This document shows, in pieces, positions 1 through 59,332 of a stretch of 59,332 nucleotides of DNA. Under the pieces are notes generated by a model, which was given only the letters and a program-made list of their open reading frames with translations, did not search any database and was not told the origin of the DNA. The translations under genes and the position numbers were made by a program. The stretch spans positions 1 through 59,332 of the forward strand of contig JAYSTF010000131.1 in NCBI GenBank assembly GCA_043720065.1. The letters are read 5' to 3'. How positions within the stretch are numbered: position 1 is the stretch's first letter; each line of letters opens with the position of its first letter. Source of the DNA: Pseudobdellovibrionaceae bacterium (GTDB taxonomy: Bacteria > Bdellovibrionota > Bdellovibrionia > Bdellovibrionales > UBA1609).

Positions 1-319
1 AATTGCTAATAAAAATTTAATATCGCCGCAGGGCGGAATATTAATGGCCGTCAAATCAATCGGCGGATTTCGTTAACTTCGCCGTGCGAAGTACCGGCAA
101 AGCGCTGATCTCGTGGACATATGTGACATAAGTGTTGTGCGCGTCTCAAAAAGTGCACGGCTTGCGATATAAATAAAACATATTTATAATGGGTCGCCCC
201 TCACTCTGCAGCATAACCAAAGGTTTTAAAAACCATTAAAATTTTGATCTGGTGCGAAGTCATCGCATCTCTTAATCTGGGTGCTAGGTTCTATTGGGCC
301 TAGAGAGGAGGTGGTGCTA

Positions 320-367
320 ATGGTTAATAAGTATTTAAGACCTGAGGCGGAGGTGATCGCCACCTGA
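320..367 (+). CDS. Candidate 15-aa small ORF (MVNKYLRPEAEVIAT) inside a structured RNA
   Basis: Strong SD GAGGAGGTGG (305-314) 5 nt before ATG 320; TGA 365-367; hairpin 405-423 downstream. Confidence 0.35.
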   Translation: MVNKYLRPEAEVIAT

Positions 368-404
368 CCACCTAGGCTGACTTAAAAATTGGTCTAGAAC
401 AGGA

Positions 405-423
405 AGGCGAGTTGTCTTCGCCT
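405..423. terminator. Hairpin AGGCGA-N7-TCGCCT between convergent units
   Basis: 6-bp inverted repeat 25 nt past the Clp-like gene stop; weak U-tract. Confidence 0.35.
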
Positions 424-448
424 ATTAATAACCATACGGGCTAGGAGT

Positions 449-2662
449 TTACTCCTGGCCCGTTTCATTTTTGGGAGTGAGAAATGCGGCGCAATTGGCG
501 CGTAGCAGGTCTTTAATTTCTAACTCGTACTCTTTAATGAGTTTTTCTTCAGCGTTCACATGGCTGACCAGAACTTTAGAGTTATCGTCCTTGAGGTTGA
601 GCTTCAACTTGATTCCACGTAATGGCAGTCCCAGATCGTAGGCTTCGGAAATCGCAGTTTCGGTCAAGTCATTCAACATTCCATCGAGAGCCCGTAAACC
701 CATTTTCTGCTGTGCCGCAGTTTTCGCCACGAAATTAATAATGTCCGGTTCTATTTTGACGGTCAGGTTTGAGCGAGTTTTCAAATCAGCAACAACTCTT
801 TTCGCATTTATGGCAACCACATCCGCATAGCGCGACTTTTTCACTGGCGGCAGAAGAACAATGCCGCCGGTGCGAACAGCCCGATCAATCAATGCTGCGG
901 GAACCGCGCCTTTGCCGTTGCCAGCGCCGGCCTTCAAAATTTCCTTTAACCTTTCCTGAGTCATGATTTTCATGATTTCTGCGACCTCGTCGTCGGTCTT
1001 ATCCTTAAAAATTTCCTCGCCCCACTGGCCCATAATAAAGATGGGTTTAAGGCCCAGTGGCCGCGGCCGTTTATCAACACCGGTGGGCCGAATTGTCGCG
1101 TTTTCAACCACGGTCTTGAGCTGGTCGAAGCTGCTTGAAGGCATGTCTTTAGCTTCATCAAAAGTGACCGCGCCGTTGGCGGGGCCGTCTTCCGCGGCTA
1201 AAGCAAGAAGGGGCAAATCTTGATCGCCTGAGGATTCGAGGATCGCGCGCATCCGGGCTTCCGCTGAATTGGAAAGATCAAAAGCCAAATGCTTGCCGTC
1301 ATGGCCAAACATTTCTTTATTTATGGCCTGAACGATCGTGTTCTTACCGCTTCCGCTAGGGCCCATTATGATAAATACCGGAACTTCGCGGAAGTTCGTC
1401 GCCCGGCCGGTTTTAATCCGCCTTACAATTTGAGTCACCGCAGGTGTTTGATCGACGACATGCGCTTCCACTCTTTTTTGCAGATTCCAGAGCGGCGGTT
1501 TGCCATCGGCCGTCGGTAGCCACGCGTGTGCCGGCAAATGATTCTGCTCAACAAGATAGTGATAGGCCTCATCGATAGTAAGTTGCTCGCCATGTTTACG
1601 AAAGGCGGGATTTCTTGTCGCCCAGAGGAAGAGTCCATCCAATACTTTGAGGACAGAGTCGGGCATGGCAAGTGGTGGAGAGGCAAAAAAACTTTTCATT
1701 GAGAGAAGGTAGACAAGCGTTTCATCATCGACATAGAAGCCGTAGCGCCCCAGTAGGGCATCGCGCTTGGAGCTTAAGATTTTCATCACGTCTTCGTTCG
1801 ACGGCTCAAGATTTAAGATCTTTTCAAAGCGGCGCTCATTGGCGCTGTCTGCTTTGATCATCTCGCGATACTCGCCGGGGGTTGTGATTCCAATGGCGGA
1901 ATAGCCGACCTCTTCACCCTTTTCGAGTTTAGTTGAAGCACTCGTTTTAAAGCCCGTATTGTCTAGAATTGGCTTTAAGGCCTCTAGAACCAATTCCGGA
2001 AGGGTTGCCACCTCTTCCATGATAAATACCGTGCGAATCTTATGTTCTTTAAAATCTGTTTTTGCCGCTTTAAAAAGATCGGCGATCATGCTTCGCATCC
2101 GGCTATCCGATTTCGCGAAGGCATTTCCAGGTTTCGTATTATCGAGGCTTAGGAGCGAATGATTAATTAGTAAAAACTGAGTGTTCTTAAAAAACGCGCC
2201 TCGCAGCTCGTTTAAAAACTCGGACTCATTTTCACGTAGGCCCAATGGGACTTCCAAGAATTCAGGAGCTAAGCCAAAAGTGAGAAGCGTGACTAGCTGA
2301 TCGATCAAAAAAGTCTTTCCTGAACCGGCTTCGCCGATCAGCATGACGTTGGAGTAGCTAGTTCGACCGAGCGCGAACATTATCTTGGCAAGATTTTGCG
2401 CTGAAATTTTTGAGAAAGTTTTTAGTAATGCTTCGCGAGCTTCAGCGTTTACTTCGCCCTCAGCATCAAAGGCCTTGTCCGGCAAAAACGCGGTTTCGAT
2501 GTCTTGGCGTTTCTTAACCGCAAGGAGGAATTCTTCGGTGCCGTCGCGCATTTTTAGATCATGTGTGAGGTAACTTTCCAAAGCGGTCGGTTTGGAATTT
2601 GCCGCGAGGGCCGAGCTTGCGAACGTAATGAGTGCTGCCAACACGATCGATCTTTTAACCAC
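449..2662 (-). CDS. Clp/Hsp100-like two-domain AAA+ ATPase with N-terminal Sec signal peptide
   Basis: Walker A GEAGSGKT and GPSGSGKN, Walker B FIMEE and VTFDE; GITTPGEYREMIKADSANERRF matches ClpB GATTxxEYR...ERRF; probable GTG start 2662 (SD GGGGTGA) gives MVKRSIVLAALITFASSALA-. Confidence 0.8.
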   Translation of the reverse strand: MVKRSIVLAALITFASSALAANSKPTALESYLTHDLKMRDGTEEFLLAVKKRQDIETAFLPDKAFDAEGEVNAEAREALLKTFSKISAQNLAKIMFALGRTSYSNVMLIGEAGSGKTFLIDQLVTLLTFGLAPEFLEVPLGLRENESEFLNELRGAFFKNTQFLLINHSLLSLDNTKPGNAFAKSDSRMRSMIADLFKAAKTDFKEHKIRTVFIMEEVATLPELVLEALKPILDNTGFKTSASTKLEKGEEVGYSAIGITTPGEYREMIKADSANERRFEKILNLEPSNEDVMKILSSKRDALLGRYGFYVDDETLVYLLSMKSFFASPPLAMPDSVLKVLDGLFLWATRNPAFRKHGEQLTIDEAYHYLVEQNHLPAHAWLPTADGKPPLWNLQKRVEAHVVDQTPAVTQIVRRIKTGRATNFREVPVFIIMGPSGSGKNTIVQAINKEMFGHDGKHLAFDLSNSAEARMRAILESSGDQDLPLLALAAEDGPANGAVTFDEAKDMPSSSFDQLKTVVENATIRPTGVDKRPRPLGLKPIFIMGQWGEEIFKDKTDDEVAEIMKIMTQERLKEILKAGAGNGKGAVPAALIDRAVRTGGIVLLPPVKKSRYADVVAINAKRVVADLKTRSNLTVKIEPDIINFVAKTAAQQKMGLRALDGMLNDLTETAISEAYDLGLPLRGIKLKLNLKDDNSKVLVSHVNAEEKLIKEYELEIKDLLRANCAAFLTPKNETGQE

Positions 2663-2785
2663 GATTTCACCCCGATGATTTGTCATAATAGACATCCTGC
2701 GTCATGGCTATGGAAAATACTACAATTCGAAGTTCTGAACCCAGAATCACGAATTATTTTCCCGATTTTGGTTTTGCCCGCGCTT

Positions 2786-3682
2786 TCACGGGAGGACCCT
2801 CCACCCTCGGCGCTGCCAGCGGGTCGGTCCGAGCGGGGCAACGTCCGGCACGTTTGCTCCGCTGCCGACGAGTAATCCCAGCCTCTTAACGGGTTGGACG
2901 TGATGAAGTTCTATCCATCGATCATTCGCACAGCGATCGCCATTATCATTAGTATGAGTACAACGACCTTGATCTCGCGCGTGAACTTGATGTTTCGTGC
3001 GGGCGGGAAGCGGCGCTCGCTTTGAACCCGCTTGAACTCTGAACGTGCAGAGTTTTGGATTAACTGGCTTCTTCGCAAGCACTCGCTCGGCCTTCCTAAC
3101 CGGATCATGGCGATGCAAGTAATCGTCCAGAACTTCTGATAGAATTTTGTCTAGACTAAATTTACCCTGCGCCGCTAGAAGCGACTTTACCCGTTCAAGT
3201 TTTTCGTGTGTGCCTTTCGTTATCCCGCACTCAAGCTGAACAAGATCTTCACCCTTAAATTTAATTCTATCTGAAACGGCAGAACTTGGCTGAAGGCGCG
3301 CGACTTCAACTTCAGTTTGGCGCGTAGTATGCGTCTGAGCAAATTTAACTAGATCAGATGCATTCTCTTTGTTAATCACAGCCACGATGCGACTAGCCTT
3401 AGCAACCGTGATATTTTGTTCAATGACAGCGGTTCTTAACTCCGGGATCTCCCGACTTTTGCGAGCCACTGAAATAAATGCGTAAGCGTTGGCTTCACTT
3501 AACCCCAACGCGCCTACGGCATAAGTAAATAGACTGGCATATCCCAATCGTTTAAAAAACTTTTGTTGATCGATTTCGCCTAAGATTAAAATAAGCTCGC
3601 CCTCGAGGCGCCGAAATTCTCGGCTTACCTTAATTGCGCGCTCGTGTAACTCGAGATGGTTTCTATCAAGTACTTCTGACAT
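2786..3682 (-). pseudogene. HNH endonuclease (DUF222-like N-terminus), copy 1, second half of HNH motif deleted
   Basis: RDQGRC..C..WIELHHVQP then abrupt loss of GGSN..NL..LC..HH; about 92 nt shorter than copy 2 here; start MSEVLD at 3682 with SD GAAGGAGG. Confidence 0.75.
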
Positions 3683-3915
3683 TTCAATTCCTCCTTCACG
3701 AATTAAAAGGAAATCTACCACATGTTTTTGAGAGTGAGTTTTTCGCGGCCACCGATCATGACATTGCGGGGCTCGCTGTTAAGCTTAAACGTTAGTGTAG
3801 CGGGCGATTCCAAAGCAAAATCACTTTTAAAATAAAATTCAAGATTGAATTAAATAACGCCCTAATTAGGATGCGCGGAAGTCCGTCAACTAAATTATTC
3901 ACGAGAAAAATATTT
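2819..3915 (-). mobile_element. Dispersed HNH repeat element, copy 1
   Basis: Colinear similarity to 51693-52890 including non-coding flanks; identical 21-mer CACGTTTGCTCCGCTGCCGAC at 2849-2869. Confidence 0.6.
3792..3902 (-). CDS. Candidate 36-aa hydrophobic upstream ORF of the HNH element
   Basis: GTG start; VNNLVDGLPRILIRALFNSILNFILKVILLWNRPLH; same length and frame in copy 2; no SD. Confidence 0.3.
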   Translation of the reverse strand: MNNLVDGLPRILIRALFNSILNFILKVILLWNRPLH

Positions 3916-4032
3916 GTGTATGCCAAGTAAGAAGGTCTAGGCTTGAACCACGAGGTGCAAATGAAAAATAATTTTATTACCTCAGTTCTTTTTCCTCCCC
4001 GCTGTAAATACTGACAAAGCCCGCGGGGCGGG

Positions 4033-6480
4033 TCAGATGTTCGATTTGCGCCAGAGGGGCCAAACGCTTAAGATTGCTCCCACCAATACAATGACTAGCT
4101 GAATGCGGAAGTCTGGCCAGCGCCACGTTTCAAATAAGATTTGCGATGAGACGACACTCAACAGATTCCCTAAAAGTAGGCCGAAGACCAAAGCGCTGCC
4201 GCTCCACAGTAGAGATTCTAGCCAGCCGGCTGATTTGAGCCATTTTGTCGAGGCGCCGATCCATGAAAACAAAAGACGTTCGCTTTTTCGCTCGCGCCAC
4301 TGATGCCAAGAGAGCATGGACAATAGCAAAGCGGTAACGATCAATGCTAAGCCCGTGATTCCAAGAATTGGCCAACCCAAGTTATCAGTAAGATCTTTAA
4401 GGCGCTCGATGGTGGTGGCGAGATTCAGTAAAGAGAGAGTGGGAAACTGATTGGCAAGGCTTGCTTGGGTTGAAAAGAGCCGGTCCGTCTCCAGGCCATA
4501 AATTACGGCAAGAAAAGATTTTGGATATTCCTCTAGGACTCCGGGCGGGAACTGTAAAAAGAAATTCGGTTGGAAAGAACTCCATTTCACTTCGCGAAGA
4601 TTTTGAATGAATGCAGTCATTTTTACGCCGGCGATTTCAAACTCAAGTTCATCGCCCAGTTTCAACGATGTGCGCTGGGCGAATTCTTTTTCCACGCTGA
4701 TGCCGAGCTTTTCTCCGGGCGTAAATGTTTTATCTAAGGGCTTTCCCGCAACTAAAGTCTCGGCTTCTGTCAGTTCAGCGCGGTAGGTGAGGCGAACAGG
4801 GCGCCGACGAATGCCGTCGTCGGTAGGCACTTGGCCGTTTTGTTTAATGACCCGTGCAAGTAGAAGCGGTGAGGCATGACGTAAGTCCCCACCAGCGCTG
4901 CTGACGGCGGCCGAAAACGGTTTTAGGTCCTCTTCATTGATGTTAATCGCAAAAAGCTGAGGAAGTTCTTTAACCGACGGTGTGTGAATCTCCTGGCGCG
5001 CTACTTCGTAAAGATTTGGAATGGCGCTACCAATTGCGGCACTCCACCCAAGGCCTAGCCAAATCAGCGCGAGCAAAAGCCTTGGGCGCGAGAGTCCAAG
5101 GACGACAACTCTGGTCATACCTTCAGGATGAAACATAGCGATGGCAAGCCGTAGTAACTTCGGAAGTAACCAACCCGAAACAAGAAGTAACATTACAAGC
5201 GTCACTATTAATGCTCCCGCGATCGCGACCGAACTTAAGAGCCAAGCCGCAAGTGCCATGTAAGACCCAAGGGCAACTAGAATTGAGAAAAAATCCCTCC
5301 GCCATCCGATGACAGGAAGACTTGGGGCTGAATGATTAAGGAGTTGATCGAGGGCCATTTGTTTAAGCCGAATTAAGAAGGGGAGTCCAAACATCAAAAA
5401 ATTTCCGGCAAGAAGCACTAAAGACAAGAGCAGCGAAACTTCCGTCACGACAAGCTCTCCCCCGCCCGGTAGGACCGCTCTTAAGCTGGGATTTAGGGCG
5501 CGAATCTGCGCTAGAACGATAAGCCAGGCCGTACTCCAACTAGCGAAAAGAATCAGCACTACTTGAGCGAAGGCAGCTAACGCAACACTTGAATGTTTTG
5601 CGCCTAGGATTTCGTATAGCGCGAAAATACCGGCCCGTTCTCTTAAGTGAATTTGCAGTAAATAAAATCCAGTGACAAAGCCAAGAAGCGCTAAAAACAA
5701 AGTCAGCAGCGAGACAAATCTTTCGACAAACTGAATGGCGCGTTTCACTCCGGCCACAGCGTCGTTCGGTGTTCTTAAGACGAGCTCTTCGGGCCAGTTT
5801 TCCAGTCGTACTCGGGCTTTGTCCAAATCGGTCCCAGAAGGCAGAGTCATCGTTGCGCGATACTGAACTTGGCTCCCTGGTTGAACGAGGTTGGTACCTG
5901 CGAGATCCTCTCGATGGATGTAAGCTCGAGGTGCGAAACCTACAGCTCCGCGCTTAGCACCAACGTCGGCCTCAATAAGGCCAGACACCTTGAAGTTACT
6001 TTCTCCAACGCGCACCTCGTCGCCGACCGTAATCTTAAGTTCCTCCGCCAATTCCTTGGCCAGCCAGATTAACTTATGACTTAGAGTGCCTGGATCGGCA
6101 ATGCCGTCGCCTAATTTAATTTCGCCAACGGTCGGGAAGACTTTAGTGATCGCTTTTAAATCAACCAGAGAAGCTTTGTCTGAAAACCGAAGCGTCGCCA
6201 AAAGTTCCGTCTCGAGTGAAATCACGCTCGGCAAGTATACGTTTCGGATTTGCTCAAGTTCCGTTTCCGCCAGAGGCCGAGTTGAACTGACTTGAAAATC
6301 CCCGGTAAGGAGCTGACGCGCTTGAGTGCGGACAAGATGGAGTTGGGAATCTTTGAGACTTAAGCTAGTGACTAGGGCCCAAAACCCAAGTGTAAGTGCG
6401 ATATAAGTTAAAGCAAGATTTCGCCTTGAGCGCCAAAGATCTAAAATTTGCAGGTGCAAAAGTTTAACTAACTGTCTCAA
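4033..6480 (-). CDS. ybbP: ABC transporter permease, YbbP/FtsX-MacB family
   Basis: Two TM/periplasmic repeats, REVKWSSFQPNFF motif, downstream of ABC ATPase and TesA. Confidence 0.8.
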   Translation of the reverse strand: MRQLVKLLHLQILDLWRSRRNLALTYIALTLGFWALVTSLSLKDSQLHLVRTQARQLLTGDFQVSSTRPLAETELEQIRNVYLPSVISLETELLATLRFSDKASLVDLKAITKVFPTVGEIKLGDGIADPGTLSHKLIWLAKELAEELKITVGDEVRVGESNFKVSGLIEADVGAKRGAVGFAPRAYIHREDLAGTNLVQPGSQVQYRATMTLPSGTDLDKARVRLENWPEELVLRTPNDAVAGVKRAIQFVERFVSLLTLFLALLGFVTGFYLLQIHLRERAGIFALYEILGAKHSSVALAAFAQVVLILFASWSTAWLIVLAQIRALNPSLRAVLPGGGELVVTEVSLLLSLVLLAGNFLMFGLPFLIRLKQMALDQLLNHSAPSLPVIGWRRDFFSILVALGSYMALAAWLLSSVAIAGALIVTLVMLLLVSGWLLPKLLRLAIAMFHPEGMTRVVVLGLSRPRLLLALIWLGLGWSAAIGSAIPNLYEVARQEIHTPSVKELPQLFAININEEDLKPFSAAVSSAGGDLRHASPLLLARVIKQNGQVPTDDGIRRRPVRLTYRAELTEAETLVAGKPLDKTFTPGEKLGISVEKEFAQRTSLKLGDELEFEIAGVKMTAFIQNLREVKWSSFQPNFFLQFPPGVLEEYPKSFLAVIYGLETDRLFSTQASLANQFPTLSLLNLATTIERLKDLTDNLGWPILGITGLALIVTALLLSMLSWHQWRERKSERLLFSWIGASTKWLKSAGWLESLLWSGSALVFGLLLGNLLSVVSSQILFETWRWPDFRIQLVIVLVGAILSVWPLWRKSNI

Positions 6481-7160
6481 AGGCCCGCACTCTCCGAGGA
6501 GACTTGGCCGTCTAGGAACCTAAGACTGCGATCACAAAGAGCTGCGAACTCCGGATCGTGAGTGACCATGATTAGCGCCACTTTGGATTCGCGCGTGATC
6601 TTGAGCAAGCGGTCAACCACGTCGCGCGCGGATTTGCGGTCGAGGCTCGCCGTGGGTTCATCGGCTAAAATTAGATGGGGATGATTAATTAGCACTCTTG
6701 CGATGGCTACGCGCTGGCTCTCACCGCGACTAAGCTCGGATGGTAGATGAGTCGCGCGCTCACTTAAGCCCACTTGGGCCAAGGCATTAAGTGCTCGCTC
6801 TTGTGCTTCGTCGTCAGGTAGTCCTGCAAGGTCCAGCGGAAGTCGCGCATTCTCTAAAGCATTAAGGTGACCAATCAAGTGAAACTGCTGAAAGATCACG
6901 CCTATTCGTTTCGCGCGCAGGTCCGTCCATTCGTCGCGCGCTAGACTTTGGAGCTCTTGACCTTCAAATAAAATTTTTCCGGAATCGGGTGGAGTCAGGC
7001 CGGCAAGACAAGAAATCAAAGTCGATTTTCCGCAACCAGAGGGACCAAGTACTGCGAGACTCTCCCCAATCCGCAAATTAAACTGCACACCCCGTAAAAC
7101 TTCGAGTCGACTTGGGCCGTCGCCAAAAGTTTTCCTCAATTCATTTACTTCAAGCATCAC
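6477..7160 (-). CDS. ybbA: ABC transporter ATP-binding protein (YbbA/LolD-like)
   Basis: GPSGCGKS, LSRGESQR, ILADEPT, VTHD. Confidence 0.85.
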   Translation of the reverse strand: MMLEVNELRKTFGDGPSRLEVLRGVQFNLRIGESLAVLGPSGCGKSTLISCLAGLTPPDSGKILFEGQELQSLARDEWTDLRAKRIGVIFQQFHLIGHLNALENARLPLDLAGLPDDEAQERALNALAQVGLSERATHLPSELSRGESQRVAIARVLINHPHLILADEPTASLDRKSARDVVDRLLKITRESKVALIMVTHDPEFAALCDRSLRFLDGQVSSESAGL

Positions 7161-7756
7161 AAGAATCTCTCCAGGTAAGGTCCAACTTTGTCAGCGATTC
7201 TCCGATGGCCGTCGGCATTGGGGTGAAAGCCATCGGCCTGGTTCATCTTCGGGTCACCGGCCACGCCCTCAAGGAGAAAAGGCATTAGCTCTACTTTTTC
7301 TGACTTTGCGAGCTTGGGGAAAACCGCCATGAATGAATTTACGTACTCTTTGCCGTAATTGGGAAAGATGCGCATCTCGCCCAAAACCACTTTCGCACCT
7401 GATTTTTTCGCCGCTTGAATCAGCGATCTTAACGCAGTCTCAATCTTCGTCACAGGTGTCAGCTGACGGGCGTCATTGCCGCCGCCTACAATGACGATAA
7501 GTTTTGGCTTTGCCCGTTTGAGTTGAAAGTCGAGCGCCTTCCTCATTCCAGAAGCGAGCGATCCGCTCTCGGCCGCGTTGATTATAGTTGCACCCTTATC
7601 TTTCCAGCGGGCCTGTAGGAGCGCCGGATAGGACTCTTCTGGGAGCACTCCGTAGCCGGCGGTGATAGAATCACCGAGGAACAAAACCTGTTTGTTTGCA
7701 AATGCGTGGGAAGTAAAAGTGAAAATTAAAGCGATAAAACTAATTTGAATTCTCAT
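7157..7756 (-). CDS. tesA: Secreted SGNH/GDSL arylesterase (TesA-like)
   Basis: FLGDSITAGY, GGND, DGFHPN; signal peptide from MRIQISF (start 7756). Confidence 0.85.
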   Translation of the reverse strand: MRIQISFIALIFTFTSHAFANKQVLFLGDSITAGYGVLPEESYPALLQARWKDKGATIINAAESGSLASGMRKALDFQLKRAKPKLIVIVGGGNDARQLTPVTKIETALRSLIQAAKKSGAKVVLGEMRIFPNYGKEYVNSFMAVFPKLAKSEKVELMPFLLEGVAGDPKMNQADGFHPNADGHRRIADKVGPYLERFL

Positions 7757-7923
7757 GGCTCGCCCATGTTGCTGGAAACACACCGATCTTGACCACCCAA
7801 AAAAAATTGACGCGAGTGCATAAGGCAGCGTTCGAGAATGTGGAAAGAACGCCAAAAATGTTTTCTTGTAAAATTTTTAAAAAAATCTTGCGAACTATGT
7901 TGGATAGCTCTTAAGCTTGGTTC

Positions 7924-7990
7924 ATGTGGGGGGGCGATGTAAGGCAGGAAACCATGTAGAAGCAAGGACGCTTCACATCGCCTTTTTTAA
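7924..7990 (+). ncRNA. Candidate small stem-loop RNA
   Basis: Stem GGCGATGT(7933-40)/ACATCGCC(7975-82) extendable to about 13 bp, followed by T6; TTGCGA-N18-TAAGCT upstream. Confidence 0.25.
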
Positions 7991-8009
7991 AAACTTCTTT
8001 TTTAAAAAA

Positions 8010-9383
8010 CTAACCCACGGCTTCAATATCAATCGACGATTTCACTGAAACCTGATCGGCAGACATTTCAATCACTCTTGGAATCGCACTTAAGTCAAAG
8101 AGCAGCTGATTGAGCCTGTGAACAGCCATTCTTAGGCGATGCAGATGCTCCGGCGAAAAATCGGCCTGCCATAGGTGTCTGATAAGGCTATCGACGTCCA
8201 TGCGTTTTTGGGCGGAAATCAGATTGAATACTGCGCAGAGAGTTCGCTTTTTACTTAGGTCCAACATCTTGCCTTGGAACTTCACCCAGCGCTGTTCCGG
8301 ATGAAACTTTAAGCTCATCTGATCAGCGAAGACTTTGGCTTGTACGCGCTTCATCCAGAAAAATCGCGAAGTCGGTGAAAGTGTACTAAGTAAAACGGAG
8401 AGCTTGTTGGCCAGCTCCTCTCGGCAGCGTTCCTCTGTTGTCATTTGGTGATGAAGCGTAATTAGCCTAAGGTAACAAGCCCAGGACATTTCCGCCGCCG
8501 CCATTTGCAAGCGCTCTAGATTCGAGGCGGCCGTTTGATTGGAATCGAGCATCACACCGATCTCGCGTTCGAAAGCGTCGCCATCCACGAGAAGATCCAG
8601 GGCGGCCTGCCGAATTTCTGGTAACAGCACCTGCCCACGGATCAGACTCTCGGCAACGAAGTCTGCAATGAGAAGCCGCTTATCGGGGAGACTGGTTTTT
8701 GAATTCTGCAGGAGTCTTGAAACGCGAGCCCAAGCGCTTTGGGGCCCAACCAGATCAATCTCGGCAAGCATCAATGTGTGTTCGCGCTCAATCAATAGGT
8801 CAAATGACATATCGGGCGCTGCAAGCACCAATAGCTCGCGATAAAGGTGACCGAGCTTCGCTCCCCGCGAGTACAGGGATTCAATTCTCAAAAGCTGAAT
8901 GAGAGTTAAGTGACGTAAAGGCGAATGCTGGAGCCGCGAGGCTCGTTCGAACGCCGCTTGGTAGCTTTGCGCTGCTTCAGCGATGGCCCCATCTTCTTCG
9001 CGAAACTTCGCTAGCGTCACAGTCGTTTGAATCCAAGTCGTTTCGCTTAAATTTCCCTCTAGGCGGGCCATACGCTCTGAAAGTTCGGAGAGCGTGTTAC
9101 GCCACTGATGGATTTCGCCGGTCTGGTAATAGACGCAAGCCAAGTCTCTTAAAACCGCGACGTTTTCGCCGCAATGTCGTTCGGCGGTGAGAAGTGCTGT
9201 TTTCGCGTTTTCCAAGTCCCCCATATAAATAGAAACTTGGGCGCGCTGGTGTAACATAATTCTTCTCTCGACGAGGGTATCTCCCTCAATAGAATCGAGC
9301 ACATCAAGCGCGGCTTGGTATTCGCCGTTAAGAAGGAACGCGTCGACTTTTTTTGCCCAAGCGGGAACTACAACTGAACCCAT
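8010..9383 (-). CDS. TPR-like helical protein with C-terminal winged-helix domain (putative regulator)
   Basis: Helical repeats; C-terminal LIRHLW...RLRMAVHRLN resembles an OmpR-type wHTH. Confidence 0.55.
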   Translation of the reverse strand: MGSVVVPAWAKKVDAFLLNGEYQAALDVLDSIEGDTLVERRIMLHQRAQVSIYMGDLENAKTALLTAERHCGENVAVLRDLACVYYQTGEIHQWRNTLSELSERMARLEGNLSETTWIQTTVTLAKFREEDGAIAEAAQSYQAAFERASRLQHSPLRHLTLIQLLRIESLYSRGAKLGHLYRELLVLAAPDMSFDLLIEREHTLMLAEIDLVGPQSAWARVSRLLQNSKTSLPDKRLLIADFVAESLIRGQVLLPEIRQAALDLLVDGDAFEREIGVMLDSNQTAASNLERLQMAAAEMSWACYLRLITLHHQMTTEERCREELANKLSVLLSTLSPTSRFFWMKRVQAKVFADQMSLKFHPEQRWVKFQGKMLDLSKKRTLCAVFNLISAQKRMDVDSLIRHLWQADFSPEHLHRLRMAVHRLNQLLFDLSAIPRVIEMSADQVSVKSSIDIEAVG

Positions 9384-10705
9384 TACTGCGTCCCTCCGGT
9401 GCGGATACGGGGACGGGGGCCTGAAGAAATTCCAGAATTTGCATCAGTCAAAACTGGAATTGTTAAAAAACTCAGCAAATCCATTTTGGAATTAATGTAG
9501 GAGAGTTCCACCCTACTCGAGGCCAAAAGTTTTAGATCGCTGGGCAATAAACTAGAAATCATTACTTTCGCCGTAGCGCCGTCTTCAGCAATGTCTTCCG
9601 CGCTGCGAACTTTGGTGAAGTGTTCAAAAAACATCCCGCCACGGTTTGCCGTTTGAATATATTTAACAGGAATGATCTCCAGGACCCTATAGAGCAGCTC
9701 ATCAAGTCCAGTGTGGTCTAGGAGTGCAGTCGCTCGCTCTTGCTCGAGCCGGCGCACGCGGTAATGGGGAGCGAAGGCCAGAAGCGGCCGATAGAGCGAG
9801 GAGAGCCAGCTGCGTTGCTCGAGAATATAATTTTTAAGGCACTCATTCCCACAGTTCAGCCGCAGGAATGGGTAATCCGCGACCGGATAATAAATCGGGT
9901 CGGGGCCAAGCTTGCCTTGTGCGCCCAACTCGCGAATCATCTGGCGCTCCACTTTATATGCACGAATAAACGCCAACACGGTGGCGATCGCCGGATTTAG
10001 CGCCGCCGATTGCACTCCATGCAGGTCGGGGCCAAGGATTCGCGTTGATTCCAACTCCCGCACTCTGTGCCAGTCCGGTCCCCATGGCCAAGCTTTGCCA
10101 TCAAAGTAGATTGCCATCTCATGCGCGATCGCCTGGGATAAATAAAGCAAGTTTAAATCCGACCGTTCCGAGGAGTGATGCAGAAAAAGCGTCGTCACGT
10201 TGGAGAAAGCTTCAGTCCAAGAATCGATCGCCACATCAGGACGATTGGTAACGACAATCACGTAGCGTCGCTTAGGCGTGCCATTTAGACCCATTAAGCG
10301 GGAGGAGTCTTGGTTGGCATCGTGCACGGCGGGGGAGGTGACTTTGGCGCGCGAGGCCTGTGAGCATTCCATTGCCGAAGCGTCGGCGGCCACGCCGCTA
10401 ATTCCAAGATGACGTGCTATTAGCGCGGGATCACCATTTAGCAGGTCGCGGCAAATAGAAGTTCCAATCGCTGTGGTGAGCAGTCGCAGCGTCACACCGT
10501 CAATCAAACTTTGAAGGTTGGAATCTTCGTAGACCGGAAACACGCGGTATGTAAAACCGTCTGGATCGTCGAGGGTTTGCGGACTTGCACCGTAAAGCAA
10601 AGTCATCGCGGCTTGCTCGGATCGGGAACGAGAGACTTGAGATTGCGCAAATCCGTTTAAGGAGATTGTGCCAAGAAGCCATACAACTATTAGATATCGA
10701 GCCAT
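9383..10705 (-). CDS. Secreted hypothetical protein
   Basis: Signal peptide ending NGFA-Q; AIAHEMAIY motif; stop overlaps next start. Confidence 0.7.
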   Translation of the reverse strand: MARYLIVVWLLGTISLNGFAQSQVSRSRSEQAAMTLLYGASPQTLDDPDGFTYRVFPVYEDSNLQSLIDGVTLRLLTTAIGTSICRDLLNGDPALIARHLGISGVAADASAMECSQASRAKVTSPAVHDANQDSSRLMGLNGTPKRRYVIVVTNRPDVAIDSWTEAFSNVTTLFLHHSSERSDLNLLYLSQAIAHEMAIYFDGKAWPWGPDWHRVRELESTRILGPDLHGVQSAALNPAIATVLAFIRAYKVERQMIRELGAQGKLGPDPIYYPVADYPFLRLNCGNECLKNYILEQRSWLSSLYRPLLAFAPHYRVRRLEQERATALLDHTGLDELLYRVLEIIPVKYIQTANRGGMFFEHFTKVRSAEDIAEDGATAKVMISSLLPSDLKLLASSRVELSYINSKMDLLSFLTIPVLTDANSGISSGPRPRIRTGGTQ

Positions 10706-10813
10706 CGGGGCAATTTGGCGCTGTGGTTAACAAATAGCAAGCGGCGCGGGTCCGCCTAGTAGAGAGGATAGGCATTTTGTGAAAAATTCTTCAGTGGTTG
10801 CCTTCAGATTCGT

Positions 10814-10829
10814 GTGAACATTTGTTCAC
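10814..10829. promoter_or_regulatory. Palindromic operator GTGAACA-TT-TGTTCAC
   Basis: Perfect 7-bp arms in divergent intergenic region. Confidence 0.45.
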
Positions 10830-10869
10830 CTTTGTGGATATCGACATTGAATCGTGTCTGTTAGCTTCT

Positions 10870-10998
10870 TTCTAACCTTTTGGTCTTCCTTTCTTGTTTT
10901 ACAAGAGTCGGCTCTAAAAGAGAGCCTCGAGGGGGGATGCAGGGAACTGCACCGATTCTTGTTAAACCCTCTCTCCTCACGGAGAGAGGGTTTTTTTT
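10870..10998 (+). ncRNA. Candidate multibranch structured RNA ending in an intrinsic terminator
   Basis: Closing stem 10901-10911/10952-10962 enclosing two hairpins; terminator follows. Confidence 0.4.
10964..10998 (+). terminator. Rho-independent terminator
   Basis: AAACCCTCTCTCC-TCAC-GGAGAGAGGGTTT plus T-run. Confidence 0.85.
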
Positions 10999-11089
10999 AA
11001 GGCGAATACCTGTGGCGACCAAAACCGGCACTTAGCCCAAAAACGCTTCATTGAACCTAACTAAACCATTGAAATTACGATAAAACTTA

Positions 11090-11105
11090 AGGCTTTGTAA
11101 TTGCA
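11090..11105 (+). promoter_or_regulatory. Putative sigma54 promoter
   Basis: AGG-CTTTGTAATT-GCA (GG-N10-GC) just upstream of ATG 11121. Confidence 0.45.
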
Positions 11106-11120
11106 ACACTGTCTCGAGCT

Positions 11121-12815
11121 ATGAAGCAAAAACTAGGTCTGCTTCTCATGTTGAACGTTTTCTGGGTGGGTATAGGTTGCGATCCAGCAAATAAACCAAG
11201 CCAGCGCCAAACTGAATTTTCCGATTCGGGCTTTCCCATTGGGAAAGTCGCAGCGGAGGAGTCGAAGCCGCTCATTTCCGGGCGCAAAAATTATGAAGAC
11301 ATAGTACCAGCTGCAGAAATTCCCTACCAAGAGCATCATGCTCCTACCGTCGAGCCTAAACCGAAAGAACCGTTTCAGATCGCCAATCCCAAATTAGTGA
11401 TCGATGTCGATAAGGCGGAAGTCGACTTTCAGGTAGAGATTGTCACGGACAAGGGCCGTGAATCCGTACATTTAAAAGGGCCGTTTAATAAATCGGAAGC
11501 GCCATGGGTGGCGCACCTCTATGCGGTCGACCAGAAGATTTTAGAAGAGCGAAGAGTGAGCGCGAGTGTCGTCTGTGTGACTGCTTACTACTGCGACAGC
11601 ATAGGAATCAAAATTCATTACACAGTTGATGGCAAGCCGACCTCCATTTACCGCGAATCCGGCGTTGAGGGTCCACGAATGGCTATGAGCGGTGATGACG
11701 ATGAGGCTAAAGCTGAAGTTGCAGAGGGCGTGAAAGGCCAAACGGTCAAGCCGGCGTTTGAAGTTGACGAAACCACTGGCACCGCGAAGCCAGTCGAAGC
11801 ACCTGATGTCAGACCGCGCCCAACATCTCCTGAATTGCCTAAGGTCGTCGAGCAACCCGAAGCAGCTAAGCAGCCTAAAGTTACTAAGCAGCCCGAACCC
11901 GCAGCTCCGGTCGAGGCCCGAGTGCCACCTCAGCGTAATGCGGCCATGCCACCTAAAAAGCGACCTGCACCAGTTAGGTTAGAAGACATCGATCCAGAGG
12001 AGAGAAAAAAACTTCTTATTGGAGTCACGACGGAAATCTATGTTCCCAATCCGCCGAAGGACGACAAGTTCCGTGTACGTGGCATTGCCGAAGAGCCACC
12101 AACACCGGTGAGCGAGTTTCAAGCCCATGGTCATCACCGCGGTGGGTTCCTAAAGAAGTCGACCTTTATTCCCCCTGAGTCAGAGGGTTTTGTGAGGGCC
12201 GCAAAGTTGTTGAACAAAAGCATTGCTCCGGAAAAAGATAGCAGTGGAGCTTTCACTACAAAATATGGTCTGGACTACCTAAATGAAGTCTCGCGGGAAT
12301 TGATTAAAAAATATCCCGGCGAGCAAATAATTATTGGAGCAGTTTCAAGCCAACACGGTGGCCATCGTTCCGGGCATAGCAGTCATCAAATCGGGCTCGA
12401 TTTCGATATCTATTTTCTCTCGAAAAGCGGCAAGCAAGTTTCCTACGACGCAATTCTCAGCGAGGGCGGGTCATTTGTTCCCGAATGGGATGTCGCGAAG
12501 AACTATGATTTAATGAAGACACTGGTCGCGCTTCGGCCTGATCAGGTCATTGTCGCCTTCCTGCATAACCGACTGACTCAGGCACTTTGCGATCACGCGA
12601 AGAAATCCGGCGAGCCCGTCAATGAACCAGGCTCGCCTGCGTTTGAACTCTTTCGCCGTTTGCGGCCTGAGACGCGCGTCGATAGAGAAACTAAGAGGGT
12701 CTACTTTCCCTTTACCCATCATGACCATGTTCATGTGCGTTTAAAGTGCAACCCGAATGATCGATTCTGTCGCTACGAAAAGCTCGGTTTGCCAGCCCAG
12801 GGCAACTGCCGCTAG
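11121..12815 (+). CDS. Lipoprotein with Pro-rich linker and C-terminal MepA-like (M74) penicillin-insensitive murein endopeptidase
   Basis: Lipobox-like GIGC; GHSSHQIGLDFDI and HHDHVHVRL motifs. Confidence 0.8.
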   Translation: MKQKLGLLLMLNVFWVGIGCDPANKPSQRQTEFSDSGFPIGKVAAEESKPLISGRKNYEDIVPAAEIPYQEHHAPTVEPKPKEPFQIANPKLVIDVDKAEVDFQVEIVTDKGRESVHLKGPFNKSEAPWVAHLYAVDQKILEERRVSASVVCVTAYYCDSIGIKIHYTVDGKPTSIYRESGVEGPRMAMSGDDDEAKAEVAEGVKGQTVKPAFEVDETTGTAKPVEAPDVRPRPTSPELPKVVEQPEAAKQPKVTKQPEPAAPVEARVPPQRNAAMPPKKRPAPVRLEDIDPEERKKLLIGVTTEIYVPNPPKDDKFRVRGIAEEPPTPVSEFQAHGHHRGGFLKKSTFIPPESEGFVRAAKLLNKSIAPEKDSSGAFTTKYGLDYLNEVSRELIKKYPGEQIIIGAVSSQHGGHRSGHSSHQIGLDFDIYFLSKSGKQVSYDAILSEGGSFVPEWDVAKNYDLMKTLVALRPDQVIVAFLHNRLTQALCDHAKKSGEPVNEPGSPAFELFRRLRPETRVDRETKRVYFPFTHHDHVHVRLKCNPNDRFCRYEKLGLPAQGNCR

Positions 12816-12856
12816 TTGACTTAAGACCCCTCCAGCCGTCACCCTTAAGGGACGCT

Positions 12857-14074
12857 ATGCGAAGTCAACGAGGTCCTGGTTTTAACCTCATCTTAAAGAT
12901 TGATAGGTCCGCCACGAGCGGGTGGTTATGGACTTCCGTAATAGGCATTTTGGTCGCACTAGCGATTGGGAAAGGCGCCTCCATTTACGGCGGGGGATTC
13001 GTTTACAAGGTGGCGGGTTTTTTCGCATTCCTTATCATCACGTTTCTCTGCGGCATCCTGTTCACTTACATCGCCCGCCTGCATTTCACGGATAAGAATC
13101 GACTCGAGTTAAACGAAGACGGGCTCTACGATTTTGCGTCGTATTGCTACATTGGTTTTGTGCCCATGAAAGCGATTGATAAAATTCGATTCGCTAAGCT
13201 TGGCGTGAATTTCCTGGTGGTTGAATTCTTCGTTGGCCAGAATCCGGTCCTCAAGGCGCGGGGATTAACTGTCGAGATATATCGGCTGCTTTTCGGTGAT
13301 CAGCTTTGGGTGCCGCTAAATCTTTTTAAGATGTCGCGCTTTGATCTCGAATCGCAGCTGATTCATTTGGATCATATTTTACGGGAGAAGACCGCAAGCG
13401 GAATCCCAGCTCCAAATGAGATCTATTTATCACCCCCAAAATTAAGTGCTGTCGCGACCGAAAATCAGTCGTCAAAAAAGGGGAGTTTGGCCCAAAGGGC
13501 TTCCTCCAAGGAGCTGGCACCGCCGCCGCTCAACCAAGCCACGGGAGAGAAGGCAAGAGTCCTTCAGCACGTGGGTCGCATCAAGCAAGAGGTGAAAGAG
13601 TCCCGCTTCGACATTCAGGTGGCGCACCTTTACTTCGACCACATTGCAATGTTCCCGGCACTTGCCGCTAACTCCGCCGACCATTTGCCGTCCGGCGTAA
13701 GTCATGTCTCGAGCTTACAAGAAGGCGCCGATTACGAAGAAGTGTCCTTTATGATGAAGGGAAAGCCCTTTATTTTTGGCTTACGGCGAGATATCGGCAA
13801 AAGTGACGAAGCTCTTCTTTCCGTGGGGGTGAGCGGGCGCGTGCATCTCTCTTTACGGGTACGGGTTGAAATCGGGGAATTAACTCCGCTAGAGCTCGAG
13901 AGCTATATAGATGGCGACTGGAAGCAAACCATCGAAGATTTAATGAACGAAATCCTTAAACAGGAAAACAAGCGGCAAAGTCCTTTTAAAGAGGGTAGTG
14001 ACACCGTCATTGGCGAGAAGCCAACGGGTACGAACCTGGAAGACCTTAAGAACCGCTTTGGAATTAAAGAGTAG
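12857..14074 (+). CDS. Membrane hypothetical protein
   Basis: Two N-terminal TM segments, long ORF. Confidence 0.65.
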   Translation: MRSQRGPGFNLILKIDRSATSGWLWTSVIGILVALAIGKGASIYGGGFVYKVAGFFAFLIITFLCGILFTYIARLHFTDKNRLELNEDGLYDFASYCYIGFVPMKAIDKIRFAKLGVNFLVVEFFVGQNPVLKARGLTVEIYRLLFGDQLWVPLNLFKMSRFDLESQLIHLDHILREKTASGIPAPNEIYLSPPKLSAVATENQSSKKGSLAQRASSKELAPPPLNQATGEKARVLQHVGRIKQEVKESRFDIQVAHLYFDHIAMFPALAANSADHLPSGVSHVSSLQEGADYEEVSFMMKGKPFIFGLRRDIGKSDEALLSVGVSGRVHLSLRVRVEIGELTPLELESYIDGDWKQTIEDLMNEILKQENKRQSPFKEGSDTVIGEKPTGTNLEDLKNRFGIKE

Positions 14075-14190
14075 ACCCCTAGGCGCAAGGCGTAAAAACT
14101 TTTCAACTCCCTTGATTTTTGACGCAAAACCGCTAAAAGTCTCGGATTCATTTAACAACGACCTGGCTAACCTCAAGGGTACTGGTAACT

Positions 14191-14496
14191 ATGGCTAAAT
14201 TGAGTTCAATCATTAAAAACGATCGTCGCCGCGTGCTTGCAAAAAAATATGGTCCCCTTCGTGCGGAACTTCGCGCTAAAGCGATTAATATGAAGCTTTC
14301 TGACGAAGACCGTCAGGCGGCTCGATTGAAGTTACAAAAAATGCCGAGAGACACGTCTCCTTCACGCGTTCGCAGTCGTTGCAAGTTGTCTGGCCGCCCC
14401 CGTGGTAACCTTCGTAAATTCGGACTTAGCCGCATGGCTTTCCGCGCGATGGCTCATCGCGGACTTGTTCCGGGTGTCACAAAGGCCAGCTGGTAA
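14191..14496 (+). CDS. rpsN: 30S ribosomal protein S14, long zinc-independent form
   Basis: 101 aa; [33 protein letters not shown]. Confidence 0.97.
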
Positions 14497-14515
14497 TTAA
14501 ATTTTAGATAAGTTT

Positions 14516-15985
14516 ATGACGGTAGCCCGCGCGCTCATACCAGTAGTTCTCATTGCCGGGTTGACAGGTTGCTCCTCCTCTCCAAAAGCACTTAAAAAAA
14601 TTGAAAATCATCTTCGCGTGCTCGAGCGGGGCGACGAGCTCGACCGTTCAAACGTTGAAACGCTCTGCCTAAATGGCACGACCACGGCTTGCGCTCTTTT
14701 AGGTCGGCCAGCCGGTCTCACGCAACAGCTTGCGACAGTTCAAGGTTACACGGATTCTTCCTCTACGATGATTGCCGTGACTGCTCCATCTGAAGCGCAA
14801 TTGCTTTTCGCGGTAGTAAAGATCGGGAAGCCGGAAAACGAGAGTCAGCCTGGGACATTAAAAGTCTTGCGCGCCGCTAAGACTTACCAAAGAGATTTTT
14901 CAAAATGGCGAGTCGATCATTTGACGGTCGATGGGCTCGACGTGAAATCAAAATACGAGATCTGGATGATCGGGCCCGACGGGATGCTTTGGGATCGCCG
15001 CGAGTTTCAGGCACTCAACACGCTAAATGTCGCACCTAAAATCGCCGTGGCTTCCTGTCTCGACGACGGCTTCCGGCAAGAAGAAGGGGTGGCTTGGGAG
15101 AAGGTGAAAACCAGATCCCCGGACGTTTTGTTTTTGATCGGGGATAACGTTTATACGGATAAATACTTAAGCCTTGAGGCGAAGGACAAAGGGGCAGATC
15201 CCCAAATCCTCTGGAATCGTAACGTTGAAACTAGAAATCTCTTGGCCGTGTTTAGGTGGTCACGTCTTGTGCCCGTGTTTGCCACATGGGACGATCATGA
15301 CTTCGGTAAAAACGATGGCGATAGCAGTTATGCAAACAAGCAGGCGAGCAAGGAAGTGTTTGAGGTCTTCTTTCCCCGCCCCGACAAAACCCCGGTCTTT
15401 GAAAAGGGTCCCGGAGTGGCATCGAGGCTCCTAGCATTTGGTGGACAGTTTATCTTTTTCGACGATCGTTCATTTAGGACTCCGAATCGGCAAGACACCG
15501 ACGACCAAAGTCATTTCGGCAAAGCGCAAGAGGATTGGGCGCTCAATGCAGCTGCGGCTGAAAAAGTACCGGTTTGGTTTATAAGTGGCGATCAGTTCTT
15601 TGGTGCCTATCATTCCTTTGAGTCTTTCGAGGGCAATCACGCGAAAAATTTTGCCGCGTTCAAATCCCGTTTAAAACAACTTTCCCAGCCATTCGTATTT
15701 ATCAGCGGCGATCGGCATTTGATTGAATTGATGCAAATTTCAAACAAAGAGGTTGGCATCAGCACGTTTGAACTAACGACTTCCGCTCTCCACGCGAGAA
15801 CTTTTCCTCAGAACATGGATTTAAACCCAAATTCGCGACGTGTGCAGGGAGCGGCTGGGCCGTACAATTTCATGGAGATCGAGCCGATATTTGGATCTCA
15901 GGAGCTAAAGCTTCACATTAAAGGTTGGGGCGTTGAGGAAGGTCTTCTTTTCGAGAAGGCTTTGAAAATTCAAAGGCGGAAGTGA
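14516..15985 (+). CDS. phoD: PhoD-family alkaline phosphatase lipoprotein
   Basis: Lipobox LTGC; ASC, GDNVY, WDDHDF, D.RSFR, SGDRH. Confidence 0.85.
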   Translation: MTVARALIPVVLIAGLTGCSSSPKALKKIENHLRVLERGDELDRSNVETLCLNGTTTACALLGRPAGLTQQLATVQGYTDSSSTMIAVTAPSEAQLLFAVVKIGKPENESQPGTLKVLRAAKTYQRDFSKWRVDHLTVDGLDVKSKYEIWMIGPDGMLWDRREFQALNTLNVAPKIAVASCLDDGFRQEEGVAWEKVKTRSPDVLFLIGDNVYTDKYLSLEAKDKGADPQILWNRNVETRNLLAVFRWSRLVPVFATWDDHDFGKNDGDSSYANKQASKEVFEVFFPRPDKTPVFEKGPGVASRLLAFGGQFIFFDDRSFRTPNRQDTDDQSHFGKAQEDWALNAAAAEKVPVWFISGDQFFGAYHSFESFEGNHAKNFAAFKSRLKQLSQPFVFISGDRHLIELMQISNKEVGISTFELTTSALHARTFPQNMDLNPNSRRVQGAAGPYNFMEIEPIFGSQELKLHIKGWGVEEGLLFEKALKIQRRK

Positions 15986-16035
15986 TTCCGCCTCGCATTA
16001 GAAAATCTAGGAATAAGAAAACTTGGGCTAAAGAA

Positions 16036-16323
16036 TTAGCGCGCGCGCTTAGAGCCGAGCAATGCGCCCGAGAGGACTTGCTTTTGTTCGTCTAGAATAA
16101 GGCGAATTACCTCGTTAGCATCCATTTTATAGAGCTTTACGAGTGCCTTAAGGTTTTTCAGCGGGGGGCTGCATAACCCACGCTCGAAGTTCGAAATGAA
16201 CTGCGGGCTTGAGTAACCAAGTTTACCGGCGATTTCTGCCTGCGTGAGGCCTGCGTCGACTCGCTTGTCGCGCAAAAATTCGCCAAGATGCTGATGTAGT
16301 GCCGACCGTGAGGTTAGCTTCAT
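16036..16323 (-). CDS. XRE-family HTH regulator
   Basis: GLTQAEIAGKLGYSSPQFISNFERG. Confidence 0.9.
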   Translation of the reverse strand: MKLTSRSALHQHLGEFLRDKRVDAGLTQAEIAGKLGYSSPQFISNFERGLCSPPLKNLKALVKLYKMDANEVIRLILDEQKQVLSGALLGSKRAR

Positions 16324-16539
16324 GTTTTGTCCTCTTTACCTTTGAGTGGAAGTCTTATTACCGCTTTGGAGATACATATCTGTTGGCGGAAGGCATTTCT
16401 ATAAACAGGAGGGGTATTAATCAAGGTATCTTTTCAAATAGTGAACGCCTTAACGTTTTGTTAATCTTAAGTAGGCAGTTGATTGACAGTCGTCCGGTGA
16501 ATCTTTGAAATAGCTTTTTGAAACAATGAAGGGCACCAA

Positions 16540-17106
16540 ATGAAGCTTTTAATTAGCGGAACGAATCGGCCGGGCTCACGGACGCTGAAGATCACCGAAC
16601 TGGTGCATTCATTCTATAAGGCCCTTGGCGATCCTACAGAGATTGTTGACCTAATGAACGTGCCTCTCACGTACAGCCAGACACAAACTTATAAAGGGCC
16701 CTACGAGCCCGGCTTGCAGGCGTACGTTGACAAGGTCGATCAAGCTTCAGGGCTCATCATAGTGTGCCCTGAGTACAACGGGTCGTATCCAGGGGCTCTA
16801 AAATTCTTCATTGATCATTGGACGTTTCCTAAGTCGTTTGAATCTAGGCCCGTCGCCCTTATTGGCTTGGGAGGTCGCTATGGGGGGATGCGGCCAGTGG
16901 ATCATTTGTCCCAAGTCTTCGCTTACCGAAATGCGTTTGTTTTTCCCCAAAGGGTATTTTTGTTTAATATTTGGGACCAGCTCAAAGCAGAATCAATCGG
17001 GGCTGAAAATATTCAACTGTTAAAAGAGCAGGCCGTGGGGTTTGGGAAATTTGTGGCGGCCCTTGAGGCCGCAGGTCTTGATGCCAACTCGAGGTTTAAG
17101 ATTTGA
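16540..17106 (+). CDS. NADPH-dependent FMN reductase
   Basis: SGTNRPGSRT, PEYNGSYPGALKFFID. Confidence 0.9.
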   Translation: MKLLISGTNRPGSRTLKITELVHSFYKALGDPTEIVDLMNVPLTYSQTQTYKGPYEPGLQAYVDKVDQASGLIIVCPEYNGSYPGALKFFIDHWTFPKSFESRPVALIGLGGRYGGMRPVDHLSQVFAYRNAFVFPQRVFLFNIWDQLKAESIGAENIQLLKEQAVGFGKFVAALEAAGLDANSRFKI

Positions 17107-17729
17107 TCCTTATATCCGCATTCGAACCTTTCGATATTGACCCGGAAAATTCAACGGGCCTTACGTTGCGGCAGTTTTTAAAAACCGAGCCCGCGTCCGT
17201 AAGGGGTGTGATTTTGCCCGTATCTTTTGAAAGAGCTTGGCCAGCGCTTAAGCAAGCAATCGACGAACATCGGCCCTCTGCTGTGATCGCCCTGGGTCAG
17301 GCTGATAGCCGGCCTAAAATCACTTTAGAACAAGTAGCTCTTAATTTGATCGACGCCCGTATTTTAGATGTCGACGGCCGCCAGCCGAGGGACGTGGAAA
17401 TTGAGCCCGGGCCCTTGGCACTTAAGTCGACTTTGCCAAACCGCGAAATTCTTAAAGCGCTAATTGCGCGAGGGCTGCCAGTCGAGCTTTCATATACGGC
17501 AGGGACTTATGTTTGTAACGCTATCATGTATTCACTTGTGAACTGGGCGGCTCAAGACGACACGATGGCAGGCTTCATTCATTTTCCTTTGCTGGCGGAT
17601 CAAAGGCTCGGTATAGGTCGCGAGAACGTGCGCCCCCCGCGCTCGTTGAAACTCGAAGATTCTGTGTTAGCGTTAAAGACCATCGCTGCGGAAGTCGAAA
17701 AAAAGGCAGTTGAAAAAAAAGGAAGTTGA
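17103..17729 (+). CDS. pcp: Pyroglutamyl-peptidase I
   Basis: FEPF, LGQA, AGTYVCN, GFIHFP. Confidence 0.9.
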   Translation: MILISAFEPFDIDPENSTGLTLRQFLKTEPASVRGVILPVSFERAWPALKQAIDEHRPSAVIALGQADSRPKITLEQVALNLIDARILDVDGRQPRDVEIEPGPLALKSTLPNREILKALIARGLPVELSYTAGTYVCNAIMYSLVNWAAQDDTMAGFIHFPLLADQRLGIGRENVRPPRSLKLEDSVLALKTIAAEVEKKAVEKKGS

Positions 17730-18465
17730 AAATAGGAGACGCCAAAAAGTGTTTGTACTCGGATTGGATTTAGAAACAACGGGATTAAATGTCGGGGATT
17801 GCGCGATCATTGAAATCGGTGCCGTACTTTGGGATTGGGAGCGGCAATGCCCGGTTCGGATGATGTCAGAGCTCATTCACTGCGACTCGGAGTTGCCAGC
17901 AGAAATTACGGAGCTTACAGGTATTCTCCCTAAGGATCTTAAGCGCTGGGGAATCCCGCTTTCCGAAGGATTGGTCAGACTACATGCGCTGGCAGTAGAT
18001 GCAGAATATCTGGTGGCACATAATGGGGTTCAGTTTGACCGGTTATTTTTGGAAAAAGCCTGGACGAAATTCCCCACGACGAAAATCGGGTTAGAGTGGA
18101 TCGATACGACGTGTGATTTGCCGGTACCTAAACAGATTCAGACTAGGAAATTATCTTATTTGGCGGCCGAAATGGGTTTCATAAATCCGTTCGCGCATCG
18201 CTCACTGTTTGATGTTTTAACCATGCTTAAAGTGATGTCGCAGTTTGATCGCGACGAAGTTTTGGGGTTACAAAAGTCGCCTCTAAAACGAATTGTCGCG
18301 CAGGTTTCCTATGATGAGCGAGATTTAGCCAAAGCCCAGGGCTTTCGCTGGGATCCGAAAATGCGTTATTGGTACATGGATGCCAAGGAATGCATTTTAG
18401 CTACCAAGAGTTTTCCGTTTCCCACCGAGAACGCCTTAAAAAACCACAAGCTTAATGTAACATAA
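17710..18465 (+). CDS. DEDDh 3'-5' exonuclease (DnaQ-like) with small C-terminal domain
   Basis: DLETTG, AHNGVQFD, AHRSLFD; C-terminal AKAQGFRWDP. Confidence 0.85.
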   Translation: MKKKEVENRRRQKVFVLGLDLETTGLNVGDCAIIEIGAVLWDWERQCPVRMMSELIHCDSELPAEITELTGILPKDLKRWGIPLSEGLVRLHALAVDAEYLVAHNGVQFDRLFLEKAWTKFPTTKIGLEWIDTTCDLPVPKQIQTRKLSYLAAEMGFINPFAHRSLFDVLTMLKVMSQFDRDEVLGLQKSPLKRIVAQVSYDERDLAKAQGFRWDPKMRYWYMDAKECILATKSFPFPTENALKNHKLNVT

Positions 18466-18478
18466 TATAACTTATCAG

Positions 18479-19054
18479 CTATTTTTTGGTGATGCCAACG
18501 AGGTACGACTCGTAGCTGCCTTTGCGAACCGCTTGCGGCTTGAGCTTAATAAGCCTGGCAAATTTCGGTTTCATTTCTTTTGCCAACTTCTCCCCGTCTG
18601 GTCCGTCGAAGAGTTTCATCACGATATGACCGCCGTGTTTCAAATATTTTTTTGAAACTGTGAGGCACATCCGACAAAGCTCTTCGCTTAAGGCTTGGTC
18701 GCGCATTTTGATTCCCGTAGTACTTGGGGCCATATCACTGATGATGACGTCAAAAGGCTCGCCGAAGGCTTGCAGGTCCATGTTTAAAATGTCACCCACA
18801 ATAAATTCCGCATTCGGTGCAGGCTGGATAGTAACCGGCTTTAGATCGATGCCGACTAGATACCCCTTAGCACCAATGAGTTTCAGCGTGACTTGGCTCC
18901 ATGATCCGGGAGAGCAACCTAGATCGAGTACGCGGTGACCCGGTTTGATTAATTTATGTTTGTCTTGAATCTCTTGGAGCTTATAAGCCGACCGAGCAAC
19001 GAATCCGTCGCTCTTGGCTTTATGAAAAAAATGATCTTTCGGGTTATAGCCCAT
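18479..19054 (-). CDS. rlmE: 23S rRNA U2552 2'-O-methyltransferase
   Basis: ARSAYKL, DLGCSPGSW, SDMAP, SYESY. Confidence 0.93.
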   Translation of the reverse strand: MGYNPKDHFFHKAKSDGFVARSAYKLQEIQDKHKLIKPGHRVLDLGCSPGSWSQVTLKLIGAKGYLVGIDLKPVTIQPAPNAEFIVGDILNMDLQAFGEPFDVIISDMAPSTTGIKMRDQALSEELCRMCLTVSKKYLKHGGHIVMKLFDGPDGEKLAKEMKPKFARLIKLKPQAVRKGSYESYLVGITKK

Positions 19055-19079
19055 AGCGGATAGCTATAACTTGAATCCG

Positions 19080-19529
19080 CTACCGATTAGAAGCGTTTTT
19101 GACCGTGTGGCCTGCAACCTTGTCATTGTTTAACAAGCGACGAAGTTGCACGAGTTTTTTATCGATAGCTATAAGGTGTATAGCCACCTGACCCTGGCGG
19201 CAATCGGTTAGCTTCTCAAGCGGCAGAGTAAGATCTTCACCGTCCAACGAGGCGGTTTCGACTTCCTCGTCGCAAATCAAGGAGCAGGAGTCTTGGGTTT
19301 TCAAACACTGCGCTTTGAAAGAAACAAGTTTTGCCTGCTCGGTCTTTACGACTCGCTCTCTCGTTTCAATGGAAATAATCGATAACGAGGCTGCATTTAA
19401 TGAATGTTCATGAGCGGAGCACGCTGAAACGGCCTTTGCGTGTGACGCAGAACAAGTCACCAATTGTCCAGCGTAAGCTGTGGTCGTGAATAGAAGCGTC
19501 AGTGTTAGATGAGTCATGAGCTGTTTCAA
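19080..19529 (-). CDS. Small secreted Cys-rich hypothetical protein
   Basis: Signal peptide AYA-G, six Cys. Confidence 0.65.
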   Translation of the reverse strand: MKQLMTHLTLTLLFTTTAYAGQLVTCSASHAKAVSACSAHEHSLNAASLSIISIETRERVVKTEQAKLVSFKAQCLKTQDSCSLICDEEVETASLDGEDLTLPLEKLTDCRQGQVAIHLIAIDKKLVQLRRLLNNDKVAGHTVKNASNR

Positions 19530-19673
19530 ATCAAACCCCCAAGGTGCAGTCTAATGATGGTCGCTAACTCTATCGGTACAAACGTCGTACCGCGAGAGAT
19601 ACAAGGTGGTTCAATCTTTAGGAATAGTTTTGAACAGTTGTTGAATTGTCAGTCAACTCTTGGGTCACCCATC

Positions 19674-20594
19674 TCATTCTGAGACGGACGAACCCCAGAG
19701 CAGTTCCGCGTTTACGGAACCTGCCGCCCAATGGGCCATGCCGCGTTCGTTATCTATGGCCACCGCGATGGCGGCGAATTCATACTCCTTTTCCTTGGCT
19801 TCGGCAAAAGCTTGGGTCATGGCTAGTTTGAGATCGTGGTGGGCTTCAAAATAGATTGCAATGCGGGGGGAAAGCGCGTGGGCGACAATTTGTTCGCCGA
19901 AGCCTGTGCAGCTAACGGCAACTTTTGTTGTGCAGAAATTGCCTGCGATCGTGGGTGAGTCCCCCACTCTTCCGGGAGTCTCATTACCGACTCCGCCCGT
20001 ACTGGTGAGGGCTGCTAAATGACCGTCCTGATCCAAAGCTACGCAGCCAATCGTGCCGGATTTTCCGGCTGGCTGGCCTTCCGTCAATAAACTCCGTTTA
20101 TGAGCAAGCCAACTCCTTAATCTTTCGGGAGTTGCTAAGGATTGCGACGGCAGACCCATTTTTCGCTTTAACTCAGAGCCGCCAAAAGAGTCGAGGACGG
20201 GAAACCTAGAGCGCTGCAAATGAAGTGCAAGAATCGATGGATGAACGAGCTCTTCGACGTTAATAACGGCAGAAAATTTCTGTTGCCGTGAATCCATAAA
20301 TGAGGCGCTCACGCGGGCAATGCCATCGGCCTGTATGGACGCGCCAAGGCCTGCATTGAATTGCGGATCGCCCTCCAAAGCATTGGCAACGGCCGCGGTA
20401 ATTTCAGGTGCGAACTTTAAGTCTTGTGCCGCTTTGATTGACGCCATTAAAAACCTTCGCGCGGCAAGGAACCGCTCTCCCTTGGGATCCTGCGGACCGG
20501 CTCCACCATGAGCTAAGATCAGCGGCGACGCAGTAAATTTTGCTAAAGGAATCTGTCCCGATTGCACCCTGGCCGGTGTATTTAATTTCAACAT
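19674..20594 (-). CDS. Isoaspartyl peptidase/L-asparaginase (Ntn hydrolase)
   Basis: HGGAG, FNAG, GTIGCVALD, TSTGG, GRVGDSP, TGFGE. Confidence 0.88.
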   Translation of the reverse strand: MLKLNTPARVQSGQIPLAKFTASPLILAHGGAGPQDPKGERFLAARRFLMASIKAAQDLKFAPEITAAVANALEGDPQFNAGLGASIQADGIARVSASFMDSRQQKFSAVINVEELVHPSILALHLQRSRFPVLDSFGGSELKRKMGLPSQSLATPERLRSWLAHKRSLLTEGQPAGKSGTIGCVALDQDGHLAALTSTGGVGNETPGRVGDSPTIAGNFCTTKVAVSCTGFGEQIVAHALSPRIAIYFEAHHDLKLAMTQAFAEAKEKEYEFAAIAVAIDNERGMAHWAAGSVNAELLWGSSVSE

Positions 20595-20704
20595 AATGGT
20601 CCTGATCTTGGCCTTTAGTCCGGCTCTTCATGCGAAGATTAAACTCAGGGTTAGGAGTCTCCGAAACATGTATATAGATACCTGCATTCGGGGAGATTTG
20701 CATC

Positions 20705-21463
20705 TTGTTATCAACTTGGTGGCGCTGGATTATTGGAAGATTTTTTATTGTGGATCCGGTTCAGGATTCGGCCACTTATATGGCAAGAGTTCATGGAATA
20801 GATCGTCGAAAACACACTCGTGTGAGAGTCCCAGCTGTCGCCATACCTCTATTCCCCTACCTCAATTATAACCAGGTTCGTCTTCCGCTCATTGATGTGA
20901 GCATCGGTGGGGCTTGCATTAACGACCTCAAGCAATACCTGACAGGTGAGGTGGGACATACTGTTCGTATGGATCTTTGTTGGCCAAAGGACACCGAAAC
21001 GCTCGACGTTTGCGTTATTGCGGCCTCCCGCCACACGAATAGGCATCTAAAATTTCAAAATATAAGTCCCGGCTCCCTAGCTCGCCTAAGCATGTTGGTT
21101 CGTTCAGGTAGCGCCGGGCAAAAAATGCGTTTGGCCCCAAGTCTAAGTAGTAGTGTTATTCAACTGCAGGCAACTGAGCTTTGGACTGGAGTTAACGGCG
21201 ACAGTGTTACGCTATTTGATACCGGTGAGAAGACGGCGTTGGTCTGCTGCTGCGCCACGACTGTGGCATTTTATAACGGCTTACCGCCGCAAACCGTTCT
21301 TAAGCGAGACGGCTCAAACACCAGACCCGCTCTTCCCGTTGAAGTGGCGGATGCTCTGATATGCTTAGTGAACATTGAAAATCCATCGCCACGAGTTTCG
21401 CGTTTGATTATGTCTGTCTCAAGTCATGCTCATCAATGGGCTAAAACTGGGACGGAAGTATGA
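20705..21463 (+). CDS. PilZ-domain protein
   Basis: RRKHTR (RxxxR) and DVSIGG (DxSxxG). Confidence 0.75.
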   Translation: MLSTWWRWIIGRFFIVDPVQDSATYMARVHGIDRRKHTRVRVPAVAIPLFPYLNYNQVRLPLIDVSIGGACINDLKQYLTGEVGHTVRMDLCWPKDTETLDVCVIAASRHTNRHLKFQNISPGSLARLSMLVRSGSAGQKMRLAPSLSSSVIQLQATELWTGVNGDSVTLFDTGEKTALVCCCATTVAFYNGLPPQTVLKRDGSNTRPALPVEVADALICLVNIENPSPRVSRLIMSVSSHAHQWAKTGTEV

Positions 21464-23502
21464 AGACTACGTTTGAAAACTTTTGTCCGCGTTTAAAAGC
21501 CGGTCGCATTATCCCTCAAGGGCGACGGATGGTTTACGAAACGGCCGACGGGAAACAGCAAATCGTGCTGCCTATTGAAATTGCCGACGCTATTTTATTA
21601 TCCACTGGTGCCTACACCATGCGCCAGATTATCGAGAAAATCTTTAAGCGCAAAGGTGGCTTGCACTTTCGTACGCTCTTTAAAGCCATTCACCAGCTTT
21701 GCGACCATGGTTTTTTTGAAAATGGCGATGAACTGGAAAGCCATAGCTGGTGGACCTCGCCGGGATTGGGTAAGGAGAGTTTTGTTCGCGATCGTTTAAT
21801 TCTAAAGCCGCGCCATGGTTCTACTTTAAGTCCACTGCGATTTTATTTTTTAAGTCTTTTGACTCTGGCCCTGGCCGGGCTCTCGCTCGTCGACGTATCG
21901 TGGCCGCTGATCGACCCTGCCTCATTAAATATCGCAGATTCCACTCTCCTTTCCCTTGTATGTTTATGGCTCTTAAATTCCCTGATTCTATCAGCAAAGA
22001 ATATCCTTAAACTGGTTTACCAGACGTTATTAACTGGGACGGTTTTCGGGATGCACTTACGGCTTAGCCCGTGGGGCTTGTTTTTAAAGACGATCGATGA
22101 GCCGGTTTTCTTGATCACAAACCCGCTTTTTCTTTGCCTCTACCATTTTGGTTTAGTTTTCTCGACGTTATTCGTGGTTTGGCCACTCGTAGAGATAAAT
22201 GTCGAAATTCATCAAGCCGCCCTTTCTCTCGCCTTCTTGCAAATCGTCTTTGATTTCTCGCCATTTTCAAAAAGTGAATTTATGCGGAGCATGAGGGCCA
22301 TGTTGAGCTTAAGTGACAGCGACTTGGTCGCAGGCTACCTAAAGGACAATTCTCTTCTGTCTTTACTTGAGCCCGTTGGACAACCGAGTTTAAGTATGCG
22401 ACTTCGCCGCTGGTTCCAGCTCTATAATTGGGTTTGGAGTGCCGGGATGCTCACAATGGCTGTTGCCGGCTGCCGCTTGGTGGGTGAGCTGGCATCACAA
22501 AATGGATTTAGTTTATATACGTTAGAGTGGTTCGGTTACGCTGGCATCGGATTCTGGGTCCTGCAACATGTCGCGGACCAATCTAAAAATACATTTAAGA
22601 GAGTATTTATTGTTAAGTCAAAGCTTCTCGTACTGCGTTTAAGGAAATGGCGCGACTCTGCCTGGCCACATGATCGGTTGATGGATGCCCTGCTCCAGCT
22701 ACCATTGTTTTCGTATTTCAGCACCGGACTTTTGGAGAAGGTATTGCTTCAATCAGAAATGCTTAAAGTTCGGGTTGGGTCCAGGCTTATCACTCAAGGT
22801 GAGATAGGAAAGCATCTGTTTGTGCTTCTTGATGGCTCCCTTGGCATTGAGCGTTCAAGCGTGAACGAAGGGCGAAAGCCGCTAAACTCCCTTCGGCCGG
22901 TCTCGATTTTTGGCGAAATGGCGATTGTTGAAGAGAGCGAGCGAACTGCTGACGTCGTTGCGAAAGAAGACTCGACGGTCCTGAAAATTCCTGCAACCGT
23001 TCTGCGGTCCGCCGCGAGCCAGTCGCAATACATGCGGGAAATTGAAGCATTTTGTAACGCAATTATCGTGAACCAATTTTTTACATCGGCGCCAATGTTT
23101 AGGCATCTCCCCCATGATGTCATCCATGATATAACAATGAGATCGAGTTTGAAGCGGCTCACTAACGGCGAGGTTGTTATTCGCCAAGGTGAACCGGGTC
23201 GAAGTTTCTTTATGATTTTGCGCGGATCTGTGGAAGTAGGAATTGACGGCCAGGTGATCAAACGCATTCGTCAGGGTGGCTTTGTGGGTGAAATTTCATT
23301 AATCGCGGATATCCCTAGAACAGCTACTGTACGGGCGCATGAACCAACGATTGTCTTAGAAATGGCGGCATCCAGTTTCTGGGAAGTCTTATCGCAGAAC
23401 ATTGAGCTTGCGATGTTCGTTGAGGCCGTTGGCGAGTCGCGCTTAAACGAAGACCTTCAAAGCTCAGCAGGCGAACCCGATTTGTCGCGCACGGCGGGTT
23501 AA
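21460..23502 (+). CDS. Membrane protein with two C-terminal cyclic-nucleotide-binding domains
   Basis: Multiple TM helices; FGEMA..RTADV and VGEISL..RTATV. Confidence 0.85.
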   Translation: MKTTFENFCPRLKAGRIIPQGRRMVYETADGKQQIVLPIEIADAILLSTGAYTMRQIIEKIFKRKGGLHFRTLFKAIHQLCDHGFFENGDELESHSWWTSPGLGKESFVRDRLILKPRHGSTLSPLRFYFLSLLTLALAGLSLVDVSWPLIDPASLNIADSTLLSLVCLWLLNSLILSAKNILKLVYQTLLTGTVFGMHLRLSPWGLFLKTIDEPVFLITNPLFLCLYHFGLVFSTLFVVWPLVEINVEIHQAALSLAFLQIVFDFSPFSKSEFMRSMRAMLSLSDSDLVAGYLKDNSLLSLLEPVGQPSLSMRLRRWFQLYNWVWSAGMLTMAVAGCRLVGELASQNGFSLYTLEWFGYAGIGFWVLQHVADQSKNTFKRVFIVKSKLLVLRLRKWRDSAWPHDRLMDALLQLPLFSYFSTGLLEKVLLQSEMLKVRVGSRLITQGEIGKHLFVLLDGSLGIERSSVNEGRKPLNSLRPVSIFGEMAIVEESERTADVVAKEDSTVLKIPATVLRSAASQSQYMREIEAFCNAIIVNQFFTSAPMFRHLPHDVIHDITMRSSLKRLTNGEVVIRQGEPGRSFFMILRGSVEVGIDGQVIKRIRQGGFVGEISLIADIPRTATVRAHEPTIVLEMAASSFWEVLSQNIELAMFVEAVGESRLNEDLQSSAGEPDLSRTAG

Positions 23503-23506
23503 TTTA

Positions 23507-25312
23507 GTGGAACCCGACCAGAGCGCGCTCTTTTTTAATCTCGTAATGGTTTTAGGGTCGGCCACCGTTGTGGCATCGGTATTTCACCTAATGCGTCTGC
23601 CCCCAATGGTCGGGTTTTTGGTTGCCGGGGTTTTGGTCGGCCCAAACGGTTTCAAATTTGTAAGTTCCATCGGCGAAGTTGAAGTCCTTGCTGAAATCGC
23701 GGCCGTGCTACTTTTGTTTACACTTGGATTAGAGTTCAGCTGGAAGACGGTGCTTTCACTAAGAAAACTTTTGATCAACTTAGGATTGTTTCAAGTCCTA
23801 CTTACCGCCATCGTAGTGGCGACTGGTGCGCGCTGGATATGGGATTTAACCTGGGCGCAAGGGATATTCGCCGGCGTTTTGGTGGCGATGAGTTCCACGG
23901 CCGCGGTACTTAAACTTCTACACGATCAACGCCATATTGAAACGCCATTCGGCAAGGCTTGCCTTGGAATACTATTATCGCAAGATTTAGTAGTGATGAT
24001 CATACTCCTCCTTCTCCCTCTCTTAAGCGAGACGGGCGCAACGGCATGGGCGTCACTCTCTTGGTGGCAGGTCGGGGAATTCTTTTCTCGAGGAGCGATC
24101 GTCATAGGGATTTTAGTCCTAGGAACACGATATTTTGTACCGCTGTTTTTAGATCTGGTTAGTCACACCAAGAGTCGTGAAGTCTTCTTCTTTGCAATTA
24201 TTTTCCTTTGCGCTTCTATTGCAATGCTGATGCAACACCTTGGGCTTTCGCTCTCCCTTGGGGCATTTTGTGCTGGAGTGATGGTCTCTGAATCCCCATA
24301 TGGGCGGCAGACTATCTCCGACTTCACTCCCCTGCGTAATAACTTTTTAGGGATTTTCTTTGTCGCCATCGGAATGCTTTTGAATCTTCAGTATGTTCAA
24401 GAGAACTGGCTCATGGTGGCTAGCGTCCTCACGGCAGTGATCATCATAAAAGCGTTTTTAATCATGGGAATTATGTGGGTCCTTGGGAATCCTGCGACCA
24501 TCGCCGTCGCAACGGGACTGATTCTTGCGCAGATCGGAGAGTTCTCATTCATCCTGCTCGATACCGGTCGAAAGATAGGCCTTGTAGATGAGGGGGGCCG
24601 CCAACTTGTGCTGGCCATTGCGATAGGAAGCCTCGCTTTGACCCCATTCCTTTATCGCCTTGCCTTAGCCGCGGCTTTCCGAGTGGACTATGATCATATC
24701 GTACCAAAGCAGCTCAAGAATCTAGCACTAGAACTTAGGAAATCGTTAGTGAGACACCCCATGCAAGTGCGTGTGGAGGAGACCGATCTAAAGCTATCCG
24801 CACTTGAAAAACTAGAGAACCACACTTTACTGATAGGCTTTGGGATCGCGGCGCAAAACCTTGCGAGCACTTTTAGAGACTTAAAGTTACCTTACCGGGT
24901 CTTAGAGATGAACCACACAACAGTTAAGACATACGCCGCGCGCGAACCGATTTTTTTTGGCGACGCCACCCAAACAGAGACGTTAAAAGCGCTTCATGTT
25001 GAATCGGCCCAGCTTGTTGTGATTGCTGTCACCGGAGCTGAGATCTCAGGTGCGATTCATCGAACGGTTCGACAACTGAATGACCGCGTGCCCGTCATCG
25101 TACGAACTCAGTATTTAAAGGATCTTAACCAGATTGAAGACCATGGTCGAACGGACATAGTTATTGCGGAGTTCGAAGGGACTCTTGCCTTAATTAGCCG
25201 TGCTATGACCGCCTATGGCCTTGGCGAAGATGCACTTCAGGAATTTTTACGCCAAGCTAGACGCCGTTTGAACCAAGAGCATCGCAAGAGCCGTTCTGCG
25301 GCGCCCCAATAG
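23507..25312 (+). CDS. Kef-type monovalent cation/H+ antiporter (CPA2) with KTN domain
   Basis: LLFTLGLE, SSTA, LSQD, QIGEFSF, GDAT. Confidence 0.9.
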   Translation: MEPDQSALFFNLVMVLGSATVVASVFHLMRLPPMVGFLVAGVLVGPNGFKFVSSIGEVEVLAEIAAVLLLFTLGLEFSWKTVLSLRKLLINLGLFQVLLTAIVVATGARWIWDLTWAQGIFAGVLVAMSSTAAVLKLLHDQRHIETPFGKACLGILLSQDLVVMIILLLLPLLSETGATAWASLSWWQVGEFFSRGAIVIGILVLGTRYFVPLFLDLVSHTKSREVFFFAIIFLCASIAMLMQHLGLSLSLGAFCAGVMVSESPYGRQTISDFTPLRNNFLGIFFVAIGMLLNLQYVQENWLMVASVLTAVIIIKAFLIMGIMWVLGNPATIAVATGLILAQIGEFSFILLDTGRKIGLVDEGGRQLVLAIAIGSLALTPFLYRLALAAAFRVDYDHIVPKQLKNLALELRKSLVRHPMQVRVEETDLKLSALEKLENHTLLIGFGIAAQNLASTFRDLKLPYRVLEMNHTTVKTYAAREPIFFGDATQTETLKALHVESAQLVVIAVTGAEISGAIHRTVRQLNDRVPVIVRTQYLKDLNQIEDHGRTDIVIAEFEGTLALISRAMTAYGLGEDALQEFLRQARRRLNQEHRKSRSAAPQ

Positions 25313-25351
25313 TTTGACTGTCCTCCCCGCCTCCTCGAGAATCTAACATTC

Positions 25352-26200
25352 ATGAGACAATTAATCCTGCTCGCCATAATTATGTATTGCGCATTATCCT
25401 CAGCTAGGGAGTCCTCGATTTCTGCGGTTGAGCAAGCTTGCCGTACGGAGCTTAAAGCCATCCCCGGTGCCTTTAATTACGACGAGATCGATGCTGTCTG
25501 CAAAGGGGCTAAGCAGCTGGAGTCTTGTACGAGCGATCAAGGTCGACCCATTTTTCATTTTGAAAAAACAGGCTCGACCTCAAAGGGAAAGAAAATTTTG
25601 GCGATGTCGCTCATTCACGGCGACGAGCGCCCATCCGGCTCCGTGACTCGGGCATGGCTTAGCCGACTTGGAAAAATCGATCCGAGAAATTCTTGGCGCG
25701 TTATCCCGGTAGCCAACCCTGATGGTTTTCACACCGACACACGAATGAACGCCAAAGGTGTGGACCTCAATCGAAACTTCCCGACAAAAGAATGGGAGGC
25801 GGCAGCTCTGAAAAGCTGGAAGACCACGACGAAATCCGACCCTCGCCGGTATCCCGGAGCGTCTGCCGCAAGCGAAACAGAAACAAAATGCTTACTTAAA
25901 CACTTCGAAGACTTTAAGCCGGATTTTATTATTTCAATTCACACTCCCATCGGGGTTCTAGATTTCGATGGCCCGCCGGTGCGAGTGCCGAAAAACTCTC
26001 CCCTCCCTTGGACTCCGCTTGGAAATTTCCCAGGCAGCCTTGGCCGCTACATGTGGAAAGACAATAATATTCCAGTGTTAACGATTGAGCTTAAAGGAAA
26101 TGCTGGTGTAGCGAAACTCGAACAGCTCGACCAACTGCAAGATATCTCAGGCTCCTTGGCTATTCAGGCCAAGGGCACAAAGAGCGAGGCGAAAAATTAA
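25352..26200 (+). CDS. Secreted M14 murein peptide amidase (MpaA-like)
   Basis: HGDE, NPDG, RMNAKGVDLNRNF, SIH, TIEL. Confidence 0.85.
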   Translation: MRQLILLAIIMYCALSSARESSISAVEQACRTELKAIPGAFNYDEIDAVCKGAKQLESCTSDQGRPIFHFEKTGSTSKGKKILAMSLIHGDERPSGSVTRAWLSRLGKIDPRNSWRVIPVANPDGFHTDTRMNAKGVDLNRNFPTKEWEAAALKSWKTTTKSDPRRYPGASAASETETKCLLKHFEDFKPDFIISIHTPIGVLDFDGPPVRVPKNSPLPWTPLGNFPGSLGRYMWKDNNIPVLTIELKGNAGVAKLEQLDQLQDISGSLAIQAKGTKSEAKN

Positions 26201-26219
26201 AACGAAATTCAGTTCCGTC

Positions 26220-26618
26220 GTGAAAAAAGAAATGATCGATGCCGCCCGAGAGGTTTTGAAAAACGCCTACTCGCCCTACTCAAAGTACCGCGTCGCCGCT
26301 GCAGTGCTTGATGAACGGGGCCGAGTGTCTGTCGGATGCAACGTTGAAAACGCCAGTTATGGCGCCACCGTGTGCGCTGAGCGAGTCGCAATCTTCAATG
26401 CCGTAGCTCACGGCGCAAAACGAATTGAAGCTGTTGTGATCATGACCGAGAGCAAAAAACCCTGGCCACCTTGCGGGATGTGCCGCCAAGTTTTGCTAGA
26501 ATTCGCGGACTTAAAAACCCCTGTGCTGTTGAAGAGCACTAAGGGGCCGTCGAAGCAGCTTAAGCTGAAAGCCTTGTGCCCGCTTCAGTTCTCCCCGGCT
26601 CAAATGAAAAACAAGTAA
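26220..26618 (+). CDS. cdd: Cytidine deaminase
   Basis: AYSPYS, NVENASY, CAER, PCGMCRQ. Confidence 0.95.
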   Translation: MKKEMIDAAREVLKNAYSPYSKYRVAAAVLDERGRVSVGCNVENASYGATVCAERVAIFNAVAHGAKRIEAVVIMTESKKPWPPCGMCRQVLLEFADLKTPVLLKSTKGPSKQLKLKALCPLQFSPAQMKNK

Positions 26619-26637
26619 TTTTTATATACAGGCAGGA

Positions 26638-27125
26638 GTGCCAGTGAAACCTCCATGCATGCAAAAGAGCATTTTGGATTTCACGGATTACCGGGCCTTT
26701 TTGAACGCGCATTACGAGGATCGTAAGCGGCAGAACAAACATTTTTCGTTTGGTGTATGGGCCCGGAGCCTTGGTTTAAAGAACAACACCTCTTTGCTTA
26801 AGATTCTAAAAGGGTCTCGTAACGCTGGCCCCGCCATTCAAGAGCAATTGGTTAAATATTTTGCGTTCGATGATCGGGAGCGAGCTTATTTCTCCGATCT
26901 AGTTCAGCTTGCGAAGGTAAAGTCCGATTCTGCTTTGCATGGAACTCTCCCTTTAAGCAAAGTGATATGAGCATGGCCAAGGATTTTTTAAACTCCATGG
27001 TCGATCAATTCGAAGTTCGTTTTGGCAAGAATCCAGAGGCGGATTCCGTTTATCAACTACAGATCGCATTTATACCTTTGACTAAAGAAAATCAAAAAAA
27101 GAGGAAAGTGGAAAATGAAAAATAA
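26638..27125 (+). pseudogene. TIGR02147/DUF4423-type regulator with internal deletion and frameshift
   Basis: N-terminal DYRAFL..NKHFSF..WARSLG to 26970; C-terminal signature DSVYQLQIAFIPLTK in another frame (26973-27125); middle missing. Confidence 0.7.
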
Positions 27126-28158
27126 ATTTGCGCTCATTGCGCTCTCGAGCCTTCTCGCATTGCCCATAGCGAATGCCGATCGAGTGCGCAACGGTGGGCA
27201 CTTTACGGAGCTTGAATTCACTGCACTTGCGTATGATTTGCATGATGCGCTGGTTGCGGCCAGAGCGCGCGAAAAGCTGGAAATTCCGGTGGATCTTCAT
27301 CGCCTGAAGCGAGTGATCGCAACCGCCACGTTCCGGGTGCTTGGCTTTATGCCAAAGATTAATGGGAAAGTGCGCCATGCAGTCAATGAACCCGATCTCC
27401 TTTCAGTTGAATTTAATGAGGATGAATTTAAATCTGCGCCGCTCCGTCGAAAATACCAAATGATTTTCCATGAGCTCTATCCATTGGTAGATATCGACGA
27501 CACTGGTCATCATAAATCAATTCCTCAGGTGGTTCAGCTCGAGCGGCTTGGCCTTTTGAATATGAAAAAATCAGAGTCTGACGTGACTCCTGCTTTGCTT
27601 GAGAGTGCCTACGATGACGAAAGACGTGAGGGGATGAGTGCCTCGGATGTGGCTCATCTTTGCGCGCAAAAAAAGGAACTGCACGGAGAAACGTACTTCG
27701 TAGTTTACTGCCATTATATTGAGAAATCTTGGAAAGAGCCCTATAAGTTTGAGCGCCGCGAGAATTCCCACGAGCATTGGTTCGATAGGGATCGAAAGAA
27801 CATGCCTTGGCGCGAGGTTCATCGTTACTTGCACTCGCACGTCAAAGAATCAGGGCTCGCCAAGGTCGAGAGTTATGGAGTCCGCATCTATGGTATCGGA
27901 CTTACCGAGCAATTGCCCTGGAGAGTGCTAATCGACAGCCAAAACTACGGCGATGGATTTGGTGGACGCCACTTTAGAACCAGATTTCAAGCCCTCGAGT
28001 CTTGCCGAACTCTCGTTTAAAAATTGGACTCCGGATCCTTACGCTTTTACCGCGCCAGTTGCAGAACTGCCTTTAATCCTGAAAACGAAATGTACACATA
28101 TGAAGTCATCACGCAAAACCCGATGGTTGGCGCAACGGTGACAAAGGAGAACCAATGA
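27115..28158 (+). pseudogene. Secreted hypothetical protein with probable premature stop at 28018-28020
   Basis: Signal peptide, DRVRNGG, IFHEL; frame stays open 45 codons past TAA and ends in an ATGA overlap with the next gene. Confidence 0.55.
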
Positions 28159-29354
28159 AAGTCCTATTAATCGGATTTTTGACATTAGCCGTAGTCCCCC
28201 AATCGTGGGCCGAAGCGTCGAAAGTTGTTAGCCGCAAAATCGGCGACGTATACGCTAGTACATTTGGTATCGACATAGCAGCTTCCTTCGACCGTACTGG
28301 CCATCGCGACTATCATGCGCGAGTCAGGGGCTACGACAACACCGCAGTATTCGAATCGCAAGTTGATTTCGGAGTCAGCTCATTCGGACTTCCCAGAGCT
28401 GAGTTTGCAGGTCCTCCGTATATGACCTGCTCAGGAGGAGGAAGTTTTTGGAATGGCGACGATAACGGGACCAAACCATATAACAGCTCGAGTCCGACCT
28501 GCCAGTGGAATGTCGCTTTGATGAGATCTGAAGTGAAAGCGAGGCACAGAGATTGGATATCAACTTCCGTCCAATTTAGTCTGGAGGCAATGGGGCCAAA
28601 GATGAACTACATCTTGGGCAAGTTCAGCTACGAAGGACCGAAGATCGCCACAGACATCTCCGGTGCGGGGCGCACGCGAGTAGAATTCCCCGTAAGAGTA
28701 GTTCTCTCGAAATGCCAGAGGAAAACCGGCGAGATCTTTGCGGTCGAAAATCTTACCCAAGAATTAGCGAAAGCCACCGACCTACGGGAAATCTTGAGCT
28801 CGATGCGCTCGCTCGGGTTCGACCGACTAGTCCGCTGCGAATTTAAGCTAGACGTTCAAGAAATGCTAGGTGATGTTGAGAAGCTTACGAAAATTATCAA
28901 TAAACATTTTATGACTATGAGCTCGATCGACCAGGACGATCGCTTGTTCCTAAAGCCCGCCAGTGACCGTGAACTAATCTTGTTCAACCGAGTAGATTCG
29001 AGACGTGACCGCAATGTTGAGGCAACCTCAATTGCCGCAGCGGAGCGACTTATTAAGTTTATAACGGAAGAGTACGGAGACCTTCTGTACCGCTTGGACA
29101 ACGCGAAAAAATCAGAAGCTGAGAAAGAAGAAATAATAAAAGCTTTCTTCGTCCGAAATGAGACCCTAATTCGCGGTGAGCTGAAAATTGTCGATGACAA
29201 TTACTCCGAGGTTTCCCTAATGAACAAGATTTCCATGCTGCTCTCTTTTGACCGCATGTACGCGAGCATTCGCCAAATTGAAGCTCGTGTATCGAAGTCT
29301 AATGTCACCCTCGATCGCGTAATCCAGCGCCCGGTTACTGGAGACATCAGATGA
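28155..29354 (+). CDS. Secreted hypothetical protein
   Basis: SD AAGGAG, signal peptide SWA-E. Confidence 0.75.
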   Translation: MKVLLIGFLTLAVVPQSWAEASKVVSRKIGDVYASTFGIDIAASFDRTGHRDYHARVRGYDNTAVFESQVDFGVSSFGLPRAEFAGPPYMTCSGGGSFWNGDDNGTKPYNSSSPTCQWNVALMRSEVKARHRDWISTSVQFSLEAMGPKMNYILGKFSYEGPKIATDISGAGRTRVEFPVRVVLSKCQRKTGEIFAVENLTQELAKATDLREILSSMRSLGFDRLVRCEFKLDVQEMLGDVEKLTKIINKHFMTMSSIDQDDRLFLKPASDRELILFNRVDSRRDRNVEATSIAAAERLIKFITEEYGDLLYRLDNAKKSEAEKEEIIKAFFVRNETLIRGELKIVDDNYSEVSLMNKISMLLSFDRMYASIRQIEARVSKSNVTLDRVIQRPVTGDIR

Positions 29355-29453
29355 ATGTAACTATTGTGTGGGCGGATTATGATTGTATATCCGCACAAAA
29401 AATCGGGTTCATGGCCATCGTTAAAACTGCCATTGTAACCGTCGGTTGCAGGT

Positions 29454-29729
29454 GTGGATTTTCCGACAAATAGACCAGTGCCTGAACGCATTGCCATTTT
29501 GGTTGTTGCGGACAGCGAACGAATCCGAATTCCTGACACCGCCGTGCTGGAAAAGCCTAAAGCTGGGGTTGATTTTCCAACTGGTTTACGGCTTGCTCTT
29601 GCAAACATTCATAGTATTGAGAAAGCGATCGCTGGGCTCGATTACCCGACCGACGGGCCACCTAGTTTAAACCGTGATTTTTACGTGGTCGTGGATATAT
29701 TTGGAAATCGTTTCTCATTAGTTCACTAA
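29454..29729 (+). pseudogene. Degenerate ORF, possibly VOC/glyoxalase-like fragment
   Basis: C-terminal FYVVVDIFGNRFSLV resembles VOC DPxGN end; three AG(V/L)D(F/Y)PT repeats; no good start. Confidence 0.3.
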
Positions 29730-30255
29730 AAGTCGGCAGACGTTAGATCCCGCCGCGATATTTCCATAGCGGCGGAGTCGCCTGAGGCAAATAAATCCTG
29801 TGTAATCATTGTATGCCTGCCTTCACTTCAGCTACTTTCTATTTACCCTGCCACCCCAAAAATTAACTGTTTGAACAGTTGTCGCTAAGTTCACTCCGGC
29901 GCCGGACGAAGCGGCGCATCACAAGCAAATGATTTTGGTCGGACCCGGCGTCAGTTGGATTGTGCGTTTTCACTCAGAGGCATGTACCGGCGACGTCGCG
30001 GGTGATTCGACCCACTACTATTTTGAGGAGGATTGAAGAACTCGGCTTGTTTTCCTAGACGCTAATCGCCTTCGTAAAAGTTGCGAGAAAACCGAGGCGG
30101 CATAAAAAGCTCGCCCAGTTCGGAATCGATCCGCTAATTATACGTCGGTTCAGGTCCGGGTTGCGGGAAAATGATTGCCGCTCCTTATATACGATTCCGT
30201 TAATGCCGGCGCTACAGATTGCACTGCCAAAGCCGCAAAATCCAAAGAGGTGGCT

Positions 30256-30555
30256 ATGTCTAATGCAATGAAGTACATTAGAGATCTCGAAGCGGCAGGT
30301 TTTGAGCGAAACCAGGCCGAAGCTCAAGTTCAGATGGTCCTGGACGCGTTGGAAGGAGATCTCGTGACAAAAAGTGATTTCGCAATCTTCCAAGAGCGAT
30401 TAGAAAACCGATTCTCACATATCGACGCTAAGTTTACCCAGACCCAGCACGCTGTTAAAGAATCCGAATTCCGCCTAATAACACGGCTTGGATTTCTTGT
30501 CGTAAGCACCACATCGATCGCGGTTGCGACGCTTACTTGGCTGATAAAAACCTAA
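30256..30555 (+). CDS. DUF1640/CCDC90-like coiled-coil protein with C-terminal TM
   Basis: LEAAGFERNQAEA, DLVTKSD; SD AGAGGTGG before ATG 30256. Confidence 0.8.
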   Translation: MSNAMKYIRDLEAAGFERNQAEAQVQMVLDALEGDLVTKSDFAIFQERLENRFSHIDAKFTQTQHAVKESEFRLITRLGFLVVSTTSIAVATLTWLIKT

Positions 30556-30715
30556 TCTAAATGGGTTTACCGGCTCACGGCCTTCACTAAAACGTCAGCA
30601 GCACAGGTACGAAATGTTTTTCCGCATTTGGTGATTTTGATTCCGCATAGGCATTGCCGACTTGAACTTTAACGGGTTGTAACCCCAGGAAAGATGTCCT
30701 AGGAGACTGAGCTGT

Positions 30716-32119
30716 TCATTTCATTCGTGGAGTTGCACGACTGAGAATTTCCCAACAACTCTTCAAAATCGTATGGTCGGACGTGACCTTAATTTTAAGG
30801 TCACCGATCGAATTGAACGCCAGGGTCGTCATTGGCGAAATGGGTTTACCAGCTACCATGGCACGCCAAAGATTTTCCATCATTTTATGCTTCAAGTGGG
30901 TCTGCCATTTTCCTTCGCATAGTTCAAATCCCATCTCACAATGGCCAGCTCCTGAGATAGTAACTAGAGTCTTTTTATTGGATGGTATTTGACTATAGAT
31001 ATCGCGCGCCGAATTATTGGTCGTCTGCATGTCGTCCGTACCGGATACAACATAGACTGCAGGAATAACGGCACCACGTCTCGAATAAACATTGTTTGGG
31101 CTAACTTTTATGCTCTCCACGAATGGCTCTTCAGAGGCTCCGAGATCTCTTTTTGACTCCGGGACGATTTGGATAGCTCCGTTGCGCCAATGAATTTCAA
31201 AAGAGGAATAGGCTAATTCTTTCTTCAATAAGACCGTCTGGACGTAGCGATCAAAAAACAGTTCGTCGCCGAAAATATTTTCGGTTTCAATTAGATTGGG
31301 TTTCAAGGAGTCACTTTCCAAAACAGCTTTAATGGGCGTCCCATTTCGCCAGCGCTCAGCCATTTCACTAAGCTCCTTAGCCGAAACCGCCAGGCCCAAT
31401 TCTATTCCGTAACGCTTAATTCGCTCATAAATAAAAATTGATAGCCATTCACTTCCTTCCGCGGAGGAAGTCGCAACTGCGTCGAGGAAGGGCCAAAGGT
31501 TGGGGTACTTGGTGACGACTTGCTCAACGAACCCCAACAAGAAATTCATTTTAGAGGTTAGGCCCGATCCGGGATTTGAAGGACTGTGAAGTATTACGGA
31601 TCTGACCCGCCTAGGTTCTAATCTTGCGAACTCAAATGCGGGAACTGCGCCGGCGGAAAATCCTACCGCTACCAAATTGGTTATTTTATGCGCATTTGTT
31701 ATCGCCCTCGCATCGCGAGCCGTATTCAAGAAGGAATAAAACTCCGGATCACGATAGAGGTTCTCATCAGCAGGCCGAGAAAAGGCGACACCGCGAGAGT
31801 CAAATCGCAAGACATTACCAATGGCTTCGAGTTCAGGATCAGTGCCATTATGACTAGAGCCCCCAGGCCCGCCGTCAAAGATAATGATCGTGGGCTTGGT
31901 TGGATCAAATGGGCTTGCGAAATGGTAATAAATCGATGTGGTCCCTAGTTCGGGGCGCTCGTAGTCAATGGGTACCTGAATGAAACGGCCAGCCTCCTCG
32001 GATATCTTCAGGGACTCGTAAAGCACACGGCCCGACTTGTATTCGGCAAGACTCTGCATTGGCCATAGCGCCGTCAGATTCAGTATGGCAGTGATTAACA
32101 ATGAAATCGTCTTGTGCAT
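30716..32119 (-). CDS. Secreted alpha/beta hydrolase (prolyl aminopeptidase-like)
   Basis: Signal peptide from MHKTISLL; GGPGGS, DSRG, GFSAG nucleophile elbow, GTDD, AGH. Confidence 0.8.
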   Translation of the reverse strand: MHKTISLLITAILNLTALWPMQSLAEYKSGRVLYESLKISEEAGRFIQVPIDYERPELGTTSIYYHFASPFDPTKPTIIIFDGGPGGSSHNGTDPELEAIGNVLRFDSRGVAFSRPADENLYRDPEFYSFLNTARDARAITNAHKITNLVAVGFSAGAVPAFEFARLEPRRVRSVILHSPSNPGSGLTSKMNFLLGFVEQVVTKYPNLWPFLDAVATSSAEGSEWLSIFIYERIKRYGIELGLAVSAKELSEMAERWRNGTPIKAVLESDSLKPNLIETENIFGDELFFDRYVQTVLLKKELAYSSFEIHWRNGAIQIVPESKRDLGASEEPFVESIKVSPNNVYSRRGAVIPAVYVVSGTDDMQTTNNSARDIYSQIPSNKKTLVTISGAGHCEMGFELCEGKWQTHLKHKMMENLWRAMVAGKPISPMTTLAFNSIGDLKIKVTSDHTILKSCWEILSRATPRMK

Positions 32120-32395
32120 CTTAAAAACGGCTGCAATTTCAATACCTTCAAATTGCCGTAACTTTGTGCCCATTGGGCAGAATCCAATGAGATCTGGACG
32201 AGAACATTCCAATTTGGCCGTCTTGGTGGTCCATCATTTGCTCTTCGTAAATTCTGTATTCCTTAAATCGGACGTAGGAGACTTCGTGGGCTATTTTAGC
32301 ATGATTTGCCTGACGCCCACGAATGGCTAACTTTTTCGCACTGTCAGTTTTCAATCACCCTATATCTGGATAATAGGAGTAGGGCCAACACGGAT

Positions 32396-32411
32396 TGGCC
32401 CATTGCCTGCA
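32396..32411 (+). promoter_or_regulatory. Putative sigma54 promoter
   Basis: TGG-CCCATTGCCT-GCA upstream of metalloprotease. Confidence 0.45.
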
Positions 32412-32448
32412 ATTGAATAGGTCGGGTTAATCGATCAGTAACATAATT

Positions 32449-34437
32449 GTGTCTCAAAAGGGGAAACCTGTGAAAATACCAAAGCGCTTAAAGCAGGTAG
32501 GAAATCTGATTTTGATGCTCGGCCTTTCCGGGGGGATGATCACGTTGTTTCAGAATTTTTCTTCAGTTCAGGCCAAGTCTGTTCGTGCTACGGGCCAGCT
32601 TGAAACCGTCATTGAAGATTATAGGAGCCACAGTGTAACCCGTCATTTTTTAAAAACAGACAAAGGACGATTGGAACTTAAATTAAAAGGCAAAGAGCTT
32701 AATCTTCAAACAGGTGCCACCTTAGAAGTTTTAGGCAATCAAACAGGCAATATTTTAGAACTTAACTCCGTCGACAACTCCACTGTCTCTGTCGTCGCGG
32801 CAGCGCCGCTGCCTGGTACTGCCGGTGAGCAGCGGGTAGCTGTATTGTTAGTTAATTTTTTAGACAACGCTTCGCAGCCGTTTACCTTGGCCCAGGCCCA
32901 GGAGTCCGTTTTTACTCAGGTCAATAATTTTATGAAAGAAAATTCATTTCAAAAAACTTGGCTCACGGGCAACTCTTTTGGCTGGTGGACTTTGCAAATA
33001 AATGCGACTTGCAATGGATCCGACATAGCCAATGCCGCAAAACTTTCTGCAGCTGCAGTTGGCGTCGATCTTTCTGTCTACAATCGAATCATATATATCC
33101 ATCCCCCGATTTCTACTTGCGGCTGGTCAGGAGTTGGCACCCTGGGCGGCAATCCGTCGGAATCATGGATCAACGGTGGTCTAGGGATTAAAGTTATTTC
33201 CCATGAGTTAGGTCACAATTTTGGCCTTCAACATTCTCACTCGTTAGACTGCGACTTGAGCCCACTTGGCACAACTTGCGTGACTATGGATTACGGTGAT
33301 GTGGCGGATACTATGGGCAGCACCACATCAAGCCACTTCAATTCCTTTCAGAAAGAACGTCTTGGTTGGCTGGGTGACACGGGACAACCTACGATGGCCA
33401 TCGCGGCATCTTCTGGCACTTACAACATAGATACTTATGAAGTCATGAACACCAACTCTAAGACTTTAAAAATCCTTAAAAGCACAGATGCCTTAACCGG
33501 AGCAAAAACTTGGTATTACATCGAATACCGACAGCCAATTGGGTTTGATCAAGAACTCGCGACCCTTTACGGATCTAATCTGGTGAGCGGTGTTATTATT
33601 CGAATGGGCACTGATGGTGATCGCAATAGCAGTTACATCTTAGATATGACTCCGGGTACAATCCCCACGTTTGACATGGGTGATGCGGCCCTGACTCTTG
33701 GGCGTACGTTCAGTGATTCTGTAGCCGGGGTCAGTGTGACGCTATTGTCGATGAATGCGAATGGTGCGAGTGTTTCGGTCACCCTTTCCCCTCCTGAGTG
33801 CGTCCCGCAAAAGCCTTCGCTGGCGATTGCTCCCGATGGTTTATGGGGCAGCCCTGGCCAAACTCTTTCCTACACCGTCTCAGTTGGCAACAACGACCCT
33901 AGTAGCTGTGCTACATCAACTTTCGACGTGGTAGGAGTTGTTCCTACAGGTTGGGCGCAATCACATATCCCCTTTAGCGTGACACTCGCTCCAGGGGCGC
34001 AAATCACAAAATCAGTCAGCGTTACATCACCTGCCAATGCTGTCGTTGGTAGTTATAATGCCATTCAAGAATCAGTGAGCAGGGGCTCGGATTTGGCTCT
34101 CTCTGTATCAAGGTCGATCAATTACTTTATATTATATGGACCCATTGTAGACACCACCGCGCCCGTTACGGTGATTACAAATCCCACGAACGGTAACACC
34201 GTACCCACCAAGTCTACCGTTACGATTACCGCGAACACGACAGACAATGTGGGAATACAAAAGGTAGAGTTTCTCGTGAATGGCCGATTGACGTGCACGA
34301 GTTATTCCGTCGGTATATCATCTTGTACGTGGCTTGTTCCAAGAGCGATCAGGAAAACATACTCATTACAGACACGTGCCTTTGATAATGCTGGCAATGT
34401 TGGATTCTCACCGATCGTAAAAGTAACGTCTAATTAA
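32449..34437 (+). CDS. Exported zinc metalloprotease (M11/M6-like) with NEW3-like and Ig-like C-terminal domains
   Basis: HELGHNFGLQH, YGD..DTMG, YYIEYRQ; DTTAPV..AFDNAGNVG; N-terminal FQN motif. Confidence 0.8.
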   Translation: MSQKGKPVKIPKRLKQVGNLILMLGLSGGMITLFQNFSSVQAKSVRATGQLETVIEDYRSHSVTRHFLKTDKGRLELKLKGKELNLQTGATLEVLGNQTGNILELNSVDNSTVSVVAAAPLPGTAGEQRVAVLLVNFLDNASQPFTLAQAQESVFTQVNNFMKENSFQKTWLTGNSFGWWTLQINATCNGSDIANAAKLSAAAVGVDLSVYNRIIYIHPPISTCGWSGVGTLGGNPSESWINGGLGIKVISHELGHNFGLQHSHSLDCDLSPLGTTCVTMDYGDVADTMGSTTSSHFNSFQKERLGWLGDTGQPTMAIAASSGTYNIDTYEVMNTNSKTLKILKSTDALTGAKTWYYIEYRQPIGFDQELATLYGSNLVSGVIIRMGTDGDRNSSYILDMTPGTIPTFDMGDAALTLGRTFSDSVAGVSVTLLSMNANGASVSVTLSPPECVPQKPSLAIAPDGLWGSPGQTLSYTVSVGNNDPSSCATSTFDVVGVVPTGWAQSHIPFSVTLAPGAQITKSVSVTSPANAVVGSYNAIQESVSRGSDLALSVSRSINYFILYGPIVDTTAPVTVITNPTNGNTVPTKSTVTITANTTDNVGIQKVEFLVNGRLTCTSYSVGISSCTWLVPRAIRKTYSLQTRAFDNAGNVGFSPIVKVTSN

Positions 34438-34960
34438 AGCTTGAGCAGCGAGGTGTGCGGAAACGAAAGCTTTTTTGCTCCCCTTAAACCAGTTAGTTCC
34501 ATAAAGAAGCATGAGCCTAAAACCTTGGCGCCGCTTTTTGTAACTAAGTTTTCGACCGCTTGGGCGGTACCACCGGTTGCTAAAACATCGTCAATAATTG
34601 TGATCTTGTCTGATCCAGAAAGGGCGTCGGCGTTAATTTCAAGAGTGTCGCTGCCGTATTCGAGATTGTAGCTAACTGCTAAAGTTCGGCGAGGAAGTTT
34701 TCCGGGTTTTCTGACGAGAACAACTCCGGCTTCGATGTATTGTGCAATGGCAGCCGCGAGCAAAAACCCCCGGCTCTCAACCGCGACGAGCTTAGTGGTT
34801 CCGGGAAACACGGCTTCGCGCATATGTTGCGCTAGCGAGCGAAACGCTGCGTAATTTTCAAGAACCGGCGTGATGTCTTTAAATTGAATTCCGGGCTTAG
34901 GAAAATTGGGAACATTAATTAGCAGTTCGGCGATCTCTTGGAGGCTCATGCGATTATTCA
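34434..34960 (-). CDS. apt: Adenine phosphoribosyltransferase
   Basis: FPKPGIQFKDI, ESRGF, RKPGKLP, IIDDVLATGGT. Confidence 0.95.
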
Positions 34961-35338
34961 TTCGAAACTCCACATTTTGAAGCCGGCTTTTTCTGCCTTC
35001 GCTAAGTCAGCTTCGAAAATCTCATAGACATTCGCCATGCCGGTAGGTGACCCACAAACTTGGATGTGCATGAGGCCGTCGGATTTCTTCTGAGAAGAGA
35101 ATACGGTGACCTTTTTTAAGTCGTTGCCCATCTGCTCTACTGATACGGCTTTGCCTTGGCCGCACTGCAGACTGCCGTCGTATTTATAGACTTTCACTTT
35201 CCTGCTTGTGGCCCCGACCGGAACTTCATCGCCTTGGGGGGCGACCACCGTTATCGGTGGAGCGGCATCCGGAGGTCTACGGCAATGATGTTGAGCGCAG
35301 CCAACCAAAAGCAGAGAACTGAGAATTAAAAATCGCAT
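34958..35338 (-). CDS. Small lipoprotein
   Basis: LVGC lipobox; KYDGSLQC..VCG. Confidence 0.75.
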   Translation of the reverse strand: MRFLILSSLLLVGCAQHHCRRPPDAAPPITVVAPQGDEVPVGATSRKVKVYKYDGSLQCGQGKAVSVEQMGNDLKKVTVFSSQKKSDGLMHIQVCGSPTGMANVYEIFEADLAKAEKAGFKMWSFE

Positions 35339-35341
35339 GAC

Positions 35342-36475
35342 TTACTCCCACGGCCAAGTGCGGGTCCATCGCTTCCAATTCATCCCAAGGGCATAGAGGT
35401 TCGCACCGGCGCTCATGAAATAGACTTCATTTAACTTTTCATCAAGCACCGCGCGCGACGTCACTCCCCACCCGGGCTCGAACTGACCAACAATAGCACC
35501 GGTTCGCTGATCAAGAAAATTAAGTGGCCCGTTCATTTCTCCAGCTATAACGATTTCCTTATACAAAATCGGTTCTACACTGACGCCACTTGCGTTTTGG
35601 TGTGTCCAAATTGGTTTCCCGGAAGCTCGGTCGATGGCGATGACTTTGCCACTCGAGGTCGAATAATAAAGCCGGTCGTTTTGTACGGTCACAGTTGAGT
35701 CGCCGCCATCCTCATAGTTCCAGATCACCCTGCCATCTGCCCGATTGAGACAGTATAGAGCGCCATCGTAGCTACTAACATAAATGCGGTCATCAACGAC
35801 CACAGGGTGGGCATCGACGTCCCTAAATCGTTTGTTACGATTCAAGGGAACTTCCCAGACCAATGCCCCACTTGAGGCTTTTAAAGCCACCAAAAAGCCA
35901 TCGCTAAAACCGACATATAACATGTCGCCGACTACTTTTGGTTGGCTTCCACCGCGGATAGAAATCATTGATGGATCGCGGCGGGTGTAAACCCAAAGCA
36001 TTTTTCCAGTTGCAATTTCTAGGGCCGTCAAAACGTTATTGCCAGATACGAAGTAAACAGTGCCACCTTCCGCATAAGGAACAGACAGTCCCTCAGAGCG
36101 AAGCGGATAAGTCCACCTGACTTCACCAGTCGCGGCGTTTACCGCGTAAAAGAAGCCATCACTGGCGCCAAAGAGTAAGTCTTGGCCAGCGACGATCGCG
36201 CCCCCTTCAACTCCCTCGCGAAGGGAAAGCCGCCATTTTGGCTGAACGAGCTTACGATCATAGGCGACAATTCCATCGATCGAGTTGGCTTGAATGATGA
36301 GATCTTGGGTAAGAATCGGTGCAAATCGATGTTGCCGCCGGCTCCCCGCATGTTCCTTTGCAAGTGTGTTCCTGATCCAGTGGGTCTCAACCAGAAAGCG
36401 GTTGCTTCCTTTAGGTGGCGCTGTCGTGCACCCGATGCAAGTCAATAACAGCAACAGACATAAGCGTGTGATCAC
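35342..36475 (-). CDS. PQQ-type beta-propeller lipoprotein (BamB-like)
   Basis: IGC lipobox; repeated A..G...W motifs; follows yfgM-like gene. Confidence 0.8.
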   Translation of the reverse strand: MITRLCLLLLLTCIGCTTAPPKGSNRFLVETHWIRNTLAKEHAGSRRQHRFAPILTQDLIIQANSIDGIVAYDRKLVQPKWRLSLREGVEGGAIVAGQDLLFGASDGFFYAVNAATGEVRWTYPLRSEGLSVPYAEGGTVYFVSGNNVLTALEIATGKMLWVYTRRDPSMISIRGGSQPKVVGDMLYVGFSDGFLVALKASSGALVWEVPLNRNKRFRDVDAHPVVVDDRIYVSSYDGALYCLNRADGRVIWNYEDGGDSTVTVQNDRLYYSTSSGKVIAIDRASGKPIWTHQNASGVSVEPILYKEIVIAGEMNGPLNFLDQRTGAIVGQFEPGWGVTSRAVLDEKLNEVYFMSAGANLYALGMNWKRWTRTWPWE

Positions 36476-37305
36476 CCTTTAGACTCCGTTGAAGGTTTGG
36501 ATGGGCCTTCGAGTTGAAGAAGACGTAAATATGCTTTTGCGGAGCGACCAGCCTCCGAATCACCAAACTCCGTGCTTACGCGTTCAAATGTTCCTTTAGC
36601 CTGGTCAGTCTGACCAAGTTTTTCTTGGCAAACACCAAGTTTCAAAAGTGCATCGGGGTGAAGAAATTCAGCCTTTCGATCTTGTGTGATAGCTTCAAAT
36701 CCAGACGCAGCCCGAGTGTAATCGCCAAGCTCCATTGCAACCGTGGCTTTCTGAGTTTTCAAAAGCGCCGTTAATGATTCGTCCTTGGCGTGATCTACTT
36801 TGGCGAGTAAGGCATCGGCTAGTTCCGCTTTTTTATTGCTCAAATAAAGACCCACAAGATTAAGAGTGGAGACGGCCGCGGCATTTGTATTCTTGTGATT
36901 TTGAATTTCTTTTTCCAAGTCTTGGGCGAGGCTGGCGAAATCCTTTTCGAAATTAGGCTTTACCGTCTCAGTGGAAACAGGTTTGACGGGCTCTTTCGAT
37001 TTTCCGTTCTTTGCTTCATTTTGCTTTGCAATGTTTTGCAAGCGCTCATCTTCTTTGCGCGCGTACTCTTCCCGTTTGGCGCGAATCTTAGCTTCCACGC
37101 TATACATGGCGGCCGCAGCTTTGCGCTCAGTCATTCCGTTCCATTGGCCGTAAGCAACCCAGCCTATTCCGCCGACAAGCAATACGCCAAGTACAGTGCC
37201 AACGAGAGCGCGATTATGTTCAACCCAGTTTAGAAGTTTATCCGACGTCGTAAGAAACGCGTCTGGAGTTTTAGCATCAATGGCGGCTTGTGTTTTCTTA
37301 GACAT
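36472..37305 (-). CDS. YfgM-like membrane-anchored TPR protein
   Basis: N-terminal TM then TPRs; upstream of BamB-like gene. Confidence 0.7.
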   Translation of the reverse strand: MSKKTQAAIDAKTPDAFLTTSDKLLNWVEHNRALVGTVLGVLLVGGIGWVAYGQWNGMTERKAAAAMYSVEAKIRAKREEYARKEDERLQNIAKQNEAKNGKSKEPVKPVSTETVKPNFEKDFASLAQDLEKEIQNHKNTNAAAVSTLNLVGLYLSNKKAELADALLAKVDHAKDESLTALLKTQKATVAMELGDYTRAASGFEAITQDRKAEFLHPDALLKLGVCQEKLGQTDQAKGTFERVSTEFGDSEAGRSAKAYLRLLQLEGPSKPSTESKG

Positions 37306-37318
37306 TTTTTAAAACCCT

Positions 37319-38458
37319 TTATTTACGGTTAGTCATTTCTTTTAGTGTCGAGAATCTTCGAGACGTTCGGCCGTTGTGGCGTTGTCTTAAACCACCAATG
37401 GCGTTAATGCGAATTTCAGCCAAGCGGTCAGCCGCGCGATGAGTCGCGATATTCTCGGCCGCCGCAATTTTAAAGACATTGATCAAGTTTTCATAAACGG
37501 CTTTAGTTTTATCAAACGCTCTCTCCTGAGAATATCCCTCAAGCTCAACGAAAACATTCATGAGGCCACCAGAGTTAATCACATAATCAGGCGCATAGAG
37601 AATTCCAAGTTCAAGCAGATTATCGCCGTGGCGGTATTCGGCCAGCTGATTATTCGCGCCACCGGCAATGATTTTACACTTAAGATTACCGATCGTCTTA
37701 TCGTTAATCACCGCACCCATCGCACAAGGAGCAAAAACATCGCACTCGCTGGTGACGACAGACTCTGGATCAAGCGCTTTAAGTTGAAATTTCGAAGTGA
37801 TGTTCTTTACCCGCTCAGCATCGATGTCTGCGACACTTACGATCGCACCTTCTTTAACTAAATATTCGACAAGATTTGAGCCCACATTCCCTAGTCCCTG
37901 CACCGAGACGCGGATTCCTTGCAGTGTATCGGTGTTAAGCTTCGTCTTAACAGCCGCCTTGATTCCCATTAAAACGCCGTGGGCTGTATAAGGTGACGGA
38001 TCGCCGGATCCCCCAAGAACCACCGGAATTCCAGTTACGAATGGGGTTTCCATAAATACCCACTCCATATCGTTAACCGTAGTGCCGACGTCTTCCGCCG
38101 TGATGTATTTGCCTTGCATTGAATTGACGTAAGCCCCAAAGGCTCTAAAAAGCGCTTCAGTTTTGTCTTTTTTTGGGTCACCGATGATAACCGCTTTACC
38201 GCCACCAAGATTTAGACCTGCGGCAGAAGCCTTGTAGGTCATGCCTTTTGAGAGCCTGAGCACATCTATAAGGGCTTCTTCTTCGGAGCCATAGTTCCAC
38301 ATCCTGGTTCCGCCAAGTGCAGGGCCTAAGGACGTATTGTGAATGGCAATGATGGCTTTAAGGCCCACTTCTTTGTTATGGCAGAAAATAACTTCTTCGT
38401 GGTCTCCATGTTTGGAGATCAATTCAAAAGGTAGCAAGGGGCCTCCCAAAGCATGCAT
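37319..38458 (-). CDS. Leucine dehydrogenase (Glu/Leu/Phe/Val family)
   Basis: GPALGGTR, GMTYK, GGGK, TAEDVG, GLGNVG, GGANNQL. Confidence 0.92.
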   Translation of the reverse strand: MHALGGPLLPFELISKHGDHEEVIFCHNKEVGLKAIIAIHNTSLGPALGGTRMWNYGSEEEALIDVLRLSKGMTYKASAAGLNLGGGKAVIIGDPKKDKTEALFRAFGAYVNSMQGKYITAEDVGTTVNDMEWVFMETPFVTGIPVVLGGSGDPSPYTAHGVLMGIKAAVKTKLNTDTLQGIRVSVQGLGNVGSNLVEYLVKEGAIVSVADIDAERVKNITSKFQLKALDPESVVTSECDVFAPCAMGAVINDKTIGNLKCKIIAGGANNQLAEYRHGDNLLELGILYAPDYVINSGGLMNVFVELEGYSQERAFDKTKAVYENLINVFKIAAAENIATHRAADRLAEIRINAIGGLRQRHNGRTSRRFSTLKEMTNRK

Positions 38459-38563
38459 CTAGTCATTCAGCTTAAATGAGTCGTGGGAGAGAATAGATTC
38501 CCACATCTAGGGTGGGCAAGTGTCAAAGCGGGTATAGGACAACCCGCGTCGACAATCTTTAGG

Positions 38564-41272
38564 CTAATTCCGGCAACTTGGATTGCCCAAGTTCCAATCA
38601 TTCGCATCTTCGCTGAAGCCATCTTGGGCGCCGTTAGGAGAAGTGGTCATTTCATAGGTAGGAACAGGGCCAATGCCCGCGGATAAAATTTCTGGAAGCG
38701 TTAAGCCTGTGCGGTCACAAATTAAGTTAAGAAATGTGCCGCCACCGCCTGCGCCACCAGAATTAAATGATGCACTCGAACTACCGCCCTTAGCTAACAC
38801 GGTCGCAGAGCCAACCGCTTTACCTGCAACAATTGCCACTGTGCCGCCCGCGCCACCTCCGCCTTGCTGGACTCCGCTGTTGCCGCCAATTGCAGACACA
38901 TATATCGGTGCCCCCGATCCAAAAATAATCTCGCGACCTGCTATATAAATGATACCGCCACCGGCACCGCCAATTCCGCCGCCCCCACCGCCCATTGCTA
39001 GTGATAAGCCGCCGCCCATCATCCCGCCACCGAAAGCTGCTTCGCCCCGCGCGCCGTCGAAAGCCCCAGCCGAAGCTCCGATTCCTTTTCCACCAAACCT
39101 GTGGGGCCCGCTGCCGCCACCCGCGTAGAAAGAGCCTGCGCCCCCACCGCTGCTGGAAGGCATTCTTGCGCTTAAGCCCGCACCGTTGCTGGTTCCCCCG
39201 CCGTCGCTAGAGGTTCCGCCGCCGCCCAAATAGCCAGAGCCGTTAGCAGTGATACTAATGCCGCCAGCAATAGACAGCATCCCGCTCACTCTGAAAGCCA
39301 TGACGCCGCCGCCGCTGGGCCCTTCTGCGAACGAGGCTATAGTCACTGTCCCTAAAAAGGTTAAATCCTGAAAATGTGGCACAAGCACCGCCTGCACGTA
39401 GCAAGAAGTTGTGCCACTCATTGGATTTGCTAAATTACTCGGATTCAATTCGTCCATGAAAGTGCCTTTAGGGATTTTTAAAATTGAAGTATTATAATCA
39501 AGGATTCTCGTGTTGGCCTTCATGCCAACTTGAATGTTTTGGCCGATAAACTGACCGCAATCGGTGTTGTTACGCTGTCCCTGAACAATAAACATAACTT
39601 CTTTACCAATGTCGGCCGCCGCGAAAGGGTGAATTGAGGTGGCTAAAGGGACTTCGGTGAAGAACGGACTGATCCCAGAGTTCACACCACTGACTCTTGC
39701 ATGACGTATACCTAACTTGGTTTCTGCATCACCATTGGTGGAAACGGAACCACTACTTGATCCCCAACCAAATCCATCGTTATCGCCGCAGCTGCCAGAG
39801 CAAGAGCTACGGATATGGTTACCGACGTAAGATTTTCCCGTTGGTGATTGAGCATCACTTTTGTAAGGGCATACGAGAAACTGAAAATTATAATGATTAG
39901 CTGCGGTCAAGCCAATAGCACTGCCTTGAACCGTGTAAGTTTCGGCTAAAGACCCGCTAAGCACGCCATCCACTCTATAACCTCGCATCTTGAGATCGTT
40001 GCAATCTTGGTGTCCGCCGCCGTATGACCCACCGCCAGATGATTCCATGTAAAGGATTTCAACGCCGTCATAACCGCTTCCAGCACTGAGCGGCGCGGCG
40101 TTAGCTAGATACTTCCATTTTAAGGTCATCTGGTTGGGTCCAGAGGAGTAGCTCTGCTGGAGATATCCACCATATTTAGAAAATGGATCGACGAGTGCAA
40201 ACGGAGGGTTTATTCCCGAGGCATCATGATCACTTAAACGATGATGATAAAAGTTAAAACACCCCGGCGCGCCAGGCGGACAGAGCGTATGAGTCATCAA
40301 AGAATTATAGGATGAGCTCGTGCCGTTAACCGCTGGGCGAGCGTTAGAAGCAGTGCCCCCAGAGCCCATGTAGACAACTGGATTAATCAGTTTGCCGCCA
40401 ATGGTCACGGCACCGTAAAGACCTTCAAGACCTTCTGTGTACCCTGTGCCCGCGTAATGGACCAAACCTGCATAAATCCCAGCGGCAACACCTGCCGCTC
40501 CGAAAAATCCTATAAATTCCTCGGATGGAGGGCGCTGCCTAACTGCTGTGACGCCGTTTTTCTCTTCAATCTCAAACACAGTTGGAATCGATGCGCGAAA
40601 AACGTTTGGTCCGGCCAGTGCCGGGGACGAAATAGTCACATTGCTAAACACTGTGTATTCGGAAGTACCTGACTCAACGACTGCATAGGTGAGCGGAATG
40701 TTATCAAGAACGAAGATATTGAAATATCCAGCTATAATACTCGACTTTTCAATCAACATTCTCGGATTACCGTTTGGCGGATTAAAAAACACACCGAGCT
40801 TGCCAGTTGGACCGCCAGCATCATCACTGAAAAAGCGGCCAGAGACGCGGCCTTCCTTGTTGGCTGTACCGGCAGCTGTTGGAGCGATATTAACGATTGT
40901 TTCGCCGGTAGTGATGTTAGTCATCACATCACCGTAAGTAATTAAATAAGAAGCGCCTATGGATGTTTCATAGACGCCTAAAAACTGAATTAAAACGTTA
41001 TTTCCAGCGGGAACACCGGGGACATTAAGAACAAGTGGCGTACCCCAGCTAACGGGATTATTTTCGAATTCAAACTGCTTCGTTATTGTTGGGCGCCCGG
41101 GCCCTTGAATATTAATAACTGCGAAGTGCAACTTGTCGCCGACCGCGAGACTTGAAGAAGACGATTCGTTAAACGGTATTTTTAAGCTGATGGTTTGGGG
41201 GGCAATGGACCGGGTGCACCCGATCGATGAAATCAAGCCAAATAGCACCATAGCATTCGTAAACAGCCGCAT
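38564..41272 (-). CDS. Large lipoprotein with glycine-rich C-terminal domain (surface/adhesin-like)
   Basis: SIGC lipobox; GGGGAGG repeats. Confidence 0.75.
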   Translation of the reverse strand: MRLFTNAMVLFGLISSIGCTRSIAPQTISLKIPFNESSSSSLAVGDKLHFAVINIQGPGRPTITKQFEFENNPVSWGTPLVLNVPGVPAGNNVLIQFLGVYETSIGASYLITYGDVMTNITTGETIVNIAPTAAGTANKEGRVSGRFFSDDAGGPTGKLGVFFNPPNGNPRMLIEKSSIIAGYFNIFVLDNIPLTYAVVESGTSEYTVFSNVTISSPALAGPNVFRASIPTVFEIEEKNGVTAVRQRPPSEEFIGFFGAAGVAAGIYAGLVHYAGTGYTEGLEGLYGAVTIGGKLINPVVYMGSGGTASNARPAVNGTSSSYNSLMTHTLCPPGAPGCFNFYHHRLSDHDASGINPPFALVDPFSKYGGYLQQSYSSGPNQMTLKWKYLANAAPLSAGSGYDGVEILYMESSGGGSYGGGHQDCNDLKMRGYRVDGVLSGSLAETYTVQGSAIGLTAANHYNFQFLVCPYKSDAQSPTGKSYVGNHIRSSCSGSCGDNDGFGWGSSSGSVSTNGDAETKLGIRHARVSGVNSGISPFFTEVPLATSIHPFAAADIGKEVMFIVQGQRNNTDCGQFIGQNIQVGMKANTRILDYNTSILKIPKGTFMDELNPSNLANPMSGTTSCYVQAVLVPHFQDLTFLGTVTIASFAEGPSGGGVMAFRVSGMLSIAGGISITANGSGYLGGGGTSSDGGGTSNGAGLSARMPSSSGGGAGSFYAGGGSGPHRFGGKGIGASAGAFDGARGEAAFGGGMMGGGLSLAMGGGGGGIGGAGGGIIYIAGREIIFGSGAPIYVSAIGGNSGVQQGGGGAGGTVAIVAGKAVGSATVLAKGGSSSASFNSGGAGGGGTFLNLICDRTGLTLPEILSAGIGPVPTYEMTTSPNGAQDGFSEDANDWNLGNPSCRN

Positions 41273-41411
41273 AAACGCACCTCTTCATTTGGACCTACTG
41301 ATTTTTCGGCGGAAAACGCTCTCGCCCCAAGGGCGGAAGTGAACCATGTTGAGAAAATGAAGGAGGCTTAATGAAGTTGTTCGTAATTGAGTCGAAAGAG
41401 GGCGTATTAAA

Positions 41412-42020
41412 TTAAAACACCGTCTTAAAAAACCAATAAACAAGGACGGCCGAATTCAAAATAAGAATCAGCTTCCAACCGACTCCCATAATCATGCGTT
41501 TATCGAGTTCGCTGGCGAGTCTTGAATTTTCATTGTGAAGGTCGTCTAGCCGTTCTTTGATTCGAGTGTCAGAGATCGATGTGTCAATCTGTACGGTTTT
41601 AGGGGGTATTTGATTGATTTTTGCTTCAATGGATTTGCGCCAGCGATCGAGACTCGGGTCAGCTTCCCTCTTGTGGATTAGTTCACGCCATTGTGCCCAG
41701 GAGGGGTCTTTTTGTTCGAGCTGCAAATACCATTGTAGGGCCCTGATGACATGGGGAGGGGTTTTTGATTCATCCCTCACCCACCTAGACCATGCCGATG
41801 GGTCTACTAATAAAAGCTGCGCCATTTTCCGTTGTGAAAGCCCAAGGCATTTTCGAACCCCTTCCAACCCCCCTATTTGGCGCAAAATCACCCGGGCTTC
41901 AGACTCATATCTTAACCTCAGTGATGTTTTTGATTTGAGCTTGGAATGGGAAGGTTCAAAACTCAGGTCTGTGGGCGCTCGAAATTCGGGGTTCTTCGAT
42001 GTGTTAACGTCGATGTCCAT
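41412..42020 (-). CDS. XRE-like HTH protein with coiled coil and C-terminal TM anchor
   Basis: LGLSQRKMAQLLLVDPSAWSRW; hydrophobic C-terminus. Confidence 0.75.
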   Translation of the reverse strand: MDIDVNTSKNPEFRAPTDLSFEPSHSKLKSKTSLRLRYESEARVILRQIGGLEGVRKCLGLSQRKMAQLLLVDPSAWSRWVRDESKTPPHVIRALQWYLQLEQKDPSWAQWRELIHKREADPSLDRWRKSIEAKINQIPPKTVQIDTSISDTRIKERLDDLHNENSRLASELDKRMIMGVGWKLILILNSAVLVYWFFKTVF

Positions 42021-42081
42021 GACCCAATGATCAGGAATAAAATTTATCGCGTCAACGTCTGGGCGCTATGCGCAATACTAA

Positions 42082-42117
42082 GATGTGAAATACAACAAAA
42101 CTCGATGTGAAATACAA
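42082..42117. repeat. 14-bp direct repeat GATGTGAAATACAA x2, 22-bp period
   Basis: Copies at 42082-42095 and 42104-42117. Confidence 0.85.
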
Positions 42118-42367
42118 TAGCCAGAATTCGGTCTCCCCTTTTGGGTTTTGATTTGAGATGAGGTAGGCCGCGGTCGGCGGGTTTTTAAATCTGACTAAAG
42201 CTTTTGGTTATAAACTTTAGTATTAAGTGATTGATTTTACGTCGTAATTTGTGTCACGATTAAGGTAGGAACTGGGGTCTAGAGGCGGTGCTGCGCTGCA
42301 TTTTTTAAGGGCGCGGCGCATAACAACAATAGTTATTTATGAACTTGGGTGATTGGAGCGGCGCAAT

Positions 42368-42895
42368 ATGGCTTCGGTAAAAAGGTACTCTCTAAACCGC
42401 AACAAATATCTGCTCGATTCCGAGGTCGAACGTCTCGATCATATCTTGGATTCATTTAAAGAGAAGGACCCCAGAAACTGTCTTCTTATTTCCCTCGGAC
42501 TTCACACTGGGGCTCGGGCGCAAGAGCTTTTAAATCTCAAAGGTGAAGATTTAAACGACCAAGACGAGTCGGTCTTTATCAGGGGCCTTAAAGGCAGCAA
42601 TGATCGCGAGATTCCGCTAAGGCGAGAGCTCTACCGTAGGGTACGAAGTGGTTTGCCGTCCACCGGACGCCTTTTTCCTATCAGCTACCACCGTCTCTAC
42701 CAGATCTGGCATCAGTATAGGCCCGTCACTAAGAAGTTCCACTCTCTTCGTCACACGTTTGCGATACGGTTGTATCGTAAGACCAAGGACCTTCGCCTAG
42801 TACAAGTTGCTCTGGGGCATAGGAACATTACTAACACCATGATCTATGCTGAATACGTCTACTCTCAGCAGGAGCTGAGAAAACTGATTCTTTAA
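42368..42895 (+). CDS. Short tyrosine recombinase (catalytic domain only)
   Basis: TGAR, GLKG, HSLRH, LGH, TMIY: full R-K-H-R-H-Y set. Confidence 0.9.
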   Translation: MASVKRYSLNRNKYLLDSEVERLDHILDSFKEKDPRNCLLISLGLHTGARAQELLNLKGEDLNDQDESVFIRGLKGSNDREIPLRRELYRRVRSGLPSTGRLFPISYHRLYQIWHQYRPVTKKFHSLRHTFAIRLYRKTKDLRLVQVALGHRNITNTMIYAEYVYSQQELRKLIL

Positions 42896-42946
42896 GAAAT
42901 CCACTAGAGTTGTCTTTGAATTTCTCGATGCTACACTTAACCAACG

Positions 42947-43618
42947 ATGGTTCTTTTATTATTGTTACTTAAGTTTTCGGGAAGTGCGTTTGCACAGACG
43001 CCATCTGATGTTTACGACTTGCCAAAAGTCGTAGCCGTTCAAAATCGCGCCTACCAAGTGAACAGCGAACTTACGCTTCAAGGCGGCTACCTTCCTTCAG
43101 ATGCCTTCAACAAGGGTCTTGTTCTTGGTTCCAGCTACACGTATTTTTTTTCTGACTATTTAGGTTGGGAAGTGATTGATGCGAATTATGTGATCAACTC
43201 ACCCACCGGTTTAAAGAGTGATCTTTTGGATTGCTGCAACGTTGACGTGCAAAACGCGGGCTTTGATGGCGTTCTTGATTACATGCAGTGGTACGTCCTG
43301 ACGAACTTCGTCTACACCCCGCTGTATACGAAAGCGCTGCTTTTTAATAAGGACGTCATTCGGGGAGAAATTAGTTTTGTCGGCGGAGCTGGCGGTGCGA
43401 AGTTTGCCGATTCTGGATTGAGGCCATTAATTTCACTTGGTATATATTTAAGATTCTTCACTAAAGATGATCGCTCCTGGAAATTTGATTTTAGAAATAA
43501 TATCTATGTTGAGGAATCCTTAGGCGCGGTCAATTCTTTGTCTTTAATTGTTGGTTACGCTTGGCACTTTGGCGGCGCCTTGAAATCCAAGCCCGCGGAG
43601 AGCTTGGATGATCTTTAA
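42947..43618 (+). CDS. Outer-membrane beta-barrel, GltA/GltB-like
   Basis: Signal peptide, VVAVQNR motif, amphipathic strands; precedes GltC-like gene. Confidence 0.7.
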   Translation: MVLLLLLLKFSGSAFAQTPSDVYDLPKVVAVQNRAYQVNSELTLQGGYLPSDAFNKGLVLGSSYTYFFSDYLGWEVIDANYVINSPTGLKSDLLDCCNVDVQNAGFDGVLDYMQWYVLTNFVYTPLYTKALLFNKDVIRGEISFVGGAGGAKFADSGLRPLISLGIYLRFFTKDDRSWKFDFRNNIYVEESLGAVNSLSLIVGYAWHFGGALKSKPAESLDDL

Positions 43619-45143
43619 TCGGTGCGCAGCGCTTTTAATAAGTGCGTTTGCTTTTATGGCGTGGGCACAAGCGCCCAAGACTACTAGTGAAGGACTTAGC
43701 ACTGAACTAAAGCCAGGCTTTATAGCCTCCCCCGAAAAGCCATTCACGTACTTACCGGTGGATATAGGATTTTGGACCAAGATCACGAATCTGAAAAGAG
43801 AGAAAAATTGGCCAGCCACTATCGTTGAGGGCGCTAAGCGTTCGGATAAATTTGGCGATACGCCAGAGGGGCGGGAAGGTCAGCTCGCTTTGGCGCAAGG
43901 ACTAAGGGCTCGCGGTTTTTCGTACGCGTCTTTTTTGTCGCTGACCCAGTTGATCAAGTCACAGGCAGCGTCGAAAATTGGCGAGGCCGCATTGCACGAG
44001 CTTGCGGCCCTGACGCTTGAAAATCACTACGACCAACATGGTCTTGAGGTTCTTTTAAACTCAAATGAGTTTGGTCCCCTTCATCCTGAAATTCAAAGTT
44101 TCGTTTCCATGCATCGCTATCTTTATAACCTTCGGTTTGGCTTTACTAAATGGGCGAATTTAGACCGCAGCTTAATTTTGCCCAACTCAGTTTGGGATTG
44201 GGAACTGCGATACTGGCAAGCTGTCGGCGATGTCGCGAGAGATAAAACAGATAAAGCTGAAAAGCAATTCGCTGAAGTAAAAGACTCTCATCAGGCGTCA
44301 GAAAAGACAAAGCAATGGGCCAAACTTCAGCTAGCGAGAATTCTTTTTGAGCGCGCGCAGTTTAACAACGCCCACGATCTTTACACTTCTATTGGCGATT
44401 TAGGCGTGCGCGAAAAAGGCCGCCTGCTTTTGGAAGTCGCGTGGACAAAATATTATTTGAAAAACTACGACAAGGCGTTGGGCCTTCTCATGGCTCTTCG
44501 GGCGCCATACTTTCAGCCCTCATTAACACCGGAGCGCTACGTTTTAGAAAGCGTCATTTACCGCGACCTTTGTCACTATGAAGCAGTCGATTCAACGGTA
44601 AAAAAGTTTAATGAGGCATTTCATGATTCGCTCTCCGCAATAAAAAAGCGAAAGCCACTTGCCGGAGACCGAACAATTGTGAATCTGGCGCTTTTGGATC
44701 GCGATGTGCAGCCTAAGGCCAACTTGATTGATAGTTTGCGCCGCGAGCAAAGAGAGCTCAGTCGATATAGCTGGAAGAGCTTAAAGTTCTTTAAGGCCAC
44801 CATCCTAGCTTACAAGCAGCGCGATAAGAGCCTACAGCGCGAGCTTGACCTTGTTCTTGAGTCAAAGTCGCGTGGGGTGGCGGAGCAGCTGCTTGACGCT
44901 GAAGAACAAATTCAGTTCTTAGATTACACCTCAAAGCTAGACGCCTTAAGAATCGTACGTGCGGGAGAGGACCGCGATTATAAATCCCAACAGATCTCCT
45001 ATCTCACGTTTGAATCTATTTTCTGGCCCGTTGATAAAGAGTTTTGGTGGGATGAGTTTGACGACTACAAAACACTCATTTCAAGTCGATGCAGTATCAC
45101 TTCCACCCCGTCGGAGCGTAAGCAAGAGCGGGAATTCGAATGA
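43608..45143 (+). CDS. Periplasmic TPR protein, GltC-like
   Basis: LLEVAW, YRDLCHY, C-terminal WPVDKEFWWDEFDDY...SRC. Confidence 0.7.
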   Translation: MIFNRCAALLISAFAFMAWAQAPKTTSEGLSTELKPGFIASPEKPFTYLPVDIGFWTKITNLKREKNWPATIVEGAKRSDKFGDTPEGREGQLALAQGLRARGFSYASFLSLTQLIKSQAASKIGEAALHELAALTLENHYDQHGLEVLLNSNEFGPLHPEIQSFVSMHRYLYNLRFGFTKWANLDRSLILPNSVWDWELRYWQAVGDVARDKTDKAEKQFAEVKDSHQASEKTKQWAKLQLARILFERAQFNNAHDLYTSIGDLGVREKGRLLLEVAWTKYYLKNYDKALGLLMALRAPYFQPSLTPERYVLESVIYRDLCHYEAVDSTVKKFNEAFHDSLSAIKKRKPLAGDRTIVNLALLDRDVQPKANLIDSLRREQRELSRYSWKSLKFFKATILAYKQRDKSLQRELDLVLESKSRGVAEQLLDAEEQIQFLDYTSKLDALRIVRAGEDRDYKSQQISYLTFESIFWPVDKEFWWDEFDDYKTLISSRCSITSTPSERKQEREFE

Positions 45144-48100
45144 AGCTTATTGGTTTGCTCCTCTGCCTTTCCATTTTTCGATTTGCGCAAGCTAGTGAAG
45201 TTTTAAGTCTCGAACAAATGCGTCGGGATATTATGAAGCTAGATCGAAGTGTGCAAGAAACGAAAGAAAAGATTCGCAAGGTCAAGGACGCTGGATTTTT
45301 GCCCGACCTTTACTTTGCACTTGCGGAATTTCTCGTCGATCGAAGCCGGTATATGTACGCCGTTAAGATCAGAGAAAATTCCAAGTCGCCGATTGAGGAG
45401 CTAGACTTCACGGCTGAGAGACGACCAAAGCTTGAGGCAATTCAGGTGTATGACACCATCATTGAGAAGTTTCCTAAGATTACAGAGCGCGACAAGGCGA
45501 TCTTTTTTAAAGCTCATGAATTAAGAGAGCTCGGCCGCCAAGAGGAGATGATTCGATCTTATATTCAGCTGACAAACGAATATCCGAGTTCAGTCTATTG
45601 GACTGAAGCGCAAATTATTCTTGGCGATCACTTCTTTGAATTTAAGAAAGATATGGATTTGGCGCTCGAAGTTTATTCAAAAGTTCTGAGGCGACCTCCA
45701 AGTCCTTTTACGCCTCTGGCCAATTACAAAATCGGCTGGGTTCAGGTTAATAAGGGTCTATTTAAAGAAGCGCTGTTAAGTTACGAGCGTGTCCTAACGC
45801 AAAATCGGGATATAGATCTCTCTCAACTCCCCGAAACATATAAAAAGACAGACGTTAGGCGCGAAGCGCTTTTGGCCCTTGTCTGGCCTTATTCTGAGTT
45901 GCTTTCCAGTGAGATGAAGAAATTGCGCGGCGGTAGAGAAAAGGTCATGGAGTACTTTCAAGGCCTCTCGCCTGATAAGGTGAGTTACGAGAAAGTGCTT
46001 TCTCGATTAGGGCGAAGACTCGTATTAAAACAACGCTTCGTCGATTCTACGAAAGTGTATTTTGAGTATTTGCGGCTTGCGGGCGATTTAAAAGAGCGAG
46101 TCGATGCGATCGAACGGCTTTATGTCAGTATGAAGAATTCGCGCCTCAATTGGCCCGTACGAGGTCTTGTGGGCGAAGTGGCAAGGACCGTCACCCAAGT
46201 TGAAAGCACACTGGAGTTGAAGCCAGGCGAAGTGAAAAAAGCCCTTTTCGACATGGAGATCTTCGCGCGCGACGTAGCCACGCGCCAAAACCAAAGAGCC
46301 AAAAAGACCAGGTCTAAAGACGATTGGGACTGGACCATCCGTGACTACAACCTCTATTTAGCGACTTTCCCCGCGAGTAAACATAACCACGCTCTTCGTT
46401 TGAATCTGGCCGAAAGTTATTTTAGTGCGGGACGACCTGTCGAATCTGGGCGTGAGTATGAGTGGCTCGCACTGAGAACAAAAGACCCCGTAAAAGCAAA
46501 AAGTTTTTTCGACTCGACGATCCAAGCTTACATTACTGCGGTTCGACAACAAGGTTCGCTCTCGAAGCTGCAGTTGACCGAAGCTCGTTATGGACTACGT
46601 GAGGCGGGCCGCGCCTACATGTCCAAGTTTCCAAAAGATCCGATCAATGATGATATCTTGTTTAATATTGGCCAATCTTTTTATGACGAGCGGCGATTCC
46701 CTCAGGCAGTTACATCTCTCAAAGATTATATCGCAAAATTTCCTCAAGGTGCGAAGACCGCGATCGCGGCCAATCTTATTCTGGATGCTCATAATCAGAG
46801 GGAGGACTTTAAAGCTATCGTAAGTGATGGGCGGGCGATTTTGAACAATGCCAACATCATCGACGCTCCTCTTAAAAATCAAGTAAAGGACATTGTCCAA
46901 CAGGCGGAGATGAAGTCCGTTCAGCTCGCGGCGGGCGACTTCGCTTCGCCTGAGTACGCAACCAATCTGCTTAAACTCGCACGCAAATACAAGGGCTCTG
47001 CCATAGGCGATAGCGCGCTATATGAAGCCTTTACCGCGCTCAAAGCTAAGAAAGATCCCAAAGCCTACGACTCAGGTGAGCAACTTTTAATGCAACACAA
47101 GGGCTCGCAATATGCGCTAGAGGTTACGACTAGCCTTGGGCAAATGGCCCTTGCGACCGCCGACTTCCGTCGGGCCGCGCTTTATTTCGAAATTTTCTTT
47201 GAACGCTATGGGGCTAAGTCAGAGGGTAGAGAGCTTCTCAGCAACGCCGCTAAAATGCGTGAACTCATGGGTGATTTCAAAATCGCCGGAAGTGATTACA
47301 AAAAACTTGGCGACACACAAAGCGTCGCTCGTATGGATTTTCTGGCGCGCGATTGGCCGGCGCTCTTAAGATCTGCGCCGGGAGCGTCGGGTGTTTCATC
47401 TGACTATTACGAAGGGCTAGCACTTTTCCGACTCAGAGGTATCGGACCTGCGCGTGGGGCATTGGAAAGAGCAAGTCGAGCGGCAACTGCCGATCCTCTC
47501 GAGCAGGAGATGGCGGCCCATGCGCTTTACCTCATGGCCGGAGCTGCTTTGGAAAATTACAAAACTGTTCAAATGCGGCATGGTTCCGAAGTGAAAGCGG
47601 TAAATGATAAAGCAGCACTTTATAAATCGTTGGAAGAACAATTAAACAGGGTCATTCAGTTCGGCAATGGTCGCTGGACCATTGCGGCCCTTTATAGTTT
47701 AGGCCAAGCAAAGCTTGAGTTTGCGAATTTCATAAAGCGAGCACCGGTGCCAAAGAGTTTAACTTCTGTCCAAGCTACTCAGTATAAACAGATACTTAAT
47801 AAACAGGCCAGAGAGCATGCGAATGCGGCAGATGAATACTTTAAACAATGTCTTGTAAGTGCAGAAAATTTCGAGGTTTTGACAAGTTTTGTGGTGGGCT
47901 GTGATGCGCGCGGAAAACTTGTCGTCGATGAAGCCAAAGATGTCCAGACAAACTTGAAGGCCGCGGAAAGCGCTCCAGCTAAGGCTGCGGCGACTCGCCA
48001 AAAACTGTTTGATCAGCCACGCCGCATCTCATTGTTGATTGATTTGGCTCAAGTCCACGTAAGGGCGCAGGATTATTCAATGGCGGAACTCATACTGAAC

Positions 48101-48367
48101 CGAGCATTAGAGATTGAGCCTGATAACGCTTCTCTGATAGCAAATATTGGTTCTGTGAACCTCTATAAGCGCGATTATCCGGAGGCTAAAGTCTGGTTTA
48201 CCAAAGCTCTCGCAAAGAATCCAAAGCAATCTTTGGCGCGTTGGGGAGTGGCTGGTCTGTTTAAAAAATTTCGCTTTCGCACAAAATTTCCTGCGGCTTT
48301 AAGTGCTGCGAAGTCCTCAGGTCGGCCTGCAGGAATTCTTCACCCCCTCGTAAAAGTCCAGGACTAG
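45140..48367 (+). CDS. Large TPR protein, GltD/AgmU-like with extra C-terminal TPRs
   Basis: Signal peptide; YKIGWV; WTIAALYSLG..FA..APVPKSL..Y. Confidence 0.7.
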   Translation: MKLIGLLLCLSIFRFAQASEVLSLEQMRRDIMKLDRSVQETKEKIRKVKDAGFLPDLYFALAEFLVDRSRYMYAVKIRENSKSPIEELDFTAERRPKLEAIQVYDTIIEKFPKITERDKAIFFKAHELRELGRQEEMIRSYIQLTNEYPSSVYWTEAQIILGDHFFEFKKDMDLALEVYSKVLRRPPSPFTPLANYKIGWVQVNKGLFKEALLSYERVLTQNRDIDLSQLPETYKKTDVRREALLALVWPYSELLSSEMKKLRGGREKVMEYFQGLSPDKVSYEKVLSRLGRRLVLKQRFVDSTKVYFEYLRLAGDLKERVDAIERLYVSMKNSRLNWPVRGLVGEVARTVTQVESTLELKPGEVKKALFDMEIFARDVATRQNQRAKKTRSKDDWDWTIRDYNLYLATFPASKHNHALRLNLAESYFSAGRPVESGREYEWLALRTKDPVKAKSFFDSTIQAYITAVRQQGSLSKLQLTEARYGLREAGRAYMSKFPKDPINDDILFNIGQSFYDERRFPQAVTSLKDYIAKFPQGAKTAIAANLILDAHNQREDFKAIVSDGRAILNNANIIDAPLKNQVKDIVQQAEMKSVQLAAGDFASPEYATNLLKLARKYKGSAIGDSALYEAFTALKAKKDPKAYDSGEQLLMQHKGSQYALEVTTSLGQMALATADFRRAALYFEIFFERYGAKSEGRELLSNAAKMRELMGDFKIAGSDYKKLGDTQSVARMDFLARDWPALLRSAPGASGVSSDYYEGLALFRLRGIGPARGALERASRAATADPLEQEMAAHALYLMAGAALENYKTVQMRHGSEVKAVNDKAALYKSLEEQLNRVIQFGNGRWTIAALYSLGQAKLEFANFIKRAPVPKSLTSVQATQYKQILNKQAREHANAADEYFKQCLVSAENFEVLTSFVVGCDARGKLVVDEAKDVQTNLKAAESAPAKAAATRQKLFDQPRRISLLIDLAQVHVRAQDYSMAELILNRALEIEPDNASLIANIGSVNLYKRDYPEAKVWFTKALAKNPKQSLARWGVAGLFKKFRFRTKFPAALSAAKSSGRPAGILHPLVKVQD

Positions 48368-48403
48368 ACTGTTCCGTGGGTTACATATTTCCGAAGAGGA
48401 AGT

Positions 48404-49957
48404 ATGCAGAATGTCGAGATTGTTCCAACAGTTAAGCAGGTTCCTTACTCGACTCCTCTGCAGTTAGTGCAGGTCCGAGAGAAAAAGAAGTTTAACCTTT
48501 CTGAGGATTGGTTTTCAGCCACGCGCGAGAAGATGCGATTCACCGCTTTCGATTCTGGCGCTGCGAATCTTCATCTTGACCGAACCACCGAGCAGGCCGC
48601 GCGTACAGTTCCTCAGCGTCGAGCTTTAGAAATTCACATCACTTGGAAAAATCAAATCTATGACTCCAGACTTTTCTTTCCGGGCGAGACGATCGGCGTC
48701 GGCACCGGACCGGATGATCTTTACGCACCGATTTTTCCTGGCTCATTTGCGATTGGTCGTTTTGACGGACATCATGCCGATTTTTACATCAGCAAAGGCA
48801 CAAACGGCGTCATTTACCGTGGTGGCCACGAAGCATTAAGCATAGATAAGCTAGTTAGCGCCAATGGATTGCCACGGCGAGGAAAACATCATGTTCTCTC
48901 GCTCAGCGCAAGTGAGCGCTGTGTGATTGATTTAGGGTCTGACTTAAAGCTAACTGCTCGCTACACGGTCGCACCCCGCCAGCTTTCAAAATCCACAGTC
49001 CGTGAGCCCGATCATATGCTTCGCAAAGCGCTCGGCTATTCCGGTACAGTGCACGTTGCTTTCTTATTGATTGCTCTATTTTTGGCGCCGACTCAAGATG
49101 TTCCCAAGATCAAACATCTCTCGCCAAGAATCGCGCGACTTCTCACACAGAAAAAAGTCGAGCTGACGCCCCCGCCGAAACCTCCAGAAGAACTCCAGGC
49201 AAAGCCAATGAAGGCTGTAGAGAAAACTCCGTCACTCCTTAAAAAGAACTTGGCAATTAAACGCCTGGTGCCGCCGAAAAAAGTCGTTGTTCATGTGAAT
49301 GAAAAATTAAAGGCCATCAACAAACCACCTAAGCCGGAACTGCAACGGCTTGGCGCATTGGCTGCACTTGGTGCACTTGGAAATCCAACCGTGAACAATC
49401 CCAAAAACATTCCGATTGCGATTAACGTTAATCCGAATGCTGGCGGGCAGGCTTCGCCAACTACATCGGGAATGATCGGTGCAATTAAAGCACAAGGCGG
49501 AAAACTTCAAGCAGCGGGCATGGCGGGGGTTAAGACAAAAGGGTCAGGGTATGGATCAGGGACTGGCTACGGGGTCCAGGGTCTAAAGGGTCTAGCGGGA
49601 TCTCGCGGTGTTGGCGGCGGAGTGATTGGAAGTCCAAAGCTTATGGAACTTACCCGTAACGAGGGGCTCACGCAAAAACAAGTCATGGACACGGTGAAGC
49701 TGCATATAACAAAGATTCAGCATTGCTACGAAAGAGCGCTTCTCTCTACACCACAGCTCTCTGGTCGAGTGGAGTATGAGTGGGAGATTGCCGCTCGAGG
49801 CGCCGTTAAATGGGCGAAGGTAAAGCGTTCTGATGTTGCTAGTGGCGACGGATTAAACAATTGCGTTACCGATGTGTTCAAAAAAATGAAATTTCCCGTC
49901 GCTAAAAATGGTTTATCGACCACCCCATCGATCGGGTTCCCTTTCGGTCGCCTCTAA
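48404..49957 (+). CDS. GltG/AgmX-like protein with TM, Pro/Gly-rich linker and TonB-like C-terminal domain
   Basis: SxxxH TM (YSGTVH); IQHCYERAL..LSGRV..C..FP. Confidence 0.75.
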   Translation: MQNVEIVPTVKQVPYSTPLQLVQVREKKKFNLSEDWFSATREKMRFTAFDSGAANLHLDRTTEQAARTVPQRRALEIHITWKNQIYDSRLFFPGETIGVGTGPDDLYAPIFPGSFAIGRFDGHHADFYISKGTNGVIYRGGHEALSIDKLVSANGLPRRGKHHVLSLSASERCVIDLGSDLKLTARYTVAPRQLSKSTVREPDHMLRKALGYSGTVHVAFLLIALFLAPTQDVPKIKHLSPRIARLLTQKKVELTPPPKPPEELQAKPMKAVEKTPSLLKKNLAIKRLVPPKKVVVHVNEKLKAINKPPKPELQRLGALAALGALGNPTVNNPKNIPIAINVNPNAGGQASPTTSGMIGAIKAQGGKLQAAGMAGVKTKGSGYGSGTGYGVQGLKGLAGSRGVGGGVIGSPKLMELTRNEGLTQKQVMDTVKLHITKIQHCYERALLSTPQLSGRVEYEWEIAARGAVKWAKVKRSDVASGDGLNNCVTDVFKKMKFPVAKNGLSTTPSIGFPFGRL

Positions 49958-50054
49958 CTGGCTTTTGTCCAGTTTCTTGTTGGAAGGATGGCTCCTCTTG
50001 GTTTTCCCCGGATAGAATAGATAAAGTGTTCGAAAAACCGGGAGATAAAGTTTT

Positions 50055-50699
50055 ATGTTACATAAATTGCTGGAGCATTATAACGAGGGCGGCTTTTTCA
50101 TGCACGTGATCCTTGTTACTTCGCTTATCGGTGCCGCTATCATCGTCGAGCGATTTAAGGTTCTTACCGCCGCTGCAAACATCAAAAAAGACGAGCTCCT
50201 TAATCATATCAACGGCTATATTCTTCAGGGAAATCTAGAGAAGGCGATCGCCGTAACTTCCCAAGTAAAGAATCCCCTAACCAACATCGTTCGCGCAGGA
50301 TTAATGGCTGTTGCAAACAACGGTGGGCCGGAGGAAGTTCAAACCGCCATGGATGCCGTAGCTTTGCGCGAAGTTCCTAAACTTGAGCGCCGCATTGGTC
50401 TCCTGTCGATGCTTTCAAACGTTGCAACTCTTGTCGGCCTGCTTGGAACAGTCGTTGGAATGATCAGTGCGTTTGGTGCCGTTGCAAACGTTTCTCCGTC
50501 GGAAAAAGCGACAATCCTTGCGAACTCGATTTCAGAGGCGATGAATTGTACGGCTTTTGGCCTTTTAGTTGCCATCCCGCTGCTGTTTGCGTTTGGTTTC
50601 TTAATGGCAAAGGCTCAAGAGATCACCGATGACATCCATGAATCGAGTGTTGCCACTTTAAACTTTATTCTCGCTAACAAAGAACGCTTGCGAGGTTAG
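50055..50699 (+). CDS. MotA/TolQ/ExbB proton channel (AglR-like)
   Basis: GLLGTVVGMI, ISEAMNCTAFGL. Confidence 0.9.
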   Translation: MLHKLLEHYNEGGFFMHVILVTSLIGAAIIVERFKVLTAAANIKKDELLNHINGYILQGNLEKAIAVTSQVKNPLTNIVRAGLMAVANNGGPEEVQTAMDAVALREVPKLERRIGLLSMLSNVATLVGLLGTVVGMISAFGAVANVSPSEKATILANSISEAMNCTAFGLLVAIPLLFAFGFLMAKAQEITDDIHESSVATLNFILANKERLRG

Positions 50700-51128
50700 A
50701 TGTCAGCAGGTGGTGGTAAGTACGAATTAAATCTAACGCCCTATATCGATCTTATGAGCACGCTCATCGTGTTTCTTTTGATGACGGCGGTGTGGAATCA
50801 GATTGCAGTTCTATCTACAGACGGAAGCGCCACCTCCGCTTCAGACACCGCAACTGACGCAAAAAATAAGATCCATCTCGCCGTCACGATTATGCCCGCA
50901 TATACGGAACTAGCTGAGAATCAGACGTTTACGCGCATCCCTCATGTCGAAGGCAAAGTCGATCGCACTCGATTTGGCGAAGTGTTAAAGCAATGGAAAA
51001 TCAAATACCCCACCCGCACCGATGTGGTTTTGAATACTGAAAACTCAGTAACCTATCGAATGCTAATCAGTGCATTCGATGAATTAGTTGGCCAAGATTT
51101 TCCTGACGTCGGTGTGAGTACACAGTAA
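50700..51128 (+). CDS. ExbD/TolR-family protein (AglQ-like)
   Basis: LNLTPYIDLMSTLIVFLL. Confidence 0.85.
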   Translation: MSAGGGKYELNLTPYIDLMSTLIVFLLMTAVWNQIAVLSTDGSATSASDTATDAKNKIHLAVTIMPAYTELAENQTFTRIPHVEGKVDRTRFGEVLKQWKIKYPTRTDVVLNTENSVTYRMLISAFDELVGQDFPDVGVSTQ

Positions 51129-51691
51129 TGCGAATCAAATATAAAACACTTATCGAAACCCCTGGATATCACGTAAAGCCAAAGTATGATTTACCACATC
51201 TGCGCAAACGCCGCGAATCCACAAGCAGGCGCTCGCTTGATTTTGGTTTATCACTTACTGCAATGATCGATATGTTTTCTACCTTAGTGATCTTCTTGCT
51301 GTTGAATTTCTCCGCTACCGGCGAAGCTTATTTCGTAAGTAAGAATGTCATTATCCCTGCAGCCGTAAATCCCCGGCCGATCGATACAGCACCTCTGATT
51401 TCAATCACGAAAACCGCTATCACCCTTGACGCGATTGAAGTGGGCAAAAATCCAATCAATCTGACAGACGAAGACCTTGCAATGCCCCAGCTTGTAGAAG
51501 GCCTTCGGAGGCTAAAGGTGCTTCAGCAAAACCTGATTGATGCTGGTCTTAAACCAAAGCCCGAGATCAACATCCAAGCCGATCAAGACACACCCGTCAG
51601 CCGCATTAAAAGAGTGATGAATGTCTTAGTTCAAGAAGGCTTTACAGGAATCAACTTCGCCGTCCGCGAAGTGAATGAAGGCGATATTTAG
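51128..51691 (+). CDS. ExbD/TolR-family protein (AglS-like)
   Basis: LTAMIDMFSTLVIFLL, IQAD. Confidence 0.85.
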   Translation: MRIKYKTLIETPGYHVKPKYDLPHLRKRRESTSRRSLDFGLSLTAMIDMFSTLVIFLLLNFSATGEAYFVSKNVIIPAAVNPRPIDTAPLISITKTAITLDAIEVGKNPINLTDEDLAMPQLVEGLRRLKVLQQNLIDAGLKPKPEINIQADQDTPVSRIKRVMNVLVQEGFTGINFAVREVNEGDI

Positions 51692-51762
51692 GGCGGGTCG
51701 ATCCGTGTAACCGGCCGCGCCCCACACGTTTGCTCCGCTGCCGACAGCTGAGCCACAGCATC

Positions 51763-52658
51763 TCAAGACAGCGGCAGGCTTAACTGGTGAATCAAATCAT
51801 GATGAAAACCACAAAGCGTCATGAGGTTTTCAACCTCATTGCTGCCCCCTTTGCCAACAGGTTGGATATGATGAAGTTCAATCCATCGAGATCATTCGCA
51901 CAGCGATCGCCATCTTCATTAGTATGAGTGCATCGACCTCGACCTCGATCTCGCACATGAACTTGATGCTTGGTGCGGGCGAGAAGCGGCGCTCGCTTCG
52001 ATCCGGACTGAACTCTGCGCACGCAGAGCTTTTTTGCTTTCGGCTTCTTGGCGAGGGCTCTTTCAGCCTTTCTCACAGGATCATGCCGGCTCAAGTAATC
52101 GTCGAGTACTTCAGATAGAACTTTGTCTAGACTAAATTGGCCCTTGGCCGCCAAGAGTGACTTTACCCTTTCAAGTTTTTCGTGAGTGTCTTTTGTGATT
52201 CCGCACTCAAGCTGAACGAGATCTTCCCCCATAAATTTAATTTTATCTGAAACGGCAGCTCTTGGTTGAAGGCGCGCCACTTCAATTTCAGTCTGCCGGG
52301 TGGTGTGCGTCTCTGCAAATTTAACTAGATCGCGCGCATTCTCCTTAGTAATCGCGGCCACAATTCGACTAGCCTTAGCAACAGTGATTTTTTGTTCAAT
52401 GACAGCGATTTTTAACTCCTGGATTTCACGACTCTTGCGAGCTACAGAGATAAATGCGTAAGCATTGGCTTCACTTAGTCCCAGGGCGCCAACCGCATAA
52501 GCAAATAGACTGGCATATCCAAGTCGTTTAAAAAACTTTAGCTGATCAATTTCGCCTAAGATTAAGATAAGTTCGCCCTCGAGGCGACGGAATTCCCGAC
52601 TTAACCCGATTGCACGCTCATGAAGCTCGAGCTGGTTTTTATCTAGTACTGATGACAT
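51763..52658 (-). pseudogene. HNH endonuclease copy 2, frameshifted by a 2-bp insertion (about 51889-51890)
   Basis: Removing 2 nt restores RWIELHHIQPVGKGGSNEVENLMTLCGFHHDLIHQ, stop at 51763-51765. Confidence 0.8.
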
Positions 52659-52766
52659 TAGATTCCTCCCTCATGGATTTGAGAGAAACCTACCACATCT
52701 TTTTAAGAATGATTTTTCAAGGCCCCTCAAACGTGACTTTGCGGGGCTCGCTGTTAAGCCTAAACG

Positions 52767-52877
52767 CTAGTGTAACTGGCAATTCCAAAGCAGAATCACT
52801 TTCAAAAGAAAATTCGAAATTAAACTGAATAATAACAAGATTAGAATGTGCGAAAGTCCGTCAACAAACTTATTCAC
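52767..52877 (-). CDS. Candidate 36-aa hydrophobic upstream ORF, copy 2
   Basis: VNKFVDGLSHILILLLFSLISNFLLKVILLWNCQLH; no indels versus copy 1. Confidence 0.3.
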   Translation of the reverse strand: MNKFVDGLSHILILLLFSLISNFLLKVILLWNCQLH

Positions 52878-52998
52878 AAGAAAAACATTTCTGAAGACGA
52901 AGGTAGAGGGTAAAGGTTCAAACACCGCCAAAGCTACAATAAATTGCTAGAAACAGGACGCGGCTTACCCGCCGGCAGCCCTAGCGACATCCCGGGTG

Positions 52999-53247
52999 TT
53001 ACTTTGTGTCTTCCGCTTCGTAGCGAATTTGTGGCTCTGGGCGCATTAGCCCTTGGATAATTTCTGCTCGGTAGCTGGTGCGATACTTGACGTAATTCTT
53101 CAAACGATTCTTGTCTCGCGCGATCATTCGTAAACGATCATCGCCGTGAAGCTCACCTTTAATATTGATGTCATCGAGATCCATTTTTTGTTGCGCGAGC
53201 GAGCCCACCGGAGTCAGAAGCAAAACTAATAATAAACCTAACTTCAC
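52999..53247 (-). CDS. Small secreted protein, GltF/CglF-like
   Basis: Signal peptide; MDLDDINIKGEL...RTSYRAEI resembles CglF DFxDxxIEGEL...RxxFxxE. Confidence 0.55.
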   Translation of the reverse strand: MKLGLLLVLLLTPVGSLAQQKMDLDDINIKGELHGDDRLRMIARDKNRLKNYVKYRTSYRAEIIQGLMRPEPQIRYEAEDTK

Positions 53248-54857
53248 TTCTTCCCTTTCCGCTTAGCAAAAACATACGACTTAAACTTTGTGTCGTCAAA
53301 AGCAAGTGCCACTCCGGTCTTGATCTTGCGTTGAGTGGCCTCGTTATTCAAAAGCTTTTGCACCGAATAACGAAGAATGCCATCGCCTTTTGGATCACTT
53401 TGCCTCGTCTGCACATAATGAACGTACACGGCGTTCTCTTGTGCCTTATGCTCTAGGCCCGGGAGGGTGTCACCTTCCTTAACTTCCAATGAATTATACA
53501 AAGGCAACACAGATTGTGAATACTTAAAACAATCTTTCCCCTCGCCCAACACAGGTGTTAAATCCACATCTTGTGCAGGCTGATTAGGATCACGTACAAG
53601 AGGATTTCGGTGTTGACCAATTTGGCGTCTGGCCGATTCTTCGCCATCAAAATTCTCTTGCAGATTAAATGAATCCATCGCGAATGCCATCGACCGCGCC
53701 ATGTAAACAAAAGTCTCGATGCCATCTATAATTCCGTCTCTGTCGGTATCCGGGTTTTTAGGGTCACCGTTATTAGGTATACCTTCGGTTGGCCGATCGT
53801 TACGGATATATTTTTCCTCGCAAGCGGTCAGCAAGTCATGGTCTTCGTCGGTGCGATCTAAACATGCCGGCAGAGACTCACGGTACTTCGCCTCGCGCCA
53901 ATGAAAGTAATCGCCATAACCGTCATTGAAGCTAAACCGCTTTGCAGGATTAAATCTATAACGAGCTTCATCTTTGTCGCACATTCCGTCAGTGTCGGAA
54001 TCAACGTCGATCGAGCCATCCTCGCAGTATCCCGCATTTAAATTATAGACGACTAACTCATACTTTAGCTGCCATGGCTCGAACGTCGGTTTAACAATTA
54101 GGTCGTTAAAGTCCCAATTCGCAGAAGCTTCAAAGTTTATAAATTTCCCGTTTCCTAAGCGCGCCATCCGCTCTAGCCGCTCGATCGCACCCTCGCCGTT
54201 ATTGCCGTAATAAGCAGTTGATAGTGCGATGTTCTTCGGGTCGATCGTAATCAATGATCTGACCAGGTCATTGAGCTCGCTTTCGCGGGCTATGTCTGTC
54301 GGCTCGCCATCGGACACGAAAAAGAGCATATAGAATGGCTCTTCCTCCGGATAAAGCTCCTGGTCATGTTCTATTGCCGTTCTTGCTAACTGAAGAGCCG
54401 CCTTATATGGCGTCGCCCCGCCATCTTGATCCCGCAGCTTATTTGTCGCATTTAGCGCCTTGCTGATCTCCGGTGTGAACGTTGGGATCTTATCGTCGCC
54501 GTCGTTTATATAAGCACCAGCCTCATCGTCGGCGAACCAAATCATGCCGTATTGTTGATTTGTGGCCTGCATATTGGCTCTGAGAAAGCGCTCAATGTTA
54601 CCTGCTCGCTTGTCGGCATTACGATCTGTCCCTGAATTACTTCCTGATTTATCGATGATAAATAGAAATTTAAGCCAGCGCTTAACTTCTTCAGGCTCCG
54701 TCACGCAGAGCTCACCCTTGCCGGTAACAATAGGAGGCCCACTTAAACGTTTCTGCAAACGCACATCGGAGCAAGCTGGCTGAAATAAAAAAATAAGAGC
54801 TAGACCAAATGCCTGTAAACGATATGCGCGTTTTTTTAAATGGTTAAACCAACTCAT
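53244..54857 (-). CDS. VWA-domain lipoprotein with DxDxDG Ca-binding repeats (CglB/MtsD-like adhesin)
   Basis: PAC lipobox; MIDAS DKSGS..T..SDGEP; DSDTDG, DTDRDG. Confidence 0.75.
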   Translation of the reverse strand: MSWFNHLKKRAYRLQAFGLALIFLFQPACSDVRLQKRLSGPPIVTGKGELCVTEPEEVKRWLKFLFIIDKSGSNSGTDRNADKRAGNIERFLRANMQATNQQYGMIWFADDEAGAYINDGDDKIPTFTPEISKALNATNKLRDQDGGATPYKAALQLARTAIEHDQELYPEEEPFYMLFFVSDGEPTDIARESELNDLVRSLITIDPKNIALSTAYYGNNGEGAIERLERMARLGNGKFINFEASANWDFNDLIVKPTFEPWQLKYELVVYNLNAGYCEDGSIDVDSDTDGMCDKDEARYRFNPAKRFSFNDGYGDYFHWREAKYRESLPACLDRTDEDHDLLTACEEKYIRNDRPTEGIPNNGDPKNPDTDRDGIIDGIETFVYMARSMAFAMDSFNLQENFDGEESARRQIGQHRNPLVRDPNQPAQDVDLTPVLGEGKDCFKYSQSVLPLYNSLEVKEGDTLPGLEHKAQENAVYVHYVQTRQSDPKGDGILRYSVQKLLNNEATQRKIKTGVALAFDDTKFKSYVFAKRKGKK

Positions 54858-54885
54858 TTGATTTCAGTCCCCCGGAGTTTAACAA

Positions 54886-54901
54886 AGCAAGCACGGGACC
54901 A
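54886..54901 (-). promoter_or_regulatory. Putative sigma54 promoter
   Basis: Minus strand TGG-TCCCGTGCTT-GCT. Confidence 0.55.
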
Positions 54902-55008
54902 CGGACTTTCGTCGGGCGCGATTAGCGAGAGTGAACCTACCGACATTTGAAGACTTGAAGGTTGAGACTCAATGTCTACGAAAGGCTGGGTGACAAGTGT
55001 TTCGCCAG

Positions 55009-55042
55009 AAAAAAGGAAAGCCGGCCTGGGTTAGGGGCCGGC
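55009..55042 (-). terminator. Intrinsic terminator of 55081..55383
   Basis: Minus strand GCCGGCC..GGCCGGC followed by TTTCCTTTTTT. Confidence 0.65.
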
Positions 55043-55080
55043 GTGGGTATGGGGGGGGTTGGGTTATGGGACTTTGTAAA

Positions 55081-55383
55081 CTAGTTCTGTTCAGCTTCCG
55101 AAATGCTATCGAAGCGGCGGTCCACCATCTTAGGTGTCTCACCCCATCCGATTTCGACGTCGACGAAATCCGTCACGCGTCTTGAATCTGCATCCTTTAT
55201 CAGTGCTGTGGGTCGCTTTTGCGCAATATTCTCGTTCACTCCGTTAGCCAAGGATGTACGTTCAGAATACGTGTCATCGATCATTGATCGAAAATCAGCT
55301 TTCAGAGGAGCTTTATGCCCTAGGTCTGCATAGGCATTCACTGATAGTAAGGCTGCCACTATAAGTACTAATTTGGTTTTCAT
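55081..55383 (-). CDS. Small secreted hypothetical protein
   Basis: SD GAGGAG, signal peptide AYA-D. Confidence 0.75.
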   Translation of the reverse strand: MKTKLVLIVAALLSVNAYADLGHKAPLKADFRSMIDDTYSERTSLANGVNENIAQKRPTALIKDADSRRVTDFVDVEIGWGETPKMVDRRFDSISEAEQN

Positions 55384-55421
55384 GGCTTTGCGTTCTCCTC
55401 GTTAATCTTACTTGTCTATAA

Positions 55422-55438
55422 AGCAACGTTGGTACCAA
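55422..55438 (-). promoter_or_regulatory. Putative sigma54 promoter
   Basis: Minus strand TTGG-TACCAACGTT-GCT. Confidence 0.6.
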
Positions 55439-55486
55439 GTTGGTGCGTCCTGTTTTCAAGCACTTATAACTTTTGCCTGGCGAAGT

Positions 55487-55594
55487 AATTGTCACCCCTT
55501 AGTGACAATTTGCCAGGTGTCTAACTTTTCGCAAAATGTCTGAAAGTTCGATCCTTTTTGAGAGCCTTTGAGCTGTCTCATTTTGAGACAGCTC
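55487..55594. promoter_or_regulatory. Two palindromic binding-site candidates
   Basis: AATTGTCAC-N6-GTGACAATT (55487-55510) and GAGCTGTCTCA-TTT-TGAGACAGCTC (55570-55594). Confidence 0.55.
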
Positions 55595-55645
55595 GAGCGG
55601 CGAACTCTATGGTGTTTCCCTTAGTCCTCTGGTAATTTATCGACT

Positions 55646-56398
55646 ATGTCTAAATCCACCTTCCTTCTAGCCGCACTTTGCATTTCCTTAAGTCACAGTT
55701 TAAGTGCCCAGGTTGCGGGCCACGGCCAACTCATGGAGATTTTGGATCCCCAAGCCGTCCGCTCCTGCGAGACCTCACTGATATCAACCACTACCCAAGT
55801 GGCGTTGCCATCAATTGCATTGCAGGAAATGGTAAGGATTTTAAGACATCATGGCGCTAACTATCCACTAGGCTTGAGCAGCCAAGGTCCGACGGAAAAT
55901 CCAGTGTTGTTGCCTAAAGACGCGATTGGATTTATGCGTCGATTCTATAAGGCCGCAACGAAGCAGCCGGTTTCCACGACCCGATTTCACTTTGAACTAG
56001 AGGCCACCTATCTTGCTTCCGCTGCTGGCGGCCGACATATTTTCGAATATCGCGCTTCGCCAGATATGCGCGCCTTGGTTCTACTGACTACGACTAGCGG
56101 TGCGGGTGCAGGGGACGTTCGCATGATGCTCGTCTTTCACGAGTTAAGTACGGGCATGCGTCTCGAGTTTGAGCAGATATTCCGCGGCCGGGGCAGTTAC
56201 ACGAAAATCGGTAAGGAAAAATCAAATCCGGTTGAAGACACTGGAGTAGCATACGTTTTTGGCGGGAATACGCAGACGACTTATTTAGGCAAAGATCGAG
56301 AGAATAAGCTTACGGGAACTTCTGCCAATATTGACGTGAGCGATCACTTTCCAAATAAACCGATCAAACTTACGTTCAAATTCTACGCGGCCAATTAA
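55646..56398 (+). CDS. Secreted hypothetical protein
   Basis: Signal peptide SLSA-Q; SCETSL motif shortly after cleavage site. Confidence 0.7.
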   Translation: MSKSTFLLAALCISLSHSLSAQVAGHGQLMEILDPQAVRSCETSLISTTTQVALPSIALQEMVRILRHHGANYPLGLSSQGPTENPVLLPKDAIGFMRRFYKAATKQPVSTTRFHFELEATYLASAAGGRHIFEYRASPDMRALVLLTTTSGAGAGDVRMMLVFHELSTGMRLEFEQIFRGRGSYTKIGKEKSNPVEDTGVAYVFGGNTQTTYLGKDRENKLTGTSANIDVSDHFPNKPIKLTFKFYAAN

Positions 56399-57291
56399 TA
56401 TTGGTAGGCAAGTGCAAGGAAACTCTCCACATACAACGTTATGGGCTTAGTTGAAATTATTGTTCCGACCCGCACATCGGGGACGAAATAAACCGCTTTC
56501 ATTACGGGAAGAGCTATATCCGCCCCGACCCCACCAAATATTATGGCGAAGAAGGGTTTTTCATCCGTTTCAGTTGGGACCACAACGCCATCCAAAGTGA
56601 TGGACACTTTGTTCCCCATGGCGGCCTCGCCACCGACTCCCCACCACCAATTCGAATTTGGCTTCCGGTAATTCTTAAATAAGAGCCCGACTCCCGTGAG
56701 TGACTGTTTCCTTTCGCCTTTCGCGCTCGCAGGCGACGGCCCGAGCGGATTTTTTTCTGTCACGGTTCCTTTGAACGCCGTTTCGCGAAAGCTTATGTAG
56801 GTGCGCAGTCCCCATTTAGGGCTCACTGGCATATCTAGAAAAAGCGAGAAAAACACACCAAAGGACTCAAACGTCGATGTCTCGTAAGCTGATTGGTCGC
56901 TAAGCTGAAACGTGGACTCCCCTTGCCTAAGGTAGGATGTCACCATGGCTAGGCCTAAGTTGTAGGTCGCTTTGTATGGCCTGGAGATTTTTGGATCTTC
57001 ATTTCGCGATCGTACCTGGCTCTTCAGAATTAGCCGCCCAGGGATATAACCTGGAGTGAGCTTGCCCTCATAGGTGACCAGCACTTTGCGGAAAGATTTA
57101 TAAAACTTTGCCGATACTACGACATTATCGCCCTTTGAAAGCTTCGATATCTTCGCCGATTTTTCAGTTGCTTGAGCATAGACCGGCAGATCCTCATGAA
57201 CATGAAGATCAAAAATTTCCTTCGGCCTTCCATGAGCCAGCAAGCTGAAGAATGTTATTGGAATAAGGATCGTCTGAAGCCAAACCGTCAC
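56395..57291 (-). CDS. SH3b-like domain plus outer-membrane beta-barrel
   Basis: VYAQAT..KISKLSKGD..GYI; C-terminal LALAYQY beta-signal-like. Confidence 0.6.
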   Translation of the reverse strand: MTVWLQTILIPITFFSLLAHGRPKEIFDLHVHEDLPVYAQATEKSAKISKLSKGDNVVVSAKFYKSFRKVLVTYEGKLTPGYIPGRLILKSQVRSRNEDPKISRPYKATYNLGLAMVTSYLRQGESTFQLSDQSAYETSTFESFGVFFSLFLDMPVSPKWGLRTYISFRETAFKGTVTEKNPLGPSPASAKGERKQSLTGVGLLFKNYRKPNSNWWWGVGGEAAMGNKVSITLDGVVVPTETDEKPFFAIIFGGVGADIALPVMKAVYFVPDVRVGTIISTKPITLYVESFLALAYQY

Positions 57292-57363
57292 TTCCTAAAA
57301 TTCTATCACCCCCAACCAAAAACATTGACCCGGTGACGCATTCAGTCGTAGGATCCGGTCCCT

Positions 57364-57945
57364 ATGGCACACGCTCATTTAGCCCTTAATCCAACTATAA
57401 TTCGGCTTGCCGATCTTCCTACCGACGGTCGAAGGTATGTTTATACGAACGAATCCGCGGAACTTACTCCCTTCATTACTGATTTAATTGGCAAGAATCC
57501 CTACCGTGTTGAAATCGAAGTGAAACCAATGGGGAACGTCTATTCGGCTGAGGGCAAAGTACAGACGGGTCTTGATGAGATTTGCTCGCTATGTGCGATT
57601 GATTTTATCCAGCGGGTGGACGAAAAATTCCAAGAGATTTTGGTTATCAACGACCCAGAAACGCCAGAGGGGCATCAGGCCAGAGTAAATCATTCCTCCG
57701 AGCTTAACTTGGATGGCCCAGAGTGCACGGAACTTAAGAGCGATTTGTTTTTAGTTGGTGATTTTATTCATGAAATTATCGCCATTAATACCCCAATGAA
57801 ACCGCTTGGTAAGCCCGGTTGCGATTCGACCTGCGAGAACTACCAGGAGGCCGTGAACAAGGGCTGGCTACAGGCCGCGACCGAGGCGGAGCCGAAGGGC
57901 CCAAACCCTTTTGCGGTACTTAAGGATCTGAAATTAAGAGATTGA
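57364..57945 (+). CDS. yceD: DUF177/YceD protein
   Basis: CSLC, PMKPL..C...C, NPFAVLKDL; upstream of rpmF. Confidence 0.85.
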   Translation: MAHAHLALNPTIIRLADLPTDGRRYVYTNESAELTPFITDLIGKNPYRVEIEVKPMGNVYSAEGKVQTGLDEICSLCAIDFIQRVDEKFQEILVINDPETPEGHQARVNHSSELNLDGPECTELKSDLFLVGDFIHEIIAINTPMKPLGKPGCDSTCENYQEAVNKGWLQAATEAEPKGPNPFAVLKDLKLRD

Positions 57946-58022
57946 TTTCACAGGGACTTTTGTTATTACTAGCACCCTTCCGTAGAATTTTTAAGTTAAC
58001 TGTCAACACTAGGATTTAGGTT

Positions 58023-58202
58023 ATGCCTACACCAAAAAAGAAAACATCGCGCTCAAAACGCGACATGCGCCGATCCCACGATTTTCTAACAGTTCCCACT
58101 GTCAGAAATTGCCCGAACTGCAGCGCACTGATGCGACCTCACCATGTTTGCCTGACTTGCGGTCACTATCGTAGCCGTGAAGTCGTCGCAAGCCAGGCCT
58201 AA
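58023..58202 (+). CDS. rpmF: 50S ribosomal protein L32 (not in ORF track)
   Basis: [34 protein letters not shown]. Confidence 0.95.
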
Positions 58203-58217
58203 GAGTTCACGAGCAGC

Positions 58218-59225
58218 ATGACAAGCAACCAGGGCGGACTTTTTCGATCTAAGATCGCTGCAACGGGTTCCTACCTACCCGAACGTCGGCTAACGAACGC
58301 CGACCTAGAAAAACTCGTCGATACCAATGACCAGTGGATCCTTGAACGCACAGGAATCTCTGCTCGGCGAATTGCGGCCGAGGGTCAATACACTAGCGAC
58401 CTCGCTCTAGAAGCCTCTCGCAGTGCCCTTGAAGCTGCCGGTTTAAATGCCCAAGATCTCGACATGATTTTAGTCGCCACGGTTTCAGGCGATATGGTGA
58501 TGCCTAATACGGCCTGCATTCTTCAGCGAAAACTTGGCGCCCGAGACATTATGGCTCTCGATATTTCCGCCGCCTGTTCTGGCTTTGTTTATGGTGTCGG
58601 TATTGCCGATCAGTTTATTCGTACTGGCGTTTATCGCCACGTTTTGGTGATTGGAGCTGAGGTTCTACACCCGTACATTAACTATAAAGATCGCGAGACT
58701 TGCATTCTCTTTGGCGACGCGGCTGGCGCGGTCATCATGAGCCGCGCCGAAAAAGGCGATGCGTCGCAAGTCTTCAGTACCCATCTCCATGCCGATGGTC
58801 AAATTTCTGATTTGTTTGTTCTCCCTGCCGGCGGCTCGCAGATGCCCTTTAGCCAGCATGTTTTAGACAACGATCTTCAGTATGTGAAGATGAAAGGTCG
58901 GGAGATATTCAAGCACGCCGTTCGCACAATGTCGCAAGCTTGTGAAGAGGCTCTAAAGGCAAACAACATGGCGCCTGAGGAAGTTTCTTGGGTAATTCCT
59001 CACCAAGCAAATGTTCGTATTATTGAAGCTGTCGCGAAGCATTTTGGCATTTCCATGGATCGCGTTGTAGTAGAACTTGAGGACATGGGAAATACGTCGG
59101 CCGCGACAATTCCCGTCGCATTCGATAAGGCTGTCCGCGATGGCCGAATTAAGCGGGGCCAAAATATTTTACTTACGGCCTTCGGCGCCGGCATCACCAG
59201 CGGCAGTGCCCTTTTGAGGTTTTAA
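58218..59225 (+). CDS. fabH: Beta-ketoacyl-ACP synthase III
   Basis: AACSGF, LFGDAAGA, PHQAN, GNTSAA. Confidence 0.96.
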   Translation: MTSNQGGLFRSKIAATGSYLPERRLTNADLEKLVDTNDQWILERTGISARRIAAEGQYTSDLALEASRSALEAAGLNAQDLDMILVATVSGDMVMPNTACILQRKLGARDIMALDISAACSGFVYGVGIADQFIRTGVYRHVLVIGAEVLHPYINYKDRETCILFGDAAGAVIMSRAEKGDASQVFSTHLHADGQISDLFVLPAGGSQMPFSQHVLDNDLQYVKMKGREIFKHAVRTMSQACEEALKANNMAPEEVSWVIPHQANVRIIEAVAKHFGISMDRVVVELEDMGNTSAATIPVAFDKAVRDGRIKRGQNILLTAFGAGITSGSALLRF

Positions 59226-59332
59226 ATGTTTGCAGCAGTCTTCCCAGGTCAGGGCAGTCAACACGTTGGCATGGGAAAGTTTCTGCACTCCGAATTCGCA
59301 ATCGCGAGAGAAACATTCGAAGAAGCTAGCGA
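59226..59332 (+). CDS. fabD: Malonyl-CoA:ACP transacylase, 5' part (runs off window)
   Basis: MFAAVFPGQGSQHVGMG. Confidence 0.9.
   Translation, partial: MFAAVFPGQGSQHVGMGKFLHSEFAIARETFEEAS

Follow-up and report, generated by a model that had tools for sequence, protein, structure and literature searches.

A divergent two-ring Clp/Hsp100-type ATPase with a candidate export signal in a Pseudobdellovibrionaceae bacterium

The gene at positions 449 to 2695 on the minus strand of the window (the whole 59,332-nucleotide stretch of DNA that was analysed) encodes a protein that is, to judge from its predicted structure, a divergent two-ring Clp/Hsp100 ATPase with the fold of ClpC, ClpB and ClpA. The preferred reading, to which we give a probability of about one half, is that this Clp/Hsp100-type ATPase of two rings acts on its own, is made with a cleavable Sec signal and works outside the cytoplasm of its producer. 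The most constrained positions of its family are the ATPase residues, yet an export-type signal is present in nearly every member. To our knowledge, the activity of bacterial AAA+ unfoldases is assumed to be confined to the cytoplasm or to sites that face it, since the periplasm has no ATP.

The gene and its start

449..2695, minus strand: whole open reading frame, 748 aa from the first ATG, stop codon at 449-451
2695 (ATG), 2686 (ATG) and 2662 (GTG), minus strand: candidate start codons, all in frame

Translation is likely to start at GTG 2662 or ATG 2686 of the 449-2695 reading frame. The GTG, which is residue 12 in frame and the end coordinate of the first-pass annotation, has GGGGTGA four bases upstream; the ATG at 2686, with AGGA eight bases upstream, is the start in the public gene call (P0002, 745 aa). 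The hydrophobic segment, which reads MVKR-SIVLAALITFASS-ALA followed by AN, is N-terminal whichever of the three starts is used. The only in-frame starts downstream are GTG and TTG codons within the hydrophobic core, a TTG at L39 and an ATG at M49. No purine-rich stretch is present upstream of the L39 TTG, and use of M49 would remove the conserved L43/L47 block. A start downstream of the hydrophobic segment, which would have undone the first-pass annotation, accordingly looks unlikely from the sequence.

Two Clp-type rings

Sequence matches in the PDB are to ClpC, ClpB and Hsp101 (E 4.5e-16 to 1e-14). An AlphaFold model of the protein (pLDDT 89.9) matches ClpC, ClpB and ClpA in Foldseek with E values from 3e-27 to 1e-22 (3e-27 for ClpC and 5e-24 for ClpA), TM scores of 0.45-0.71 and 16-18% identity. 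None of the named subfamily models (ClpA, ClpB, TssH, ClpG, ClpK) is reached at its curated cut-off, the NCBIfam scores being best for TssH (81 bits, cut-off 885) and then 75 bits for ClpA (cut-off 993). In the ESM Atlas only generic two-ring AAA+ clusters were found. The two tandem AAA+ modules have Walker A, Walker B, sensor and arginine-finger residues present.

1514..2587, minus strand: ring 1 (NBD1, large and small subdomains), residues about 37-394, from PDB, fold and sequence matches
2312..2335, minus strand: ring-1 Walker A, GEAGSGKT (121-128); GK[TS] in 38/38 members
2111..2122, minus strand: ring-1 pore loop, AFAK (192-195); position 193 is F, W or Y in 31/38
2012..2029, minus strand: ring-1 Walker B, VFIMEE (223-228); E228 in 38/38
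1829..1834, minus strand: ring-1 arginine pair, R288-R289; invariant in 38/38

Ring 1 opens with LESYLTHDL, which we take to be the counterpart of the L-x-K-Y-x-x-DLT that opens canonical NBD1. Position 227 in its Walker B is E in 25 of the 38 members, D in 12 and N in one.

506..1513, minus strand: ring 2 (NBD2 and D2-small domain), residues about 395-730, from Pfam, the model and fold matches
1337..1363, minus strand: ring-2 Walker A, GPSGSGKNT (445-453); K451 in 38/38
1154..1168, minus strand: ring-2 Walker B, VTFDE (510-514); E514 in 37/38
1025..1027, minus strand: Q557 at the ring-2 sensor-1 position; Q in 36/38
881..883, minus strand: R605 at the ring-2 arginine-finger position; 38/38
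692..694, minus strand: R668 at the ring-2 sensor-2 position; 38/38

The Pfam ClpB_D2-small domain, at 623-685, scores 20.4 bits, slightly under its cut-off of 21.9. The Walker motifs of ring 2 have changed together. Walker A position 452 is D in 30 members, N in seven (the window's protein and six others) and S in one, and at Walker B position 513 there are 29 members with N and nine with D (n=38 for both). The two positions co-vary, as GKD with NE or as GKN with DE, the latter being the combination in the window's protein. This rule of one acid and one amide holds in 36 of the 38, or 37 when the member with GKS and DE is counted as canonical. The swap requires about six changes on the tree, and in all four independent pairs it goes in the same direction. 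The exchange of the Walker A Thr for Asp or Asn, together with Asp or Asn in Walker B, is a natural compensatory P-loop pair that includes the GKN of torsins. The pore-loop tyrosine of ring 2 is lost, its place being taken by GPPxGNHSD or deleted.

Several parts familiar from other Clp proteins are missing. Clp_N, the domain with which related motors bind their substrates, is absent from the 25 best of 55 Pfam hits, and NBD1 begins about 5 residues past the putative cleavage site. In the AlphaFold model the stretch from the ring-1 arginine fingers (288-289) to the ring-2 Walker A has helices of at most 19 residues (residues 290-440), so that an M-domain coiled coil is absent. The distance from R289 to K451 is 162 aa; in ClpA the arginine fingers and the ring-2 Walker A are likewise about 160 residues apart. 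No ClpP-docking [IL]-G-[FL] tripeptide is found, reading the sequence by eye, after the ring-2 sensor-1 strand (GQWGEEIFKDKTDDEV...). RPLGL at 544-548 sits before that strand, away from what we assume to be the canonical ClpP-loop position after the last sensor-1 strand. The first-pass annotation had described two Clp-like AAA+ modules with EE in the ring-1 Walker B and GKN in the ring-2 Walker A, a Sec-type signal in place of the Clp N-domain and neither an M-domain nor an IGF loop, and this description stands in each of these points, that of the signal by rule of thumb.

The N-terminal segment

2603..2662, minus strand: signal-peptide-like segment, residues 12-31, by rule of thumb; n-region MVKR, core SIVLAALITFASS, c-region ALA

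Signal-peptide calls throughout are rules of thumb. For Sec these are a basic n-region, a hydrophobic core of 7-15 residues, small residues at −3 and −1 and a total of about 20-30 aa. By these manual rules the window's protein has the n-region, core, −3/−1 residues and length of a Sec signal: counted from GTG 2662 the segment is 20 aa, with putative cleavage between A31 and A32. It is preceded by two positive charges (K and R) and followed by a net charge of 0. Sec export of the protein is inferred from this rule of thumb.

The segment is a feature of the family, as the first-pass annotation required of the homologues. A hydrophobic N-terminus (an 11-residue window with a Kyte-Doolittle value of at least 2.0 within the first 45 aa) is present in 36/37 full-length members versus 11/107 canonical Clp hits, and in those 11 the hydrophobic window is around residue 30. 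In the family (n=37) uncharged runs have a median length of 18 residues and hydrophobic cores one of 15, the latter short for a membrane helix by sequence alone; uncharged runs reach 34 residues in some members, and several have cores of 6-11. A small-x-small site closes the segment in 34/37 (a permissive rule applied without a control), and the closing sites are typically of AXA type, 20-25 residues from the start. The flanking charges are less uniform. With the C-flank taken as the net positive charge over the 15 residues after the segment, 19 of the 37 are biased to the N-terminal side, five are neutral and 13 are biased to the C-terminal side (for example AFA followed by GKRG, or by RKRT). 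A more positive flank after the segment is unusual for Sec substrates, and would disfavour export and favour an N-out/C-in anchor. Because of these 13 members, an anchor facing the cytoplasm is kept alive as a rival.

Invariant residues and the C-terminal cysteine

The family has 18 invariant columns, 11 of which are ATPase catalytic residues (G124/G126/K127, E228, T272, R288/R289, G450/K451, R605 and R668). No positions of the family are more conserved than the catalytic residues of its two rings, and because of this the combination of an ATPase with an export signal is a real paradox and not a decayed relic.

491..493, minus strand: C735, sole cysteine of the protein, in the low-confidence C-terminal tail; in 37/37 members whose C-terminus is intact

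C735 is about 10 residues from the C-terminus. A C-terminal C-x3-L as a genome-wide sorting tag for export was considered but is not claimed: it occurs in 22/660 tails of signal-peptide-like ORFs versus 37/1681 of other ORFs (Fisher p 0.14), and 6 and 11 times in internal control windows of the former, a crudely defined set. A lone tail cysteine is not enriched there (1.8% against 1.6% in other ORFs). Low cysteine content was discarded as a sign of export, since canonical Clp proteins are equally poor (medians of 0.15% and 0.14%).

Relation to known systems

With ClpA and ClpC the window's protein shares two tandem AAA+ rings, the best fold matches, the aromatic ring-1 pore loop and, with ClpA, the spacing between ring-1 arginine fingers and ring-2 Walker A. 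Unlike them, it lacks Clp_N, the ClpP-docking loop and the tyrosine of the ring-2 GYVG, and has GK[DN] in ring 2 and a signal-like N-terminus. ClpV/TssH, the type VI secretion ATPase and best NCBIfam match, is also a stand-alone remodelling Clp without ClpP; however, ClpV is cytoplasmic and the sheath-binding N-domain has no counterpart in the window's protein.

A precedent for an Hsp100 outside the cytoplasm of its producer, as in the role proposed here, is Plasmodium HSP101 (among the top PDB matches, E 1.3e-14), the motor of PTEX, which according to PMC7355975 acts in the parasitophorous vacuole, threading proteins across the host membrane that bounds it. HSP101 differs in being eukaryotic and in having retained the N-domain and the M-domain, with a tyrosine pore loop in each ring. 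In further contrast to PTEX, no pore partner was found at the 14 AAA+ loci.

Torsins have lost the pore-loop aromatic, as has ring 2 of the window's protein. They act in the ER lumen, have a cleaved signal sequence and consist of a Clp-D2-like module with a GxxxxGKN Walker A and a DE Walker B, in a single ring without an arginine finger; when the Walker A of ClpB is changed to the torsin-type form its activity is reduced (both from PMC5628414). The likeness lies in the GKN plus DE of the window's ring 2, where 30/38 members have GKD instead. In contrast to torsins, the window's protein has two modules, and R605 and R668 are invariant. Homology was rejected, the Pfam Torsin model scoring 12.5 bits against a cut-off of 27 (E 0.16), and ring 2 having no torsin chain among the best 60 of its 74 PDB matches. 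Convergence is the best account of the likeness. The statement in the first-pass annotation that Hsp100 proteins are cytoplasmic is too strong as a general rule, given HSP101 in its vacuole and torsins in the ER lumen, as these are described in PMC7355975 and PMC5628414.

Proposed working and rival explanations

If the preferred reading of an exported ATPase is right, a cleavable Sec signal peptide would place the protein outside the cytoplasm of its producer. Ring 1, with its canonical GK[TS], [ED]E, aromatic pore loop and RR, would be the threading motor. In ring 2 the Mg ligand would have moved from Walker B to Walker A (GKD with NE, or GKN with DE), and this ring would chiefly bind nucleotide for hexamer assembly and regulation, as NSF D2 does. 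In an oxidising envelope the lone C-terminal cysteine could form an intermolecular disulfide, stapling the oligomer. Nucleotide is a precondition for hexamer assembly in Hsp100 proteins (established for ClpA and ClpB), and because of this the protein would be inert in an ATP-free periplasm, for which we know of no ATP supply. Activation would be confined to where ATP exists, in a permeabilised prey cell or in the periplasm of the predator as prey ATP diffuses in; an ATP transport system has reportedly been described for B. bacteriovorus. Prey proteins or complexes would there be unfolded for secreted proteases that are themselves independent of ATP. Delivery to prey, which the first-pass annotation proposed with the prey cytoplasm as target and poisoning of prey complexes as one outcome, is a plausible hypothesis.

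The main rival, which we consider rather unlikely, is that the segment is an uncleaved reverse signal-anchor (N-out, C-in) that leaves the hexamer on the cytoplasmic face of the inner membrane, where it would use cytoplasmic ATP to remodel or extract membrane proteins. FtsH and Msp1 are membrane-anchored with the entry pore towards the bilayer, and the NBD1 N-terminus is on the entry face of Hsp100 rings, so that a short tether would aim the pore at the membrane. The ATP paradox would be gone, the C-flank is the more positive in 13/37 members and neutral in five, and the uncharged runs of up to 34 residues could span a bilayer. However, in the window's protein an N-flank of +2 and a neutral C-flank predict N-in, a bias shared by 19/37; the median core is 15 and several are of 6-11, too short for a membrane helix; and an anchor would give no cause for conserving the AXA-type sites that typically stand 20-25 residues after the start. 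In a reducing cytoplasm it is also hard to account for a single invariant cysteine in a disordered tail.

It is improbable that the protein is exported but has given up ATP turnover, to serve as a scaffold or holdase that needs no nucleotide or to sense extracellular ATP. The periplasm lacks ATP, and ring 2 has non-canonical Walker A and B motifs and has lost its pore-loop tyrosine, all of which would suit such a protein. So would the lower activity of ClpB with a torsin-type Walker A, as given in PMC5628414. Yet in both rings the catalytic Glu, arginine fingers and sensors vary little or not at all, ring 1 departs nowhere from the canonical form, and the compensatory change in Walker A and B speaks for selection to keep a Mg-nucleotide site working. 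That translation begins downstream, for instance at the TTG of L39, to give an ordinary soluble cytoplasmic Clp paralogue without an N-domain, is highly improbable: this in-frame TTG is directly ahead of the conserved LESYL block, but it has no purine-rich ribosome-binding stretch, and the frame upstream of it is hydrophobic and signal-like in 36/37 homologues, which come from independent assemblies; untranslated sequence would not have been conserved in this way.

If export is true, energy-dependent unfolding would take place in an extracytoplasmic or prey compartment, or an ATP supply there has gone unrecognised, and the question raised is whether prey ATP powers secreted machines of predatory bacteria. 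A search of the full-text literature turned up no paper with the phrase periplasmic, extracytoplasmic, secreted or exported AAA+, and a search on Bdellovibrio with AAA+, signal peptide and periplasm gave nothing relevant among the matches listed. A long shot is that this ATPase serves as motor in a bacterial equivalent of PTEX. Secreted into the compartment that predator and prey share, it would form hexamers once prey ATP is available, attach by its C-terminal face and cysteine tail to a pore in the inner membrane of the prey, and either pass predator hydrolases, unfolded, into the cytoplasm of the prey or draw prey proteins out of it.

A second family with signal-like N-termini

A family of triple-AAA+/Peptidase_M41 fusions (P0170, P0171, P0189) is present in 40 of 401 genomes of the same phylum and is commoner than the two-ring family. 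A search of the window's own genome at E<=1e-60 gave no member of it. Like the window's family, it has signal-like N-termini (and no second membrane segment), Clp-type modules and a near-C-terminal cysteine, often the sole one. It differs in its length of 1300-1580 aa, three AAA+ modules that all have canonical GK[TS], an N-domain of roughly 250 aa and an FtsH-type HEAGH protease. That a further family with signal-like N-termini, here joined to a protease, exists in this largely predatory phylum supports the pattern. Should the PTEX-like reading be true, Bdellovibrionota would, with this family, run ATP-dependent protein machines extracytoplasmically on stolen ATP.

Carriers and gene surroundings

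About 40 representatives are found at E<=1e-30 among 1.8 billion proteins. Twelve homologues lie between E 2e-259 and 8e-88 and the next match is at 1.3e-15, a large gap that sets the family apart from canonical Clp. Every named record is from a metagenome-assembled genome, mostly labelled Bdellovibrionota, no carrier is known in culture, and the predatory lifestyle of the carriers is assumed from these taxonomy labels alone. The gene is present in 14 of the 401 genomes sampled from the phylum and is interrupted or split in three of the 14; it was not found in a same-genus genome that is 96% complete, nor in 100 sampled genomes of one family (f20). This patchiness counts against the preferred reading. 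The window's genome (92.8% complete) has a type II secretion secretin above cut-off and a VKOR/thioredoxin-type oxidase, which both count for the preferred reading; DsbB was not found in it, the VKOR-type system being present instead.

436..463, no strand assigned: 12-bp GC-rich hairpin that spans the stop codon and scores as a plus-strand terminator

The terminator score comes from the T-run that follows the hairpin on the plus strand; the hairpin may also end the minus-strand transcript of the ATPase gene. No Rfam family matched anywhere in the window. No sign of horizontal transfer was seen in the GC content of the gene (0.48-0.51), which is like that of its neighbours. When ORFs were clustered over 15 loci (the window and 14 others), no conserved neighbour such as a secretion partner, protease or pore was found in the 14 that contained the AAA+ gene, and the ORFs in common were those of same-genus pairs only, which also counts against the preferred reading. 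An ORF similar to that at 2786-3721 of the window is near the gene at one other locus.

A distant Clp with a hydrophobic N-terminus

The features of the gene, read on the reverse strand of the window, are as follows.

449..2695, − strand: AAA+ ORF, 748 aa counted from the first ATG
2695, − strand: candidate start ATG, the first in-frame ATG
2686, − strand: candidate start ATG with AGGA 8 bases upstream, used by the public gene call (protein P0002, 745 aa)
2662, − strand: candidate start GTG with GGGGTGA 4 bases upstream, the choice of the first-pass annotation

The protein is a Clp, distant when judged by sequence and clear when judged by its predicted structure. Pfam gives generic P-loop/AAA matches only, with ClpB_D2-small marginally below its cut-off, and the NCBIfam scores for TssH (81 bits), ClpA (75) and ClpB (66) stand against cut-offs of 885-1232. 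Sequence matches in the PDB are to ClpC, ClpB and Hsp101 (E 4.5e-16 to 1e-14); the aligned stretches are separate and together span both rings. An AlphaFold2 model, for which the 38-sequence family alignment was the input (mean pLDDT 89.9, pTM 0.82), retrieves with Foldseek the chains of ClpC, ClpB and ClpA hexamers at E 3e-27 to 1e-22, TM 0.45-0.71 and 16-18% identity. NBD1 starts about 5 residues past the putative cleavage site, which leaves no Clp N-domain; likewise the model has no helix of more than 19 residues within residues 290-440 and hence no M-domain. Reading of the sequence past the ring-2 sensor-1 strand, the canonical position of the ClpP-docking tripeptide, finds no IGF-type tripeptide. 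The first-pass annotation had described a two-ring Clp/Hsp100 protein without N-domain, M-domain or IGF loop and with 'EE' and 'GKN' Walker variants; model, Foldseek, NBD1 position and helix lengths agree on that architecture, no IGF loop is read, and both variants are present. As the genome holds three ordinary Clp-type ORFs besides (781, 878 and 868 aa), the gene is an extra paralogue.

ATPase sites of the two rings

The family alignment of 38 sequences has a mean column identity of 29% and 18 invariant columns, 11 of them catalytic: G124/G126/K127, E228, T272, R288/R289, G450/K451, R605 and R668 (numbered from the first ATG). Judged by its motifs, ring 1 is canonical and ring 2 odd. Ring 1 has a Walker A GK[TS] in all 38 members and a Walker B [ED]E whose E228 is likewise present in all 38; its pore loop carries the aromatic residue (F, W or Y) in 31 of them. 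The GYVG pore loop of ring 2 is lost and its sensor-1 is Q in 36 of 38; the Walker A Ser/Thr position is occupied by D (30), N (7) or S (1), and the Walker B Asp position by N (29) or D (9). These two swap positions, from alignment A2, are:

1340-1342, − strand: residue 452
1157-1159, − strand: residue 513

GKD is paired with a Walker B N in 29 of 30 members and GKN with DE in 7 of 7; this acid-amide pairing (GKD+NE or GKN+DE) is found in 36 of the 38, with one clear exception in the family protein P0150 (GKD+DE). On a tree built without the two Walker columns, Walker A changes 6 times and Walker B 7 times, and the independent pairs on well-supported branches all go in the same direction (4/4; the floor of a sign test with 4 pairs is p 0.125). 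Probably the metal ligand has moved, and the site would still bind Mg-nucleotide. GKN + DE, the state of ring 2 in the window's protein, is also the torsin state; homology to torsins is not supported.

Putative export signal

From any of the three starts the hydrophobic segment is N-terminal (MVKR / SIVLAALITFASS / ALA|AN). In-frame starts further downstream lie within the hydrophobic core, at L39 (TTG), where no purine-rich stretch precedes the codon, or at M49, which would delete a family-conserved block (L43, L47). A start beyond the segment, which the first-pass annotation had named as fatal to its reading, is thus unlikely, and that the true start has been mis-called is very improbable. 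Homologues lacking the signal were another of its refuting conditions, and the homologues in fact keep a signal-like N-terminus: an 11-residue window with a Kyte-Doolittle value of >=2.0 within the first 45 residues is present in 36 of 37 full-length members vs 11 of 107 canonical Clp matches, where it lies near residue 30, within the N-domain. Family medians are 18 residues for the uncharged run and 15 for the hydrophobic core. At least one small-x-small site occurs near the end of the run in 34 of 37 by a permissive rule applied without a control, and many sites some 20-25 residues from the start are textbook-like (PAFA|G, AAFA|R, PALA|S, TAYA|G, TALA|N). By these rules of thumb the family proteins may well be exported by Sec and cleaved.

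Orientation in the membrane bears on this. Of the 37 members, 19 have more positive charge ahead of the segment and 13 more behind it, with 5 neutral, and several carry K or R immediately behind the putative cleavage site; positive charge directly behind the segment is unusual for Sec substrates, and these members make the best argument that the hydrophobic N-terminus is a reversed membrane anchor with the ATPase in the cytoplasm. The window's protein has a charge of +2 ahead of the segment and net 0 behind it, so N-in, C-out is predicted, which points away from such an anchor, and there is a minor though real chance of it. That the protein is exported and has ceased to hydrolyse ATP is improbable.

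C-terminal cysteine

C735, the sole cysteine of the window's protein, lies in a low-confidence tail past the last D2-small strands. All 37 members whose C-terminus is intact have a cysteine at this place, mostly as the sole one of the mature protein. In the genome a single 467-aa open frame on contig C172, ~2955-4067 (−), unites VKOR and thioredoxin-like (DsbA-type) domains, and DsbB was not found (92.8% complete), so an oxidising envelope is plausible, in which C735 could form an intermolecular disulfide. By crude ORF calling and a crude signal rule, the last Cys is <=10 residues from the C-terminus in 98 of 568 signal-like ORFs of this genome vs 130 of 1497 others.

Distribution

Among 5.8 billion proteins, a word-indexed search gives 12 homologues (E 2e-259 to 8e-88, identity 32-56%), the next match being a canonical Clp at E 1.3e-15. 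HMMER, run exhaustively over 1.84 billion representatives, gives 40 proteins at E<=1e-30, and several of these are fragments. Named family records are all MAGs and every carrier is uncultured; their labels are Bdellovibrionaceae, Bacteriovoracaceae, Bdellovibrionota, Deltaproteobacteria, 'Proteobacteria' and one 'WWE3', the last of which is probably a record that the genome search puts in this phylum. The gene is in 14 of 401 sampled genomes of the phylum, that of the window counted, from six families. A search of G376, a 96%-complete genome of the same genus, did not find it, and neither did searches of the sampled genomes of two families of the phylum, f20 (100 genomes) and f2 (53). Three of the 14 copies are broken: the one at G338:C392 has two in-frame stops, that at G191:C165 has one, and that at G045:C43 lies in two pieces. 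With their stops or overlapping ORF pair, these copies (loci L008, L012, L016/L018 and L024) are either pseudogenes or MAG assembly errors. Five members (P0009, P0124, P0141, P0144, P0149) have long charged low-complexity linkers of up to ~250 aa from the signal-like segment to NBD1, for instance the REARQ repeats of P0009; the window's protein is almost without a linker.

A second AAA+ architecture

Weaker matches of the exhaustive search include proteins of 1424-1543 aa from a second family in the phylum, 1300-1580 aa overall (P0170, P0171, P0189; loci L041, L043 and L045 among L040-L049). These have a signal-like N-terminus, a ~250-aa N-domain, three Clp-type AAA+ modules and a C-terminal FtsH-type Peptidase_M41 (HEAGH), with no second hydrophobic segment, and their third AAA+ module is above the Pfam Torsin cut-off (36-42 bits vs 27). 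At E<=1e-60 there is a match in 40 of 401 genomes of the phylum and none in the window's genome. Signal-like starts occur in at least 6 ORFs across 10 loci, and a cysteine stands 9-26 residues from the end in all 9 ORFs that reach a stop, being the sole one among >1300 residues in 4; three database proteins have the same pattern of head and cysteine tail. That the same combination, signal-like at the N-terminus and with a cysteine near the C-terminus, recurs in two different AAA+ architectures of one phylum makes an artefact of gene calling unlikely and suggests a cell-biological setting common to both.

Proposed working

Ring 1 would be the threading motor and ring 2 a nucleotide-dependent assembly ring, with the oligomer stapled by a disulfide. 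Assembly of Hsp100 hexamers requires nucleotide, so an exported monomer would be inert until it met ATP. The producer genome has a type II secretion secretin and an ATP transport system is reportedly present in B. bacteriovorus, which makes prey-derived ATP a reasonable energy source; it might be met in a compartment shared with prey or in the predator's own periplasm. The simplest job would be the unfolding of prey proteins for secreted proteases, a reading with which the protease-fused second family fits. The first-pass annotation had proposed an exported ATPase delivered to prey as an effector: its observations of Clp-type AAA+ modules, signal-like N-terminus and Walker variants stand. The interpretation is supported in part, export being a prediction, and poisoning inside the prey cytoplasm would be a possible variant of the idea set out here.

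Neighbourhood of the gene

The gene is of unremarkable GC content, and the ORFs around it in the window are one without assignment, an ABC transporter pair and a GDSL lipase; no consistently adjacent gene was found among 15 compared loci. A promoter-like site (162-190, +; TTGCGA, 17 nt, TATAAT; 10 of 12 matches) and a strong terminator-like hairpin (436-463, +) bracket ~250 nt that hold no long ORF and match no Rfam family, a stretch that may be a small RNA or merely a contig-end intergenic region. Directly upstream of the AAA+ gene, 2786-3721 (−) encodes 311 aa with a Cys/His-rich C-terminus and no Pfam match at E<=1e-5, in a region of lower GC (0.44); its homologue at locus L034 (6216-7259) is one gene from the AAA+ gene, so that it is present at 2 of the 15 compared loci.
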